From the NCBI GenBank assembly GCA_003971905.1, contig RSEE01000120.1, forward strand, positions 124,001 through 188,000: 64,000 nt of DNA, read 5' to 3'. Under the pieces are notes generated by a model that saw only the letters and a program-made list of their open reading frames with translations, was not told where the DNA came from and made no database searches. The stretch is from Moniliella sp. 'wahieum' (Eukaryota). Made by a program: the position numbers and the translations under genes. Shown here piece after piece: positions 1 through 64,000 of the stretch. Within the stretch, counting starts at the first letter, position 1, and every line of letters begins with the position of its first letter.

Positions 1-536
1 TGCGAGGTAGCAAAGACTCGACGCCTCGGCTCCTCTCCCTCGGTTCAATGTCATCGCTCGTATCCCCGACGCTCGTCTGCTCGCCATGTATACATGGGTG
101 TGGGGCACTCGCAGAGACACACGAGGTGCTTGGGTATCGGGAACGAGGCGATTTAGCACTCAGTGTCCTCGGTCCCGGTCATCAAAGCTTCTTCACGTCA
201 TCCTCCTCCCAGTACATCTCGTCGACGAGGTAAAGGGCAGTGCCGTGGTTGCTAACGGCATGCTTCAGCAGCTTGTGGACAATGCTTTCGGCTAAGCATG
301 TTTCCAACCGGCATACCATGCGGCGGCCGCATCTGCTCTCCCAACACCTATACACCTAGTGGGCAGACAACGCCGGCAGTACCGACAGCGGCGTGCACGC
401 CCCCTCCTTCACCTATTATTAGGACGAATGATTGCTACTTAAACCCCCCATCTGGTCGGACCCTCATTTTCCCCTCACCACCCCACTTCCCCCCCTCTGC
501 TCTCTCTCCTACCCGCCCACGCTGTGCATTCATATC

Positions 537-1902
537 ATGCAGCTCACTGCCAACTTCTCGCCCTTTCGGCTGTTCTTGGCGCGCTGGCCGTGTTCGCTCA
601 GCCCACCTCCCCCATGGGGCAGGAAGTCGCGATGAAGCGCGGCCCTCGTGGCAACCTTCTTGACTCGAACGGTCATGTGTCGTACGAGAAGATCGCCAAG
701 GAGGTCGACCATCTGCGGTCCAAGTATGTCCGCAACATGAAGAACTACGAGGCCAACACCGGCTCCAAGCATGCTATGGACGCTCTCCATCTGCTCTCCC
801 CTGCCCAGCGTCGCGGCACCGGCACCGTGTCTCTCACTGACACGCAGAACCAGGAGCTGTGGGTCGGTAACATTGGCTTCGGCACGCCCGTGCAGCAGAT
901 TCCCATTGGTATGTTCTTTTCCTGTTCTTTCTTTTTTCTGGGTGTTTACTAACTTTGCAATTGAGCGCTACAGACTTTGACACGGGTTCGTCTGACACGC
1001 TCGTCAACCCGTCCGCTACACACCGTCCAAGTCGAGCACCTCGAAGGACACTCATACCACCTTCCAGGACTCGTACGGCGACGGCACCACGGCCTCGGGC
1101 GAGGTCTACTCTGACAAGCTTAGCATCGGTGGTCTGACCGCGAACACGGCGTACATTGGCCTCTCGCAACAGCAGTTCATCAAGAACGAGGGTACGAGCC
1201 AAGGCATCAGCGGTATGGCCTTCCCCTCCCTGGCCTCCTTCCAACAACATGAACCCTACTTCTTCTCTCTCATCAAGGCCAACGCTGTGGATGCCAAGGC
1301 GTTCCAGATGAAGCTTCGCAAGCAGGGTTCCACCCTCACTCTGGGATCGGCCAGCCAGGGCGCTAGCTACACTCCTGTCACCGATGCCGCTTACTGGTCT
1401 GTCTCGGGGTCGATCAGCCACGGCGGTTCGTCGCATAACTCTACCTCGCCTTCTACTTCCCGCAAGACCCGTCGCCAGTTTGGTTCAGGCTCGGGCTCGT
1501 ATGGCAGTGGTTCGGGCTCGACTGGTGCTGGATCCGGCTCCGCAGGCTCTGGCAAAGGCAGCCAGGTTAACGGCATCATTGACTCTGGCACGACTCTGAT
1601 TGTTGCGCCTACGAGCGATGCCCAGGCGCTGTTCTCCGCCATGGGCTCAAGACGTCGAACCAGCAGGGCCAATGACTGCGACCTACCCCTGCTCGCAGCA
1701 GCCTGATGTGAGCTTCACCTTTGGCGGTAAGACCATCCCTCTGGGCGACACCACTTCGTTTGGCACCGCTTCCGACGGCTCGTGCGTGTTCGCCGTGGTG
1801 GGTGCAGATGTTGGCAGCGCTGGCTGGATTGTGGGTGACCCGCTCTTCCAACAGACCACAGTCACCTTTGATGTTGGTGGCAAGCGCGTTGGCTTCAACT
1901 AA
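537..1902 (+). CDS. Secreted pepsin-like (A1) aspartic protease
   Basis: Signal-like LLALSAVLGALAVFA, propeptide ending QRR, then WVGNIGFGTPVQ. Intron 909-973 (GTATGT..ACAG). Both catalytic motifs DFDTGSSD and IIDSGTT, and C-terminal WIVGDPLFQQTTVTFDVGGKRVGFN. Several 1-nt frameshifts. Confidence 0.93.
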
Positions 1903-2898
1903 GCACAACCCTCTCCCTTCCAAAAGAGGGGGGTGATCAATGATCGACTCCTACAGGCTGAACCCCTCCCCCTCTTTTATCTCTTGTTCTCTTTCCTTCC
2001 ACCTTGCTTATCAGGCTCCTACTACGACAACCTATTCATGTGGTTGTTTTTACTGCGGGCTCAAATATATTCTTTTGCCCTCCCTCACATATACTAATCA
2101 TGCACACTCTAGCTTGAGACCAGCTTGACCGCAGCTCTTCTTTTTCATGACTCCTCCGCGCGCAACTATTGCCAGCACAAAAGGAAACGTACTATACACC
2201 GGTAATATATATCCAAATCACAGCTCTTTCAGAGCATATTGGAGAACCATTTTGAGAAGCCTGGCCCGTCATCATGACGAGAGTTATCAGCACAAAATTT
2301 GGAGGCGAAAGGATGTGGAAGGGGACCCATTTCCCTACTCAAGTTCGGCACACGCTACTTGGGTGTCGACCCAAATGAGTATGATGAGATACAAGAGCGA
2401 AGAGTTTTTTTCAAGGCGCGTCGCACATCACATAGTAGTACTAGCGGGGGGAGAAAATATATACGAACAAAGAGTTTGTTATTCCAGTCAGACAGAGGGA
2501 GGCTCACTCAGGTAATTCAGGCTGCGGATGTGGATGCATGGCCCTGAATCAGATGGTTGCTCGATGACTACTACAAAGACCCGGCAAGCGAGTTGTTTGG
2601 GGCGAAGGAACTCGAAATGGCAATGCCACTGGGTCGATTCACGAGTGCGCTTATAGTGTGACATGGATCTGACATTGCAGGCGTGAGTGGACCGTAATAG
2701 GGTTGCGCACAGCTGCGCTGTAGGCTGGCTGTGGGGCAGGAGGCGGCAGAGGGGCAGTGTGTGGGGCGGAGTCTGTGCCCCTGCCGCACTAGCAGTCGGC
2801 GCTAAGCATTTGGCGCTGCCCCCCACGCCTCTCCATCCCCGCCCAGTGCCCACCGCCACCACCTCCAGCCTGCGACCATCGACGATCGACCATTGGCC

Positions 2899-5067
2899 AT
2901 GACCAGTCTTGCCCAGCGACACGCCACCCCCCTGCCGCCTCTCCCCGCTGCCGCGCTTCTCCCCGTTGCATCCTCCACCGTCCTGTCCTCCCTCTGCCTC
3001 TACCTCCGCTGAGGACCGCTTCCGCTTCCACCTCGCGCTCGAACTCCGCCGCCACGGCATCGAACCCACCCCGGCGCTTGTCGAGACAGCTCTGCGCACC
3101 CACGCCGCAAGCTTGGTACATAGCCCCCACTCGACCCCCCAGCAGTCCCCTCGACAAATCAGGTCCCAAAGCTACGCCTTTGTCCCAGCCCGACGAGAAG
3201 GCACCGCTGCCACTGTCTCAGCCGGCGTTGGCCAACCCCAGCCCCGATACCATCACCGCAGCCCGCTCCCACCCCTTCTTGAATGGTCACCATCCCCAAT
3301 AGTCCTTTTCTTCCTGACTTGGGCGAGAGTCAAACGGACTTCGAGGCGGCATGGACAATGGGCTGGGTCCAACATCTTCCATTCTTCATTTGATCCCCTT
3401 TCCAGCAGGTCCTCCTCGTTCCAACCCGAGCCTGAATCGAGTCTTAATGCGGATGAAGTGGCAGAACAGCCCAATCCTCCGCCATACAACATTTCATTCC
3501 GTTACCCCCAAGACAGAAGACACAACGATGGAGGATATGGCTTCCCGCCAGTTTTAGGTTCTACCAGGAACGTGACTCAAATGACTTTTGCCACAGGCCC
3601 GGAACCCATGTCGATCGACCCTCAACTGATTCAGATGAGCTTGGAGGAGCAAATCAATTTGGAATTACAGGTGCTTCAAGCGCTCCGGGAACAGACGATG
3701 CACGCAGAATGCAGCCAACTACACGGCACCTGCCCCAGGTAATTCGACTTCCTCCTCTCACTTCAACCCCCTCTGTGACCATGAATACCGAGACGAAAGT
3801 TGGTCCAGACAATCGTTCCACCCTCATTCCTTCTCGCCCTGGTCGAGACACGTCTGCTACCAATATGACTTCCCCTGGTATGAGAGGAATCCCGCCATCG
3901 ATGGCCGCTTTGTCGGCTATAGACCGACCGAGTGCGGAAGAATACAAGGCCATGTCATCCAAGGAAAAGCGGCAGCTACGCACAAGATTTCTGCTCGCAA
4001 CTTCCGTGAGCGAAGAAAGGAGTACATTACTCACCTTGAAGATATTCTTGCAGCGGGACGCGGCAATTCAGCAGTTCCAGTCAATCAATGCTTCGTTGGT
4101 AGACGAAACCAGACACTGAAGGCGTTGCTAGTTCGGCACAATGTCGATCCTTCCTCTTTGTTGCCTGATACTCTTCGTACCTTATCATTGTCCCATTCTG
4201 GCCCGCTATCTACGGTGCCTTCCGTCACCAACACGGACTGCGTGCCCGTCACGCCCTCTCAACACCTTGACCCGGCGACGCCTGCTAACAGGCAGTATGA
4301 TGTGGTCAAGATTCTGGAGTTACTGCGCCGTACGCAGGAAGCGTCCAGTAACACAGCTAGCGTGTTGGAACCGCGCCGCTTGTCACGTCAATTATCGGCA
4401 ATGCAGACGGCGACCTTGTCTCAAGCTACAACAACCACTCCCCCCCTTCCCACCCTCAACATCCCCACCTTGAGTTCCACTCCCTTCAATGCGTCTCCGC
4501 TTGCTGGAGGAGCTCCTTGCCTCGCTGGTCCGACCCCATGGCCAGCCTCAGGAAGGATATGACCTATCCTTCTTCTCCACGTGCCCTCACCCGTGGAACC
4601 CAACCTTTTTTTACCTCTTCCCAGGGCTCTTTCACCACCCCCAGCATGCAGGTACATTCCATGTTTGCCCCACCGTTACCGTCCGGGCCATTCGTCTTGA
4701 CCAGGAAGCACAAACCCGACATCCTTGCCTCCTTGATCAGACCTTTGATCATCAAGTCACTCTTGCTCGGCGACAGGCGGGGAAAATGTCCGAGGCCCAT
4801 GCCCGGTCTGTTGCCTGCCACGCGGCAGCAGAGTGCATTGCAGATGCGATGGCCTGCCAAGAAGAGGGGAGGAAGAGGGTTTGCCGTCGTATGCCCAGGC
4901 TCTGCGTTCACCCTTGTACAAGTAACCCCATCGCATGTTCTCACCCCCCACACCTCTCTCTCAGCTGTTCACCTTGTGGGAGTAAGGCCTATATACTGAT
5001 TTTTATGTGTCTTGTACTTTTGTATCCCGTCTCGTCTTTTCGCGCTCTACTTTTGAGCTTTCCTTGA
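2899..5067 (+). CDS. Fungal bZIP transcription factor (both ends uncertain)
   Basis: At ~3920-4140, across a frameshift: RPSAEEYKAMSSKEKRQLR/KISARNFRERRKEYITHLED, a basic region plus zipper start typical of a fungal bZIP subfamily. Flanks are Ser/Pro-rich. The start could be ATG 2899 or 3351. Confidence 0.75.
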
Positions 5068-5434
5068 GCACCATAATTTTGGCTCCGTCTATAGTAGTCT
5101 TGCCTAATGGTTGTTTCTTGTCACTAAAACAACCTTGGCTCTAACCGAATACATGTCAGTAGACTCTAGTACCTCAAGGAAATATGGCGGCTGCTACCTG
5201 AATGCCAACCAGTGACTTCACTGCAAGTCGCATGTCTGCTCTGGTTCTATGTGGGTACCGAGACCTCTAGCTGCGCAACGCCCGACCAGGACAAGTCCAT
5301 TTGTGAGATTATAGTTCAAGGAACCCGACAAAGTGGTGGATTTCAATGAGACCAGCGTACATCGCAGAACAGGGCGCAGGGGGAGGAACAGGCAGCAGAC
5401 ACCTAGGGAAACGGTAACAGGTAACAAAAGGGAA

Positions 5435-8400
5435 TTAGACGGTGACCTTATGGGCGATCGCCATGGCCTGGTCGTCCGAGTGGGAGATGGAAACGATAAA
5501 CTTGACCTTGTCACCAGCGGCCTTGAGTGCTTCGCCATACAGTTTGACCTGGGGGGCAGGCCTTGGGTCGAAACGATCTCAATTTCGGCCATGGCTGCCG
5601 CCGCGCCCTTGGACGCCGTTCCAATCGCCTTGAACACGGCTTCCTTGGCGCAAAAGTGGCCCGTGAACGAAGCGCGAGCATCAGGCTGAGCGCGGCAGTA
5701 AGCCAACTCGGCGGGGGTAAAGTTGCGCCGGAGGAAAGCATCATTGTCAACGGGGAACGTGCTCGTCTTCTCCACGTCAATCCCGACGCCTTGCACACCT
5801 CCAATCATACCGGCCAGCTGGGCCTCTTGCGCCTGAGCCTCCGGTGCCTTGGGCACCTCGGCTTCCACCGCCACAGGCTGGGCAGGCTTCTCGTTTCGGG
5901 CGCCGGAGCCAAGGGGCGCTGGAAAACAAAGGTGCCATCGGCCTGTTCGGTGGCCCGGGCGTTGGGGTTGAGCAGCACTTCATCTTCCAGGTCTGCAGGG
6001 TAAGGAGGGTGGTCCTCAACCCGACCAGGTCGTTCTTGGTGAGCATGCCATGCATACGCACATACGTCTTGCCCAGCCGGCGACGACGCAGGCGATTGTA
6101 CTCGGCAAATTGCTCGTCCGACAGACGGCCTAGGAGATGAGCCGGGTGAAGGAAGAGCGCAATGCCGCCCACTTGGCCAAAGCCAAACGAAGTGACCAGA
6201 CCAGCGTGGAGGTCCTGCATCGTACGCTGAATCGAAGTGGAGTTGTAGAGCAAGTAGCGGTACTTTTGCAGTTCAGGGGAAATGTCATCCGCGTTGCGGT
6301 TGCCCGTCACTGTGGAGTACAAAAGCGACTGCATCACCCCGTTTGATGCCCACGCGGCCGCACCACCCTTGGCGTGACCAAGGATCCACTTCTGTGCCAT
6401 CACAGGTACCGCCAGACCGGGGGTACGGCCCATGCGCTCAAAGAGGGAGTTGTACACGTGCGACTCGTTCTTGTCGTTGGCCACGGTCGATGTGCCGTGC
6501 ATGGAAATGACACCCACATCGTCAGCAGTGAGCCCCCACGAGGCGAGCGCCTTCTGCAGGGGAACTGCGGACGCCATGACACCGTGGCCGGGCGCTGGAA
6601 CGGAGCGGCCTTGCTTGTCGGTGTGCGTCGAGGTGTAGGCCACAATACTCTGGATGGGACACCCCATCTTGAGCGCCTGGCGGGCGGTCATGAGGATCTG
6701 CACACCAGCACCCTGAGATTCCATGAACCCATTACGGCTCCGAGCCGTCGGGCGCGACATTTCCGATGGTTCACGACCAGCAGCCAGTTCCTCAACAGCG
6801 TTCGAGGTGGCACCCATGTTGGCAAACTCGTACGAACCTTCCTCGCAAAGGTCGTCCAAGCCACCAGCAATCATAACCTTGGCTTTGCCCGAGAGAATGG
6901 TCTCGGCTGCAATCTCAACCGACTGGAGACCAGTAGCACATGCACCGACAGGGATCTTGACGGGGCCCGAGGCGGAGAGGATCAGCAAGTTGCAACCAAC
7001 CGGCGATGGTGTTGATGAACGTCTCTTGAAGACATCTTTGTTCACCTCCGACTCTTGCCGGCGATCGACAAACATCTTGTGGAGAGAACTCATACCACCC
7101 ATACCGGAGCCGAGCGAGGTACCAACCTCAGACGGATGCACATACTTGTACAGCTCGTACGCGCTGGCGCCCAAGCCCGACATGACCAGCGCTTCCGACA
7201 AACAGACCAAGGCCCAGAGCGTGATGCGGTCCACATTGTTGGCAATGTCGTCGGGAATACCGTAGCGCTGAGCGTTCCATCCCGTGGGCAGCTGGCCCGC
7301 CACAAGGCGGTTGAAGGAGATGGCTTTGGGCACCATGATGCGAGCCCCACGCTTGAGCATCACAAACCACACGTCGTCCTCTTGCCATGCATCCGCCTTG
7401 TCGCCGTGCTCACGCTTGAATTTAGTCGCCTCCTCGGCCGAGACCTCAAGAGGCTCAAGGTCATGGGTAATCTCAACCTCTTGAATAAACTCCTTCTTGG
7501 TTGGGTCGTAGCCACTGAGCATCTCGGGTTCGATCATTCGGACACCCGTGTGAGCAAGAATGTCCTTTTCATAAAGTGTCTTGACATCCTTGTCCTCCAC
7601 CGGCTCGCCCGATTTGGCGTCGACCCATCCCACGTAGGGACCATTGGCGCCTGCCGCACCTGCGAGGGGACCATTGTGGTGCTTGATCAAGCCCATGATC
7701 CAAGCCATCTCAATCGCACCCTCCATGGTAAACTCGCCGTGCGCCTCCATTTCCCAGCGGGTACGAGAAGAGCCCCAGGGCCCACCTCGGCAAAGCCAGT
7801 GCAGACCACAATCTTGTCCAGCTCATCGTCCGTTACCGGCTGGCCTGCAAGGCGGGCGAGCTGGATGAGTTCCTTGCGCGGAGGGAGGGGGGGCGGAGCA
7901 AAGCGGAAGTTTGCACGAGGCTGAACATAAACCTTTGGTGCAGCTTCTCCGCCGCGGCGCCACGGATCACCACGAAGTCCGCCGAGGCATCCAAGTTGAC
8001 CATCCGCTTGCACATCCATCCTGCAGACCCTGGCGCAGAGAAGCCGACTTCTCAGCCAGGTTGGGCAGCCGATCAAATCCACCGCCCAAATCCGCAAACA
8101 GAGGCTCCACCTGTGAGATGGACGAGAGGACGGGGTGCAAAAGACCAAGAAGGTTGAATGCCATCTCAACGGGGCTGAACGTTCGCATTCCCAGGTTTTC
8201 CAACGCCTGGGCGATGATGTTGCTCTGCTCCATCAGGCCCGTGCCACGGACCCAGCCAATGCAGGCACCCGTGATTGAGAGGTAGTCAGACCAACCCTCG
8301 GAGGCCCAACGGTTGGCGAGCGTCTCGAGACCAATCTTGGATTCCGAGTAAAGACCGTCGGAGCCAAACAGACCGTGGTTAGGCGACAGCGGCAAGATGA

Positions 8401-9663
8401 CGCTGGTCGGGCGCGAATCAAACCCGTTGGCCGCCTTTTTGGCCTTGATCGCACCGAGGAGACGGATCACGTTGGTCATCATCAAACGATGGGCCAACTC
8501 CGACTTGTCGCCGATATTGTCAATGGGCATGCCCTGTTCCGAGATGGCGGCACCAGCGTAGACGAAGTCCAAGTCAAGGCCCATCGTGTCGTAAATGTAG
8601 TCAGCCAGGCTCTGCACGTCCTGCTTGGACGAGCCATTAAAGGGGAGAATCGTGAGCGAAGAACCACGGGAGCCGACTTCAGTGAAGATTTTTTTTGGTA
8701 AAATTCACACGTCTTGCGGCTGTACGACGAGGTGGTGATGACCACCTTGGCGCCCCCGGCCAAAAGACCCTTTACCATCTCCAATCCGATAGAGCCACGG
8801 CCAACACCGGTGAGCTACCAATCCAAAAAGAAACAATCACATGTCAGTTCACCTTTCGTCTGGCGGGGGAAGGAGGAAACGTACCAGGGCGTTCTTGTTC
8901 TCGAATGTGAGACCTTCGCGCGCCATCTCGTCCAACAAGGAGAAGTATACGCTGGTCAGCTTGGCCGAAGGCTGCCATTTGCCGGCAACTTTGCGTTGGA
9001 TGGTGAGGAAAGATTGGCGGCCTTCAGGCAAAGGCGCATCGACAAGGGCACCGGGAGCTGGACCGGCAGTTGCAACCGTGTCGGATGGACGGCGGGATCG
9101 ATGCGAGGTGGCAAAGCGCTTGGACTGGGGCGGGTGCCCCAGAGAACGGATGGTTTCATTGTACAGACTCTTGATGGTAGCCTTGCCCAGCTTGCTGACG
9201 GAAGGCTCGTTGCGGATCAGCGACCATAGCTTGGTAATGTTCTCGTGCGCCCGCTCCGTGTTGAGTTGGGCGGCGACGGTGCCGGCAGTGCGGGTGCCAG
9301 TCTCCATCTCCTTGACGTAGGCCTCGAGTTTGCGCACACCTTGGCGCTTGACTTCGCGGTAGATAATGTTCCCCTTGGCGTCAATCTCGGTGCAGGGGGC
9401 GGTGGGTGCGTAGACCTCCTTCCAGAGCGGGGCCTGGGCGGTGGCGACGGCCTCCTTGCAGTTGGCAACCAGCTCGGCGCCAAAGTAGTCCAGCAGCTCA
9501 TACGTCGGGCCTTGGCCAGGGCTGATGGTGCTGAGCTGGGCCTGCATGAACTGGACCAGGTCGGGGTCGGAGCGGTTGATGATGGAGATGCACTTTGCGG
9601 TGAGCTCGCGGGAGGGCGCTCGACGGACCGTCGTGCCATGACGCCAGCAGCGGAGGAGGACAT
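5435..9663 (-). CDS. FAS2: Fungal type-I fatty acid synthase chain containing only KR-KS-PPT (alpha-like, no MPT or ACP)
   Basis: [14 protein letters not shown] (spliced across intron 8815-8884) and [80 protein letters not shown] at 5435-5437. Candidate start gccATG at 9663. About 1380 aa after fixing frameshifts. Confidence 0.93.
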
Positions 9664-10313
9664 GGCGGGCGGGGGGGGGGGGGGGGGGGGGAAGGGTGGT
9701 GGTGGTGGTGGTGGCAGTGGTGGCACGCACGAGGGTTATCAGTGCGGACGAGGCGGTGCGAGGGGTTGGGGCGCGGGTGCGCTGGGGGCCCAACGCGGCG
9801 GCGGACGGAGCGGCGGGGCTGGCGAGATGGTTATGATTTTTGATTTACAAACGACGGTGTGGATTGGGATTGGGGGGCGCCAAACTGTTGGGAGCCAGTG
9901 TGGCCCGGCCGCTCCTCGCGCCTGAGACACACCCGCCGCCGCACGGCGCCTCTGCCCGGCGGCAGCTCCAGCCGCCTCTACGCAGCACCCACTAGTGCCC
10001 TGCCGCCATGTCCGCCGCATCGCACCCGCGGGAGCGCCAAGCCGCTCGGCTGGGTTGGTGTTGAGGCCCAGGGGCGTCTTCCCTTGAGCACCATCCCTCG
10101 CCTCGTCCTTCTCGCCTCGCCTCGCCACGCGCCGCGTTTTCGCTGGGGCACACCCGAGTTTCCCGGAGTGCCCTCCATCCATCCAGCAGCCGCCCCCAGC
10201 CATTACCTAATGCACCGGGGTTTAAAGTTGAAATGCCCCCCGCAGCCTCAGCACACCAGCTCCCCAGTCGACAAGAAACAAGCACCCGCAGGGCGCCAGT
10301 GAAAAGTCTCCAA

Positions 10314-10340
10314 GTCACATGACCAGTTGTCACATGTCAC
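10314..10340. promoter_or_regulatory. Twin E-box-like TCACATG elements in the FAS/ELO divergent promoter
   Basis: GTCACATGAC at 10314-10323 and GTCACATGTCAC at 10329-10340, between two divergently transcribed lipid genes. Confidence 0.45.
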
Positions 10341-10583
10341 TGGTGCGGAGGCTCAGCGCAGCGCATCTGCCACATCCATGCGGCCTTCCTTTGCCCCTGC
10401 TCCCACCGGCGTTCGTTACGCATCACCTTACCCTTTCTTGTCCCTCGTTTACCCATCCTCCCCTTCCCCCGTTCCTCCGCGCCCCCGCCCCGCTTCGCCT
10501 CGTCCCTTCCCGCTCCTCCCATCCTCCTCCCCTCCCTCTCCATCCTCCTTGCTCTCAAGACAATACCCAAATCACCTCTGCCC

Positions 10584-11461
10584 ATGCCCTCGACACCCGT
10601 GTACGATGCCGTGGTTGCCGCCATCCCGGCCAGCGTGCGCGCCCAGGCGCCCCTCTCCCTGATCGAGTGGACGCCCAATGAGACGCCCATCTCCTCGGTT
10701 GCTTCAGTTGTGACCGCGGCTGTACTCTATCTCAGCACCATCTTTGGCCTCCAGGCGGTTATGCGGTCCCGCCCCGCCGCCGGCAAGGGCCGCGTCTTCA
10801 AGGCTCTCTTCCTCATTCACAACATCCTTCTCACCCTTGGCAGCGGCCTGCTACTTGCTCTCATCCTCGAGGACGTTTGGCCTATCTATCGCCGCGGTGG
10901 CTCTTCTACGCGGTGTGCTCCCCCAAGGCCTGGACACCTCATCTGGAGACGTATTATATCATCAAACTACTTTAAGTACTGGGAACTCGCAGACACCGTG
11001 TTCCTCGTGCTCAAAAAGAAGCAACTCCAGTTCCTCCATGTTTCACCACGCTGCCACGGCGGCGCTGTGCTGGAGCCAGCTGATGGGCAAGACGAGTGTG
11101 TCGTGGGTGGTGATTGCCCTCAACCTGACGGTGCACGTTATGATGTACCTACTATGCCCTCTCCACCCTCCGCATCCCTTGCCCGTGGAAGAAGGCGGTA
11201 ACTGTGTCGCAAATTTCCCAATTCTTTCTCGACCTCTTCTTCGTCTACGGTTGCACCTACACCTTTTACGCCAACAAGTACTTCAACTCCATCCTGCCCA
11301 ACCTTGGCTCCTGCAGCGGTGCCCCCGAAGCAGCGTGGGCGGGTTGCTCGATCCTGTCTTCCTACCTTGTTCTCTTCATCGCATTCTACCGCAAGACGTA
11401 CAAGAAAGCCGGCCCCAAGCCTGTGGCTGCCAAGGCCAACGGGGTGACCCTCACACAGTAA
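10584..11461 (+). CDS. ELO: GNS1/SUR4 (ELO) fatty acid elongase
   Basis: [38 protein letters not shown] (HxxHH box across a frameshift), [33 protein letters not shown]. Multiple hydrophobic segments. Confidence 0.93.
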
Positions 11462-12337
11462 AGTGAGGTTTAAATGCGCCCACAGTCGAACCGACCAATT
11501 GATTCGCGCGCTCAAAGCTCAATATGAAGTTCAGTTGCGTGATCGTTGGACTACGCTCCTCTACTCCGGCCACTTCACTTGTGACATATGTGAGCACAGA
11601 CCCCCTCCCCCTCGCATTTCTCGTTAATTCCTCTTTTTCATATCTCATCTTAGCGACTGTAACTCATGTAACTTCTTCGGGCCGGCTCTTGTCGCCCCCC
11701 CCCCCCTTGGTCCTAAACTGATGCATGGGGTCAAGACGACACCATAATATTGACTCTCACACTGATGGTCAGGCCGGTCACCGCCGCTGGAGATAGCATG
11801 GTCAAGTGACACAGTAAATGGTACGGCGTCAGTTGTCATGAGGCCTGAGGCTCAGGCCCATGAGGGGGGTAGAAGAAAGGGATTTAGTGACTTGCGCGAT
11901 TTTCTGGCTCGGTGTCTCAGACTTTCACGCCCTACCTCAGGCCGGCCTCAGGCCTCAGGGGGGTTGAGCGCGAGGTTGAGCTGGTGTAGGCTGGGTGTCC
12001 GATGTGGCTGGGCAGGGCTGGTGGAACATGGTGTTACAGGAAGGATATGCCGGAATGCGAAGGGGGAGGGGCAACCACATGTTTGCCATTGTGTTTGGCC
12101 CAGCCAGCCCAGACTAGCCTCCCGCTGGCGCCGTGGCCGATCTGCGCATCCTGTCCGCCGGGTCACAAGAGGCATGGCGCCAGTGTCGATATGATGAGCG
12201 CACGCAATCTCCGGGTGCTATCTCGGACTTAGTAATGGCCACGCCGTCTTTCCTAGTCGGTATAAAGTCCCAGCCGTCCCCTGTGTCCCTCGTCCTCTCC
12301 CCCCTCCCCCCCCCCCCCCCCCCATACACGCCGTCGA

Positions 12338-15300
12338 ATGGGTTCGTGGGAGCAACCTGTGCTGTATGTGCGCGAGCCGCGCGGGCGGACGCGCCGGCTG
12401 GCGGCAGTGCTCCTGCCGCTGGTCCTGCTGGCTGGCTGCTTTCCACCAACGGCGCGCCCTCCCTCCTCACGCATAGCCCCATCCGCGCGGGCCATCCCAC
12501 CGCTCCAGGCACCACTACCTCGACCGCTGCTCTCACACAGTTCCGGAATGCGCGTGCCAAGTGCGCCACACCCGTGCACGCGTCGGAGCACCACCCAACT
12601 TTGCCCAGCGCAAGGTGAGCGACCGCTACGATGGCCCTGCCGCCGCCGCCGAACGCGCATCGCCAATGCTACGGTGTGGACTGGCGGTGACGGGCACCGA
12701 AGTACTCTACGGAGCGGACATGTGCTGGACCGTGGCTTGGTCGTGGAGGTAGCCGCGTCAGACGTCGGCCATCAGGCCTCTCGTTGCTCGCGGCGCCGAA
12801 CAGGACGAGCGGCTACAAGATGCTGCGGGTGCCTGGGTTACGCCAGGAATTATTGATGTCCATGGCATATGGGCGTGGACAGTCTTCCGACCTGCTAGTC
12901 TGGAGGACACCAACTCGCGCATCCAGCCTGTGATGCCTTCCTCCGCAGCGGCGACGCGTTTAACCAGCACGATCCTTCAAGCGCACGCAGCCGGGGGCAT
13001 CACCACAGCCCTTATGCTTCCTGGATCGGCACTCAATGTGGGAGGACAAGCATTTACGATCAAGCCAAGGCAGCACCAGAATCATACCCGTGAACGCATT
13101 GCTCGGAGCCGCCATCCACCTACGTGCTTCCAAGGTCAGGATGGTCATGCATCGGCCTTCAATCTTTCTTCGTTCTCCACCTTGGAGGAGGAGGAGGGGG
13201 CCTCGTGGATCAGTGGCTCGAGGACATGGTCTTCTCGTCCTGACGGCAGCGTTGGATTATCGCCACCTCAAAGCCGCTGCGTGAGAACGCACGGCGGGTT
13301 GTTTAAACCCTACAACCGTTGGATGAGCGGTGGGGGTTTCCGCAAATGGCTCGAGCGTGCCGGATTGCCAGGAGTCCCAGGATGCTTTCTGTGTTGCGGC
13401 GGATGAGTTTGCATGACGGCATCCGGGCGCAGCTCCTAGCGATGCAGCTGCACGCTCGTTCCGGAGGACTTGGAAATCGAGGCTCTTGTCGCTGTCCTGC
13501 GCGGCCAAGTTCTGGTCAACACGCATTGCTACACTACCACCGACCTCGACATGTTCACACGCCTCACCCAAGAGTTCAAATTCCCTGTCGCAGCCTTCCA
13601 CCATGCCCACGAAGCCTATCTAGTCCCAGAGGTGCGCATCCTCCTTTCTTCTTTTGTTTGACTTGTGCCCCCCTACCCCCCTCCCTCCCTCCTCCCCAAC
13701 TACTGACCCTTGCACGTCCAGCTTTTAAAGCGCACCTACGGCAAACCCCCGGCTGTGGCCATGTTCTCCACAAACGGTAACTACAAGGTGGAAGCCCTTT
13801 TTGGATCCCCGCATGCAGCCGCGTTGCTCAAACGTGCTGGGCTGACTCCGTTGGCCAAGTCGGACCACCCCGTGACGGATTCCCGCCGCTTGCTGAACCA
13901 AGCGGCTCAGTTCCATCACTATGGCCTGGATGAGGCATCTTCTTTGCAAGCTGTCACTTCGGCTGCTGCTGAGACGCTGGGGCTGGGACATCGGATCGGC
14001 TACCTCAAGCCCGGCTACGATGCTGATGTAGTGATTTGGAACAGTCACCCGCTTCAGTTGGGTGCCACGCCGGCCCAGGTGTACATTGATGGGATTGCGC
14101 AGCTCAAGAAGCCCCATGTGCCGTCCGGTACCTTGCCCCATTCCTTGGCTCAGACTGGTTTGGCCAAGAACAAGGCCTGTTTGATCGTGAGATTGAGCGG
14201 GTGGGCAACTCGACTGGCGAAATTATTGGCTACGAGGCCCATTCGTTCCGCGTGCCCACCCACAAGGTCAAGGTGGTCAGCTTTAAGAATGTGGGCAAGG
14301 TGTTCAAGCGGGATGCGTCAGCCAAGAACGGGATCCGGGCGGTAGACCTCACCCTCCAAACCAATGGGGCCAACCACACGGGCCACGTGATCCTCCGCGA
14401 GGGAGAACTGACCATCTGCTCGGACGAAGCCTGCAGCGACCGAGTCGGATGAAGTGGTGGATCTGCACGGGGGTGCGATTCTGCCAGGACAAACCTCATT
14501 TGGCTCGACGATCGGCTTGTCCGACGTTTCGTCCGAGTACGAAGCGTCTGACGGACGGGTGTTGGACCCCTTCAATCAGCCTGGGTCAATGGTGACCAAC
14601 TTCCGCAGCGCACTGCTCGACTGGCCCGTCTCTCGTGCCGTTGATGGGTTGCAATGGGTGGGAACGAGTTGTTGATGGCCCATGCGGCCGGCGTAACACT
14701 GCCATTGTCCCCCATGGGCTCAGGCTTCCTTCGTGGAATCAGCACCGCCTTCTCTACCGGCGCTGTCAACCGCCTTGAGCCTGGCTCGATCCATCGCGAA
14801 GAGGTGGCGATGCACGTGGCCCTGGACCACTATAGTGGCCCTCCCTCGATCAGTGAGCAGCTCGCCCTGCTCAAAGAGCTGCTCTCGGGTACGAATGGCA
14901 AGCATGACCCAGCCTGGGCCAAGGTCGCCATTGGCGAGTTGCCCTTGGTCGTGCAGGCTGCTCGGGTCCCACATTGCCTCCCTGGTCGAGCTCAAGAAGC
15001 AGTTTCCAGAAATTAAGCTGATCATCACCAATGCCTCGGAAGCATCTGAGGATGGGTTGCCTGAGCACCTGGCTGAGAATGACATTTCTGTCCTTCTTAG
15101 TCCCCGGGTATGGGGCATTCTTTGGGACGAACGACGGGCGCTCGCTGGCCCACCACTGACGAAAGAAACTACTCTTTCTGTTCTTCTCGAGGCCGGGGTC
15201 CAGGTGGGTCTCCGGATTGAGGAGGGGTGGCAAGCGAACAATCTCCTGTGGGACGCAACGTGGGCCGCCAAGTTGACCGACGGTCTACTGGATGAGACGG

Positions 15301-15461
15301 ATGTGGTGGCTCTCTTGACCAGTGGCGTGGACAAGCTGTTTGGCCTGACCTCTCCCTCGACCAAAGACGATTATGTTGCGTTTGCTGGCAACCCCTTCGA
15401 ATATGGCTCAAAGGTGGTTGCCATTGGCAATCTCAACACAGTTGAGCTCTTTGACAATTGA
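12338..15461 (+). CDS. Membrane-anchored tandem metal-dependent amidohydrolase (fungal composite type)
   Basis: N-terminal hydrophobic stretch, IANATVWTG, WVTPGIIDVH, GGITTALMLPGSA, VNTHCY, AAFHHAHEAY, KSDHPV, LGLGHRIGYLKPGYDADVVIW. A second repeat begins DLHGGAILPG. Intron ~13632-13721. Confidence 0.85.
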
Positions 15462-15978
15462 AGCAGCAACTAAGATGATTAATGATCGTCCTTTACTATG
15501 CTGTTCTTCCTTCCCTTGCCCCTTTATTTTTGCCAGTCCATGCTCCAAACCAAGTTGAGCCAGCCAAAGGCGCCAAATGCATTTTCTGCATATTTTCCCT
15601 GTCATGCTATTGGGTAGTGGGGTCTACCTTGAGGAAAAAGTCAATATGATGCGTCGTAGACTGGTGGATGGCGCTGGTACTGACAATGTCGATGGGGTTG
15701 TCCAGGTGGCCATCTGATTTCAGGTGAGCCAGCCTGATGCTACTCGAGGACTTGAGCAAGAAGCATCCGTTCTTTTGCGAACCGGTCCTACTAGTAGCGT
15801 CGAGCGCCTCAGCAACACCAGGAAGGGTCAACGTACGGGTAACCCTGTTTGATGCTACCCGAGTATGTTTGATATGCCTGGCTCACCGAAATGGGTCGGG
15901 TGGTATAATGGACGCGAGGATTACTGGTGTAGCCGGGAAGAACAAAAAAGTCTGCCTCCAAGGGGGATGAACCAAAAA

Positions 15979-16095
15979 GGTTGCTTCAAAGGGGAATCGA
16001 ACCCCTGTCACATTAATGTCTCAAAGGCACTAGGGCTGTCTGGCAACGATCCTTTAGTTCCATATACGAGTACCCATCAAAATCCGCCAACAACC
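15979..16095 (-). ncRNA. tRNA-like element (T-arm/B-box plus oligo-T terminator, no canonical D-arm)
   Basis: Minus strand reads AGGGG-TTCGATT-CCCCT-TTGAAGCAACC-TTTTT. No recognisable A-box or D-arm. Confidence 0.35.
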
Positions 16096-16215
16096 CTACT
16101 GCTCCCTTGCCTGCACGTGACGGGGGGAGGCTGCTGCGCCAGCTGGCTAATAATCGGGCATATCACATCTAAATGACACCTAAGTCGCGTCGACGCGTCC
16201 CTCCACTACCTTACA

Positions 16216-16398
16216 ATGCCCCCCACCCGTGCTCACTGGCGGTGCCCCCCTTGCCGCACCAACGACCACACTCGAGCACAGTGTGCCTTCAATCCGCGCC
16301 GAGAGTTGTGCCGCCACTGCCGGCGCCATGGCCACAGGGCTGCCGACTCCCCACAATGCTTATTTTCGAAGACGGATGACCACCCGACGCGTCTCTGA
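16216..16398 (+). CDS. Small double zinc-knuckle ORF (possible retroelement gag/ORF1 remnant)
   Basis: CPPCRTNDHTRAQC is a perfect CX2CX4HX4C. It is followed by CRHCRRHGHRAADSPQC. Confidence 0.45.
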   Translation: MPPTRAHWRCPPCRTNDHTRAQCAFNPRRELCRHCRRHGHRAADSPQCLFSKTDDHPTRL

Positions 16399-17074
16399 CT
16401 GGCTCAAAGAGGGGCGGTGGTGCAAATAGTAACCGAGGCACAAGGCGGAGTGGTCGAGAGCAATTGAGGGGGGGGGGGGGCAAGGGGGGACAAGAAAGGG
16501 ATCGGTGGAACATGGGAGGGGATGGAGCAAGGATGATCGGTGGATGGCGGGCTCGATCCTTACCCTGGGCCCTACCAGGAGGCTCTCACCCAGGTTGATG
16601 GGGTGCAATCCCTTAGGTGGAGTACTCACGGTAGTTTCAGGTTTGGGCTATTTGGTGGCGTGAATCCGAGGCGGCTGTACGCGTGCCAAGGCTGCGTATG
16701 CGCCGGCTTGGGGGTAGTAACGTGTCTGAAGCGTCCGGGTCTTAGGGACGGGTAGGTGCAGTGGAGGGAAAACACTGCCAGAGCTGAAGCTGGGAAGGGG
16801 CCGTCGACGTAGCTGTGAAAGGGACCCACGCGATATGTTGTGGTAGGGGGAATCGACGCCACTGAAGGAAAGTTCGCGCGACTAGGCGGATGAGGTTGGA
16901 TGATGAAGATGAGGCAGCTAAGTGGAGACGAGAGGTTGCCTGCATTACTCAATCAATTGGCTGGAAACGGTCAGGAGTTGGACAAGAAATGTGGGAAGGG
17001 ACGATAATGGAAGGTGGGATAAAGGAGGATGCTGACTGTTGGATGACCGGTGACCCCTGAGGCAGATGCATGAT

Positions 17075-17208
17075 GAGAGAGAAGGGAGATGAAGCGAGCA
17101 GGGCGTGCGCGCCCTGCGAGCGGAACTCTTCCGCCCGGCTAAGTGAGCGTCACCGATCTACCGAGGGCCGTGCAGGGGAACCCCAGCATTAGGCACTACT
17201 CTCCAACA
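17075..17208 (+). mobile_element. Partial solo LTR, family A
   Basis: Aligns with the distal half of 63474-63816 (GAGAGAAGGGAGATG..GCAGGGCGTGCGCG..GAGCGTCACCGATC..GAGGGCCGTGCAGG) and ends CCAACA. Confidence 0.8.
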
Positions 17209-17588
17209 GAAGCAAGCGAAGGCTGCGAAGGCTGCGAATGCACTAAGAGTATCATCCGATAGCACTTCCTCGTGTAGTATACCAATGAGCCAAAGCGCAT
17301 GGAGTGCGAGCGCAAGTATAGCCAGCACTGTAATTCAACACCCCACCTGTCCGCAGGTAAGAGACGGTGACGTAAGCCATGCTGGCGGTGCACTGCTGTG
17401 CTGCCTGGCGAACCCGCCTGGATGCTCCTGGAGGCTGGTGGTGTCGCTGGGTGGCCGATCGTCGATCGTCTCGGCGGGATGGATGCTCGGCGGCCATCAG
17501 GCTCCGTGTGCTCGCCTCTCCGCCACCGCCACCCCCGCCGCACCCTGACCACTGGTGGCTGGCGTGTCCCCGCCCCGTCCTCCTGCCC

Positions 17589-18985
17589 ATGCTCCCTCGC
17601 TCCCTCGCACTGCTCGCCCCGCCTCCGCGCAGGATACACGCTCGCGCTCTGCACCCTGCCCGCGCCGCGCTGTCCTCGCCGCGTCCCTCGCCGCCTCCTT
17701 TGCCGGTCCTGCCAGCCGCCTACGCCGACGGCCGCTCAGCACCTCCGCCGCTCTTGCGCGGCCCGACACATCGCACCACAGCCACGCCGCCCTCCACCCC
17801 TCCGCCCAGCTGCATGCCACCTACACCGACGCCGATTGGGCTGACCAAGCGCGGGTACGCCTGCTTGCCGTCCCGCTTGCTACCGCCAAGCCTGGCGGCA
17901 TGCCCATCGTGACCTACGTTGCCCAGTCCATGGTGGAGCCTGTGCGGGACCCGGCCGCTCGCAACACCATCCGTGGCCGCCTGGCGCACTACTCGAACAG
18001 GATCCTGGCCAAGGCATCCGAGTTCTGGATTGGGCTTGGCCAGCCTGGTGTCAAGTCGGTGGGAGATTGGAAGCGGAGGACGTATGTGACGGGAGAAAAG
18101 TTGATGGACCGGATCGAGTACCAGGAATGGTCGCTCAAATCGATCAGCCAGGTGATTGGACCTCACTTTGAGGACCTGCTCACCCGCATCTCCAAGACCA
18201 AGGTCAAGCTTGCCTCGGTCGAGGCGGGGCATGTAAGTATTTCTGACTCTCCTCCTTATTTCCACTCCCCCATCCCCACCCCCAGTGCAGAACCACTGAC
18301 ATGCTCTCCGTCCTCCCAGATCCCGCTCCTGTATCCTGCCAAGGGGGAAGCCTACACTTCCTCCTCCGCATTCACGATTGAACCTTCGGTCTTACTCTCG
18401 TCCTTGGCCTCTCTGGCGGAGAAACGGGTGCCGCACCATCGGCGTCTTCTGATCTGGTCTGTGGTTGCCATGCCACTCACAATTCCTGTTGCCATCTTGC
18501 CCGTGATCCCCAACCTGCCCTTCTTCTATCTGTGTTGGCGAGCCTTCTCGCATTGGCAGGCGATGCGCGCGTCGACGCGCATCCTGTTCCTGCTAAGTAA
18601 AGGGCGTGTGGTTCCCACTCCCTCGGCGCAGCTGGAGTATGCATTCAGCGTGGATCCTGATATGCTTCTGGCGCAGCAGGCCAAGAAGGACAAGAAAACC
18701 AAGGAAGAGAAGGATGAGAAGGTGGTGGCGCCCGAAGAGGAGGAAGTGATGGACCAACGTCTCATTCTACAACCCGTGCACATCACCCAGCTCCAACACT
18801 CGTTTGGTCTGGACCACCAATCGGTCGTGGACCTGACCCGGGCACGGACTCAGCTGATCGGATTGCTAGAGCAAGATGATAAACTGTCCTCGTCGGAGGA
18901 GAACAAACACAAGGTCAAGATTGTGCATCACATGCGCGAAATGGCCGAGCATGGCGAACGGGTAGAACGTGAGAAGAAGAAATAA
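17589..18985 (+). CDS. Mitochondrial K+/H+ exchange-related protein (Mit_KHE1 / YDL183C-like)
   Basis: Arg/Ala-rich presequence-like N-terminus, WKRRTYVTGEKLMDRIEYQEWSLKSI, HHRRLLIWSVVAMPLTIPVAILPVIPNLPFFYLCWRAFSHWQA. In-frame 87-nt intron 18233-18319 (GTAAGT..CAG). Confidence 0.85.
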
Positions 18986-19601
18986 TGTCTTCCTGCTCGT
19001 TCTGTCCGTCGATCTTCGAACTTTAGTAGTTGTTACGGTTGCGGTTCCCATCTACCCCCGTTTTCTGTCCTCTGTTTCCCCCTCAAGCACCAAAGCTCGT
19101 GACATTCCAGCAGTATCCATCCATCCATCCATCCATTGCCATCTGCCTTGGTTGTACTAGAAGGAGCACACGGACATAGAATAGAGACCCTCAATCGGTC
19201 TTGTTCTTGCCCCGCGTATAGCAACGTCTCCGCTCGCACTGCGATTGATGTAGAGTGAATAGATCGACAAGCCATCATATATACATCAGCCAAATTGATG
19301 CACCCTCCGACGTCTGTCACATGTCACACGTCACATGTCACGCGCCACGCGTCACGTCCCCTGGTTCCTTTGTCCTTTTTCCTTATCGGGTACCGTTCAC
19401 CGTGATATGTGAGAAAGCGGGAACCCCCCCCCCCCCCCCCGCCGCCTTTGCCTCCATTGTGACTCATGTGACACGTTCTTGAGGGGCGGGAAGGAGTGCC
19501 TAGTGCCTAGTCCCGCTCCCTCTTCCACAATAACTTTCGTCGGTTCCCTTTTCTCGGCCGGTACTTTGTTGGGACACTGTGACTCTAATAGCACTTCGCT
19601 T

Positions 19602-19830
19602 TGTAGCGACGCGTGAAGGCTCTGACCTGGAGACACCTAGTCTCTAAACCACAGACGATCAACGAGTAGTAGTCAAGTAACGAGGTGAGCGAGAAGAAGG
19701 GGAAGGGAGAAGCAGAGGTGGTGGCGAAGAGGACAGAACAAGCAGTGGGACAGGAATGTACGTGTGGCCTGCTGGCCAACTCTAGGGTCTAACTTTCACA
19801 TCTACTAACTTACGAATCAGGCAAGGCACC
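19602..19830 (+). mobile_element. Dispersed repeat family B (LTR-like, starts TGTAGCGAC; 3' end unresolved)
   Basis: Colinear with 63421-64000 (TGACCTGGAGA..AGTCTCTAA..CACAGACGATCA..AACGAGGTGAGCGAGAAGAAGGGGA..TACGAATCAGGCAAGGC) and lacks the nested insertion found there. Confidence 0.8.
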
Positions 19831-20406
19831 CGGTGGGTGACGTGGCAACAGCTTCAAAAGTCCCACCACCCGCGTCCGTCGTTGCCAAAAGACGTGAAGA
19901 GAAGCACTACTAGCATTCCATAGGCACTCCCAATGAAGAAGTGTGCTCATTATCGGTGCAGGGGACTTGTCCTACAGGTACCACGGACACATGAAGGTGT
20001 GTCTTTTTCCGTTCCTAGATGCAGGAGGCCTGGCCTACTGTGACATGTGAGGACTCTCAAAGGGGAAACTGCACAGGTGCTAGTTGGGCCATCCGACACT
20101 GTGTCTCGGTTATTTACCTGCAACAGGGCACTTGTCGAGCTTCATCGATCATCGGCCTTGTGAGGTCTGAGGATTACATACATTCGAAGCACAACTGGTG
20201 CCCCGCCCGTGTAATGAAAATGGAACCTCTTCCGCGGAGGTATAGAAGGGTATCGACCTATCTATATCCAGTTTTCGCCTTCCCCGTGAGAGAGAAACTG
20301 CATCTCAGTTTTTGGTTAAATTGGCGTGGTTCTTGTTGTTCTTCCACGGTCCATTTCGTATTCACCCGAACAGAACTCTTCCTTTCGTCAAGTTCGACCA
20401 CCTCCT

Positions 20407-21443
20407 ATGAAACTCTCAACGATTGCCTTCGCCCTTTCGGCCGTCGGAGTCGCTGTCCAAGCGCTGCCCACGGACAAGAGACTAACCTTTCCCAATGTCA
20501 CCCCATCTGATTCGGTCCAACAAATCGAAACATACATCATGGGATTCTATGCTTCAGCTGCGGAGGCCCTTTTGTCTCCTCCCAGATTGGCTATATCATG
20601 CCGTCGTATACGCTGGCTCAAATGGAGGTGTTTGCCACACACCCAATGCCCAACAAGAACACCGTGGTCGCCACTGATCTCGTCCACGTGAGCTCCAACC
20701 GTGTGCGCTGGTTCATCGAGGCGGAGAACCGTACGAAAGACGACCCCGTGCTCTTCTACCTTCACGGCGGGGCATACGTGTTTAGTATGTTGCCCAACTT
20801 TGCCATCGAATTGCAAAGCATCTATCGATCCGTCGGAAACGACCGTCTCTCTCTATCCTCTGGCTCGATTACAACCTCGCTCCAGGCGCACAGTACCCAA
20901 CTCAGCTCCAGCAAGCCATCGAGATTTACAACCGTCTGTCCCAATCGTGCAACAACATTATCCTCACTGGCGATTCAGCTGGTGCTCATCTCTCTCTTCA
21001 GGTGATGCGCACCTTGGTCCATCCTCTCGCTGTCACCCCATCGATTACCCACAAACCTTCGTGCGTCGGGTTGTTGAGCCCATGGGTCAACTTGTACCCC
21101 ACCCAGACCAATGGCACATGGGCAAGCAACAGACTATATCCTTACACCAAATTTCCTCCGTGAATCAGCGCTCGAGTTCCTCCCGACCTCGAGGCGGTCC
21201 AATCCCCTCTGCAAAACCCATACAAGGATTACATCGACTGGTCAGCCATTCTCCCCTCGTCCGACAACGTCTTTGTCTCGGCGGGTGGGCTGGAGGTCCT
21301 GCTCGACGACATCATCACTTTCGCTAACGTTGCTGGTCTGTCCAACTTCCTCTTTCTCGATACCAACCACGGTCACGACAACATTATGTACGATGTTCTT
21401 CACTCCCCCGTGCTCCAAAAGCCTTTGTTGCCTTCCTACTTAA
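20407..21443 (+). CDS. Secreted alpha/beta hydrolase (HSL-like / Say1-Mug180-type lipase or esterase)
   Basis: Signal peptide MKLSTIAFALSAVGVAVQA, LFYLHGGAY (HGG oxyanion motif), LTGDSAGAH nucleophile motif, LLSPWVNL, GGLEVLLDDI. Frameshifted. Confidence 0.85.
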
Positions 21444-22321
21444 GAAGTGCATACTATGAGGGGAAGCGGATAAATGGGGGCGATACCAGAAAATATCAAC
21501 AGTCAAAGGGCCGACTGGCGTTGCCATGATGGCAAGGATACGCAGAGGAGGGTCGATTGATGGTCGCTCGGGCCATCGGACACACGGTACGACCGCTCCT
21601 CGATCATAAGATTTTTTGGCTGAGACGCCACACTGGTGTAGTGGCACCGGTAGCCCAAGCCCTGAACCTTCGGGCTCATTATTCGCAAAATCATTCCGTC
21701 CTGGAGGGCGGGAGGAGATTCTCTAGCCTCTGCAGCTCATGTGCAATGAATACACTATCAATTGCCGGCTGTCTGGCCTTCTACATTGACTGATGAGTGG
21801 CGGGCCTTCATAGACTGGATCGAATCCGCCATGACCTGGAACGGTACATCACGCTCAACGGGTTCCTCTTGGCCAAATATTGAAGGCGTGTATCAGGCTT
21901 AAAATAAGGTTTAAGGACTGAAACGGCTTTGATCCGTAGTAGTATCTACCAACTGGAAAGATAAAGGAGTGCACATGATATAAGCTTATCCGTGCGCCCA
22001 TCTTCGACGGGGTTTCGCCTTTGTGTGGGCGCAACATTGAGAAGCTAGGAGAGAGGAAGGGATGGGGATTGAAGAGGAGATCATTACAAGAATGCGAGAA
22101 TGACCGAAGCACCCTTCCTTGGGCCGATCTTCCAGGATCCAGTAAAAGTAAACCACACCCGTGCGATATTACTTCAAGTTTATATACTCTAGCTGTGTTG
22201 CAGTGCACAGTTGCATGTTCAAGTAGGCGTCTCGGACGCCCGGTCGCCCGGCTGCAGTGGGCGGACCCACACACACACCACCGCCAACCGAAGCGGAACA
22301 CCAGCCGCATCTCCGGCCCCA

Positions 22322-25300
22322 TCAGTCGTACAGCGCCGCAGCGTCCAACTGGGCCAAAACGGCTTGGTGTCGCTGCAAGTCCGACCACAGCTGTGCGTCC
22401 ACCTCCTCCTCCACATCGGCCCCTGACGCCCTCCCATTCGTCGTCCCATTCGTCGTTCCGCTCCCTTCGCGTTCGCGTTCACATTCGCGTTCGCGTTCAC
22501 GTTTGGGAAGGAGGACGAGGGAGAGAGCATGGTATCCACGGTCGCCCTGCGCTCCGTCGCGGGCGCGGCACCACTCTTGTCGCCAAGGACTTGGCCACCG
22601 GGTGAAGCGGGCGTGCCACGCACAGCGTCCACTACCTCCTCGGGCTCGTACAGTGCTCCAGCGGCACGGTGGGACCAACCCGGCCCGGGGGCGGTAGGAG
22701 GGGAGACGTACGAGGCGCGAACACCGTGGGACGGAAGCGAGGTATGGGCATACGAGGCATGCAACACGCCTGACATGCCTGTGCCCGTGCGCACAAGCGA
22801 ATCGCGTTGGCTCACGCTCACTTGGCTCGCACGACGATGGTGAACGCGTGAGGAACGTTTGAGCAGCCCGGACTGGTCCCCCCAGACCGGCGGGACTGGG
22901 ACCTGTACCACCTAACGTGCCCGCTGCGGCTGTGGCGGCCATGCTCGCCGAACTGGGGGGTAGGCTTGAACGACGATGGCGGCGGGGGGGGTAGAACGGG
23001 GGGGGACGAGCGGAATCGGCGGGGAAAGGATGCGTGGCGCGCGAACCGGGGAACCAGGAACGTCGATCGGTGGTGGAGTCGCGATCCCCGGAGCTCGATA
23101 CGAAGTTGTGAACCTGAAGCTGAAGCTGAAACCACCGACGAAGACGAAGCAGAAGCAGAAGCAGAAGGTGCAGGTGCAGCACTACCCCCAGTAGTAGCGG
23201 CAGGAGCAGCGACAGGAGCAAGAGGGAGTGGCGAAGGGGACGACACCAACGTGCTGGTCGGGACAGGTCCATCGGTCAACACGTACCGTACCATCTCATC
23301 TTCCAGTGGCGACTGCACCATCTTTCATCTCGTCCATGTCCATGGCCTGGGTCGTGGCCACATGCATGCCCTGCACGCTACCCTGCTCCTTGTCCGACGC
23401 TGGTTCGACACGGTACCGCCCCAAGGCTTCCGTCAAAGAGAGGGAGTGAGTGGAGGCATGCGTCGGGGTAGCCATCGCATTCGCCACCGCTCCGCCAGCT
23501 TCTTCTCCTCGACCCTGGTGGGTCCAACGTGCGGATCGGAGGCAAGGCTCGGCGGGCACCCGAACGCACGCCGGTACGGTCGCCGCGCTCACCTGCTCGG
23601 ACGCAGCAGCGCATGGGTCGGCACGAGCGTTCGCAGTACACTGGCCGAGGGCGAACAGGCGTGCAGGCGGTACGTCGAGTAGAAGTGGAAGTGAGGGCGG
23701 AAGGAGACGTCGACGTGAATGGAGACGCAGAAGTGGAAGTGGAAGTGGAGGGAGTAGAAGTGGAAGTAGAAGTGGCAGTCAGGTACGGATCTTTCCGCGG
23801 TAAGGCCGGGGGTTCAGTCTCGGGCCCAGCCTCGGCCCATGCGCCGGCTCAGGCGCGGGCCCAGACGTAAGCCCGACTCGGACGGCGGCTGGGCCACGGG
23901 CACGTCGATAGGCAGCAGCGGAAGATCTCACTCGATCCGATCGGCGTCGCAAACAAGGGCGAAGCTGACGCACTGCTGATCGACCCGTCTCCAAAAGATC
24001 CGGCGGCGCTAGGGATCATATGGGGTTGCCAGTGACGGTGCTGCAGGTGCGGGTGCGCGGGGGTTGGGTGCCATGGAGTCCTCCAACCACTGGGTCGGGG
24101 GGGAAGGCAGTCCGCGCATCCGGCGCAGTCGAGGCAAGCGGGCGGACAGTACGGGGTGGAGTGGAGGTAGCGTGGTGGGACGAAACGCGAACCCGAACTG
24201 AATGCGAATGGGAATGCTCATGCGAATGGGAGTGCGAATGCGACTGGGAGTGCGAATGGGAAACCGAAAGTGAGCCCGATGGTGACGGCGACAAAGGCGC
24301 AGGCAACGGCAATGGCACGGAGGAAGATGAAGTTGACGAGGATCGTGTTGGGCCCGTTGAGTGGACGGTGCGGGCATGGGCCAGCTGGCTTTGGATAAGA
24401 ATCGACTGGCAGCCACAGTCGGCGTCTCAAACGACGATACACTCAGTGCGATGCTTCGGCTTTGGAGGACGAGGAAGGGTACCGCTCTAGCCTCCCCCAA
24501 AGCCTCCACCCCCACCTCCACCCGCAGGAGCACCACCGCCAGAAGCAGGAGCAGGAGCAGGAGTCGTCGCAGTGGGGCCCGAGACGGTGCCCCTTCCGAT
24601 CGACGACGCGCCTGGGGCGCCTTGTGCGAGGACGGGGTGGACCGGGCCAGCGCGGGACCGATCGGGTGCGAAGCGGCGAAGAAGATGCGAGAGCGAAGGA
24701 AAGGAGAATCCGAGTGCGGATGCGCGTGCGGATGCGAGTGCGAATGCAAGTGCGAAAGCGGGTACGAAGGGGAAGACGACTGCGACTGCGATTGCGATTG
24801 CGATTGCGACTGGGAGCGCGAATGTACAGGCGGGGCAGAAGACACGACGGTCGCACGTGCTGCGGCGGTGGCGCTGGGAAGGTACTTGGCACGCAACAGC
24901 TCCGTCGCACTCACCGTTCTCGTACCCGCCGTTGGACGCCGCGGCGACCACCCCGTCCACTGCTGCGATCCCGCTTCCTCTTCTCCTCCTCTTCTTCGTC
25001 CTCCGCTTGTGCTTGTGCTTGTGCTCCCGCTTGCGTCTGCGCATCCGACTCGGCCCGCCCAGCCGACGCACCACGTTCGTCGGACACAGGCCTCGCCCCA
25101 GCTTCGACTTCAATTTGGCTCGTGTCGGTCGCGGCGGGCGAGACCGAGGGCCCCAACGGCGATAAGGGCGAAGACGCCAAGCCACCCGACACGGACCGAA
25201 TCGATTCGCTTGCGTGCCATGCGGCGCGCGACCGTCCCAGCCATCCGCCCGCCGACTCTGACTCGCCCGCCACTACCGTCTCTCCCGTGCCGGCGGTAGG

Positions 25301-28092
25301 CGCGCCAGATGAATCGGGCGCAGTAGCGGGCCCTACAGCCCCGTCCCAACTCACCTCCACCTCCGAAGTCGGTGCACCCGCACCGGTACTGGTACTGGCA
25401 CTGGTACTGGGACCACCCGACCCCACACGCCGAGCACTCCAGCCTTCCCGCGCCTTGACCGTCCAGTTCGTACGCATCTTGCTCAGCTGGGCCGCCGTGT
25501 CTGAAGCCTGGAACGCTTCGGCGTACCGTTCGGTCACGCGCGTTAGGGCTTCCGCACCGGCCGCCGCGGCGGTCTGCACGCTAAACCCGCTTTCCGCGGG
25601 AGAGGGAGACACAGTCTCACGGTCTGCCAAAGCGCCCCAACGCCCGCACCGGGGTGATCGGATGCGCTAGCGGATCCCGGATGTGCCGCGGCCCAAGGTC
25701 CTGCGGCGTCTGGCCCAGACGCAGGCCCTTCCTCCGCCGCACCAGAAGCAGAAGCAGAAGCAGAAGTAGGTGCAGGTGCAGGTGCAGCAGCTAAGCTAGT
25801 TGACACGGACCGATGGCGGGCAGGGTTACGCCACGCTTGGTACAACGCCGCAGCGCGTTTGGACAACGCAGCTCCACCCGCACTGCCCATGCCCATGTTC
25901 GTGCCCCAGCCGGCGCCCGACGCGGCAGAGAGGGAAGAAAGGTCGTGCTCGTACGCTGGACGGTCGCCCGTCAGCGGCGCCGATAGACGCCGTTGACGGT
26001 ACACCAGCGCGAGCTCCATCGCTGGCCCAATGTCTTGGTCCGGGTAGTGCTGTAGCAGCGATAAGAGTCGTCCAAATGCCGCCGCTTGCCCGGCGGATGA
26101 ACGCGCGTGGCCTCTACGGTCCCAGTCCTGGTCGGCGTCCTGATCCTGCTCCTGGTCGTGGTGATGGTGATGGTGGTCCCAAGTATCGTCGTCTAGGTCG
26201 TCATCGACGTGGGGCGCGGCGGCAGCGAAGATCGACCCCCGGAGACGGACAAGTAGCGCACAGCACACGTCGATCAACATGTCCACTTTGGCGCTCATCG
26301 TGCATCCGCTCACGCTCGCGTCTGACAGCCCTTGCTCGGCCAAGAGCACATCCCATACTCGCAGCACCGACGGAAGCGAAAGTTCCGTGCTGAGCAAACA
26401 CGCGATCCAGCGGAAGGAAAAGTACGGCAGTTGCGGGTCCAAGTGGTTGGTGTGCTACCCAGAAGAAAACCAAACCAAACCAAACAAACCCCCAAACCGA
26501 AACCAATCCAAAAAAACAAACCAAATCAAACAAGATAAGAGAAACCAAACAGAAGAGAAACGTTAGAGATGGCCAAAACCAACAAACCAAGTCCCAGTCC
26601 CAGTCCCAGTCCCAGTCCAAGCCCAAGCAGGGGGCAAGCAGAACCCAGACAACGTACCAAAACGGCCCACAAATCCGGATCGATCCAGTGCAAGCGGTAA
26701 CTAAACGAGCGCAACACCGCCGCCATCCCACTGGCTTGCATCACGCCTGTCCCTGCTCCTGACCCGGATTCGGATTCGGATCCCGGGCCCAGCGACATGG
26801 GACGCACCAACGACCATCCCGCCGCGACGCGGTCCAGACCATCAAACGTGTACAAATCCCGAATGTCGCCCAACAGCGCGGAAAAGCACCAGAACGCATC
26901 GGCTTCCGCATGCTCCGACGCACACCCTACCGTCGCAGCTTCCGCGTCCAGGTCCGCCCCTCTTCCCCAACTGGTACAGCCACAGATCCAGACACAGGGA
27001 CATGCACGGCGCCGGGAGCCGGCATGCTCGTGCTCATGCTCATGTTCACGTCCATCGGTCCTCGCGGCGGCGACGCATGCCCAAACACGTAGAGAAGCAC
27101 AAACGCAATCTCATTCATGCCTTGGATGTACCCAAGACCGGGATTGAGCAGGGCGTAGATGTACAGCAGACGGAGGAGCGAGTGCCACTGTGGCTCGGTC
27201 TCCGCAGGACTGGTAGCAGGACCAGAGGTGGGACCAGAGGTGGAACCTGCAGCGGAGGAAGAGCTCGGACGACGTACATGCACATGGTCCATGCGGTAGT
27301 CGGGACTAATGGATTCGAGCCGCGTGAGCAGGTTGTGCCGTCCAGGCAGGCGGGGCACGGGGCGTGGGTCTGCGAGGCGGAGGCGGAGGTGGAGGTAGCA
27401 GGAGCGGACGAGGGTGATGAAGAGGGTGGGGAAGCGGTAGAAGTAGAGGTAGAGGTAGAGGTAGAGGTAGAGGGAGGGGGAGGGGGGCTATGGGCGAGGA
27501 GAAGGAGGCGGGCACGGGGCATGGTAGAAGGCAAGGTTGTTCTGCTTGGAGCGGCGCAGGTCCTTGTACAGCTGGTCGAGCAGCACGTCGCGCGGCGTAA
27601 ATGCGTCGGAGGGATGGTGTCTGTGCCAGTCTCGGGCGGGGGGAGCAGCGCGAGCGGGAGAAAGTCTTGCAGAATTGCTGGCGAAAGCGACGCAAGCGAG
27701 ACACGGTCAGTAGGCGCCACGACCAGCACACAAAACACGAAAAAGCAAGAAACGCAAAAGAAAGAGGAACGCGAGCGGGGACACACATAGTACTCCTGTC
27801 GACGGGCATGGAGCGTCGAGGGCCAATCACGCTTCTCGGTGGGCAGGTAGAGCAGCAGCGCCTTCCACGCCTGTGCGCGTAGCCAGCCCGGCTGGTCCGG
27901 CACGCCCTGCAGACACAGCTGCCGCAGCGAGTACAAGTTCACCACCGCCTGCCCGGGCAGCAGACTGGCGCCGTCCAGCAGCGCGGCGAACCCGGCCGAG
28001 CGCTGCGCCCGGCGCTGGCGCGGGGGGGCGCCGGGGCGGCAGGGCGGGTGGCGCGGGTGGGGCGGCGAGGCCGGCAGCGTCGTCGGTGGCAT
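22322..28092 (-). CDS. TBC-domain Rab GTPase-activating protein (TBC1D13-like) with long low-complexity C-terminus
   Basis: LRQLCLQGVPDQPGWLRAQAWKALLLYLP, QLYKDLRRS, LLYIYALLNPGLGYIQGMNEI, EADAFWCF, PYFSFRWIACLLSTELSLPSVLRVWDVLLA. Multiple introns. 3' end inferred from the ORF ending at 22322. Confidence 0.85.
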
Positions 28093-28398
28093 GGCGAGCG
28101 CTGGTGGTGTGGTGGTGGTGGTGGTGGTGGTGGTAGCGATGGTGGTGGGGTGCAGCTGCGGTCGGAGGGTGCATGTGGTGTGGACGTCCCCTGGGGAGTG
28201 TGACTGGGATGTGACGGCGACGAGATGGCCACCCCCGCTGAGGTAAGCAGGCGGGCGCTGCACTGCCCTGAGGCCCTGAGGGCTGCTATGGAAAATGCAT
28301 GCTACCTAACAATACTACTACGCCGCCCACCCGGAGCAGGCCCAGGAGCAGGTCCAGCCCCCTCCCCGCCGTCGGCTGGCTTGATGCACATGTCATGC

Positions 28399-28967
28399 TT
28401 ACACAATCTTGGGCGCAATCGACGCAATCTTCGCCCACCCCTTGGCGCGCACCTCGGCAGCCACGACGCCCGTCACACGCGACGCCAGCGGCTCCTTGCG
28501 GTTGTTGATCAGCACACACGCATTGTCGTCAAACGTGATCACCCGCCCGTCCGCCGCTGCGTCGGGAACTTGGTCCGCACAATCACCGCGTGCCGCACAT
28601 CTCCACGCCGGATCTTGGTTGCCGTACGGACATGCTCGCTAGCTTCGCGTCCGACAGAGGTTTCGCCTTGTGCACCACCACCACACACTCGTCGCCTGCA
28701 CATCGTATGTCGTATTTCGTTTGTCGTGTGTCGTATGTCGCGGGGGGGGGACATCAGTGAGTTACATGCATGCCCCAGGGCACAGGAGAAAAAAACACGT
28801 ACCAATCTTGGCGCCCTTTTGGTTGCGCGGGTACTTGAGCACGTTGATCACCTCGCACACGAGCGCGCCCGAGTTGTCGATGCACTGCGGCGGGGCAGGG
28901 GGGTGTGAGTGGCAGCCACAACAGACGGAGGAGCACATACGTTGACCATCGACTTGAGGCGCAGCAT
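28399..28967 (-). CDS. MRPL38: Mitochondrial ribosomal protein uL14m
   Basis: MLRLKSMVN/CIDNSGALVCEVINVLK..KIG/DECVVVVHKAKP..GDVRHAVIVRTK..ITFDDNACVLINNRKEPLASRVTGVVAAEVRAKGWAKIASIAPKIV. Introns 28885-28940 and 28696-28802. Confidence 0.92.
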
Positions 28968-29210
28968 CTTGGATGAGGGTTAGTGGCAGATGGGATGGAT
29001 GGATGGATGGTGGTGGAGCGTCGCTGCCCCCGACCTTCTTCTTGCGACGCTGGCTGACGTCAGCAGCACCCCGTCCCAATCCCAACCCTAGCGCCCCCCA
29101 CAACCCTACCCCCCAAAGGGGGCTTACCCCCGCGGCGATAACGCCCCGCCCCACAGTCTGGCCTGCGCATCGCTGCGGCGGGCACGCAGATGGGCGCGAC
29201 GGCCATCAGC

Positions 29211-30701
29211 ATGCTGGTGCGCATCCTCCCGACGCGCTTGCGGCCGTGTGTGCGTGTATGCGCGCCGCGCCTCGCGTGTGCGCGCTCCACCGCCTCCTCT
29301 TCCTCTTCGTCCTCCGCCGCCCACCCCCCACCCGCCACCGACGACCCACACCAACCAGACGCCCACGAACCAGACGCCGACGCCGCCGCGCTCGCGCTGC
29401 AGCACTCGCTCTGGGCCCAGTCGGCGCAAGAGCACGAGCAGGAGCAGGAGAAGCACACGCAGGACGAAGTGGAGCACGACTGCTCAGCCGCTGGACAGAC
29501 GGTAAGGCCTCTGCGCGTCCCCTCCGCCTCCCGCCCGGCCTCACGTTACCCCGGCGCGGACTGTGCACCAGTGCACGTGTGGTGCGCACGCGGCCCAGGC
29601 GCAGGACCACCACCACCACCACCAGAAGGGGAAGGGGAGAAGGATACACGGCCGACGATCCGGTTCCCATCGCACGCCAACCCGACCCCGTACCAGATCT
29701 TCTCCCTCCCCCCGACGGCTGCCGCGCGCGAGATCAAAGCAAGGTACTACCTCTTTGCAAGCAGCTTCACCCGGACCTTGCCCGTTCCTCTTCCTCCTCT
29801 CCCGACCCGCTGCGCGAGGCCCAGTTCCGCACCCTCGTCACTGCCTACGAGCTGCTCTCGGACCCCCAGCGTAGACGCATGTACGACCGCTACCGTCTCG
29901 GCTGGACCGACCCGTCGTCTCCCTCTTCGGGGTCGGGGTCGGGATCGGCGGCGGCTGCAGCGTACGCCCAGAGAACGCCGCGGTCACAACCGTGGGGCCG
30001 TGGACCGTCCGCTGACGATGACTATAATTTCCATTTCCACCACCGGCCTTCGCCGGGGGAGCTATGGCCCGAGCGCATCGGAAATGCGCTGGGCCAACAC
30101 TAAGTTCGCCATGGGCGTGGTGGGCTTGTGTGGCGTAGGTGGTGGATGGGTGTACGTGGTGATCGAGTCTTATGTCGCTGCACGGTCGGATCAGTTGCAC
30201 GCTACGGCTGCTCAGTCCCTCCGCGCTCGGTTGGAAGCTGCGTCTCCTGAGGGCCAGACTCGTATGCAGCAGCTCCGCCACCGCGCTCATCTTCTTCGTC
30301 ATCCCCACGAACCTCAGGAGGAGGTCGATTCACACTCTCCCCCTCAGCCGCACGCTCGTGCCGAGACCCCTACCGAAAACGGTGACGGTGCAGACTTGGA
30401 TCCAACGCCACCCCCGACCGAAGCAGACGCGAACCTTGCCGCCCACGCCAGGCCGTGGCACGAGCAGGACCCCGCCGAAGACCAAAGGGGAACCCAAAGG
30501 GAAGCCCAAAGGGAAGCCCAAAGGGAAGCACAAGCCCAAGTTTCCACCTCGGCGCCTTGGGCCCCACCGACGCCCGCCCACGACCGCTCCTCTACTGACC
30601 CCTTCGCGTCGCCGTCGCCGTCAGCGTCGGGGCCTGCGTCGGGGCCGTCGGGGTCGGGGGTGGATCTGCCGTCGGGGTGGATTTGGCGAACCCGTGCGTA
30701 A
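29211..30701 (+). CDS. Mitochondrial J-domain (DnaJ type III, Jid1-like) protein
   Basis: Presequence-like MLVRILPTRLR. NPTPYQIFSLP..EIKARYY/LCKQLHPDL..FRTLVTAYELLSDPQRRRMYD contains the HPD motif. A downstream hydrophobic segment is present. Confidence 0.82.
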   Translation: MLVRILPTRLRPCVRVCAPRLACARSTASSSSSSSAAHPPPATDDPHQPDAHEPDADAAALALQHSLWAQSAQEHEQEQEKHTQDEVEHDCSAAGQTVRPLRVPSASRPASRYPGADCAPVHVWCARGPGAGPPPPPPEGEGEKDTRPTIRFPSHANPTPYQIFSLPPTAAAREIKARYYLFASSFTRTLPVPLPPLPTRCARPSSAPSSLPTSCSRTPSVDACTTATVSAGPTRRLPLRGRGRDRRRLQRTPRERRGHNRGAVDRPLTMTIISISTTGLRRGSYGPSASEMRWANTKFAMGVVGLCGVGGGWVYVVIESYVAARSDQLHATAAQSLRARLEAASPEGQTRMQQLRHRAHLLRHPHEPQEEVDSHSPPQPHARAETPTENGDGADLDPTPPPTEADANLAAHARPWHEQDPAEDQRGTQREAQREAQREAQAQVSTSAPWAPPTPAHDRSSTDPFASPSPSASGPASGPSGSGVDLPSGWIWRTRA

Positions 30702-31381
30702 GTGGAGGTGCAGCCGCGCCACCAGCTGAGTGGGACATCATGCCGCCCTCGACGCGCTTCTGCCACCGCGCGGGCGCGGGCGGGTTTGTTGAAGCCTAAA
30801 GCGTGAAACCTAGTCTAGTCTAGTCTAGGTGGTGGAGCAACGAGCAGCAAGCAGCAAGCAAGAAGCAAGAAGTAAGAACCAGGAAGTAGGAAGCAGGGAG
30901 GGTAAGAGTAACAACACCACAACAAGACGAACAATAGGACCAAGAATGAGGAGGAGAAGGAGGAGGGGGAAAGTGTATCGTTGTTGTGGGTATGAGTATG
31001 GTCGTGGGGGGACGCAGGGAGGGGTGAGGCGTGCTAGACCAACGCCACGTGGAGCGTAGCAGCTACCTAGTCAGGTGGAAGTAGCTCGGTAGGACGTACA
31101 GCTGAGGCCACTGTGGGCAGGCGCAGGCACAGGCGAAGGAGGCAAAGAGTCGTAGTCTCTCTCGTCTCGTCTCCTCTTGTTTCATCGGGGGAGAACGCGA
31201 GAAAGCACGTCGCTGTGCGGAGTGGGCGGGGTGCGCTTCGGAATGAGTTACTGATGTCTGTCACGCCATCCGCCTCTTGCGCTTCATGGCAAGGTCGTCA
31301 GATGGAGTCCGCTTCGGCACGTGCGTCAGTCGCGTACGTGTGTCGCGGTAGTCTCGAAGACCACAAGGTAGGATTTGGCAG

Positions 31382-31434
31382 GTGGGACGTGGGACGTGGG
31401 ACGTGGGACGTGGGACGTGGGACGTGGGACGTGG
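31382..31434. repeat. (GTGGGAC)7 tandem repeat
   Basis: Direct reading of the sequence. Confidence 0.95.
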
Positions 31435-31567
31435 TCGGCACGCTGGACTTGCAGTCCACCGTTCTCTTCTCTTCTCCTCCGTTTGGGCGCCAAACCCACG
31501 CGTCGACAACACACTCTACTTCGTCCATCGACTGCCATGCGTGGCCGAATGAGGTATACCAGACCAA

Positions 31568-31707
31568 CCTCATCCTCATCCTCATCCTCATCCTCATCCT
31601 CATCCTCATCCTCATCCTCATCCTCATCCTCATCCTCATCCTCATCCTCATCCTCATCCTCATCCTCGTCCTCATCCTCATCCTCATCCTCATCCTCATC
31701 CTCATCC
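31568..31707. repeat. (CATCCT)~23 hexanucleotide microsatellite
   Basis: Direct reading, with one CGTCCT variant. Intergenic. Confidence 0.97.
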
Positions 31708-32352
31708 CCACGCCTGCCCCCATTGCTACTTAGTGCAGCTAGTCTACGGCTCAGAACGCAGATATCCGATCTCAGAACTCAGATCTCGGACCGGACCAGA
31801 GCCCGTACCCCGAGAAAGCAAGCGGGCAAGCGGGCACTGCGCCGCCCAAGCAGACACAACCAACGTTGAGAACTACTAAACTATACATCGCGCATCGTCG
31901 GCAATCCGTCCCTCTTGCTCGTGTTCGTGCTTGTTGAGTGTCGGATCACATCATCTGGATTTGAGACTCAACAGTTTGGTTCGGCACTGGTTTGGTTTGT
32001 CCTGCTTTGTGGGCTAACCGACTTGGTGGTTTGAGCTACAAGGTTCTTTTGCTCGAGTTATCTTTATCTTTCTTTTCCCTACTTCGCGTATAATAGGACG
32101 ACCCCTCGCGGGTATACAATGCTATTATTTACCACACCCACTCCCTTTGGCTTGCCTGATAGACTCCGCTACTCTAGAGTGCTTTTGCTTTTGCCTTGGC
32201 TCTCGCTTCGCGTTCTCGCCTCGGACGGACAACCGACCGCACGCGTACGCCGCGGTGCGAAAGACAGGTAGCCCCGCACGCGGTAGGATAAGTGTAATGT
32301 GTGTATGTATGTGTGTGTGTGCAGGAGGGGGGGGGGATACCTCGCTGGCCCA

Positions 32353-34589
32353 TCATGGCGGGCGCGGGCGCGGGTGCGGGGAAGCGTGCGTCGCATCCCC
32401 ATCCCCATCCCTATCCCCATCCCCACTCCCACTCCCATCCCCACTCCCATTTCTAATCCCATTGGCATGGGCATTAGGATGCGCCGCGGAAGAGGGGGTG
32501 GTGCCACAGCGCTGCCCGCCACAGCTCCGGGGCGATCCGAGCAAGCCCGCCGGGACAGCCGCCGTGGCTCCGCACACCGTCCCGCTCGCTATCGTCCCAC
32601 CTGGTACAGACCACCCACAGACCCACTCACAGACCCACCCACAGACCCGCCCGGGCAGGGGGCAAGCGCGACGGGGGAGATCTTCGTCTCCCGTCGTAGG
32701 GGCGGACGAGGCGGGGGAATAGGTAGGACTGCCAGCGCCCTGCTGCGCATGCGCTGCGTGGATCGGTGGCGAGCCCATCGACGATGGGTCAGATAGGCTC
32801 CCGGGTGACCGTTGCCCGCCATGGGACGAGGACGAACCCCCCCAGGCTAAGGAGGGTACAGGAGAGCAGTTGGGCGTGCAGATGGTCGGGTGGACCGTGC
32901 TGGGTCCGGTGCTGGGTCCGGTGCTGGGCCCGGTGGTGGGTTCGGTGGTGGGTTCGGTGGAGGTACCCTTTTGCTTGGCGGGGATCACTTTACGTTTCTT
33001 GTGAACCCGGATGGTCGCGATGGGCGGATGGCGGTGGGACTTGGACTTGGACTTGGAGGAGCGGGAAGGCGGGTGGGAAGAACCGAAAAAGTTGAGCACA
33101 GTCGGGGCCGATGGGCGGCTCGGTTGGCGGCTCGGTCGGCCGAGGCGCAGGCGCAGGCGGAGGTGCACCAGCGAGGGACGAGGGTAATGGCGGTGGTGGT
33201 CGTGCGGCGGGGCGAGGGAGTAGACGCAGGTGGACGAGAAAGAGAAGTAGGAAGAGGTGGAGGAAGAGGTGGTGGAGGAGGAGGTGGAAGAGGGGCAACC
33301 GAGGTGGTGAACGCGGCGCCTTCAAACGTATTTTTCGCAGGGGGGTTCCAACGATCCAAAAAGGGGATTGAAGGATCACCAATGGGCTTGACAGGCATCG
33401 CGCGCACTGAACTAGCCACACGCACACCTTGCCCCGCACGGTGCAGGATCTTGGCGCCTTTGCTCGCCCCGCCACCGCCACCGGTACTCATACCGGTACC
33501 TCCACTGGCACTGGCACTGGACCCACCTCGACGGCCACGGCGCACGGGCGCATGCTCCGTGATGACCATCTTGCGTGACAGACGCTGTGCCTGCGCTTGC
33601 GCATACCGCGCCTTGAGCTTCGATCCCAGCTGGTCCAGTTCCCGCTCCCGCGCTTCCACGCATATCTGCCACAGACGCCCAGTCAGCCCCACGTACGCCA
33701 CCACGCACAACGAATAACGAATAACGACCGACGAGGCAGGACGTACCGCGTACTGTTTTCGCCAACTCGACGGGTCCGGCACTTCGCCCCGCTCGTACGC
33801 TTTGCGGTACTGCCCGAATTCTGTAAGCACATGTCGTTTCCAAATATCTGCGCAGGGAGGGGGGAAACGGTCAGGGAGTTAGTGGTTAGTTCGCCATGGA
33901 CATGGGCATGGCATCCATGGGTATCCATGGGCATGACATCCATGGGGGTAGCATCGTGCGAGGCGAGCACGAGCATCGACGTACAATCAGTCTGAGAAAG
34001 CAGGTGCGGACTCGCAGTTTCGATCTGGTGCAGCTTATCGGGCCGCATCACTTCCAGCACATCTTGTACCAGCGCAAATGGCATATCGCCCACGTCCTCG
34101 ATCGCTACCACGAAACCAGTCAGTATCACCATGCCCGCCCAGCAGCGCGAAAAACCAATGAAGAGTAGGGAAGTAGAAGCAGGTCCAACGGAACGTACCT
34201 GCGACGTTGCGGAACAGGACTGCACACAGCCAACCAACACCAATACCAACACCAGGCACACAGAGCACACAGAACACAGAACACACAGAACACAGAACAC
34301 ACAGAACACAGAACACACAGAACACAGAACACACAGAACACAGACACACAGAACACAGAACACGCGTCAGAACAACACTCAACACCCCACATTCGACGGA
34401 CTGATCCACCAAGAACCAACGTACTCCGTCGACACACTTCCTTGAGCGACGGCAGGCGGCGCGTACGCCGATCGCCCTCCCCGAAGGAAGACGCACGCCC
34501 TCGGGCGCAGGACGCAGCTCAAACGCCTCCTCGTCCACACCCACACCCACATCCTCGTCCTCGTCCGCAGCGCCCCGAGCACCCATCAT
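32353..34589 (-). CDS. ELA1: Elongin A (RNA Pol II SIII subunit A / Ela1-like)
   Basis: PSLKEVC-like BC-box region, IEDVGDMPFALVQDVLEVMRPDKLHQIETASPHL, WKRHVLTEF, PDPSSWRKQY, EARERELDQLGSKLKARY. Several introns. 3' end approximate. Confidence 0.8.
34257..34362. repeat. Intronic CACAGAA/CACACAGAA tandem repeat in the Elongin A gene
   Basis: Direct reading of the sequence. Confidence 0.85.
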
Positions 34590-36379
34590 GGCCTCGGGCT
34601 CGGGGGACTTGAGCCAGTCCTTCATCGGTCAGGCGTCCGGGCGGAAAGGCAGGCAGCATGCACGTTCCTGCCACCAGGAGCAAGATCACAAGAGGCAGAG
34701 CCGACGGCGCGAAACCAAGCGATGGTGGTGGTGGTGGTGTGGTGGTCCAGCTCTCGCGGTGGCGGCGGCGGTGGAGTCTACACACCCACACTCCCTCCCC
34801 CCCAGCATCGAGCATCGAGCATCAGACATCGGCTTGGGCGGAATTCGCTGGCGGAGTTGCGGTTTTCGCCTTATCGATTATCGGTTGTCCTCTGATCGAT
34901 CGCCCGGTGTATCTCCCCACCACCACCACCACCGTCAGCCTCAGCATCAGCATCAGGATCAGATCAGCATCAGTTTCCCACCGGCACTCATCTGCGGCGG
35001 GGCATGCCAATCCCCCATCGGCGTCGCGCCCACGACCGCACCTGGTGGTTTCGACCCCCAGACCGAGAGGCATGAGTACTAGTCTCGGCACCCTCCAATC
35101 TGTCTTATTGGTTTGTGCGTCTCGGTGCGGCCGCCCCCATGCTTCTCATGGGTCGTAGCGTACCCTGCATCGTACTGAGCCTGCCGCACTGGCGCGTGAT
35201 AAGGTCCCCATGGCACGCGCGTAAATTGATCTGGGCGCCATTGCGTACGGCGCATTGGACTGGTTTGCCAGTAGTAATACTATAATAGGTGTGTGTCGAC
35301 GGGCATTTAATGCTCACTGTAGTACTACGTCCGTACCACACCTGTCGTCCGCGTCCAACGGCGTGCCTGCTCCAACGGGGTATTTGCCCTTTGGGAAGGG
35401 GCGGAGGAAGGCCCACCTTCTCGTCCGGCTGGGTTCAACCTGGCCTGGAACGGTGAGCGCTGAGGGCTGAGGGTTGAGCAGGCAAACCTGGACCTGATAC
35501 GTGGAACTTAGTTAATATCGTTCTTTGATGCTAGAGGGAAACCGGTTCCTTTTGTTCCCTTCACGGGCTGGAATACTTGCCCATCGTCGTCATCCTCCTG
35601 CACCTCTGCCCAGTTCAGACCCCCGCGACGTTGAGGCCCGAGGGTAACCGTCTGGTAAGTACGCCTTGTTCTTGTGGTGCTCTGTCCCGCGGCTCAGATC
35701 GTGATCACTGGTGTGCCAATTCGGACTCGGGGGGGTTGGCCGTGTTCGATCTGATCCGTTCCTTATCCTCTCCATATGGTCTCTTCTCGTCGCCTCCTAG
35801 CTCGCTGGGAGACACGTCCACAGGGCGACGCTCACACCCATCAGTTCCCGCAACGACTGAAGATCATCGTATCCGCGCCGACGGATGTTACCCAGTCCTA
35901 GTAGATACTACCGATGACCAGATGGCCTCACAGATAGATATCCATTGTATGATCTCTGGCCACGACAGTCGTCGCCCCCGATCAGTTGGCCACCCCCGTT
36001 TCATTCATCATTCTTTTTCACCTCCACGGTCTCATCTGCAACTACTAAAGCAGTAGTGTGCGCATTAGCTTGTTGTGTCCATTGGTTTCCTCGCCTTTGG
36101 CGCACGCGAGTACTAGTCCAATTACGGTCGATGCCCTTTGGCTACCATCCCACTTGTACACATCCGCCCGACACGCAGAATGTGCGGATGAGCGTCGCAT
36201 GGAAGGCGAAAGTTATATACAAGTGCGCCTGACGTAAGCATCCTAGAAGGCACAGGGCGGCGCCCCACCAGCCACTCCACCACGCCTCGCCTCGCCTGGC
36301 TTGCGACCACCGTGCGCGCGACTCCATCGCCACCGCCATTGAGATTCCCACCACCACCACCTCCCCCTCCCCCTCCGCC

Positions 36380-39107
36380 ATGGCCGCCCCCAAGCGCATC
36401 CAGCCCATCCGCGTCCGCCGCTCCCTGCCCGCCGCCGCCGGCGACGATGCGGCGGTGCTCAGCGCCTTTGCGCCCGACGACCGTCTCGTCGCCCGCGTGC
36501 TTCCCGTCGTGCTCACCGACGACCCCGTCCTGTCCGGCCACGCCGAGCCCCTTGTGCCCCCGCGCCGTACGCGCATGCGCACCCGTCCGCCCCACCCTCT
36601 GCTCCCTCTGCTCCCTCCGCTGCTTCCGCTGCCTCGTCGCCCCCATCCCTGTCCCCGACTGTGGCGTGTACGACCCGGGGCTTGTGCCGCGCCCGCGCTT
36701 CTCGGGCCTGCCCGACCCCGCCGCCATCGAGGACACGTCTGACGACGCATTCGAACGCCGCCACTTTAAACTCGAGCGGTCCGAGAAGCGGTTGCGGCGT
36801 CTGGAGATTGACCGTGTGCGCGCGGACCGTGCGTTGCTCGCGACGCGCATCGAGCAGATGCGCGACACACCGCTCAGCGCGCTCCTCCCCTCCCTCGAAG
36901 CAAGGTGGGAACACGAAACTCAGACGCTGGTCCTGTTTGGTCTGATTGCGCCTCGGTCCTCGTCTCCGTTGCCGCGCCCGTCGCTCGACCCGTCCGATCC
37001 GGCTACGGCTACGGAGCTTACCACCCTCAAGGCGGACATGTTGCGCCAGGCTGAGCACGCGCTCGAGCGCCACGATGCCTTGCTTGCCGTCCCGCCACCC
37101 GTGATGGGCAAGACGGTGGAGGAGGACCCTGTGGCGCGCAAACGTCCCCCCCGGGTTTGACGCGCCAAGCACGCGCTCAACGGATTCGCGTAGCCCTCTC
37201 GGCCCCACGTAAGGGCGCCAGTCGTGCCCCCTCGCACGTCGCCCGCCAACGCGCCGTCGCCTCTGTCCGCTCGGCGCGCGCGCGAACGCGAAAGGCAACG
37301 CCAGCGCGTCCATATCTCGGGCCGCACACAGCTCGGGTCCCGGACCGACGCAGCAGGCAAAGTCGAGATCATCTACCAGGAACAGGGCGCTCCTAATATC
37401 CATGCACGTACCTCCGGAGGCCGCTTTGCTGCCAAACCCAAACCAATCCGACCCTGACGCCAACAAGGACCCCAAGTCCACTGCTGCTGCCGCCCAAAGG
37501 CTTCGCCCTAAACCCGACCCGGACGATATCCAGACCAACCCAACCGTTTTAACCGCCACCTCTTCCTCCCTCGCCGCCGCTGCTGTGCCGTCGCGTCCGT
37601 CGCGCAAGAAACTGACTACGACGCGCAAAACGCTTGCGACGGGCAAGCGCGTCGCAAGCACCACCTTGTCCACCACCACCCACCACCACCGCGTCACGCG
37701 CAAGGGCCAAGGGTAAAGCCAGTCGCGCCGAAGCCCAGGCACGCCGTGCGCGCGCACGCGCCGCAGCTCACGCTGCCGTAGCCGCCGCGCACAACCCCGT
37801 GTCGGACGAGATGAAACGGGCCGCTGAGGCAGCGGCCGCCACGGCAGCACTTAAAGCTGCAGAGTTCGTGCGCAGGCTCAAACCCTCGGCCAAAGACGTA
37901 CCGCCGCAGCTACAGCTGCTGCTGCTGCACGCGCTGCTCTTCGTCGTGAGTTGGGCCTTAAGCCGGGACAGACATCCCCCCGACTTGTTGGCTGCTCGGT
38001 TGAAGGCTGTACGCGCTTCGGTCTCTGCTGCCTCGGCTGCCACGCGCCCTGGTCAACCCAGAGTCTCGTTCGATGCCAAGGTCCAGACTTTGGCTAAGAA
38101 AGCGTCGGCGTCGGCGTCGGCTGGCGCGTCGGCAGCGGCAGGCACGTCGGCGTCGGCCTCGGTGTCCCCGGCCCCACGCCCACGCACAAGCGCCGTCACG
38201 CTCCGCCAGCGCAGCCGCGTGCGTTACGCCGAGCAATCCGATTCGGACGTGGACATGGACTTGGACACGGGCTCGGGCGCACCGTCGGAGGAGGAAGCAC
38301 CGCACAGGTACCGTCGTCCTTACTTCCGCTCGTCGCGGATCCCACCCCCCCCTTCCGCCCAGGTGGGCGCGGAACCCGAAGCAGAGGTGCCGCTCACTAC
38401 ACCCTCTGGTCGTCCTGTCCGCGCTGCGGCGCGTAAAAGTCTCCCCGAGATCACCGTACGTTCTGCCGGTTCGAGGACACGCGGTGCACCTTCCACTTCC
38501 ACCTCTGCATCTGCATCTACCTCTACACGCGCGGCTACTCGACGTACGCGTCACTCGGACCCTGCGCCCAGCGCTCCTGCTACCGGTCGGCGTCGGCGTC
38601 GGCGTCAGCTACGCCGCCCACGCGCAGAGTCAAGATTACCCTCCGCCGCGGGCGGGACGAGGCTGGACGCGATCCCACTCCCTCGACTGCTGGTTTGGCC
38701 CAAGGCCCAACCCCGGGCTCTGCCCCCACCCACGTCAACTCGATGTCGATGTCGATTCCCACTCTCACACCGCCCCCGTCGCCGGTCACGCGGCGGACTC
38801 AGTCGTACCGCCCCCCGGGTCTGGGTCTGCTTCTGGGTCTGGGTCTGGGTCTGGGTCTGGGTCTGCTTCTGGGCAGGGCCACAGCGCCTCGGACCCAGCG
38901 GGCGAACCGGGAGACAAGGGGGAGAAGGGCCAGAAGGTGGGATCCGCTTCGGGGTCGGGGTCGGGCGGGAAACGAGCTGGGCGAACGTCCCACCCCCACC
39001 CTGCGTACACCCCCGCGGCCATCAGCGAAGATGAGGCGATGCGGATGTTGCAGGCTGCTTTGGCTGATGACCCCGATGCGCTCGACTTGCTCGGTGGGCG
39101 TGTGTAA
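36380..39107 (+). CDS. SAS4/PEHE-like domain protein (putative histone acetyltransferase complex subunit)
   Basis: gccATG start. EDTSDDAFERRHFKLERSEKRLRRLEIDRVRADRALL resembles the PEHE/SAS4 core. The remainder is basic, low-complexity and frameshifted. Confidence 0.6.
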
Positions 39108-40314
39108 AGTCGTGATGTACACTTGGGCAGGTGCCGCACGAGTATGGGATTTGGGTTGTGGTTGTGGTTTGGGTCTGGTTCCCTCTTTCCATGGCGCATT
39201 GAATCCCATGGTTTCCCCCGGTGTTTCTTCGGTCCTATGTGCTGCTGGTTGGTGGTTGGTTGGGCCGGTCAGGACAGTGGCAGGGAACTAGGCTAAGACA
39301 GGAAGTACTAAGGTCCTCGTAGGTCTGCTGGCATGCACGGCCTGGACAGGACAGGACAGGACAGCGCAGCGCAGAACAGCACAGACGAACCATAGCGTGC
39401 AGAGCACATCCATTGCATGTAGTAGAACTATTAACTCATCGTATAGTACGCTCCGTCTGTCCGTCGGTCCGTCGGCCTGTCGGTCTGTGGGTGTTGGTCG
39501 GTCGGTCGGTCGGATGGTGCATCGCAGCCTGAGATGTTAAGCCGTCGGAGCGGCGTGCTAAAGGCTACTAACCGAGAGGTCTGTGGGTACCGAGAGTACC
39601 GAGTACCGAGTACCGAGTATACTGACCAGTTCCGATTCGTATCCCGATTCTTATGGGGCTACTACTACTAGTTTCGCACACTTTGCCAATCGCATCCCAT
39701 CGCACATGAGCGCGCTTCGCCCCGGCACCCCCCAAAGCGAGAGTCGAGCGAGGGAGGCACGCGTGGCCGGCGCGCGTGGGGTTCGGCCATGGACCACTAC
39801 TGCTACCCACGACTCACAACCGAGATGGAAACTAAATGGGTGGCAAGTAGTTAGGTCTCACCACTGCAGTTGTGAACTGTGAGCTGTGAGCTGTGAGCTG
39901 CGGTGTTAGGGCGTCCGGGCTGCTTAATGATCCGAGCGGCCGTCGAGAGAACCAAGCGAGAGAAAGAGAAAGAGAAAGAGAAAGAGAGTTACATTGCACC
40001 TCCGCCCCCCACACACCCCTTCCCTGTCCCTGTCGACGGCCATATAATCCGGCTTGTTGGGTACCTCGTTCCTTCATGTGCCAGAACCCGTACGCCCCTG
40101 CCCCCGACAATACACGCTACACGCTACACAGTACACGCTACACAGTACACGCTACACGCTACACAACCCCTCACTCCGAACCCGCACCCCAACCCTGGCC
40201 TTGTACCTTGTGGAAACCAAATCCAATCGCACCGCCCCAAGGACAGAGTACAAAGTACAAGCGCAAGTACAGGCACAAGCACAAGTACAGGCACTTGCAG
40301 TGCTCAACGACGCA

Positions 40315-42357
40315 CTACGCCTGCTTCACCGCCGCGGGCCCAGCAGGCCCAACAACGCTTCTTGCTGGCTCGTCTCGTGCGTGGAAGCTGCAGACACAGG
40401 CCCAGACACAGGCCCAGACACAGACATAGACACAGGCGCAGGCGCACCAGCAGCAGACCCCGGTGCCGACTGGAGCAGGTTCAACAGAGCCCGACTCTGG
40501 TCCACCGAGGCACCACCACTGGACCCTACCATACCCACGCCTTGGCCCTGCCCAGGTAGTTGACCAGGTACCTGTCCAGGCACCTGCGGGAACTGCGGGA
40601 ACTGCCCAGGAACTGCCCAGGGAACTGCGACGGGAACTGCCCAGGGAACTGCGACGGGTACGGCGTAGAGAATTGCCCGGGCACCGAACCCGAACCCGAA
40701 GTCGATACCGGTACCGGTACCGAAGGCGACGGAGCGTGCGGACCCGTCGTCGGCGGTGACAAGATGCCCAACAAGGCTTGTGCCTGCGTCGGAGCCTGCG
40801 TCGCCTGGGGTGCAGCCTGGGGGGCGTTCTGGGGGGCGGTCTGGGGGGCGGTCTGGGGTGCAGCCTGGGGGCCGCAGTAGAGGGCAGAAGCAGGCCTAAC
40901 AATGTCTGGGTTTGCCCTTGCGGTTGCCCTTGCGGTTGCGTGGGCAGTTGTGGTGGCGGCTGCGCTGACGCTGGCTGTTGCACTTGTGGTTGCACTTGCA
41001 TTTGCGGGTACGGGTGCGCAGGCGGCTGGGCAGGGGGCGGAGGGTAGGCAGCATAGGCAGGGTAAACAGGGGGCGAAGCAGTGGTCGTAGGCGCACCCAG
41101 GTGCGAGGCTAATAGCGAAGGTGCAAGCGGGGGGAAAGGTGTCGCTGACGAGTACGGCGGGGGCGTAGACGTGATGTGGACGTGGGGAACGGCGGATCAG
41201 CGAGACAGGAAGCGGATGAGACGCCGTCGTCGACGTCGTCGACACGGGGATGCCCAGGAGGCTGTTCAGGAAGTCGTTGTCGGACGCTGGCGGGGTAGGG
41301 TCGGTGGGCGCGGATGCGGATGCGGGCGTGAGCGCGTCGGTGCTAGCAGTCGCGGTTGCAGTTGCAGTCGCGCCGTGTGTGTCGGGCGGGCGCAAGGGAT
41401 GCTCGCCACGGTGGGCGGCAATCCACGCGCGCAGCCGGTTGACAAACGGGGCGACTGGTAAAACTTTGTCCGTTCGTCGTCCGTTCTTCCCGAGCGGCGT
41501 TATTCTTGGACGTCGGCAGCGCCGTCGAGCGGCAACCAACCAATCTTGCTATCTCCTTGCGCGTCAGGTCTTGAACGGGAAACTTTCTTCCCACCTGGCG
41601 CAATGTACAGTCGGATCTTGTGGCCGTCCTTGAGATTGACGTCAAGGTAGTCGTCGTTGCTGCCGTCGGGACGGGTGGTAAGGTCCAGGATCGGAGCACA
41701 GTCGTACCCCGTCTCCTCGTGCACCTCACGCACCGCACACACAAGCTCCGCCTCGTCTTGGTTGATCTTCCCCTTGGGGAAGGTCCAGGTGGGCGACTTC
41801 CACCCTTGACCAGTAGGACCTGTTCGTGCCACACACGCACACACACACACACACAGGTCAATCGATCGGTCTCGCAGCAGCACGGCAGCACACCACGCAC
41901 CTTGTCCCACGTCTGGTTGAGCAGGATGGCACCGCACACGGGCACACGCAGTCTTACTTCATAAAGCTGTCGAACGCTGCGTTGAGGTCGCCGTGCTGGG
42001 CAGAGAGGTAGTTCTGGATCAGCGGCACGGCCTGGGCGGCGTGGTGAGCAGGTGGACAGAGAAGGTGCGCAGCTTCTTCGACGCCAGATGGGGGTTGATG
42101 GGCCGCACAAAGTCCTCGTAGAACCAGTGGCTAGGGAAGCACGTCAGCGGCGGGAAACCGGGGGGGTTAGGGTTAAGCTTTAAGGGGCTAAGGGACGTAC
42201 GCCTGCTCGCACTGGAAGTAGATGCGCTCGAGGCTGGCGAGCTCGCTGGCGGGGGTTGACGACGAAGCGCACGGCGAGGTCTTCGAGGATGCTCGAAGGA
42301 GAGCACGGCGAGGGGGCTGCTGGCGGTGGCCGGCGGGGGGCACGCGGCGGTGGCCAT
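40315..42357 (-). CDS. DCP2: mRNA decapping enzyme catalytic subunit
   Basis: Box A EDLAVRFVVN..SLERIYFQCEQA/HWFYEDFVRP, RVPVCGAILLNQTWDK/VLLVKGWKSPTWTFPKGKINQDE, and the Nudix box CAVREVHEETGYD. Confidence 0.93.
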
Positions 42358-42683
42358 GGCGGGGGCGATGGTGGTGGTGGTGGGGGCTAACTTGAGGCGG
42401 AAGCAGCCGCCGACAGGAGCAGTGCGGGCAACCCTAGCGCCGCCCCCAACCCTACTGTAGGGAGGGGCGGTGTGATAGCACATCACACGTGACATGCCTG
42501 TGACACGCATGCTGAGGGTGTGCGTTGAAAGCCCACCGGCGCTTGGCGGGGTTAAGCCTCGGCCTTCGATCCGTGTCCCCTGCCCGAGGCTCAACAACCC
42601 CCCCAGCAGCCCCAGCCGCTTGCCCGCCATCCAGAAGCTCCTCCCCTCCACCACCACACCCCTCCCCGCTCGGCCATCCGCCC

Positions 42684-43367
42684 ATGTCTGCCTCGGTGCG
42701 TCGCCTCTTTGTCCCCGCGTCGCCGCTGACCCCCTAAACCCTTAACCCAGAACCCACCGTCGTCCACGTCCCCCACTCGCGCCAGGTCACCACCACTGCG
42801 CTCAGGCCTGGCGCAGTACCATGCCCACCTCGACCGCCCGCCGCGCACCGTGCGCGCCGAACGGGCGGCAAGCAGCTGGTCATCGTCTAACACCGTCATT
42901 CGCTCGCTGCTGTATGCGGCGCAGGAGGAACGGTGCTAGTACCGGGCATCTCGCCTGCGCTCGCAGCCGCCGGCCCTGCCGGCTTGGACGCTGCCATCGT
43001 CGCTGGCGGGCATGCGGGCGCGCACGCCTCCCCCCCATGTCCCTGTCATCTACTCGCCCAGTCTGCCGCTCTTGCTGCCCTCGGCACTGGGCTTCTCTCT
43101 CTGGGCCGCCCTGCGCCCCTCACGCGCGTCACCGCCCGCGCTCCCACGCGTGCGCCGCATCGACCGCGTCATGCTCCCCCTCTTCCAGCTGCATGCCGCC
43201 GAGGCACTCGCCATGTGGATCTACAACATCACTGTTCGCCGCGCATCCGTACGCATCGCCTCCCTCTGGGCCCTCAACCAGCTCATAATCGGCGTCCTGT
43301 CCTTCCCGGCGTACTGGAAACTCAACCCGCGCTCCTTGGCCCTCCGCCCGACACGCACCGCAACTAA
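42684..43367 (+). CDS. Small membrane protein, probably DUF2470 N-domain plus TMEM254-like C-terminal helices
   Basis: LFQLHAAEALAMWIYNITVRRASVRIASLWALNQLIIGVLSFPAYWKLNP shows the 'H..EA....W.....G' pattern. The N-terminal part is heavily frameshifted. Confidence 0.5.
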
Positions 43368-43766
43368 TAACGAGATCAAGCAACGTCCAACCCCAGCGCA
43401 GGCGAACAGAAGTCTTCCCGTCCACTTCTTTTCCTGTCTGCTTGTGTGTGTGTCTTTCTTTCTGTCTTCTCTGTGTGTGTCGGTCTGCGTTCTTTGTTTC
43501 CCCTTCTCCATCTCCCTCTCCTTCTGAACCTCTATCGCCATCGCCATCACGTGACCATGGCCATCGCCATGGCCTGGCCTGCCGCAGAGGTGTGGACAGG
43601 GTATACATAGTGGAGGAAGTGCCCGAGTACAGAGTACCAAGTGGAGCGAGCGCTAACGCTGAGATTGGCCCCGAGAGTTGAGAGTTGAGAGGTGAGAGTT
43701 GAGTTAAAAGTTGAGTGCAGAAGTGAGAAGTGAAAACTGCGAGTTGCTCAGCTCCATGACCCTTGC

Positions 43767-45524
43767 TTATGGATCCTCGTCCAGCGGCGCAATCTGGTGA
43801 GCCGGAAAGGCACGTGGGTCAGAGAGGCAGACCCAACCACAGAGAGAGAAGGTAAGGGTGGGAGCGGGCCAAAGCAAAGCAAAGCAACGGGAGGGAGGGA
43901 GGGAGGGAGACGTACATTGTACCCAATGCTAGGCAACAACTTATGGCCCGTACCATCTTTCCACACGGCAAACGATACAGGCACCATACACTGCACCGAC
44001 AAGTACCCAGCCTCATCCAATACCATGTGGATCTTGGATGTCGCCGTCGCCGTGAGCGCACGCACCAACTGCGCAAACGGCCCAAACGAATACTCGTACG
44101 GCCCAGCCACCTCCTCACACTGGTACAACCGTACATGACTCGCTGTCGAAACCAACTCCGCAACCATGTTGCCCAAGTCCGTCTCGGCTTCAAGGCGAAA
44201 CGTTCCTGCCCCACCAGTAGTACCTTTACCCGTCGCTGTCCCATCACGCGCACCCCCACCACCATCGCTACTGGGACGCGCACGCGAACCAGCGCCGGCA
44301 CTGGCGCTGGGCGGGTGGAAGGTAATCCGCACACGGCGGCAGGAAGGATGGATGCTCTGCAGCACGGCAGCGAGCCAATCGGCATCGGTCACCATCTTGG
44401 CTAGCTTGCGTCGGTCCATGTTGAATTGCGCCGGGTACGTCGGGTCGGCAAGCGAAAGCGCAAGTGAACAGTGCGCTACCACTCCGTTTCTTCCAGCCTG
44501 CAACACCACACGTACATGTACACACACATGTACAACAACGTACACACACACGTACAACATGTGTCCGTGAGTCCAGTCGACAGTCGAAGTTGGTCGGGTC
44601 GCAGTGGGAAGGGAAGGGCAGGGAGAGTAGGGGGCGAGCTAGGATCAGCGGATGACATGTACACACGCCAAATACAGACGCCAAAGCGCCGAGAAGCAAA
44701 AGGAAGAGAAGAGGAGGAGGAAGGGACGTACATGAGATTAAGGCATTCAGCCTGCTCGTGCTCGAGAAAAGCGTAAAGGCAGTGAGCGAGGTAGACTTGC
44801 GGTCACTAAAGATATCGACGGAACGGTAGACACAGTCGCCTTGGACGTCGCTGTCTCGCCCACAGCAGTGTCCGACGTCATCACGCCCCACGACGGACCA
44901 CCAAACACCTCGAGACATTCCAGTAGCAAGCGCAGATCGAGCGTTAGACGGTGCCCAGTCCCAGGTACAGGCCCACGAAGCGCAGCGGGCGCTTGCCCAA
45001 ACGTATCGTCTGCTTGCGGCCCAGCACCGGAGGCTGCCACGCCCGCACCAACCCCCGCACCACCACCTGCGTCCCAGCCCGCATGCACTTCGTACTTGGG
45101 GAACCGCAGCGGTCAATGTACGCAAACACTGTGCTCCCGCCACACAACACACACCAACAACACACAACACAACACAGGTCAACAGGTCAGCACGAGCACG
45201 CCCAGGTCCAACGACACAGCTCCCGCGCGGACGACGCAGGGGAAAACAAAGGCAAAGGCAAATGCAAATGCAAATGCAAAGGACAAGGGAGCAGTAGCAG
45301 GAATAGGAGCAGAAGCAGGAGCAGGGGGGGACACTACCCAGTAATCCGGCTGCGGCACAACAGAGAAACAGAGGTAGCGCGGTCGACCTGGCATGTGACG
45401 GGGGTAGGACCAGTGGCGCTTGACGACACGGCCGGTAACGCACGTAGCGCATTCGCTAGCAGACGCACGTCGCAGCACTCGGCCCGGAACGCCTCGGCAA
45501 CACAGGTGGCGAGGCTGATGCCAT
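43767..45524 (-). CDS. RAD1: 9-1-1 checkpoint clamp subunit Rad1/Rec1/Rad17
   Basis: AFRAECCDVRLLANALRAL, TVFAYID, LDLRLLLECLEVFG, KMVTDADWLAAVLQSIHPSCRRVRITF, FRLEAETDLG, SKIHMVLDEAGYLSVQCMV. Last exon IAPLDEDP*. Confidence 0.85.
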
Positions 45525-46329
45525 TCGGAGAGGGGTGGGAGGGTAGGAGGTGGGGGAAGAAGGTCGGGCAAGGCGAGCAAGGCACGCAGCGCGGTGGGGG
45601 CAAGTCGTGGCCCAAGGCAGATGGGCTATGGCGATGGGCGATGGAGATGGGAGATGGGAATGGTGGCAGGACACGCGGCCAAGGCGTGCCAGCACGCCCG
45701 AAAGAGAAGAAAAAGAATCGGGTGCCCACCGGACTCGAACCGAGTGTCGCCTCAACCCTAGCCCCGGCTGTGTGGTGATCGATGATCCTGCGGTGCGTGG
45801 GGTTACGCGTTGCGGTTAGTGGGCGAGCACAGCGCCAGCGGGTCGGGGTGATCGATCAGCTAGCTACGCGCTTGATCCATCCACCGCACGGACCCCCCCC
45901 CACGACTCGACGCTTAGCATCCGATGACTTCGTCTTCTCTTTTCCAGGTTATCGATACCGAGAGTACTAACGCGCGAGGTGCAACGTTCATTCATCATTC
46001 AATGCACCTTCCTAGCGCGCAGACACCAGACATGACGTGACAGGAAAACTGAAATGGAGGTGCACAGGGACTGACTGAGAAAGAAAAAGAGAGAAAGAGA
46101 CAGGGAACAAGAGATAGGCACAAGAACAAGAAACAGAGAAGGAGAAAGACGAACCCCCAAAAAACATAGGGGGAGACAGCAAGAGAAAGAGAAAGAAAGA
46201 GACAAACTGGGCAAAAGAAAGAGCAAAAGGGCTTGAAGATGGGAATGGGACGAACGGGAAAAAAAAGCACAGGCAAGAGAGGAACCCCCCACGAGTACCT
46301 TGGTCCTGTACCCGTAGGCTCCGAGCGTC

Positions 46330-49300
46330 TCAGTTGCCTCGTGTCCTGGTACACACTACAGTCGTCCGGGCTGGGCGCGCGACTGTAGGTGAACGAGTGG
46401 GCGCGGGAGCGGGCCGAAGTGGGCGCCGAAGCAGGCACCGAAGCAGGTACCGAAGCAGGTACCGAAGCTGGGGCCGAGCCAGCCACCGAGCCCGACACGG
46501 ACGCCGACGCGGACGCCGAGATGGTGGAGGGATGGTGCGAGTCGAGCTCGGTAAAGTGGTCGTCAAAGTAGTGCGCGGCGGTGGAGCGGGGCGTGTGGGG
46601 CACGGTACCCGTCTGGCCTGGGCCGAAGCAAAGATCGAGTAAGCCACCAGCCCCGTCCAGCCTGTCTGGTGCGACGCGCCCAGCCCCTTGCCCGTATCGC
46701 CATGGAAAAATTCATGGAACAGCGTCAAGTCGCCAATGCGTAGTCCAAAAATGGTACCCGCCATTTGAGGGTCGTCGACCGTCGCGTCCCGCACAAAGAG
46801 CGAAATCAGCCGGTCTTGCACTCACTCGCTACTTCTCCTAGCGTCGCCTCGTCCCCCGACCCAGTTGGAAACTCCACAAGGAATGTGTCCCCATAGTACT
46901 GGTAGAACCGCTGCAGACTCTCAATCAACAAAAAGTTCACCGCCAACCAGATCGGCCCACGCCAATTCGAGTTGCCACCAAACATGCCCGACTTGGAGTC
47001 CCAGGCCAGTAGCCCGCAGAAAACTCTTGCCGTCAATCACCGTCGAGAAGGGCTGGTCGTGGTGGTACTTGGACAACGACCGAATCCCATACGACGACAA
47101 AAATTCCGTCTCGTCCAGCATCCGACGTAAAATGTGGTGCAGCCGGTCCTCATTGACCATCGCAAGTAACCGCCGGTCCCCCTTGCCCGCAGTAGACATG
47201 TTGGCAATGTTGCGCTCGGCCAGCTCGGCACGGTTGTCGAGGAACCACTGCATCCGCCGCGCAAACGACGGGAACCGATCCAACACCACCGGCTCAATCG
47301 TCAGCGTCGCATACAGCGGCATCAGACCTACCAGCGACCGTAACGGGATCAACTGCGACGCGCCGTTGCCCCACGAAATCGCATCGTAGTAAAACTTGTC
47401 CTCCTCGGACCACAACGATACATCTTCCTCCTCGTCCGCTTGCCGGTACGTCATCGCGTCGGAAATGTAAATAAAGTGCTCAAAAAACTTGCTGGCAATG
47501 TCCTCGTACGTAGCATTGTGCTCGCCAGCTCAAGCGCCATGCTCAGCATCGTCAAGGCATAAAACGCCATCCATGCCGTCCCGTCCGCTTGACGCAGCTT
47601 GCCTCCCATCGGCAACGGCTCCGAACGGTTGAACGGCCGATATTGTCCAGCCCCAAAAAGCCTCCTTCAAACACCCCCGATCCATCGGCGTCCTTCCGGT
47701 TGCTGTGAGTATGCCGTCCCAGCCAGCCCAACGAGGTCAGCATCAGAGCTCACACATCTGTCGTGTACGCGCCAGGAAAACAAACAAAAAAAGCAAAAGA
47801 AAAAAATGGGAGGGACAAAACAGAGAGAAGAGGGGTGTGCTGAGGGAGAGAAGTATACGTACGTCCACCAGGTAAAGTTGAGCAGCAACTTCTGGAACAC
47901 ACGTTCTAAGAACGCCAAGTCTTCGTGGCCATGCAGCTTGCGTTCAATCTTAAACACCCGCAGCGTCGCCCACGCATGCACGGGCGGGTTGACATCCGAA
48001 AAGGACCATTCGTACGCGGGCAAGGCCCCGTCGGGCTTCATGTACCACTCGCGGGTAAAGAGGTCAAGTTGTTTCTTGGCAAACGCAGGGTCGATCAACG
48101 CGAGCGGGATGCAATGGAACGCCGTGTCCCACACAGCGAAAAACGGGTACTCCCATTTATCCGGCATAGACAGAATGTCCTCCGCGTGCAAATGCCGCCA
48201 CGCACGGTTGCGCACCTGCTTGCGTTCCGGCGGCGGCGCAGGCTGCGACGGATCACCCTTGATCCACTCGGTCTGCACAAACTGGTAAAACTGCTTGTTC
48301 CACAACATCCCGGCCAGCGCCTGCCGCATCACGGATTTCCGCTCGTCGCTCTCCGCACTCAGTGGGCCACCCACATCCAGACGCGCATAAAGTCGTCCGC
48401 CTCTTGGTGCCGCGTCTCAATCGTCTGGTCCAACGCTTCATCATCATCGATCGTTTCGTCCCCTCGGGCGTCTGGGCGTCAACTTGAGCCGCACCACCGC
48501 GCACCCGCCCTGTGCAGGAACAGAACGGAACACGTAATGCGCACCCGCTTTCGTGCCTACATTGGCTGGATTGACATAGTCCCGCGTTCGCTCCGTCGTC
48601 TGCACAAAGTTCCTCTTCTTTCCACTTCCGTCTCCACCTCCTCCGGCTGCAGCTCCGTCACTTCCTCGTACTCGCTCTCCTCTGACGGCACAGCACCTCC
48701 ATCCAGAGTGAAGCCTCGCCGGGTGGTGTGGCATCCGTCTCACCGTCTGCCGGGGCCTCGGGCGTGCCTGGCCTCCGTCGAAGTAGCCTGGGCAGGCTCG
48801 TCCTGCGTCGGCGCGGCGGCAGCAGGAGCCTCGGGGAGAGGACGAACAATAAGATGAAGAAGGCTGGGGCGCTTTGGGGCGACGGACGGTAACCGGCGTT
48901 TGGATAATGGGGGCATTTCTTCTTGACCAGGCGGGTGTGGCGCACGGGCTTGGGATGGTCCTTTTCCAAGCGGTGACGAAAGATGATGTGGTCGTGAAAC
49001 GCATCCTTGGCGTATGTGTGGGCATTCTGGCCATCATACAGACGCTCAAAATTGGTCTCGTTCTCGGTAAACAGCATCTCTGGTACCCACCTCTCGTCCG
49101 AAACCAGCTGCGCCTCTTGGCTGCCCGCAGGCATCGGTAAGCTCGGAGCAGGGGAGGAGGAACAGTAGAGAAAGTACCGTCCTACGTTTCGTGGTCCGCT
49201 TGCACCACCGTCTCGTCCACCAGGCGCAACGAAGGTTTGTCCGCTTTGGCCTCGTCCCAACTCCATGTGTTGCGGAAAAAGAGTTGCGGAATAATATGCA

Positions 49301-50664
49301 GGTCAGCAGGCTCGGGGCCACGGTGAACGAGAAATGCGGATCGAGTTGGCATTCTCCTCATCGTCGTCTTTGGCATACTCAATGATCACGTCCCAGTACC
49401 GACCCTCATCGAAAATGTCCGTATCGGTAATCTCAAACTCGTTCACATCCCGACTCCGGTTCGTCGACTCGCGCACCAATTGCTCGTACGGGTACTCGAC
49501 CTGCGGGTACTTGTAGATGTACTTTTGGTACGAATGCGTCGGCGTATTGTCCGCGTACCAGTACAGCTCCTTGACATCTTCCCCATGGTTGCCCTGCGGA
49601 TTGGCAATCCCAAACAACCGTTCTTTCAGAATCGCGTCCTTGCCGTTCCACAGCGCCAGCGAAAAGCCCAAGCGGCAATGCGTGTCGGTGATCCCTCCCA
49701 ACCCATCTTCGCCCCACCGGTACGCTCGCGAGCGCGCCATCTCATGAGGAAAGTGCGCCCAGGCATCACCATTGCTCGAATAATCTTCCCGTACCGTCCC
49801 CTGCCCTCCCGCACGCCCACCAAACACAAAAACCGATTCGAAAACGGATTCGACAGATCAGGTCAAGATGGTCAGTATTATACTATGCCGCTCCTCCTCC
49901 GCTCACGTTGTCCGACGCAGCAACCACACAAACAAAAAAAGGAGAACGGCCCCGCTCAACGCACCCATTGTCGTTCGCTCAGGTAAGGTCCCCAGCGTTG
50001 CCAGTACCGCTCCTTGCGATAGTTCTCTTCCAACCGTGCATTCTCCCGCGACGTCCACAGCACCGTCGAGGGGAGATAGGCCGTAGGACGACGAAAGTTA
50101 GCATGCGCAGCGGCGGCCTCGGCTTCCGCACTCGTCTCCACATCCTCTGCCGTCGCACTGGCCGTACGACTGCCGCCCCCAACACGGCCCCGGTGACTGC
50201 GGTCAAACGTCGCATCGGTATTGCCAGAAAGAATGGACCCCATGTCGTCCGTCTCGGTGCCAGCTTGGGACAGATGCTCAAACGCGTCGTTGCCAGTGCC
50301 CGTGCCCGTGCCAGTACCAGTACCGGCGCGGCTGCTGGGCACTGACGCTCGGCGCTCGCGAGGGCGAGCGCAGCTGCGTGGCCAGCCGATCGAGGTCCCG
50401 CTGCGCAAGCATCAGGTTGTCCTGCGTAAAGAAGGAACCGCGCGACACGGCCGGCGGACGGCGCGCTTGCAGTGCATCAGGGTGCCGGCGCGGCGTGCTC
50501 TTGCTGTGCTTGTGGGCGGGGTAGCCCGAGGGCGTGACGGGCGTGGTGAGGCTCGGCGTCTGTCGTAGCTCGGCCTCGGACGGCGGGAGGGGCAGCCGCA
50601 GTGACAGGCCAGCGGCCGCGGGCGTGGGCGTGGGCGTCGGGGTGGGCGTCGTGCGCCCAGCCAT
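46330..50664 (-). CDS. Glycoside hydrolase family 63 (YMR196W/MGH1-like)
   Basis: [98 protein letters not shown]. Several introns. 3' end approximate. Confidence 0.92.
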
Positions 50665-51350
50665 GGCGAGCAGCAGAGCGCAGGAGGAGCGGAGCGGAGG
50701 GGCGGCGCGAGAGAGAGAGAAGGGCGGCGGGGAGATATGCAATGCGATAGATAGCCTGCGTTGGGCCAGCCGATTGCCAGCCAGCCCGCACGGGGCAACC
50801 CAATCGAACCCATCTTCACCCCACCCCACCCCGCTGAGGCTGAGGGCCAGCACCAGCCAGCCGACAGCGGCGTGGTGCTGCGTCTCGGCTGCACCCTTAC
50901 CACCGCGAGCCCCAGGCACGAGCCCCCGCACGGCACGCGCTGTGCGCGCGCTGCACCGGCCCGGGCGGCGCCGGCGGAGCGTCTCGGACCCAACCAGTGC
51001 TCCCGCCGCCCCGCACAGCGCCTGTGCGCCTACCCTCCTGCGTTTCACTGCGGGGTTCACTAGCTTCACTCCCCGCTCCAGCGCAGAGTCAGCGCTCACC
51101 TCAAGCTCATGCTTCACGCTCTGGGCACGAGGCGCTGGGGGGGCCGTGCACATGTTTCACTTGCGTGCGTATTCCCGCAGGCTCTCCAAGCTTCAGGCTT
51201 CAGGCTGCATGCTGGGGATTCGACTGAGACTGAGTGCTGCGTAATGCGCACATGTACTGGTGCATGATGCTGATAGCATGTTGATCCGATGGATCCTTGC
51301 CTGATGGGCCACACCAATCGCCGAATGCCAAGCGTTAACGAACCCCTTTC

Positions 51351-51599
51351 TGTTAGAGGGTGCTGCTAGGGTTCTCCTGCGCGGCCTCAATGGATCGGTG
51401 ACGCTCGCCTAGCCGAGCGGAAGCGTTCCGCTCGCGGGCCGCGCACGCCCTGCTCGCTCCATCTCCCTTCTCTCTCTCCTTTCCTTCCCTTCAGACGTTG
51501 CTTGAAGCTTGTGACTCACCACTTGCCTTCACGCCTTGTCTGAAGGCTGCTTGCAGCTGATCCATAGGATCGCGAGTGCTCCCAAGTCGCACTCTAGCA
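51351..51599 (-). mobile_element. Solo LTR, family A, with perfect 5-bp TSD
   Basis: TGTTAGAG...CTCTAGCA termini (imperfect inverted repeat), flanked by CTTTC on both sides. Homologous to 63474-63816 in the opposite orientation. Confidence 0.92.
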
Positions 51600-53019
51600 C
51601 TTTCGACCGTTGGCCAAACCTACACGTTCGAAACGATCGACGGCCAAAAGTGGGCAAAGGAATGTTCTTGTAACCATGTACCCCCCGCGCCGCCGCCGCC
51701 CCAATCGCCATATGCCATCATTGCATCATTGAGTGAGTGCACGGGCCTGTTGGGGCCCCATACTGGCTCAGTACTACCTCGGCGCGCTGAGCGCCCTAGT
51801 AAAACTAGTAACTCGGCTCGCGTCCCGACGGCGCGGCGGCGTAGCGGCGGCCATACGGATGCGAATCAATACGACAAGCGACCAACCGTCGGGAGCTCGC
51901 CTGCCTCTGCCTCTTGTTTCGAAGTACGAATTTTCAGCACGCAGCTGGGCTGGCCTTATAGCTATGGTTTGGACGCCACGGCACCATGTATCGCCCCCAA
52001 CGCGTATACTGGAGCCCCACCCGTTGACCGATTGCCCTCTCAGCCTGCCCGTTTTCCGTTGGCATCTACCACTGCCGTCGGGCTGTTCCGCTCCATCAAC
52101 TGCATCAACCACAGCAGCTTTCCGCCAGGCTTCAAGCCTTGGTAGTAGCCCCGATTGGCAATTGGAACTGTCCCGATACCAGCGGATCCATGTACTAGTG
52201 AGTGAGCGTCATGTTTACCTCATCATGTGTCAGCCTTGAGTTATTGTCCACCCCCTATCGCCACTCGGATCCGTCCGACCAACGCTGAGAGCGGGAGAAG
52301 ACTCGCCTCAGATCCAGCTGCTCCAACCGTGTGGCGTCACCTCCTGGCTCTCGATTCGGGTCTCTCTATAATGAGGCAGTGACAACCGTTTCGACCTTCC
52401 CCGTGGAAGCGCACACCCAAGCCTGAATTGCTGTCGATGCGAGGTCCTCTGGTAACGGGTGGTTTGCTTTTTGTGCTGCTATGGTGGAGGCGGCGTGGAA
52501 GACAGGGCGAGTGGGGCAAAGGATGACCCTGGAGAGCCAGACGCTTCCGCGAGCCAGTCGGGGGTGCCCAGACGCAGGGGACAGCCTGATGTGATCACAG
52601 AGTCAAACGTATACCCAGGGCTAGAATGGGCGGCTGCGCTGCACAGCCCCTTGGGAGCCCAACGGATGTCGGCGATGTCCACCTGGAATGGAGCGGCACG
52701 TGGGTGAGGCATATGATTCCCATCCCTCTCCCCCTGTGCTCGTCCATTGTGATGAAGGTCACATATGCGCATCGCCGAGGCTATCTACATTATCATCGAC
52801 AGACCGTCGTTGAACACAAGGTCATGTATACTGTCACGGAGTAAGGATTAAGTCGCCTTGAACATAGCCACCTCCAGTCCCTTATCGTCGCTCTCGCTTC
52901 TCTCGGCTTCATCTCTCCCTATCTCTACTCAAGTTCTCTACCTTTCGCTATCGTGACTCCGATGCTCGGCCTACCTACAACTACCGCAATTGCCTCTTCT
53001 CCACTCGCTTTCGTGTAAA

Positions 53020-53860
53020 AATTCAAAACACTACACATGGTTCCGACTCGGTTTCGCGCCTCGTTTCTCGTCTCGGCCCCCCCCCTTCCCCTTGACCCTC
53101 GCCTCGTCTCTCACATCGTGCCTCTCGCGCTTGGTCCTCACTTCTTCCCGAGACTCGTTTCCTCTTTTCGCTGTAGACCTCTGTTTAATTGGTCTTTCCT
53201 TTGCTCCCCTTCTATTCTGCATCCTTATCATTGACAGGGCTTAAGGCTGGGACAGGGGAAACGCTACGTCTAGACCGAACCGTTCATCTTGCGTGGTTTT
53301 ACTTGGTTGTGCCACCAATATTAAGGAACCAGGGGATCGCCAGGATATCAGGACCCTCTCTGGTGCTCGCCATCCGGTCCCGTACCCAAGGTAGCGCGGG
53401 TGGATACGGATGACCGTGGTAGACATCCGAGCGAGGAACCATTTCCATTGAGACTCAGTAGCTAAACTTCTATTCTATAAAAAACCTGCCTGTTCTTTTA
53501 GATCCAATCGTGATGGCCCAATAAGCCGCCTACCATTCTTTTCCCCTCACCTCTCTCCCAGGAAAACTCCGCTGCAGAAGAACCACCTTTCCGATCTGCC
53601 TGCTTGCTCCCTCGCCCATCGGAGCTTCCCGCTTCCTCGTCCCGCCCCTCAGTATAACGTACAACCTCCTTGCAGACGTTGCCTAACTCTGCCTGACGAA
53701 AAGCAAAGCACTAGCACACACAGTGTGGCCCTCTTACGTTCAGGCAAGTGTTCCTTTGATTTTGGATCTAAAACGCGTTCAGTCCTCTGTGAGTCTTCTT
53801 GTTTCCGATGGACAGGGAAACGTCTCCGCCTGGGAAGCCTGCAACCCCGTTACATATACG
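53020..53860 (+). repeat. Dispersed repeat family C, copy 1 (contains a 248-bp insertion)
   Basis: Colinear similarity to 59070-59640 (CTGTAGACCT, AAACCTGCCTGTTCTT..AGATCCAAT, ATCGGAGCT, GCGTTCAGTC, GATGG.CAGGGAAA). Confidence 0.75.
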
Positions 53861-54334
53861 AAGAAGCTAACACAGCGGCTTCTCTATGCAAACGCCGGCC
53901 ACCGCAACCCCACCCCCCACGAATATCTCGACCGAGCCACTGGTGTAGCAAGACAGAAAGTGTACATACACGGTCATACTAGTATTCGATGTTGCCGGGA
54001 CCCGTATAAGGCTTGGATCGTTTGGAGAGGCCCCCCGTCTCGAAAGCATAGATTGATCCACCAAGAGCCCGACATAATCATCAAGAACCGGCTATCGAGA
54101 GCTGGTGAACGAGAGAGGGAAAAACAGAAGCGGGGATAACGGCGGAGAGGGCAACAGTACAAACAAAAGCAATGGACGAGCGGTTGAATGTGAATTATAT
54201 TGAGCGACACATCGGCGCGTGGCTCGTCTCTATATGGTCAAATGCCCCTGCAAGCAATAAATGTACCTATAACGCTAGCCTGAACAAGCCCTGATCGACA
54301 CCCCCCTACAAAAGATTTGAGGACGATTCCCATA

Positions 54335-54418
54335 GCCTCTTTGGCTCAGTGGTAAAGCATCTCACTAGTAGCTTGTGCTGGCATGAGAAGATCGGTCGTT
54401 CGATTCGGCCAAGAGGCA
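54335..54418 (+). tRNA. tRNA-Thr(AGT) with 12-nt canonical intron
   Basis: Acceptor GCCTCTT/AAGAGGC-A, D-arm GCTCAGTGGTAAAGC, anticodon stem TCTCA/TGAGA with CT-AGT-A, intron 54371-54382, T-arm GGTCG-TTCGATT-CGGCC, downstream TTTTT. Confidence 0.96.
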
Positions 54419-57022
54419 TCTCTTTTTGGCATCCCCCGTCGTTCCAAAGCCCCTTTGCACCTGTCTCATGTAATACCGTAGCACTGACACCAGGTTGCTC
54501 AGTGCCTCCCAACAGAGCACACTAGAAACACACGATTCTCGCAACGGGCACATGTGGTCCTATTGAGTCGCCGCTTTCAGAGAGCATATGCTCCTCATCC
54601 CCCCCCTCACACAGACTGTAATTCTGACACCCACAACGGGCATGCGAGAACCATAACTGCTACCAAAAAACACTGCCGATCAGATAGATGTTGGTGAGAA
54701 GAGTGTTGAGCAATAGATTATATCGGGTCATGGCTCGTGCTTTTGCCCAAGCGTCCCTTCAGTTCCTCCTCAGGCCTACTAGGAGTTCCTGTTTCTCTCT
54801 GCTGTTTTTTTCTTTGTTCTGCAGCTGCACCCCTGGTGGCGACTGGCTTTCCTCGATCGGTAGGCGTTTTGCCAGTGGTTGGCAGTTCAATAGACTATGC
54901 ACCCCACTACCCGTGCGATCGCATCACCCTCCAGGGCCATCAGGATTCCCCACTGAAGTGTCTCATCAGAGTTACAACTCTTTTCGCTCATGCAGTGAGC
55001 AACGGGTCCACCCCACACTTCCCACATTCCCATCTCCTCGCATTTTTACCCATACCCACCCACACTCCCCTCGCCGTATTTCATCAACAATGAGCGACAC
55101 ATCACCCCGCACCCCTCACCTTTCGAACGTAAGTTCCCGGAGGGACTGGGCCCACGAATATCTTCCGTTTCCCTTTCCTACAGAAGGAATCCCCTTCGAA
55201 CGTGCTGCAGGCGGCTGGCTAACCCCAGCCACGAACAACTGGGCCAATTACAAACCCTTAGGCATGTTCTTAAGGACCACACGCCTCTGCCAGTGGCCAC
55301 AATTCGCGCACCTCTGCTTTGCAAGGCAATCTCACCATATCTCAAGCCGGCTCTCATCTTTCGTGCAAAAGAATGTGGCAATGTGATAAATAATCATCCT
55401 AAGCGGATTTCCAGCGACCGTCCCCTCTTCAACACGAACGTCTGAACCGGAGGATCCTGTCCGACCTCCATGAAAGGTCGTTGTACATTTTTACCTGCCT
55501 TGGCAACCCTCCCTGTTGTCACTGGTTCATCTTCTTCTCCTCCAATTGACTCCAAGGTTATTTCTATGCTGACAAGGCTCAGCTCAATCCTACTGTTATG
55601 ATTCGGGTTCGCGCACGTGCGCCTTCACGGATAAGAACGGATTTACTTCACTCCATCTTAATCTTGCATCTTTTCTATAGTCCTTGCCGATGGACTGTGG
55701 TCATGCAATCCGAAGTCAATGGCACTCCCGACGAAGTCGGAGGTTGAGGAGAGAGCTAAGTGGAGAGGAGGCTGCCTGTACTGAATCGATTCACTTCAAG
55801 ACAGAAAGGAGTCGGACATGAAAGGCGGGAAGGGACGATTAGAAGGCGAGGGACAATGATCCCCAACCCAACCAGGGGTACTGGCTTGATCAAAAGGAAA
55901 ACAGATACAATTGAAGTGTAGAAAGGAAGCCACATCGAAAGTTGGGTTGGGTGCCGCAGACGTAGTAACACAGTAAAAGGAAAAGTAAGTGGTGTCGGGG
56001 CGGCAGTCGTCGCAAAGATGCCGGAAACTTGGTAGCCCTTTTAAAGGTGGGAGGTGACTATCCTTGTCGCGCGGATGCATGGCCATTCGGGCCATCGTAC
56101 ATGGTTCAACCAACGAGAATCTCACTTCGTTCATTTTCAGAGAGCGCTCGTACTGGGCATATGCAGGCAATACAGGCCTAGCTTTATTGGATGAAACCAT
56201 TTCTTTCTGTATCTGCTACGCAACAGAAATGGATTTTGTCATCATGGATTGAACACATGGCAAAACTAAATACTGGGTTGAACCCCGGAATGTTCGTGCT
56301 TGACTTGTTGGGGGTTTCGACTGGAATCACCAATGAACACCCATGACACCTGCTGAGTTTACTCTTGATAGACAGTTCCAACGCCTGTGAGACCATCACT
56401 ACCTTCATGTTTGGAATCCCAGCATTACGATAATCCTAATCGTAGGCAACTTTCTTGAGGGTTGGACAGCCTTGTTGCACATGTATTCCGGATGGATTCA
56501 ACGAAAATATTTGGGCTGTTGAAAGGTATTGTGATTTGATGGGTTCATTTTCAATGAGTAGGGTACTACTCTCGCAGATGAATTCGTGTAAATTCTGCAC
56601 AATGGTTGGGTTCGGCACCTGTCCATGTTTGCATACTATTGATCCGCGACATACGAATCCCCCTAATGCGAGCCCTGCACCAACAATGGTAAGTGACCGC
56701 ATAATTTGATCATCTCGGGGGTGTCGACACCATGAAAATGAAGCAGAGCATTGGTTACGAGAATGATGCAAGCGTTGAAGCTTGATTAGTTTGGAGGGGG
56801 ACCATATTGATTGCATTATTCTCAACTACGTCGCAATCGTACAACACGCTTAATCAGAACCCTAAATACCAATCAAAATGCTCAGGTTATTTGTACACAT
56901 TCCGACACGAAATGCAATTAAATCGCCACAAAGTTCACAAATTCATTAAGAATATTTAGCGTACTTGTATCGGACATGATACGCTTGGGCTTGAGATAAT
57001 TTAGAATTCACTGAAGCCACGC

Positions 57023-57257
57023 TGTGAGAGTGGGACTTGGGAACACTCGCGTTCCTATATCTGCTGCAAATGAACCTTCAGACAACGTGCGAACACAGAG
57101 TTCGTCAGCCACAAGTCCTCAAGCAACGTATAAAGGGACGAAGTTAAGAGAGACAGGAACGAGCTGCCGCAAGCAGGGTGTGCGCGATCTGCGAGCGAAA
57201 CTCTTCCACCCGGCAAACCGAGCATCACTGATCGAACCCAAGCACTATCCTCTAGCA
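57023..57257 (+). mobile_element. Diverged solo LTR, family A
   Basis: TGTGAGAGTGGGACTTGGGAACACTCGCG...CCTCTAGCA, homologous to 63474. Flanks CACGC/CCCGC form a TSD with one mismatch. Confidence 0.82.
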
Positions 57258-59069
57258 CCCGCCAAGACCCTCATGCGGCGGGCCTCCCAATACTCTAGTT
57301 AACGAATTGATTTTTCTTTTTTGTTGGCTTTGGAAGTCACACGGGTAGAAGGATGAGGAGAAGGTCATGGATTAGAAAGCCGATGAACCGAGGCGAACAT
57401 GGTCTACCCACTGGGAGCCGGAGGATCACAGTCCACACCCCCACTGCCCAGGGAATCCGCAGGCATCGGGTTGTGGGATGAACTTCTGCCAGTGCATGCA
57501 GAGAGGGGAGGATTTGAGTGGCAGCCAGCACAATTACCCGGAGTTGTGAATGGCCATACTACTGGCCTACCTTTTTTTCCTGTATTGGCTGACGCACACG
57601 GCCCCTCTCTTGAGCAAATCGTTGCTCGCATTTTCTGAATACGGGGTATCGCACGTGGGTGCTATACAGAAAATGTGATCATTGCCCCGCCCTAATACTT
57701 AGTTTGCTGTCCAAAAAAATATACAGAATCGGACAGAGGAATTCGTGATTCTGTATGCTTGCAAGTTGCGCAATACTGCCGGACACATCGATGTAAAACT
57801 GGAGGTGTCTCGATACTGAAGGGCGATGAGAATAATAGCAGTATTATTCTCCTCAAAGGAAGTTGCAACGGCTTATCAAGAACTACAAGTTTTTTGACTA
57901 CCCAGAGTCCCATACGATTGGCCTGGCGGTGAAACAGTATCAAATTTTTGCATTCTCGGCCGCTCTGACATCGAATATATGTTGCTACCTGCCCTGTTTC
58001 AATTTCGGAGTAAGGTGGGACGTATTAACACGAACCAACAGGATTTATTTCACGGTGCCAGTTTGTTGGGATCATCTCTTCTAGTAATATGACAGATGCC
58101 CATGTTGATGTACACGGTAAAGTATGCTCTTGCCCCCTTTGAGGTAGGCCGAAAGGACGATAAGTGGTCGTATTATTAGTGTGGAGAGCCTGTCAAAGAA
58201 GTGCTTTGAATACAGCAGAACCGCGGCCAACATACGAATCGTAACCTCCATACTTGATATCCGGCCTGTCAGGCAGTTTCGAATGCCAAAAGTGGTGGAC
58301 TCTCGCACTCTGCCGTTTGATCGCCTGTCTTCCAAGAAATGAATTTTGCGCCTGGCCGCCTGCAAAAACACACGGCGATAGGACATCTCCATGGGTTCAC
58401 CTAGGAAATGCGTATCATTTACCAGTATATGTACGCCTTCAGCCGGATGTATCACAGCTGGACAGGCCCCATTGTTTGCTTGTCTTGCCTGGTTGCATGT
58501 CAAATTGAAAACACATGTTTGATTATGAGGCCTTGCAGATCTTTCGGAAACAAGTGAGTTCACGACTGTCCTGGACGAATGAGGTCGTGGGTCCCAAGCG
58601 GCCGTAGCCGGCTGTGGCGGAGTTCCAAGAGTAGATACTATTGTGAGGATGAATTAATCCAGTGGCGCTGCAGCAGCGGCGTTCTTATCTTTTCTCTTCC
58701 TGTGAATGAGAGAGTATAGCTCTTGTGGGAGCTATGCAGTGCATGTTATGACTTTACCACATCCGTCCCCAGTTAGCTGCCGATACAGACAACTATAAAT
58801 TTCCATCGTAGCCTGGGGCTGACGCTGCACATGTGAACTGGCGCAGCACCGGAAGAGTTGGTTCTGTTTGTCGAGACTGTGGGCGAAATAGGTAAACACT
58901 AGTCTACCATTGATCCGCCTCAAAGAGAAGGAGGCAGGCGTGAACAAAGGAAGTGGTTGAACGTAAGAGGGTGAGTCACCGGCGGGCCTCGCTCCCACAA
59001 TGTCCTGAGCCCCGACCCCTGAGTCCCCTCCACGGATTCATCCAACTTCCTCCGTCTCGTGCTCGTCTA

Positions 59070-59640
59070 ACCTTCCAAAGTATACACACGGTTTCGATCC
59101 AGTCTTTCGCTTCGTTCCTCGCCTCGGTTCCGTTTTGTTCTTGGCCCTCGCCTCGTCTCTGGCCTCGTATCATTCGTTCTTAGCCCGCACTTCTCCACCC
59201 CTTCACTCGCTCCCCCTTTACACTGTAGACCTATTGGTATTTCCTCTGTTCCCCTTCTCTCCTAATGTGAAACCTGCCTGTTCTTAGATCCAATTATGAT
59301 GGCACGTTCTCCATCACTCCTTTCCCCTCACTCCTTCTTCGAGGCACTCCACTCGGCACTCCACTCGAGAAGAACTGCGCTTTCGATCGGCTCGCACGCC
59401 CTCCTGCCTATAGCCAATCGGAGCTCCCCGCTTTCACGGCCGGCCCCTGATGCGTAACATTCTTCTTGGCCGCTACCAGGATATACCTGATAAATAGAAA
59501 GGGACTACTACTTGCGAACCGCCTACGTTGACGCCTATATTATTTGGACCTTGGATCCGAAATGCGTTCAGTCTTCCGTGGGTCTTGTATCTGATGGGCA
59601 GGGAAAGTCTCCTCCCTGGGACGCTGGCAAACCCACTCAC
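59070..59640 (+). repeat. Dispersed repeat family C, copy 2
   Basis: Diverged direct repeat of 53020-53860 without the insertion. Confidence 0.75.
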
Positions 59641-60043
59641 AATCCCCTCGTCAGAACAGAGCATCTGAGCCACGGCAGCAGCCTAAGAAACATATCGGCG
59701 TCAGCATCACCACATAGGGAGCTCTCTAGTCTTGACTATTTCTTTACAATAATCCCTGTGCTGTGGCAGGCAACGGGGGATACACATAAGGTCTATAAAA
59801 ACACTGATCCTCTCGTTTCCCAATCGTCGCTACACTCCTATACATAAGACACCGTCCAGGTATTCCGTCTCCTATAGCGGCCGTGGCGGACGGGGTATCG
59901 TAACGTGTGCCAAAATGTGGTTTTCGGGAACTCGTTCCTGTGTGGTTCCAGCCCCGATTTTCCCGCGTAAAAACGAAAACGGGGCAACGCAGAGGCAGGG
60001 AGGTTGGGTACATGAGCTAACTAACCCTGGATGCCAATAAAGC

Positions 60044-62950
60044 TTAAAGAGAGACGAACACACAGAGAGACAGATGGGAAGACACCTCTGATGCCATCGC
60101 GATTGGATGGGTAGACAGAAAACAAGGCAGGGGGAAAAGGATTCCGTCGTTGATGTTGAAATCTGCCGACGGTTTCCGGCTGGAATGCCAAGGGGACAAC
60201 CAGGACGTAGTGGAAGGCGCGTTCCTGTTGGGAAAAAAACTGTCGTTCCAGACCAGAACTTTTTCCTTGGTATCTCCGTAGTCGTTCTGGGGCCCAAGTT
60301 TGCTCAAGTGATTGAGGAAGCGCGTAAAGCGGGTGTCAGTACCCTCTGTAGGATACTCCATGGCAGTGATGATGGCTGCACAAAGCGAACATCCCACAGA
60401 AGCGGCGGCAGAAAGAATGTAATTCATCCTGTCAACAACCAATCCAGAGATTTTGTTAGAGAAGAGAGTCAGCCACATTCATCCTTGGAACAATACAAAG
60501 GGAAGAGAGAGTAGTGGGCGTACGCAATCCAATAATTCAAGTGCCGACGACGGGAGAACAATAGGTGGGTGACAGCCCCCCAGAAAAACCAGGAGGTCCA
60601 GCAAACCGCTGCAAAAAATGCGAATTGCGATACACCACCAAAGAAGAGCGGCCAATGGATCGAGCGGAGGTGAGCAGCGTGATTCAACTGGGGGGACACG
60701 CGTCCGGCAAGGTACAAGAGCAGGGGCGATTGCGCCAATAAGGAAAAAGTACAGAGTCCACTGGTATTGGTGCAGGAAGCCGTTTTGGCGAAGCCCAACG
60801 CCAGTCCAATATATGGGATCGTACAAACCTAAAACCCGCGATTCGGCTTGGGAGTTGAGCTTCAGCGCATTGGAACTCCATCCCACCCAGATTCCACTTT
60901 GCAACACCGAGCAGGCCAATTGGGTTCCAACGAGTACAAAGAAGGTGATCCGTGGTGGGATCTTAAAGTAGAGTGCCAGTTTGGAGCAGCCACAGTAGAG
61001 CAACGCCTGCTGGATGCTCCCCGCGCAGCATAGCTGAAAAAGCGGAAGGATGGTCGTGTGCCCAGGCAGAGAAGCACTAGCAATCAACGTCGCCAAGTGC
61101 TCCACACACTTCAACTCTACCGACGTCCGGCCCAGCACAATGCCTACTGGAACAATAAAGATTGCAGCCAGCGCGAGGGCAAGCACAATCGCCCAAACCG
61201 GGACCGAGGTGTGGTACACGTGCACCATCGGGATGGCAAAGACAAATGCAACCAGTACCAAGCACAGTACCACCAGGTGGGAACAGCCGGGTAGCGGGCG
61301 AGTTGGCGGGCGGGGGTCAGGCGAATCAGCCACGTTGGATACTTTCCACCAGCGGCGTAGATCGCCGCCATGGAAAAGCGGGGTGTGCACGAGTAAGGCA
61401 GTGCAAGCAGCATAAGAAACGCCCAGGTCATGATGTTTGTGGCAGAAAAGTATCCCTGGGGTGGGTCGGGCGAATCAAATTGGGGGAGATCTAGATCCAT
61501 GTCTTGGGGCAATTGGTTGGTATTCATATCGTTGATATCCAGCTATGGGTACCAAACCACGTTGAGAAGGGTATAGGGAAGGCAGGCCGCCAGGTTCCGG
61601 TTGGTGAAAAAGATCGGGAGGACAATGACCCACATGGAAACGACGAAGCCACAGAATACGTTGACCAGTGCGCCCCATGGGACGATTAAGGGTGAATTCA
61701 ACGCTCGGATTACTAAAGTCCAGTCCAGGGACCAAAAGGACCAGCCCATGCCAGCCATTCCATCAAACAATAGATTGACCACAAATTGGACGGAGCAATC
61801 CACGTTGGCCATTCGAACTTTCCCGAGGTGGATAGAAGAATAGTGGGATCCAGTGCCAGATGAACATGACCGTCGCCACAATCCAGAAAATGCGGCGACG
61901 GTTCCAGTTTCCACGGCGAACCCCGTGTAAAGCCGTCAACATTGCACTGGTCTGAAGCTGCTGAGGATAAGCAGCTCACCAGGCCAAATGAGAAGACGCG
62001 TGGCGAGACCGGCCAAGGCAAATCCAAAGAATGGGGTCGAGAGATAGATAAGAAAGAGGAATCCGGGTGGGAATGTGTTCGCTTGTTTTGTGCCCCCCTC
62101 TGTTGTCAATAGAGACATTCCGGCCAAGTATTGCATGGTTAGGTTGGGGCCCATGGCAACCGTAGCGACGATGGTGCAGATCCTGCGCGAAACAATCACA
62201 CGAGTCAGACAAAGGTCTCCTTACCTGGAACCTCAACATCTCGGAAGGTGGGACGCACGTATGTTCCTTGAGGTTGAAAGGGCCCGGGTTGATGACCAAG
62301 CCAGGGCCAGTGGGATGGTTACGGTATTTTCGATAGCGCGAAACCCAAACAGTAGGCGAATGGCTGCAACCAACACCGCACTTGTAGAAACAAAGAGCTG
62401 TGGGTTGGTCCAGTCTCCTCGGATCTCCATAGCCATGAGGGCGGTGGTGAGGCCGAGGGCCAGGATCATGGAAAGCAGCCAGGTGCGGATCGTGTTGAAT
62501 GGCATATCTGGGTCGTCTTCATTAGGCACGATTGCGCGCACACGCGCATCAGCCAAGTCGGGAACCTTCTCTTCGTCTGGGTCGTTTTCATCTCCATTGT
62601 TGGCGCCTTCACCCCACTGGCCCGATCCCCGGTTTTCGTTCGTCGCGAGTCGTGTCCCAGAGGGCTCCTCATCTCGACTCAGCAGTCGGTCGTTGTAATA
62701 GAGCGCGTTTTCCAAGAGCGACTCTGTTTCGATCCCATTCTCATTGTCGTGCTCGACTGTGTTTGTGAACGAAAACGGGGTAGTGTTCTTGTACGTCGCG
62801 TGATTTGTTGATGCTATGCCTATCACTTGTGAGGGTCTGAAGAGAGTCGATGACATCCGGCATGGACAGAAGGCCCCAGTCTTTGGCATGTGGGCGGGCC
62901 CGTTCCTCATGCGCTTCGTTGGGCCCTCTGCTCGGCCGAGGAGTCGACAT
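60044..62950 (-). CDS. OPT-family oligopeptide transporter (divergent)
   Basis: VRAIVPNEDDPDMPFNTIRTW, INPGPFNLKEH, GFALAGLATRLLIWP, SLDWTLVIRALNSPLIVPW, KLALYFKIPPR, MNYILSAA. Frameshifted, with at least one intron. Confidence 0.88.
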
Positions 62951-63420
62951 GATGTCTAGTCTTTTGTTTTGCTTGTGGCGTTGGTGTTAGTGCTCGTTGT
63001 TGTTGTTGTTGTTGTTGTTGTTGTGTTGATGTTGGTGGTGTGGTGAATCAAATTAATCACAGTCATTGTGAGTTGAGCTTGCATTTATGCTATCAGAGGT
63101 CGTCGTCCCAACTCCGCTCCGACTCGCAGGTCATCAAGTGCCCCCTTCCTCGCTCTCCCTCACACATGTTCTTGTGAGTGCTCGAGCCTGGAGGCGATTA
63201 ACAGCAACGCATCCTAGCTGCGCCAAGGGAATGCAACACCTATTAGCCGCAAAGCGCGAACCCCCCCCAAAGCATATTGGTACTGTCGCTCCCTTCTCCC
63301 CTATACTACTTAGTATTATCCACGCCTCCCCACCTGTTAGCCTTATCGACTACGTAACCCGTGCCTGTTGCATCGGTTCCGACCAACGTGGATTTGAACC
63401 CCTCCTCAAAGTCAATACTG

Positions 63421-64000
63421 TGTAGCGACACGCGAAGCTTGAAGGTTCTGACCTGGAGATACTTAGTCTCTAATGCTAGAGTGCGACTTGGGAGCACTCG
63501 CGATCCTATGGATCAGCTGCAAAGCAGCCTTCAGACAAGGCGTGAAGGCAAAGTGGTGAGCCACAAGTCTTCAAGCAACGTCTCATTGTGAGAGCAACAG
63601 GTCAAAGGAAGCAGAGGCGTACCTTCAGACAAGGCGTGAAGGCAAGTGGTGAGCCACAAGTCCTCACAGCAATGAAGGGAAGGAGAAGGAGAGAGAGAAG
63701 GGAGATGGAGCAAGCAGGGCGTGCGCGGGCTGCGAGCGGACGCTTCCGCTCGGCTAGGCGAGCGTCACCGATCCATTGAGGGCCGTGCAGGAGAACCCTA
63801 GCAGTACCCTCTAACATCTAATCACAGACGATCAGCGAGTAATAATCAAGCAACGAGGTGAGCGAGAAGAAGGGGAGGGGGAGGAGAGGTGGTGGCGAAG
63901 AGGACAGAACAAGCAATGGGGCAGGGGTGAATACATGGCCTGCTAGCCTGCGCGCGGCCACTCTAGGGCCTAGCTTTCATATGTACGAATCAGGCAAGGC
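63421..64000 (+). mobile_element. Repeat family B copy interrupted by a family A LTR (runs off the window end)
   Basis: Begins TGTAGCGAC and matches 19602-19830 on both sides of the insertion. Confidence 0.82.
63474..63816 (+). mobile_element. Solo LTR, family A, nested, with TCTAA TSD
   Basis: TGCTAGAG...CTCTAACA flanked by TCTAA at 63469-63473 and 63817-63821. Contains an internal duplication of CCTTCAGACAAGGCGTGAAGGCAA..GCCACAAGTC. Confidence 0.93.

What the first reader, a model, noticed from the sequence alone, without database searches (positions are those of the whole stretch)
5435..9663. ACP-less KR-KS-PPT fatty acid synthase chain: candidate new split point of the fungal FAS
Seen: FAS homology starts abruptly at [18 protein letters not shown]. 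About 15 codons upstream (one frameshift away) is an ATG in strong gccATG context at 9663, preceded by C-rich UTR-like DNA. The next gene (ELO) starts ~920 bp away on the other strand, so there is no room for AT-ER-DH-MPT-ACP. KR Ser/Tyr, KS Cys-His-His and the PPT motifs are intact. Known: fungal FAS is single-chain (e.g. Ustilago) or split within MPT (ascomycetes), within the ER region (Rhodotorula toruloides) or at the KR/KS helical bundle (Tremellomycetes). From memory, this start aligns downstream of ACP and the hub region of yeast Fas2 (about residue 440). Inference: either a two-gene FAS with an undescribed break between ACP and KR, or a stand-alone accessory KR-KS-PPT chain acting in trans.
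Basis: partly seen in the sequence, partly recalled or inferred. Interest (0 to 1): 0.85.

Follow-up and report, generated by a model that had tools for sequence, protein, structure and literature searches.

The report
Known-type split fatty acid synthase alpha
This gene is the KR-KS-PPT half of a two-gene fungal fatty acid synthase, cut at a break point already described in Cryptococcus and its relatives, so the break point is not new, though here it sits in a smut-related yeast lineage that seems to have acquired it separately.

Summary
The observation largely holds. A FAS alpha-like gene (minus strand, ATG 9663 to stop 5435, one intron) carries only half of the helical domain, then KR, KS and PPT. 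Homology starts near residue 426 of yeast Fas2. No other FAS domain lies in the 64 kb.

The interpretation "undescribed break" fails. The N-terminus falls in the same inter-helix loop of the four-helix bundle (4HB) that defines the published Tremellomycetes-type split. The Pfam FAS_I_H match starts at profile position 97 here, 91 in Tilletiaria anomala and 92 in Cryptococcus neoformans Fas2.

The nearest named relative, Tilletiaria, has a collinear 1382-aa alpha. It also has a 2646-aa beta (AT-ER-DH-MPT-ACP) that ends with the complementary half-domain. A partner gene elsewhere in this genome is therefore expected.

The reading frame is broken 11 times, but indels are equally dense in ELO and a distant OPT gene. 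There are no stop codons after frame correction. This points to assembly error, not a pseudogene.

In a tree, this gene and Tilletiaria nest inside the otherwise single-chain Ustilaginomycotina, and an AU test rejects grouping them with Tremellomycetes. The residual novelty is a probable independent, convergent fission at the same loop. Interest is modest.

The parts
5435..9663 (-). FAS alpha-subunit gene (half 4HB/helical domain - KR - KS - PPT), ATG 9663 to TAA 5437-5435. The conceptual product is about 1380 aa.
   Evidence: A frameshift-aware alignment to Tilletiaria P0003 covers the full length: 1042 identities in 1409 columns, 0 stop codons. tblastn agrees.
8815..8884 (-). Single intron (70 nt, GTACGT...TAG) between FENKNAL and LTGVGRGS.
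   Evidence: Sequence. The P0003 alignment is continuous across it.
9293..9616 (-). C-terminal half of the FAS type I helical domain, which includes the alpha-side helices of the 4HB.
   Evidence: Pfam FAS_I_H profile 97-202 of 203, E 5e-24.
8225..8814 (-). Ketoacyl reductase core (Rossmann GxGxxG segment, YSESK).
   Evidence: Pfam adh_short. Alignment to P0003.
6023..7783 (-). Ketoacyl synthase with the Cys (PVGACATG) and two His (HGTST, GHAKG). It lacks the roughly 90-aa insertion seen in non-Ustilaginomycotina FAS.
   Evidence: Pfam ketoacyl-synt N and C halves. PDB alignment skips T. lanuginosus residues 1405-1500. Residue count across that region.
5438..5790 (-). Phosphopantetheinyl transferase domain.
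   Evidence: Pfam ACPS, E 7.4e-17. Alignment.
5562..9645 (-). Eleven frame breaks, at about 9645, 9614, 8694, 8017, 7937, 7785, 7033, 6995, 6025, 5897 and 5562. Three behave as one extra base and eight as one missing base.
   Evidence: Dynamic-programming alignment with frameshift states. Frame blocks in tblastn.
9664..10583 (.). Divergent intergenic region shared with ELO. It holds a C21 run (9671-9691) and CCA repeats just upstream of the ATG, and has no FAS coding potential.
   Evidence: Sequence. No tblastn hit. No Pfam hit.
10584..11419 (+). ELO (GNS1/SUR4) fatty-acid elongase, the divergent neighbour. It has two frame breaks of its own.
   Evidence: Pfam ELO profile 2-119, 112-157 and 157-240 in three overlapping ORFs in three frames.

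Best explanation
The gene encodes the alpha subunit of a two-gene, barrel-type fungal fatty acid synthase with Tremellomycetes-type topology.

The alpha chain supplies the second half of the four-helix bundle, then KR, KS and PPT. A beta chain encoded elsewhere in the genome supplies AT-ER-DH-MPT-ACP, DM1 and the first half of the bundle.

[quoted passage not shown] The complex then assembles as alpha6-beta6. The ACP is carried on beta, is phosphopantetheinylated by the PPT of alpha, and shuttles to KS and KR on alpha.

The organism belongs to the Ustilaginomycotina, close to Tilletiaria. The fission in that lineage is independent of the one in Tremellomycetes. The frame breaks are errors of this assembly.

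Shown here: domain content, the break position, the orthologue and its partner in Tilletiaria, the phylogenetic placement, and the indel density in other genes. Inferred: that a beta gene exists in this genome, how the complex assembles, and that it is the primary FAS.
For: 1. Same break point.
- FAS_I_H starts at profile position 97 in the window, 91 in Tilletiaria P0003 and 92 in C. neoformans Fas2 P0018.
- The beta chains end at profile position 97 (Tilletiaria P0121) and 94 (C. gattii P0139).
- In single-chain Tilletia the two helices are joined by about four residues (..IIHGELTTVDREIT..). Both split lineages break there.

2. Start codon.
- The Tilletiaria alpha begins with a Met and a 19-residue head that matches the window's head when read across three frames.
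- P0313 is 91% identical over 242 aa and comes from an unnamed source. It is an uninterrupted ORF from that same Met.

3. Partner.
- P0121 of Tilletiaria anomala is 2646 aa and runs FAS_N-SAT-ER helical-DH-MPT-ACP-half FAS_I_H, with no KS or PPT.
- It is listed with the same longest-contig length (167012) as P0003.

4. Not a pseudogene.
- There are 0 stop codons after frame correction, and identity to P0003 is 74% over the full length.
- The window keeps 474 of 494 columns that are invariant in 14 other Ustilaginomycotina rows. Most of the changes are conservative.
- Frame breaks are about as dense in ELO (2 in about 0.74 kb) and OPT (3 in about 1.5 kb) as in this gene (11 in 4.2 kb).

5. Placement.
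- The window pairs with Tilletiaria (SH-aLRT 100) inside a Ustilaginomycotina clade (SH-aLRT 100).
- An AU test rejects one clade of all 4HB-split alphas, p 7.5e-9.
- 16 of 16 Ustilaginomycotina rows have 10 residues in a KS region where 20 of 20 other rows have 77-106.

6. Literature. The Tremellomycetes-type split and its co-translational assembly are described in PMC6972935.
Against: - The beta gene of this organism was not seen. Only 64 kb is available, and it holds no beta-like sequence.
- In Tremellomycetes FAS1 and FAS2 are adjacent and divergently transcribed (PMC4513080). Here the divergent neighbour is ELO, so the genomic arrangement differs.
- The window's terminal branch (0.26) is longer than Tilletiaria's (0.11). 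It has 18 changes at otherwise invariant columns, against 0-10 in the other rows.
- The frame breaks are not clearly enriched at homopolymers. A run of 3 or more lies nearby at 8 of 11 sites against a 70% background, and a run of 4 or more at 3 of 11 against 19%. The error model therefore rests on the neighbouring genes, not on sequence context.
- The tree is a 'quick' LG+G4 tree of 36 hand-picked rows, and I named the AU test group after seeing the tree.
- No transcript or read data were available.
Confidence: 0.85

Rival explanations
1. Dead partial duplicate: a pseudogenised KR-KS-PPT fragment lying beside a complete FAS encoded elsewhere.
For: There are eleven frame breaks in 4.2 kb. The terminal branch is longer than the sister's. 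There are 18 changes at otherwise invariant columns.
Against: There are no nonsense codons once frames are followed, and all catalytic motifs are kept. The window keeps 96% of invariant columns. Indel density is similar in ELO, and in an OPT gene 50 kb away. A 91%-identical relative, P0313, has exon 1 as an intact ORF. The gene is collinear end to end with an annotated orthologue that starts at the same Met.
Confidence: 0.04
2. Stand-alone accessory KR-KS-PPT chain that acts in trans on another synthase's ACP, for example for a specialised lipid made together with the neighbouring ELO.
For: The gene shares a divergent promoter region with an elongase rather than with FAS1. No partner lies in the window.
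Against: Its orthologue in Tilletiaria is matched by a beta chain that ends exactly where alpha begins. No Tilletiaria single-chain FAS appears among the 120 listed long hits, whereas eight named plus one unnamed Ustilaginomycotina-type single chains do. In the tree it sits among primary FAS sequences, not on a separate paralogue branch. It keeps the half 4HB that only makes sense as a docking element.
Confidence: 0.06
3. Assembly artefact: a single-chain FAS gene truncated by a misjoin at the C/G run near 9671-9691.
For: The assembly is clearly error-prone. A 21-base homopolymer sits 8 bp upstream of the ATG.
Against: The 19 residues ahead of RELTAKC are not the continuation seen in single-chain Tilletia. 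They match the private N-terminal head and Met of the Tilletiaria alpha and of P0313. The break coincides with a biologically established split site.
Confidence: 0.03

Closest known systems
Tremellomycetes-type FAS alpha subunit (e.g. Cryptococcus neoformans Fas2, P0018, 1438 aa)
   Same: The domain order is the same: half 4HB/helical domain, KR, KS, PPT, with no ACP. The break lies in the same inter-helix loop (FAS_I_H profile position 92 against 97). The ACP is carried by the beta chain.
   Different: It belongs to a different clade; the AU test rejects a common clade. The window's KS lacks the roughly 90-aa insertion that Tremellomycetes keep. The head and tail peptides at the break are unrelated. 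FAS1 is not the divergent neighbour. Identity is about 51% over the first 997 residues of P0018.
Tilletiaria anomala UBC 951 'thiolase-like protein' (P0003, 1382 aa) with K437DRAFT_273590 (P0121, 2646 aa)
   Same: It is the orthologue. It is collinear from the start Met to the C-terminus, 74% identical over all alignment columns and 77% over the kept tree columns. It has the same break, the same lack of the KS insertion, and is the sister in the tree.
   Different: It is a different species or genus (terminal branches 0.26 and 0.11).
Ustilaginomycetes-type single-chain FAS (Ustilago, Sporisorium, Tilletia, Violaceomyces; P0206-P0214, 3671-3957 aa)
   Same: It lies in the same clade and shares the KS deletion. 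These chains are 66-68% identical to the Tilletiaria alpha over 99% of its length.
   Different: Here the polypeptide is cut in the loop that is continuous in those proteins.
Ascomycota-type Fas2 (S. cerevisiae, T. lanuginosus; PDB 2uv8, 4v58)
   Same: The KR-KS-PPT catalytic core is the same, with E 1.1e-204 for the KS ORF.
   Different: The ascomycete alpha also carries the end of MPT, the ACP, DM1 and the first half of the helical domain (about 425 extra N-terminal residues), plus the KS insertion.

Membership tests
Fungal type I FAS, alpha-type module (KR-KS-PPT) | KR, KS and PPT domains in this order with catalytic motifs | tested here: met
   Pfam finds adh_short, ketoacyl-synt N and C halves, and ACPS. 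In the alignment to T. lanuginosus alpha, the Cys and both His of the KS line up. YSESK and GIDVE are present.
Tremellomycetes-type two-gene FAS topology | Alpha chain begins inside the 4HB/helical domain, downstream of ACP and DM1 and upstream of KR | tested here: met
   FAS_I_H starts at profile position 97 (window), 91 (Tilletiaria) and 92 (Cryptococcus). The junction sequences are shown. The published description was read in PMC6972935.
Tremellomycetes-type two-gene FAS topology | Complementary beta chain AT-ER-DH-MPT-ACP that ends with the first half of the helical domain, in the same genome | not testable with these tools
   Only 64 kb of this genome is available, and it holds no beta-like sequence. 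The feature is met in the nearest named relative: P0121 has FAS_I_H profile 3-97 at residues 2542-2636 of 2646.
Tremellomycetes-type two-gene FAS topology | FAS1 and FAS2 adjacent and divergently transcribed (as reported for Tremellomycetes, PMC4513080) | tested here: not met
   The divergent neighbour is ELO. No FAS1-like sequence lies in the window. The paper passage was read.
Tremellomycetes FAS2 clade (descent) | Groups with Tremellomycete alpha subunits in a tree | tested here: not met
   The gene nests in Ustilaginomycotina (SH-aLRT 100). An AU test of a single clade of 4HB-split alphas gives p 7.5e-9.
Ustilaginomycotina FAS clade | Lacks the roughly 90-aa KS insertion and groups with Ustilago/Tilletia FAS | tested here: met
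   It has 10 residues in the region, as do 16 of 16 Ustilaginomycotina rows, against 77-106 residues in 20 of 20 other rows. Tree.
Ustilaginomycetes-type FAS topology | All eight domains on one polypeptide | tested here: not met
   The gene starts at 9663 with its own Met. There is no upstream FAS coding sequence.

The most novel reading that the evidence does not exclude
The fungal FAS gene was cut a second time, independently, in the very same four-residue loop of the four-helix bundle. This happened in an Exobasidiomycete lineage (Tilletiaria plus the organism of this window), inside a subphylum treated in the literature as single-chain. The two halves are not arranged as the divergent FAS1/FAS2 pair seen in Tremellomycetes, and the alpha gene is instead paired head to head with a fatty-acid elongase. 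Other alpha-like N-termini turned up in Microstromatales and in an unnamed group. Together these would make Exobasidiomycetes a natural series of FAS topologies for testing which break points co-translational assembly tolerates.
Probability: 0.55. Interest if true: 0.45.

Novelty: new member of a known kind. Interest (0 to 1): 0.3.

Why it matters
The break point claimed as new is the documented Tremellomycetes-type one, so the headline claim does not stand.

What remains is an evolutionary point. The same loop of a 2.6-MDa machine appears to have been chosen twice for gene fission. That fits the published idea that split sites lie inside intertwined structural motifs that can form co-translationally. 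It also offers a second natural example for testing that idea.

In practice, the window comes from an indel-rich assembly. Every gene model in it, and any 'pseudogene' call, must be read with frameshift-aware methods.

Tried and rejected
- Secondary-metabolite FAS paralogue. I first suspected a HexA/B-like or glycolipid-cluster paralogue, because the best PDB hits were ascomycete and ELO is adjacent. I rejected this. The rest of the window holds housekeeping genes (Dcp2/NUDIX, Rad1, RabGAP, DnaJ, Elongin A, Mit_KHE1, OPT), and the tree places the gene among primary FAS sequences.
- KS deletion as decay or a paralogue mark. I rejected this because all 16 Ustilaginomycotina rows share the missing KS insertion.
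- Frame breaks at homopolymers. This did not hold against background, so I do not claim it.
- First Pfam call. One search failed on a mis-framed reference, and I corrected the coordinates.
- Papers not held. Bukhari et al. 2014 (Structure) and Fischer et al. 2015 (Protein Sci) are not in the library. I know them only from the reference list of PMC6972935 and from recall, so I cannot say whether they already list Tilletiaria or Exobasidiomycetes.
- Searches for a prior description. 'fatty acid synthase' + 'Tilletiaria' found 0 papers. 'fatty acid synthase' + 'gene fission' + 'Basidiomycota' found 0. With 'Exobasidiomycetes' as one of four terms, none of the 15 listed papers (of 313) held that word.
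- Adjacency of the two Tilletiaria genes. The listing of cluster members for their accessions was not sent because the database is switched off, so adjacency stays unchecked.
The beta gene of this organism could therefore not be looked for.
Full report
**What is in the sequence**

On the minus strand between 9663 and 5435 lies a gene homologous to the alpha subunit of fungal type I fatty acid synthase.
- phmmer of the first ORF against PDB sequences aligns its residues 75-319 to residues 423-655 of the Thermomyces lanuginosus alpha chain (E 5.5e-34). The same ORF aligns to residues 426-676 of S. cerevisiae Fas2.
- Pfam finds only the C-terminal half of the FAS type I helical domain (profile 97-202 of 203). 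After that come adh_short, both halves of the ketosynthase, and the ACPS phosphopantetheinyl transferase.
- The ATG at 9663 sits in a gccATG context behind a run of 21 C and CCA repeats. The ELO start at 10584 is 921 bp away on the other strand.
- tblastn of six FAS proteins (P0067, P0001, P0008, P0003, P0018, P0052) against the whole window gave 29 of 29 HSPs inside 5444-9649. P0067 (3401 aa) and P0001 (3210 aa) are near-complete fused chains.
- Two beta subunits (P0121, P0139) gave no HSP with E<1. A single-chain FAS (P0206) matched only with its alpha part, plus three chance-level HSPs at E 0.21-0.27.

**Gene model and frame breaks**

There is one 70-nt intron (8884-8815).

I aligned the spliced DNA to the best full-length relative, P0003, with a dynamic-programming alignment that allows frameshifts.
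- It needs 11 frame breaks: three that behave as an extra base and eight as a missing base.
- It then gives 1042 identities in 1409 columns and no stop codon.
- Two of the breaks lie in the first 20 codons. The ATG is thus two breaks away from the FAS frame, not one.

The breaks are not specific to this gene.
- The neighbouring ELO gene is spread over three overlapping ORFs in three frames. Their Pfam coordinates are contiguous (2-119, 112-157, 157-240), which means two breaks in about 0.74 kb.
- An OPT transporter 50 kb away changes frame three times over about 1.5 kb, with no room for introns.

Densities of about 2-3 breaks per kb everywhere point to an indel-rich assembly.

The breaks are not clearly tied to homopolymers. 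A run of 3 or more lies nearby at 8 of 11 sites against a 70% background, and a run of 4 or more at 3 of 11 against 19%.

Selection is visible. The window keeps 474 of 494 columns that are invariant in 14 other Ustilaginomycotina rows. This used 15 of the 16 rows of that clade; the metaclust row was left out by my name filter. Eighteen of the remaining 20 columns are substitutions, mostly conservative, and two fall on a frameshift X. Five of the 20 lie within five columns of a frame break.

**The start**

Tilletiaria anomala P0003 (1382 aa, named 'thiolase-like protein' in its source) aligns from residue 8 to 1380 with 9649-5444.

Its first 19 residues (Met, a Ser/Ala-rich stretch..W.DGPSSAL.) match the window's head once the window is read across the three frames.

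The single-job HMMER search of the representative library used exon 1 as query. It found 195 proteins at E<=0.001, of which 150 are listed. The best, P0313 (272 aa, unnamed source), is 91% identical over all 242 query residues. It is an uninterrupted ORF from the same Met.

The truncated N-terminus is therefore a conserved biological start, not a misjoin.

**The break is the published Tremellomycetes-type split**

Passages of Fischer et al. 2020 (PMC6972935) make three points.
- In Tremellomycetes-type FAS the chain termini intertwine to form a four-helix bundle.
- The DM1-4HB linker and the 4HB form an insertion that enwraps the KR.
- Deleting the N-terminal helices alpha10-12 of the Tremellomycetes-mimicking alpha chain abolishes function.

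In the sequence, the bundle therefore lies in front of KR.

The coordinates agree.
- C. neoformans Fas2 (P0018, 1438 aa) has no ACP domain and starts at FAS_I_H profile position 92. Tilletiaria starts at 91 and the window at 97.
- The beta chains end at profile position 94 (C. gattii P0139, 2514 aa) and 97 (Tilletiaria P0121, 2646 aa).
- In single-chain Tilletia caries the two helices are joined by about four residues. Both split lineages are cut there, and each has its own unrelated tail and head peptides.

**The partner**

A search with the MPT-ACP-DM1 part of a Microstroma protein listed 120 of 2407 hits. Among them was P0121 from Tilletiaria anomala.
- Its order is FAS_N, SAT/AT, ER helical, meander, DH, MPT, ACP, then the first half of FAS_I_H. 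It has no KS or PPT.
- It is listed with the same longest-contig length (167012) as P0003.

A search for long relatives of P0003 listed 120 of 662 hits. These included nine Ustilaginomycotina-type single chains of 3671-3957 aa (eight named: Tilletia, Violaceomyces, Ustilago, Sporisorium, Testicularia, Pseudozyma). No Tilletiaria single chain appeared. That is weak to moderate evidence that the two-gene enzyme is Tilletiaria's primary FAS.

**Descent**

I hand-picked 35 proteins from the several hundred fetched, to represent lineages. I trimmed them to the alpha-like region and added the window's conceptual product.

A quick IQ-TREE (LG+G4, 1352 of 1735 columns, SH-aLRT support only) gives the following.
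- The window pairs with Tilletiaria (100).
- That pair sits inside a clade with Tilletia and the Microstromatales (98).
- That clade sits inside Ustilaginomycotina (100).
- Tremellomycetes form a separate clade (100).

Forcing all seven 4HB-split alphas into one clade costs 368 log-likelihood units (AU p 7.5e-9). I named that group after seeing the tree.

An independent character supports the same placement. Across T. lanuginosus alpha 1400-1505, 16 of 16 Ustilaginomycotina rows have 10 residues, while 20 of 20 other rows, Tremellomycetes included, have 77-106.
- Bacterial type I FAS also aligns in a single stretch across that region.
- From recall, this insertion is probably the element called DM4. 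[quoted passage not shown]

The simplest reading is two independent fissions at the same loop.

**How it most likely works**

By homology, alpha contributes KR, KS, PPT and half of the 4HB. Beta carries AT, ER, DH, MPT and the ACP. The halves of the bundle dock, probably co-translationally as argued for Tremellomycetes-type FAS, and an alpha6-beta6 barrel forms. These steps are inferred, not shown here.

**Rivals**

- Pseudogene. This is contradicted by the controls in other genes, the absence of nonsense codons and the retained invariant columns.
- Accessory chain acting in trans. This is contradicted by the complementary beta in the sister species and by the placement among primary FAS sequences.
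- Misjoin at the C-run. This is contradicted by the conserved private N-terminal head.

**Novelty and limits**

The split point is already known. Its occurrence in an Exobasidiomycete lineage, apparently by convergence and without the divergent FAS1/FAS2 pairing reported for Tremellomycetes (PMC4513080, passage read), is not mentioned in any paper my searches reached. The two most relevant papers could not be read.

The orthologue and its partner are already in public databases under uninformative names. The beta gene of this organism, read support, transcripts and the Tilletiaria gene arrangement all remain unchecked (could not be made).

Noticed in passing
whole window; shown at 10584-11419 (ELO), 60700-62181 (OPT) and 5435-9663 (FAS): One-base indels occur at about 2-3 per kb in every gene examined, so ORFs are fragmented throughout. 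Long stop-free ORFs are rare, and Pfam hits are partial for Asp protease, amidohydrolase, RabGAP, Dcp2, Rad1 and others.
   Followed up: partly
9664-10583 and 10584-11419: FAS alpha and an ELO-family elongase are transcribed divergently from a shared 920-bp GC-rich spacer. In Tremellomycetes the divergent partner of FAS2 is FAS1. The arrangement suggests possible co-regulation of synthesis and elongation. Whether it is conserved in Tilletiaria was not checked.
   Followed up: no
6560-6570 (KS; the point where T. lanuginosus alpha 1405-1500 has no counterpart): A roughly 90-residue KS insertion is absent from all 16 Ustilaginomycotina FAS rows. It is present in 20 of 20 other fungal rows, including chytrids. 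This looks like a clade-wide loss of a scaffold element, probably DM4 (that name is from recall).
   Followed up: partly
related proteins P0008, P0027 (about 2030 aa) and P0009, P0010, P0021 (about 1900 aa): Other Exobasidiomycete-clade alpha-like proteins begin at other places. One group begins just ahead of the MPT GHSLG motif (Microstroma, Sympodiomycopsis). Another begins about 145 residues later in MPT. These may be further split types or may be truncated gene models. No partners were sought.
   Followed up: partly
related protein P0009: A protein filed under the fern Adiantum nelumboides sits inside Ustilaginomycotina in the tree. It most likely comes from a fungal contaminant of that assembly.
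   Followed up: no
9671-9720: A run of 21 C, followed upstream by (CCA)n repeats, lies directly 5' of the start codon. In an indel-prone assembly the length of this run is unreliable.
   Followed up: no
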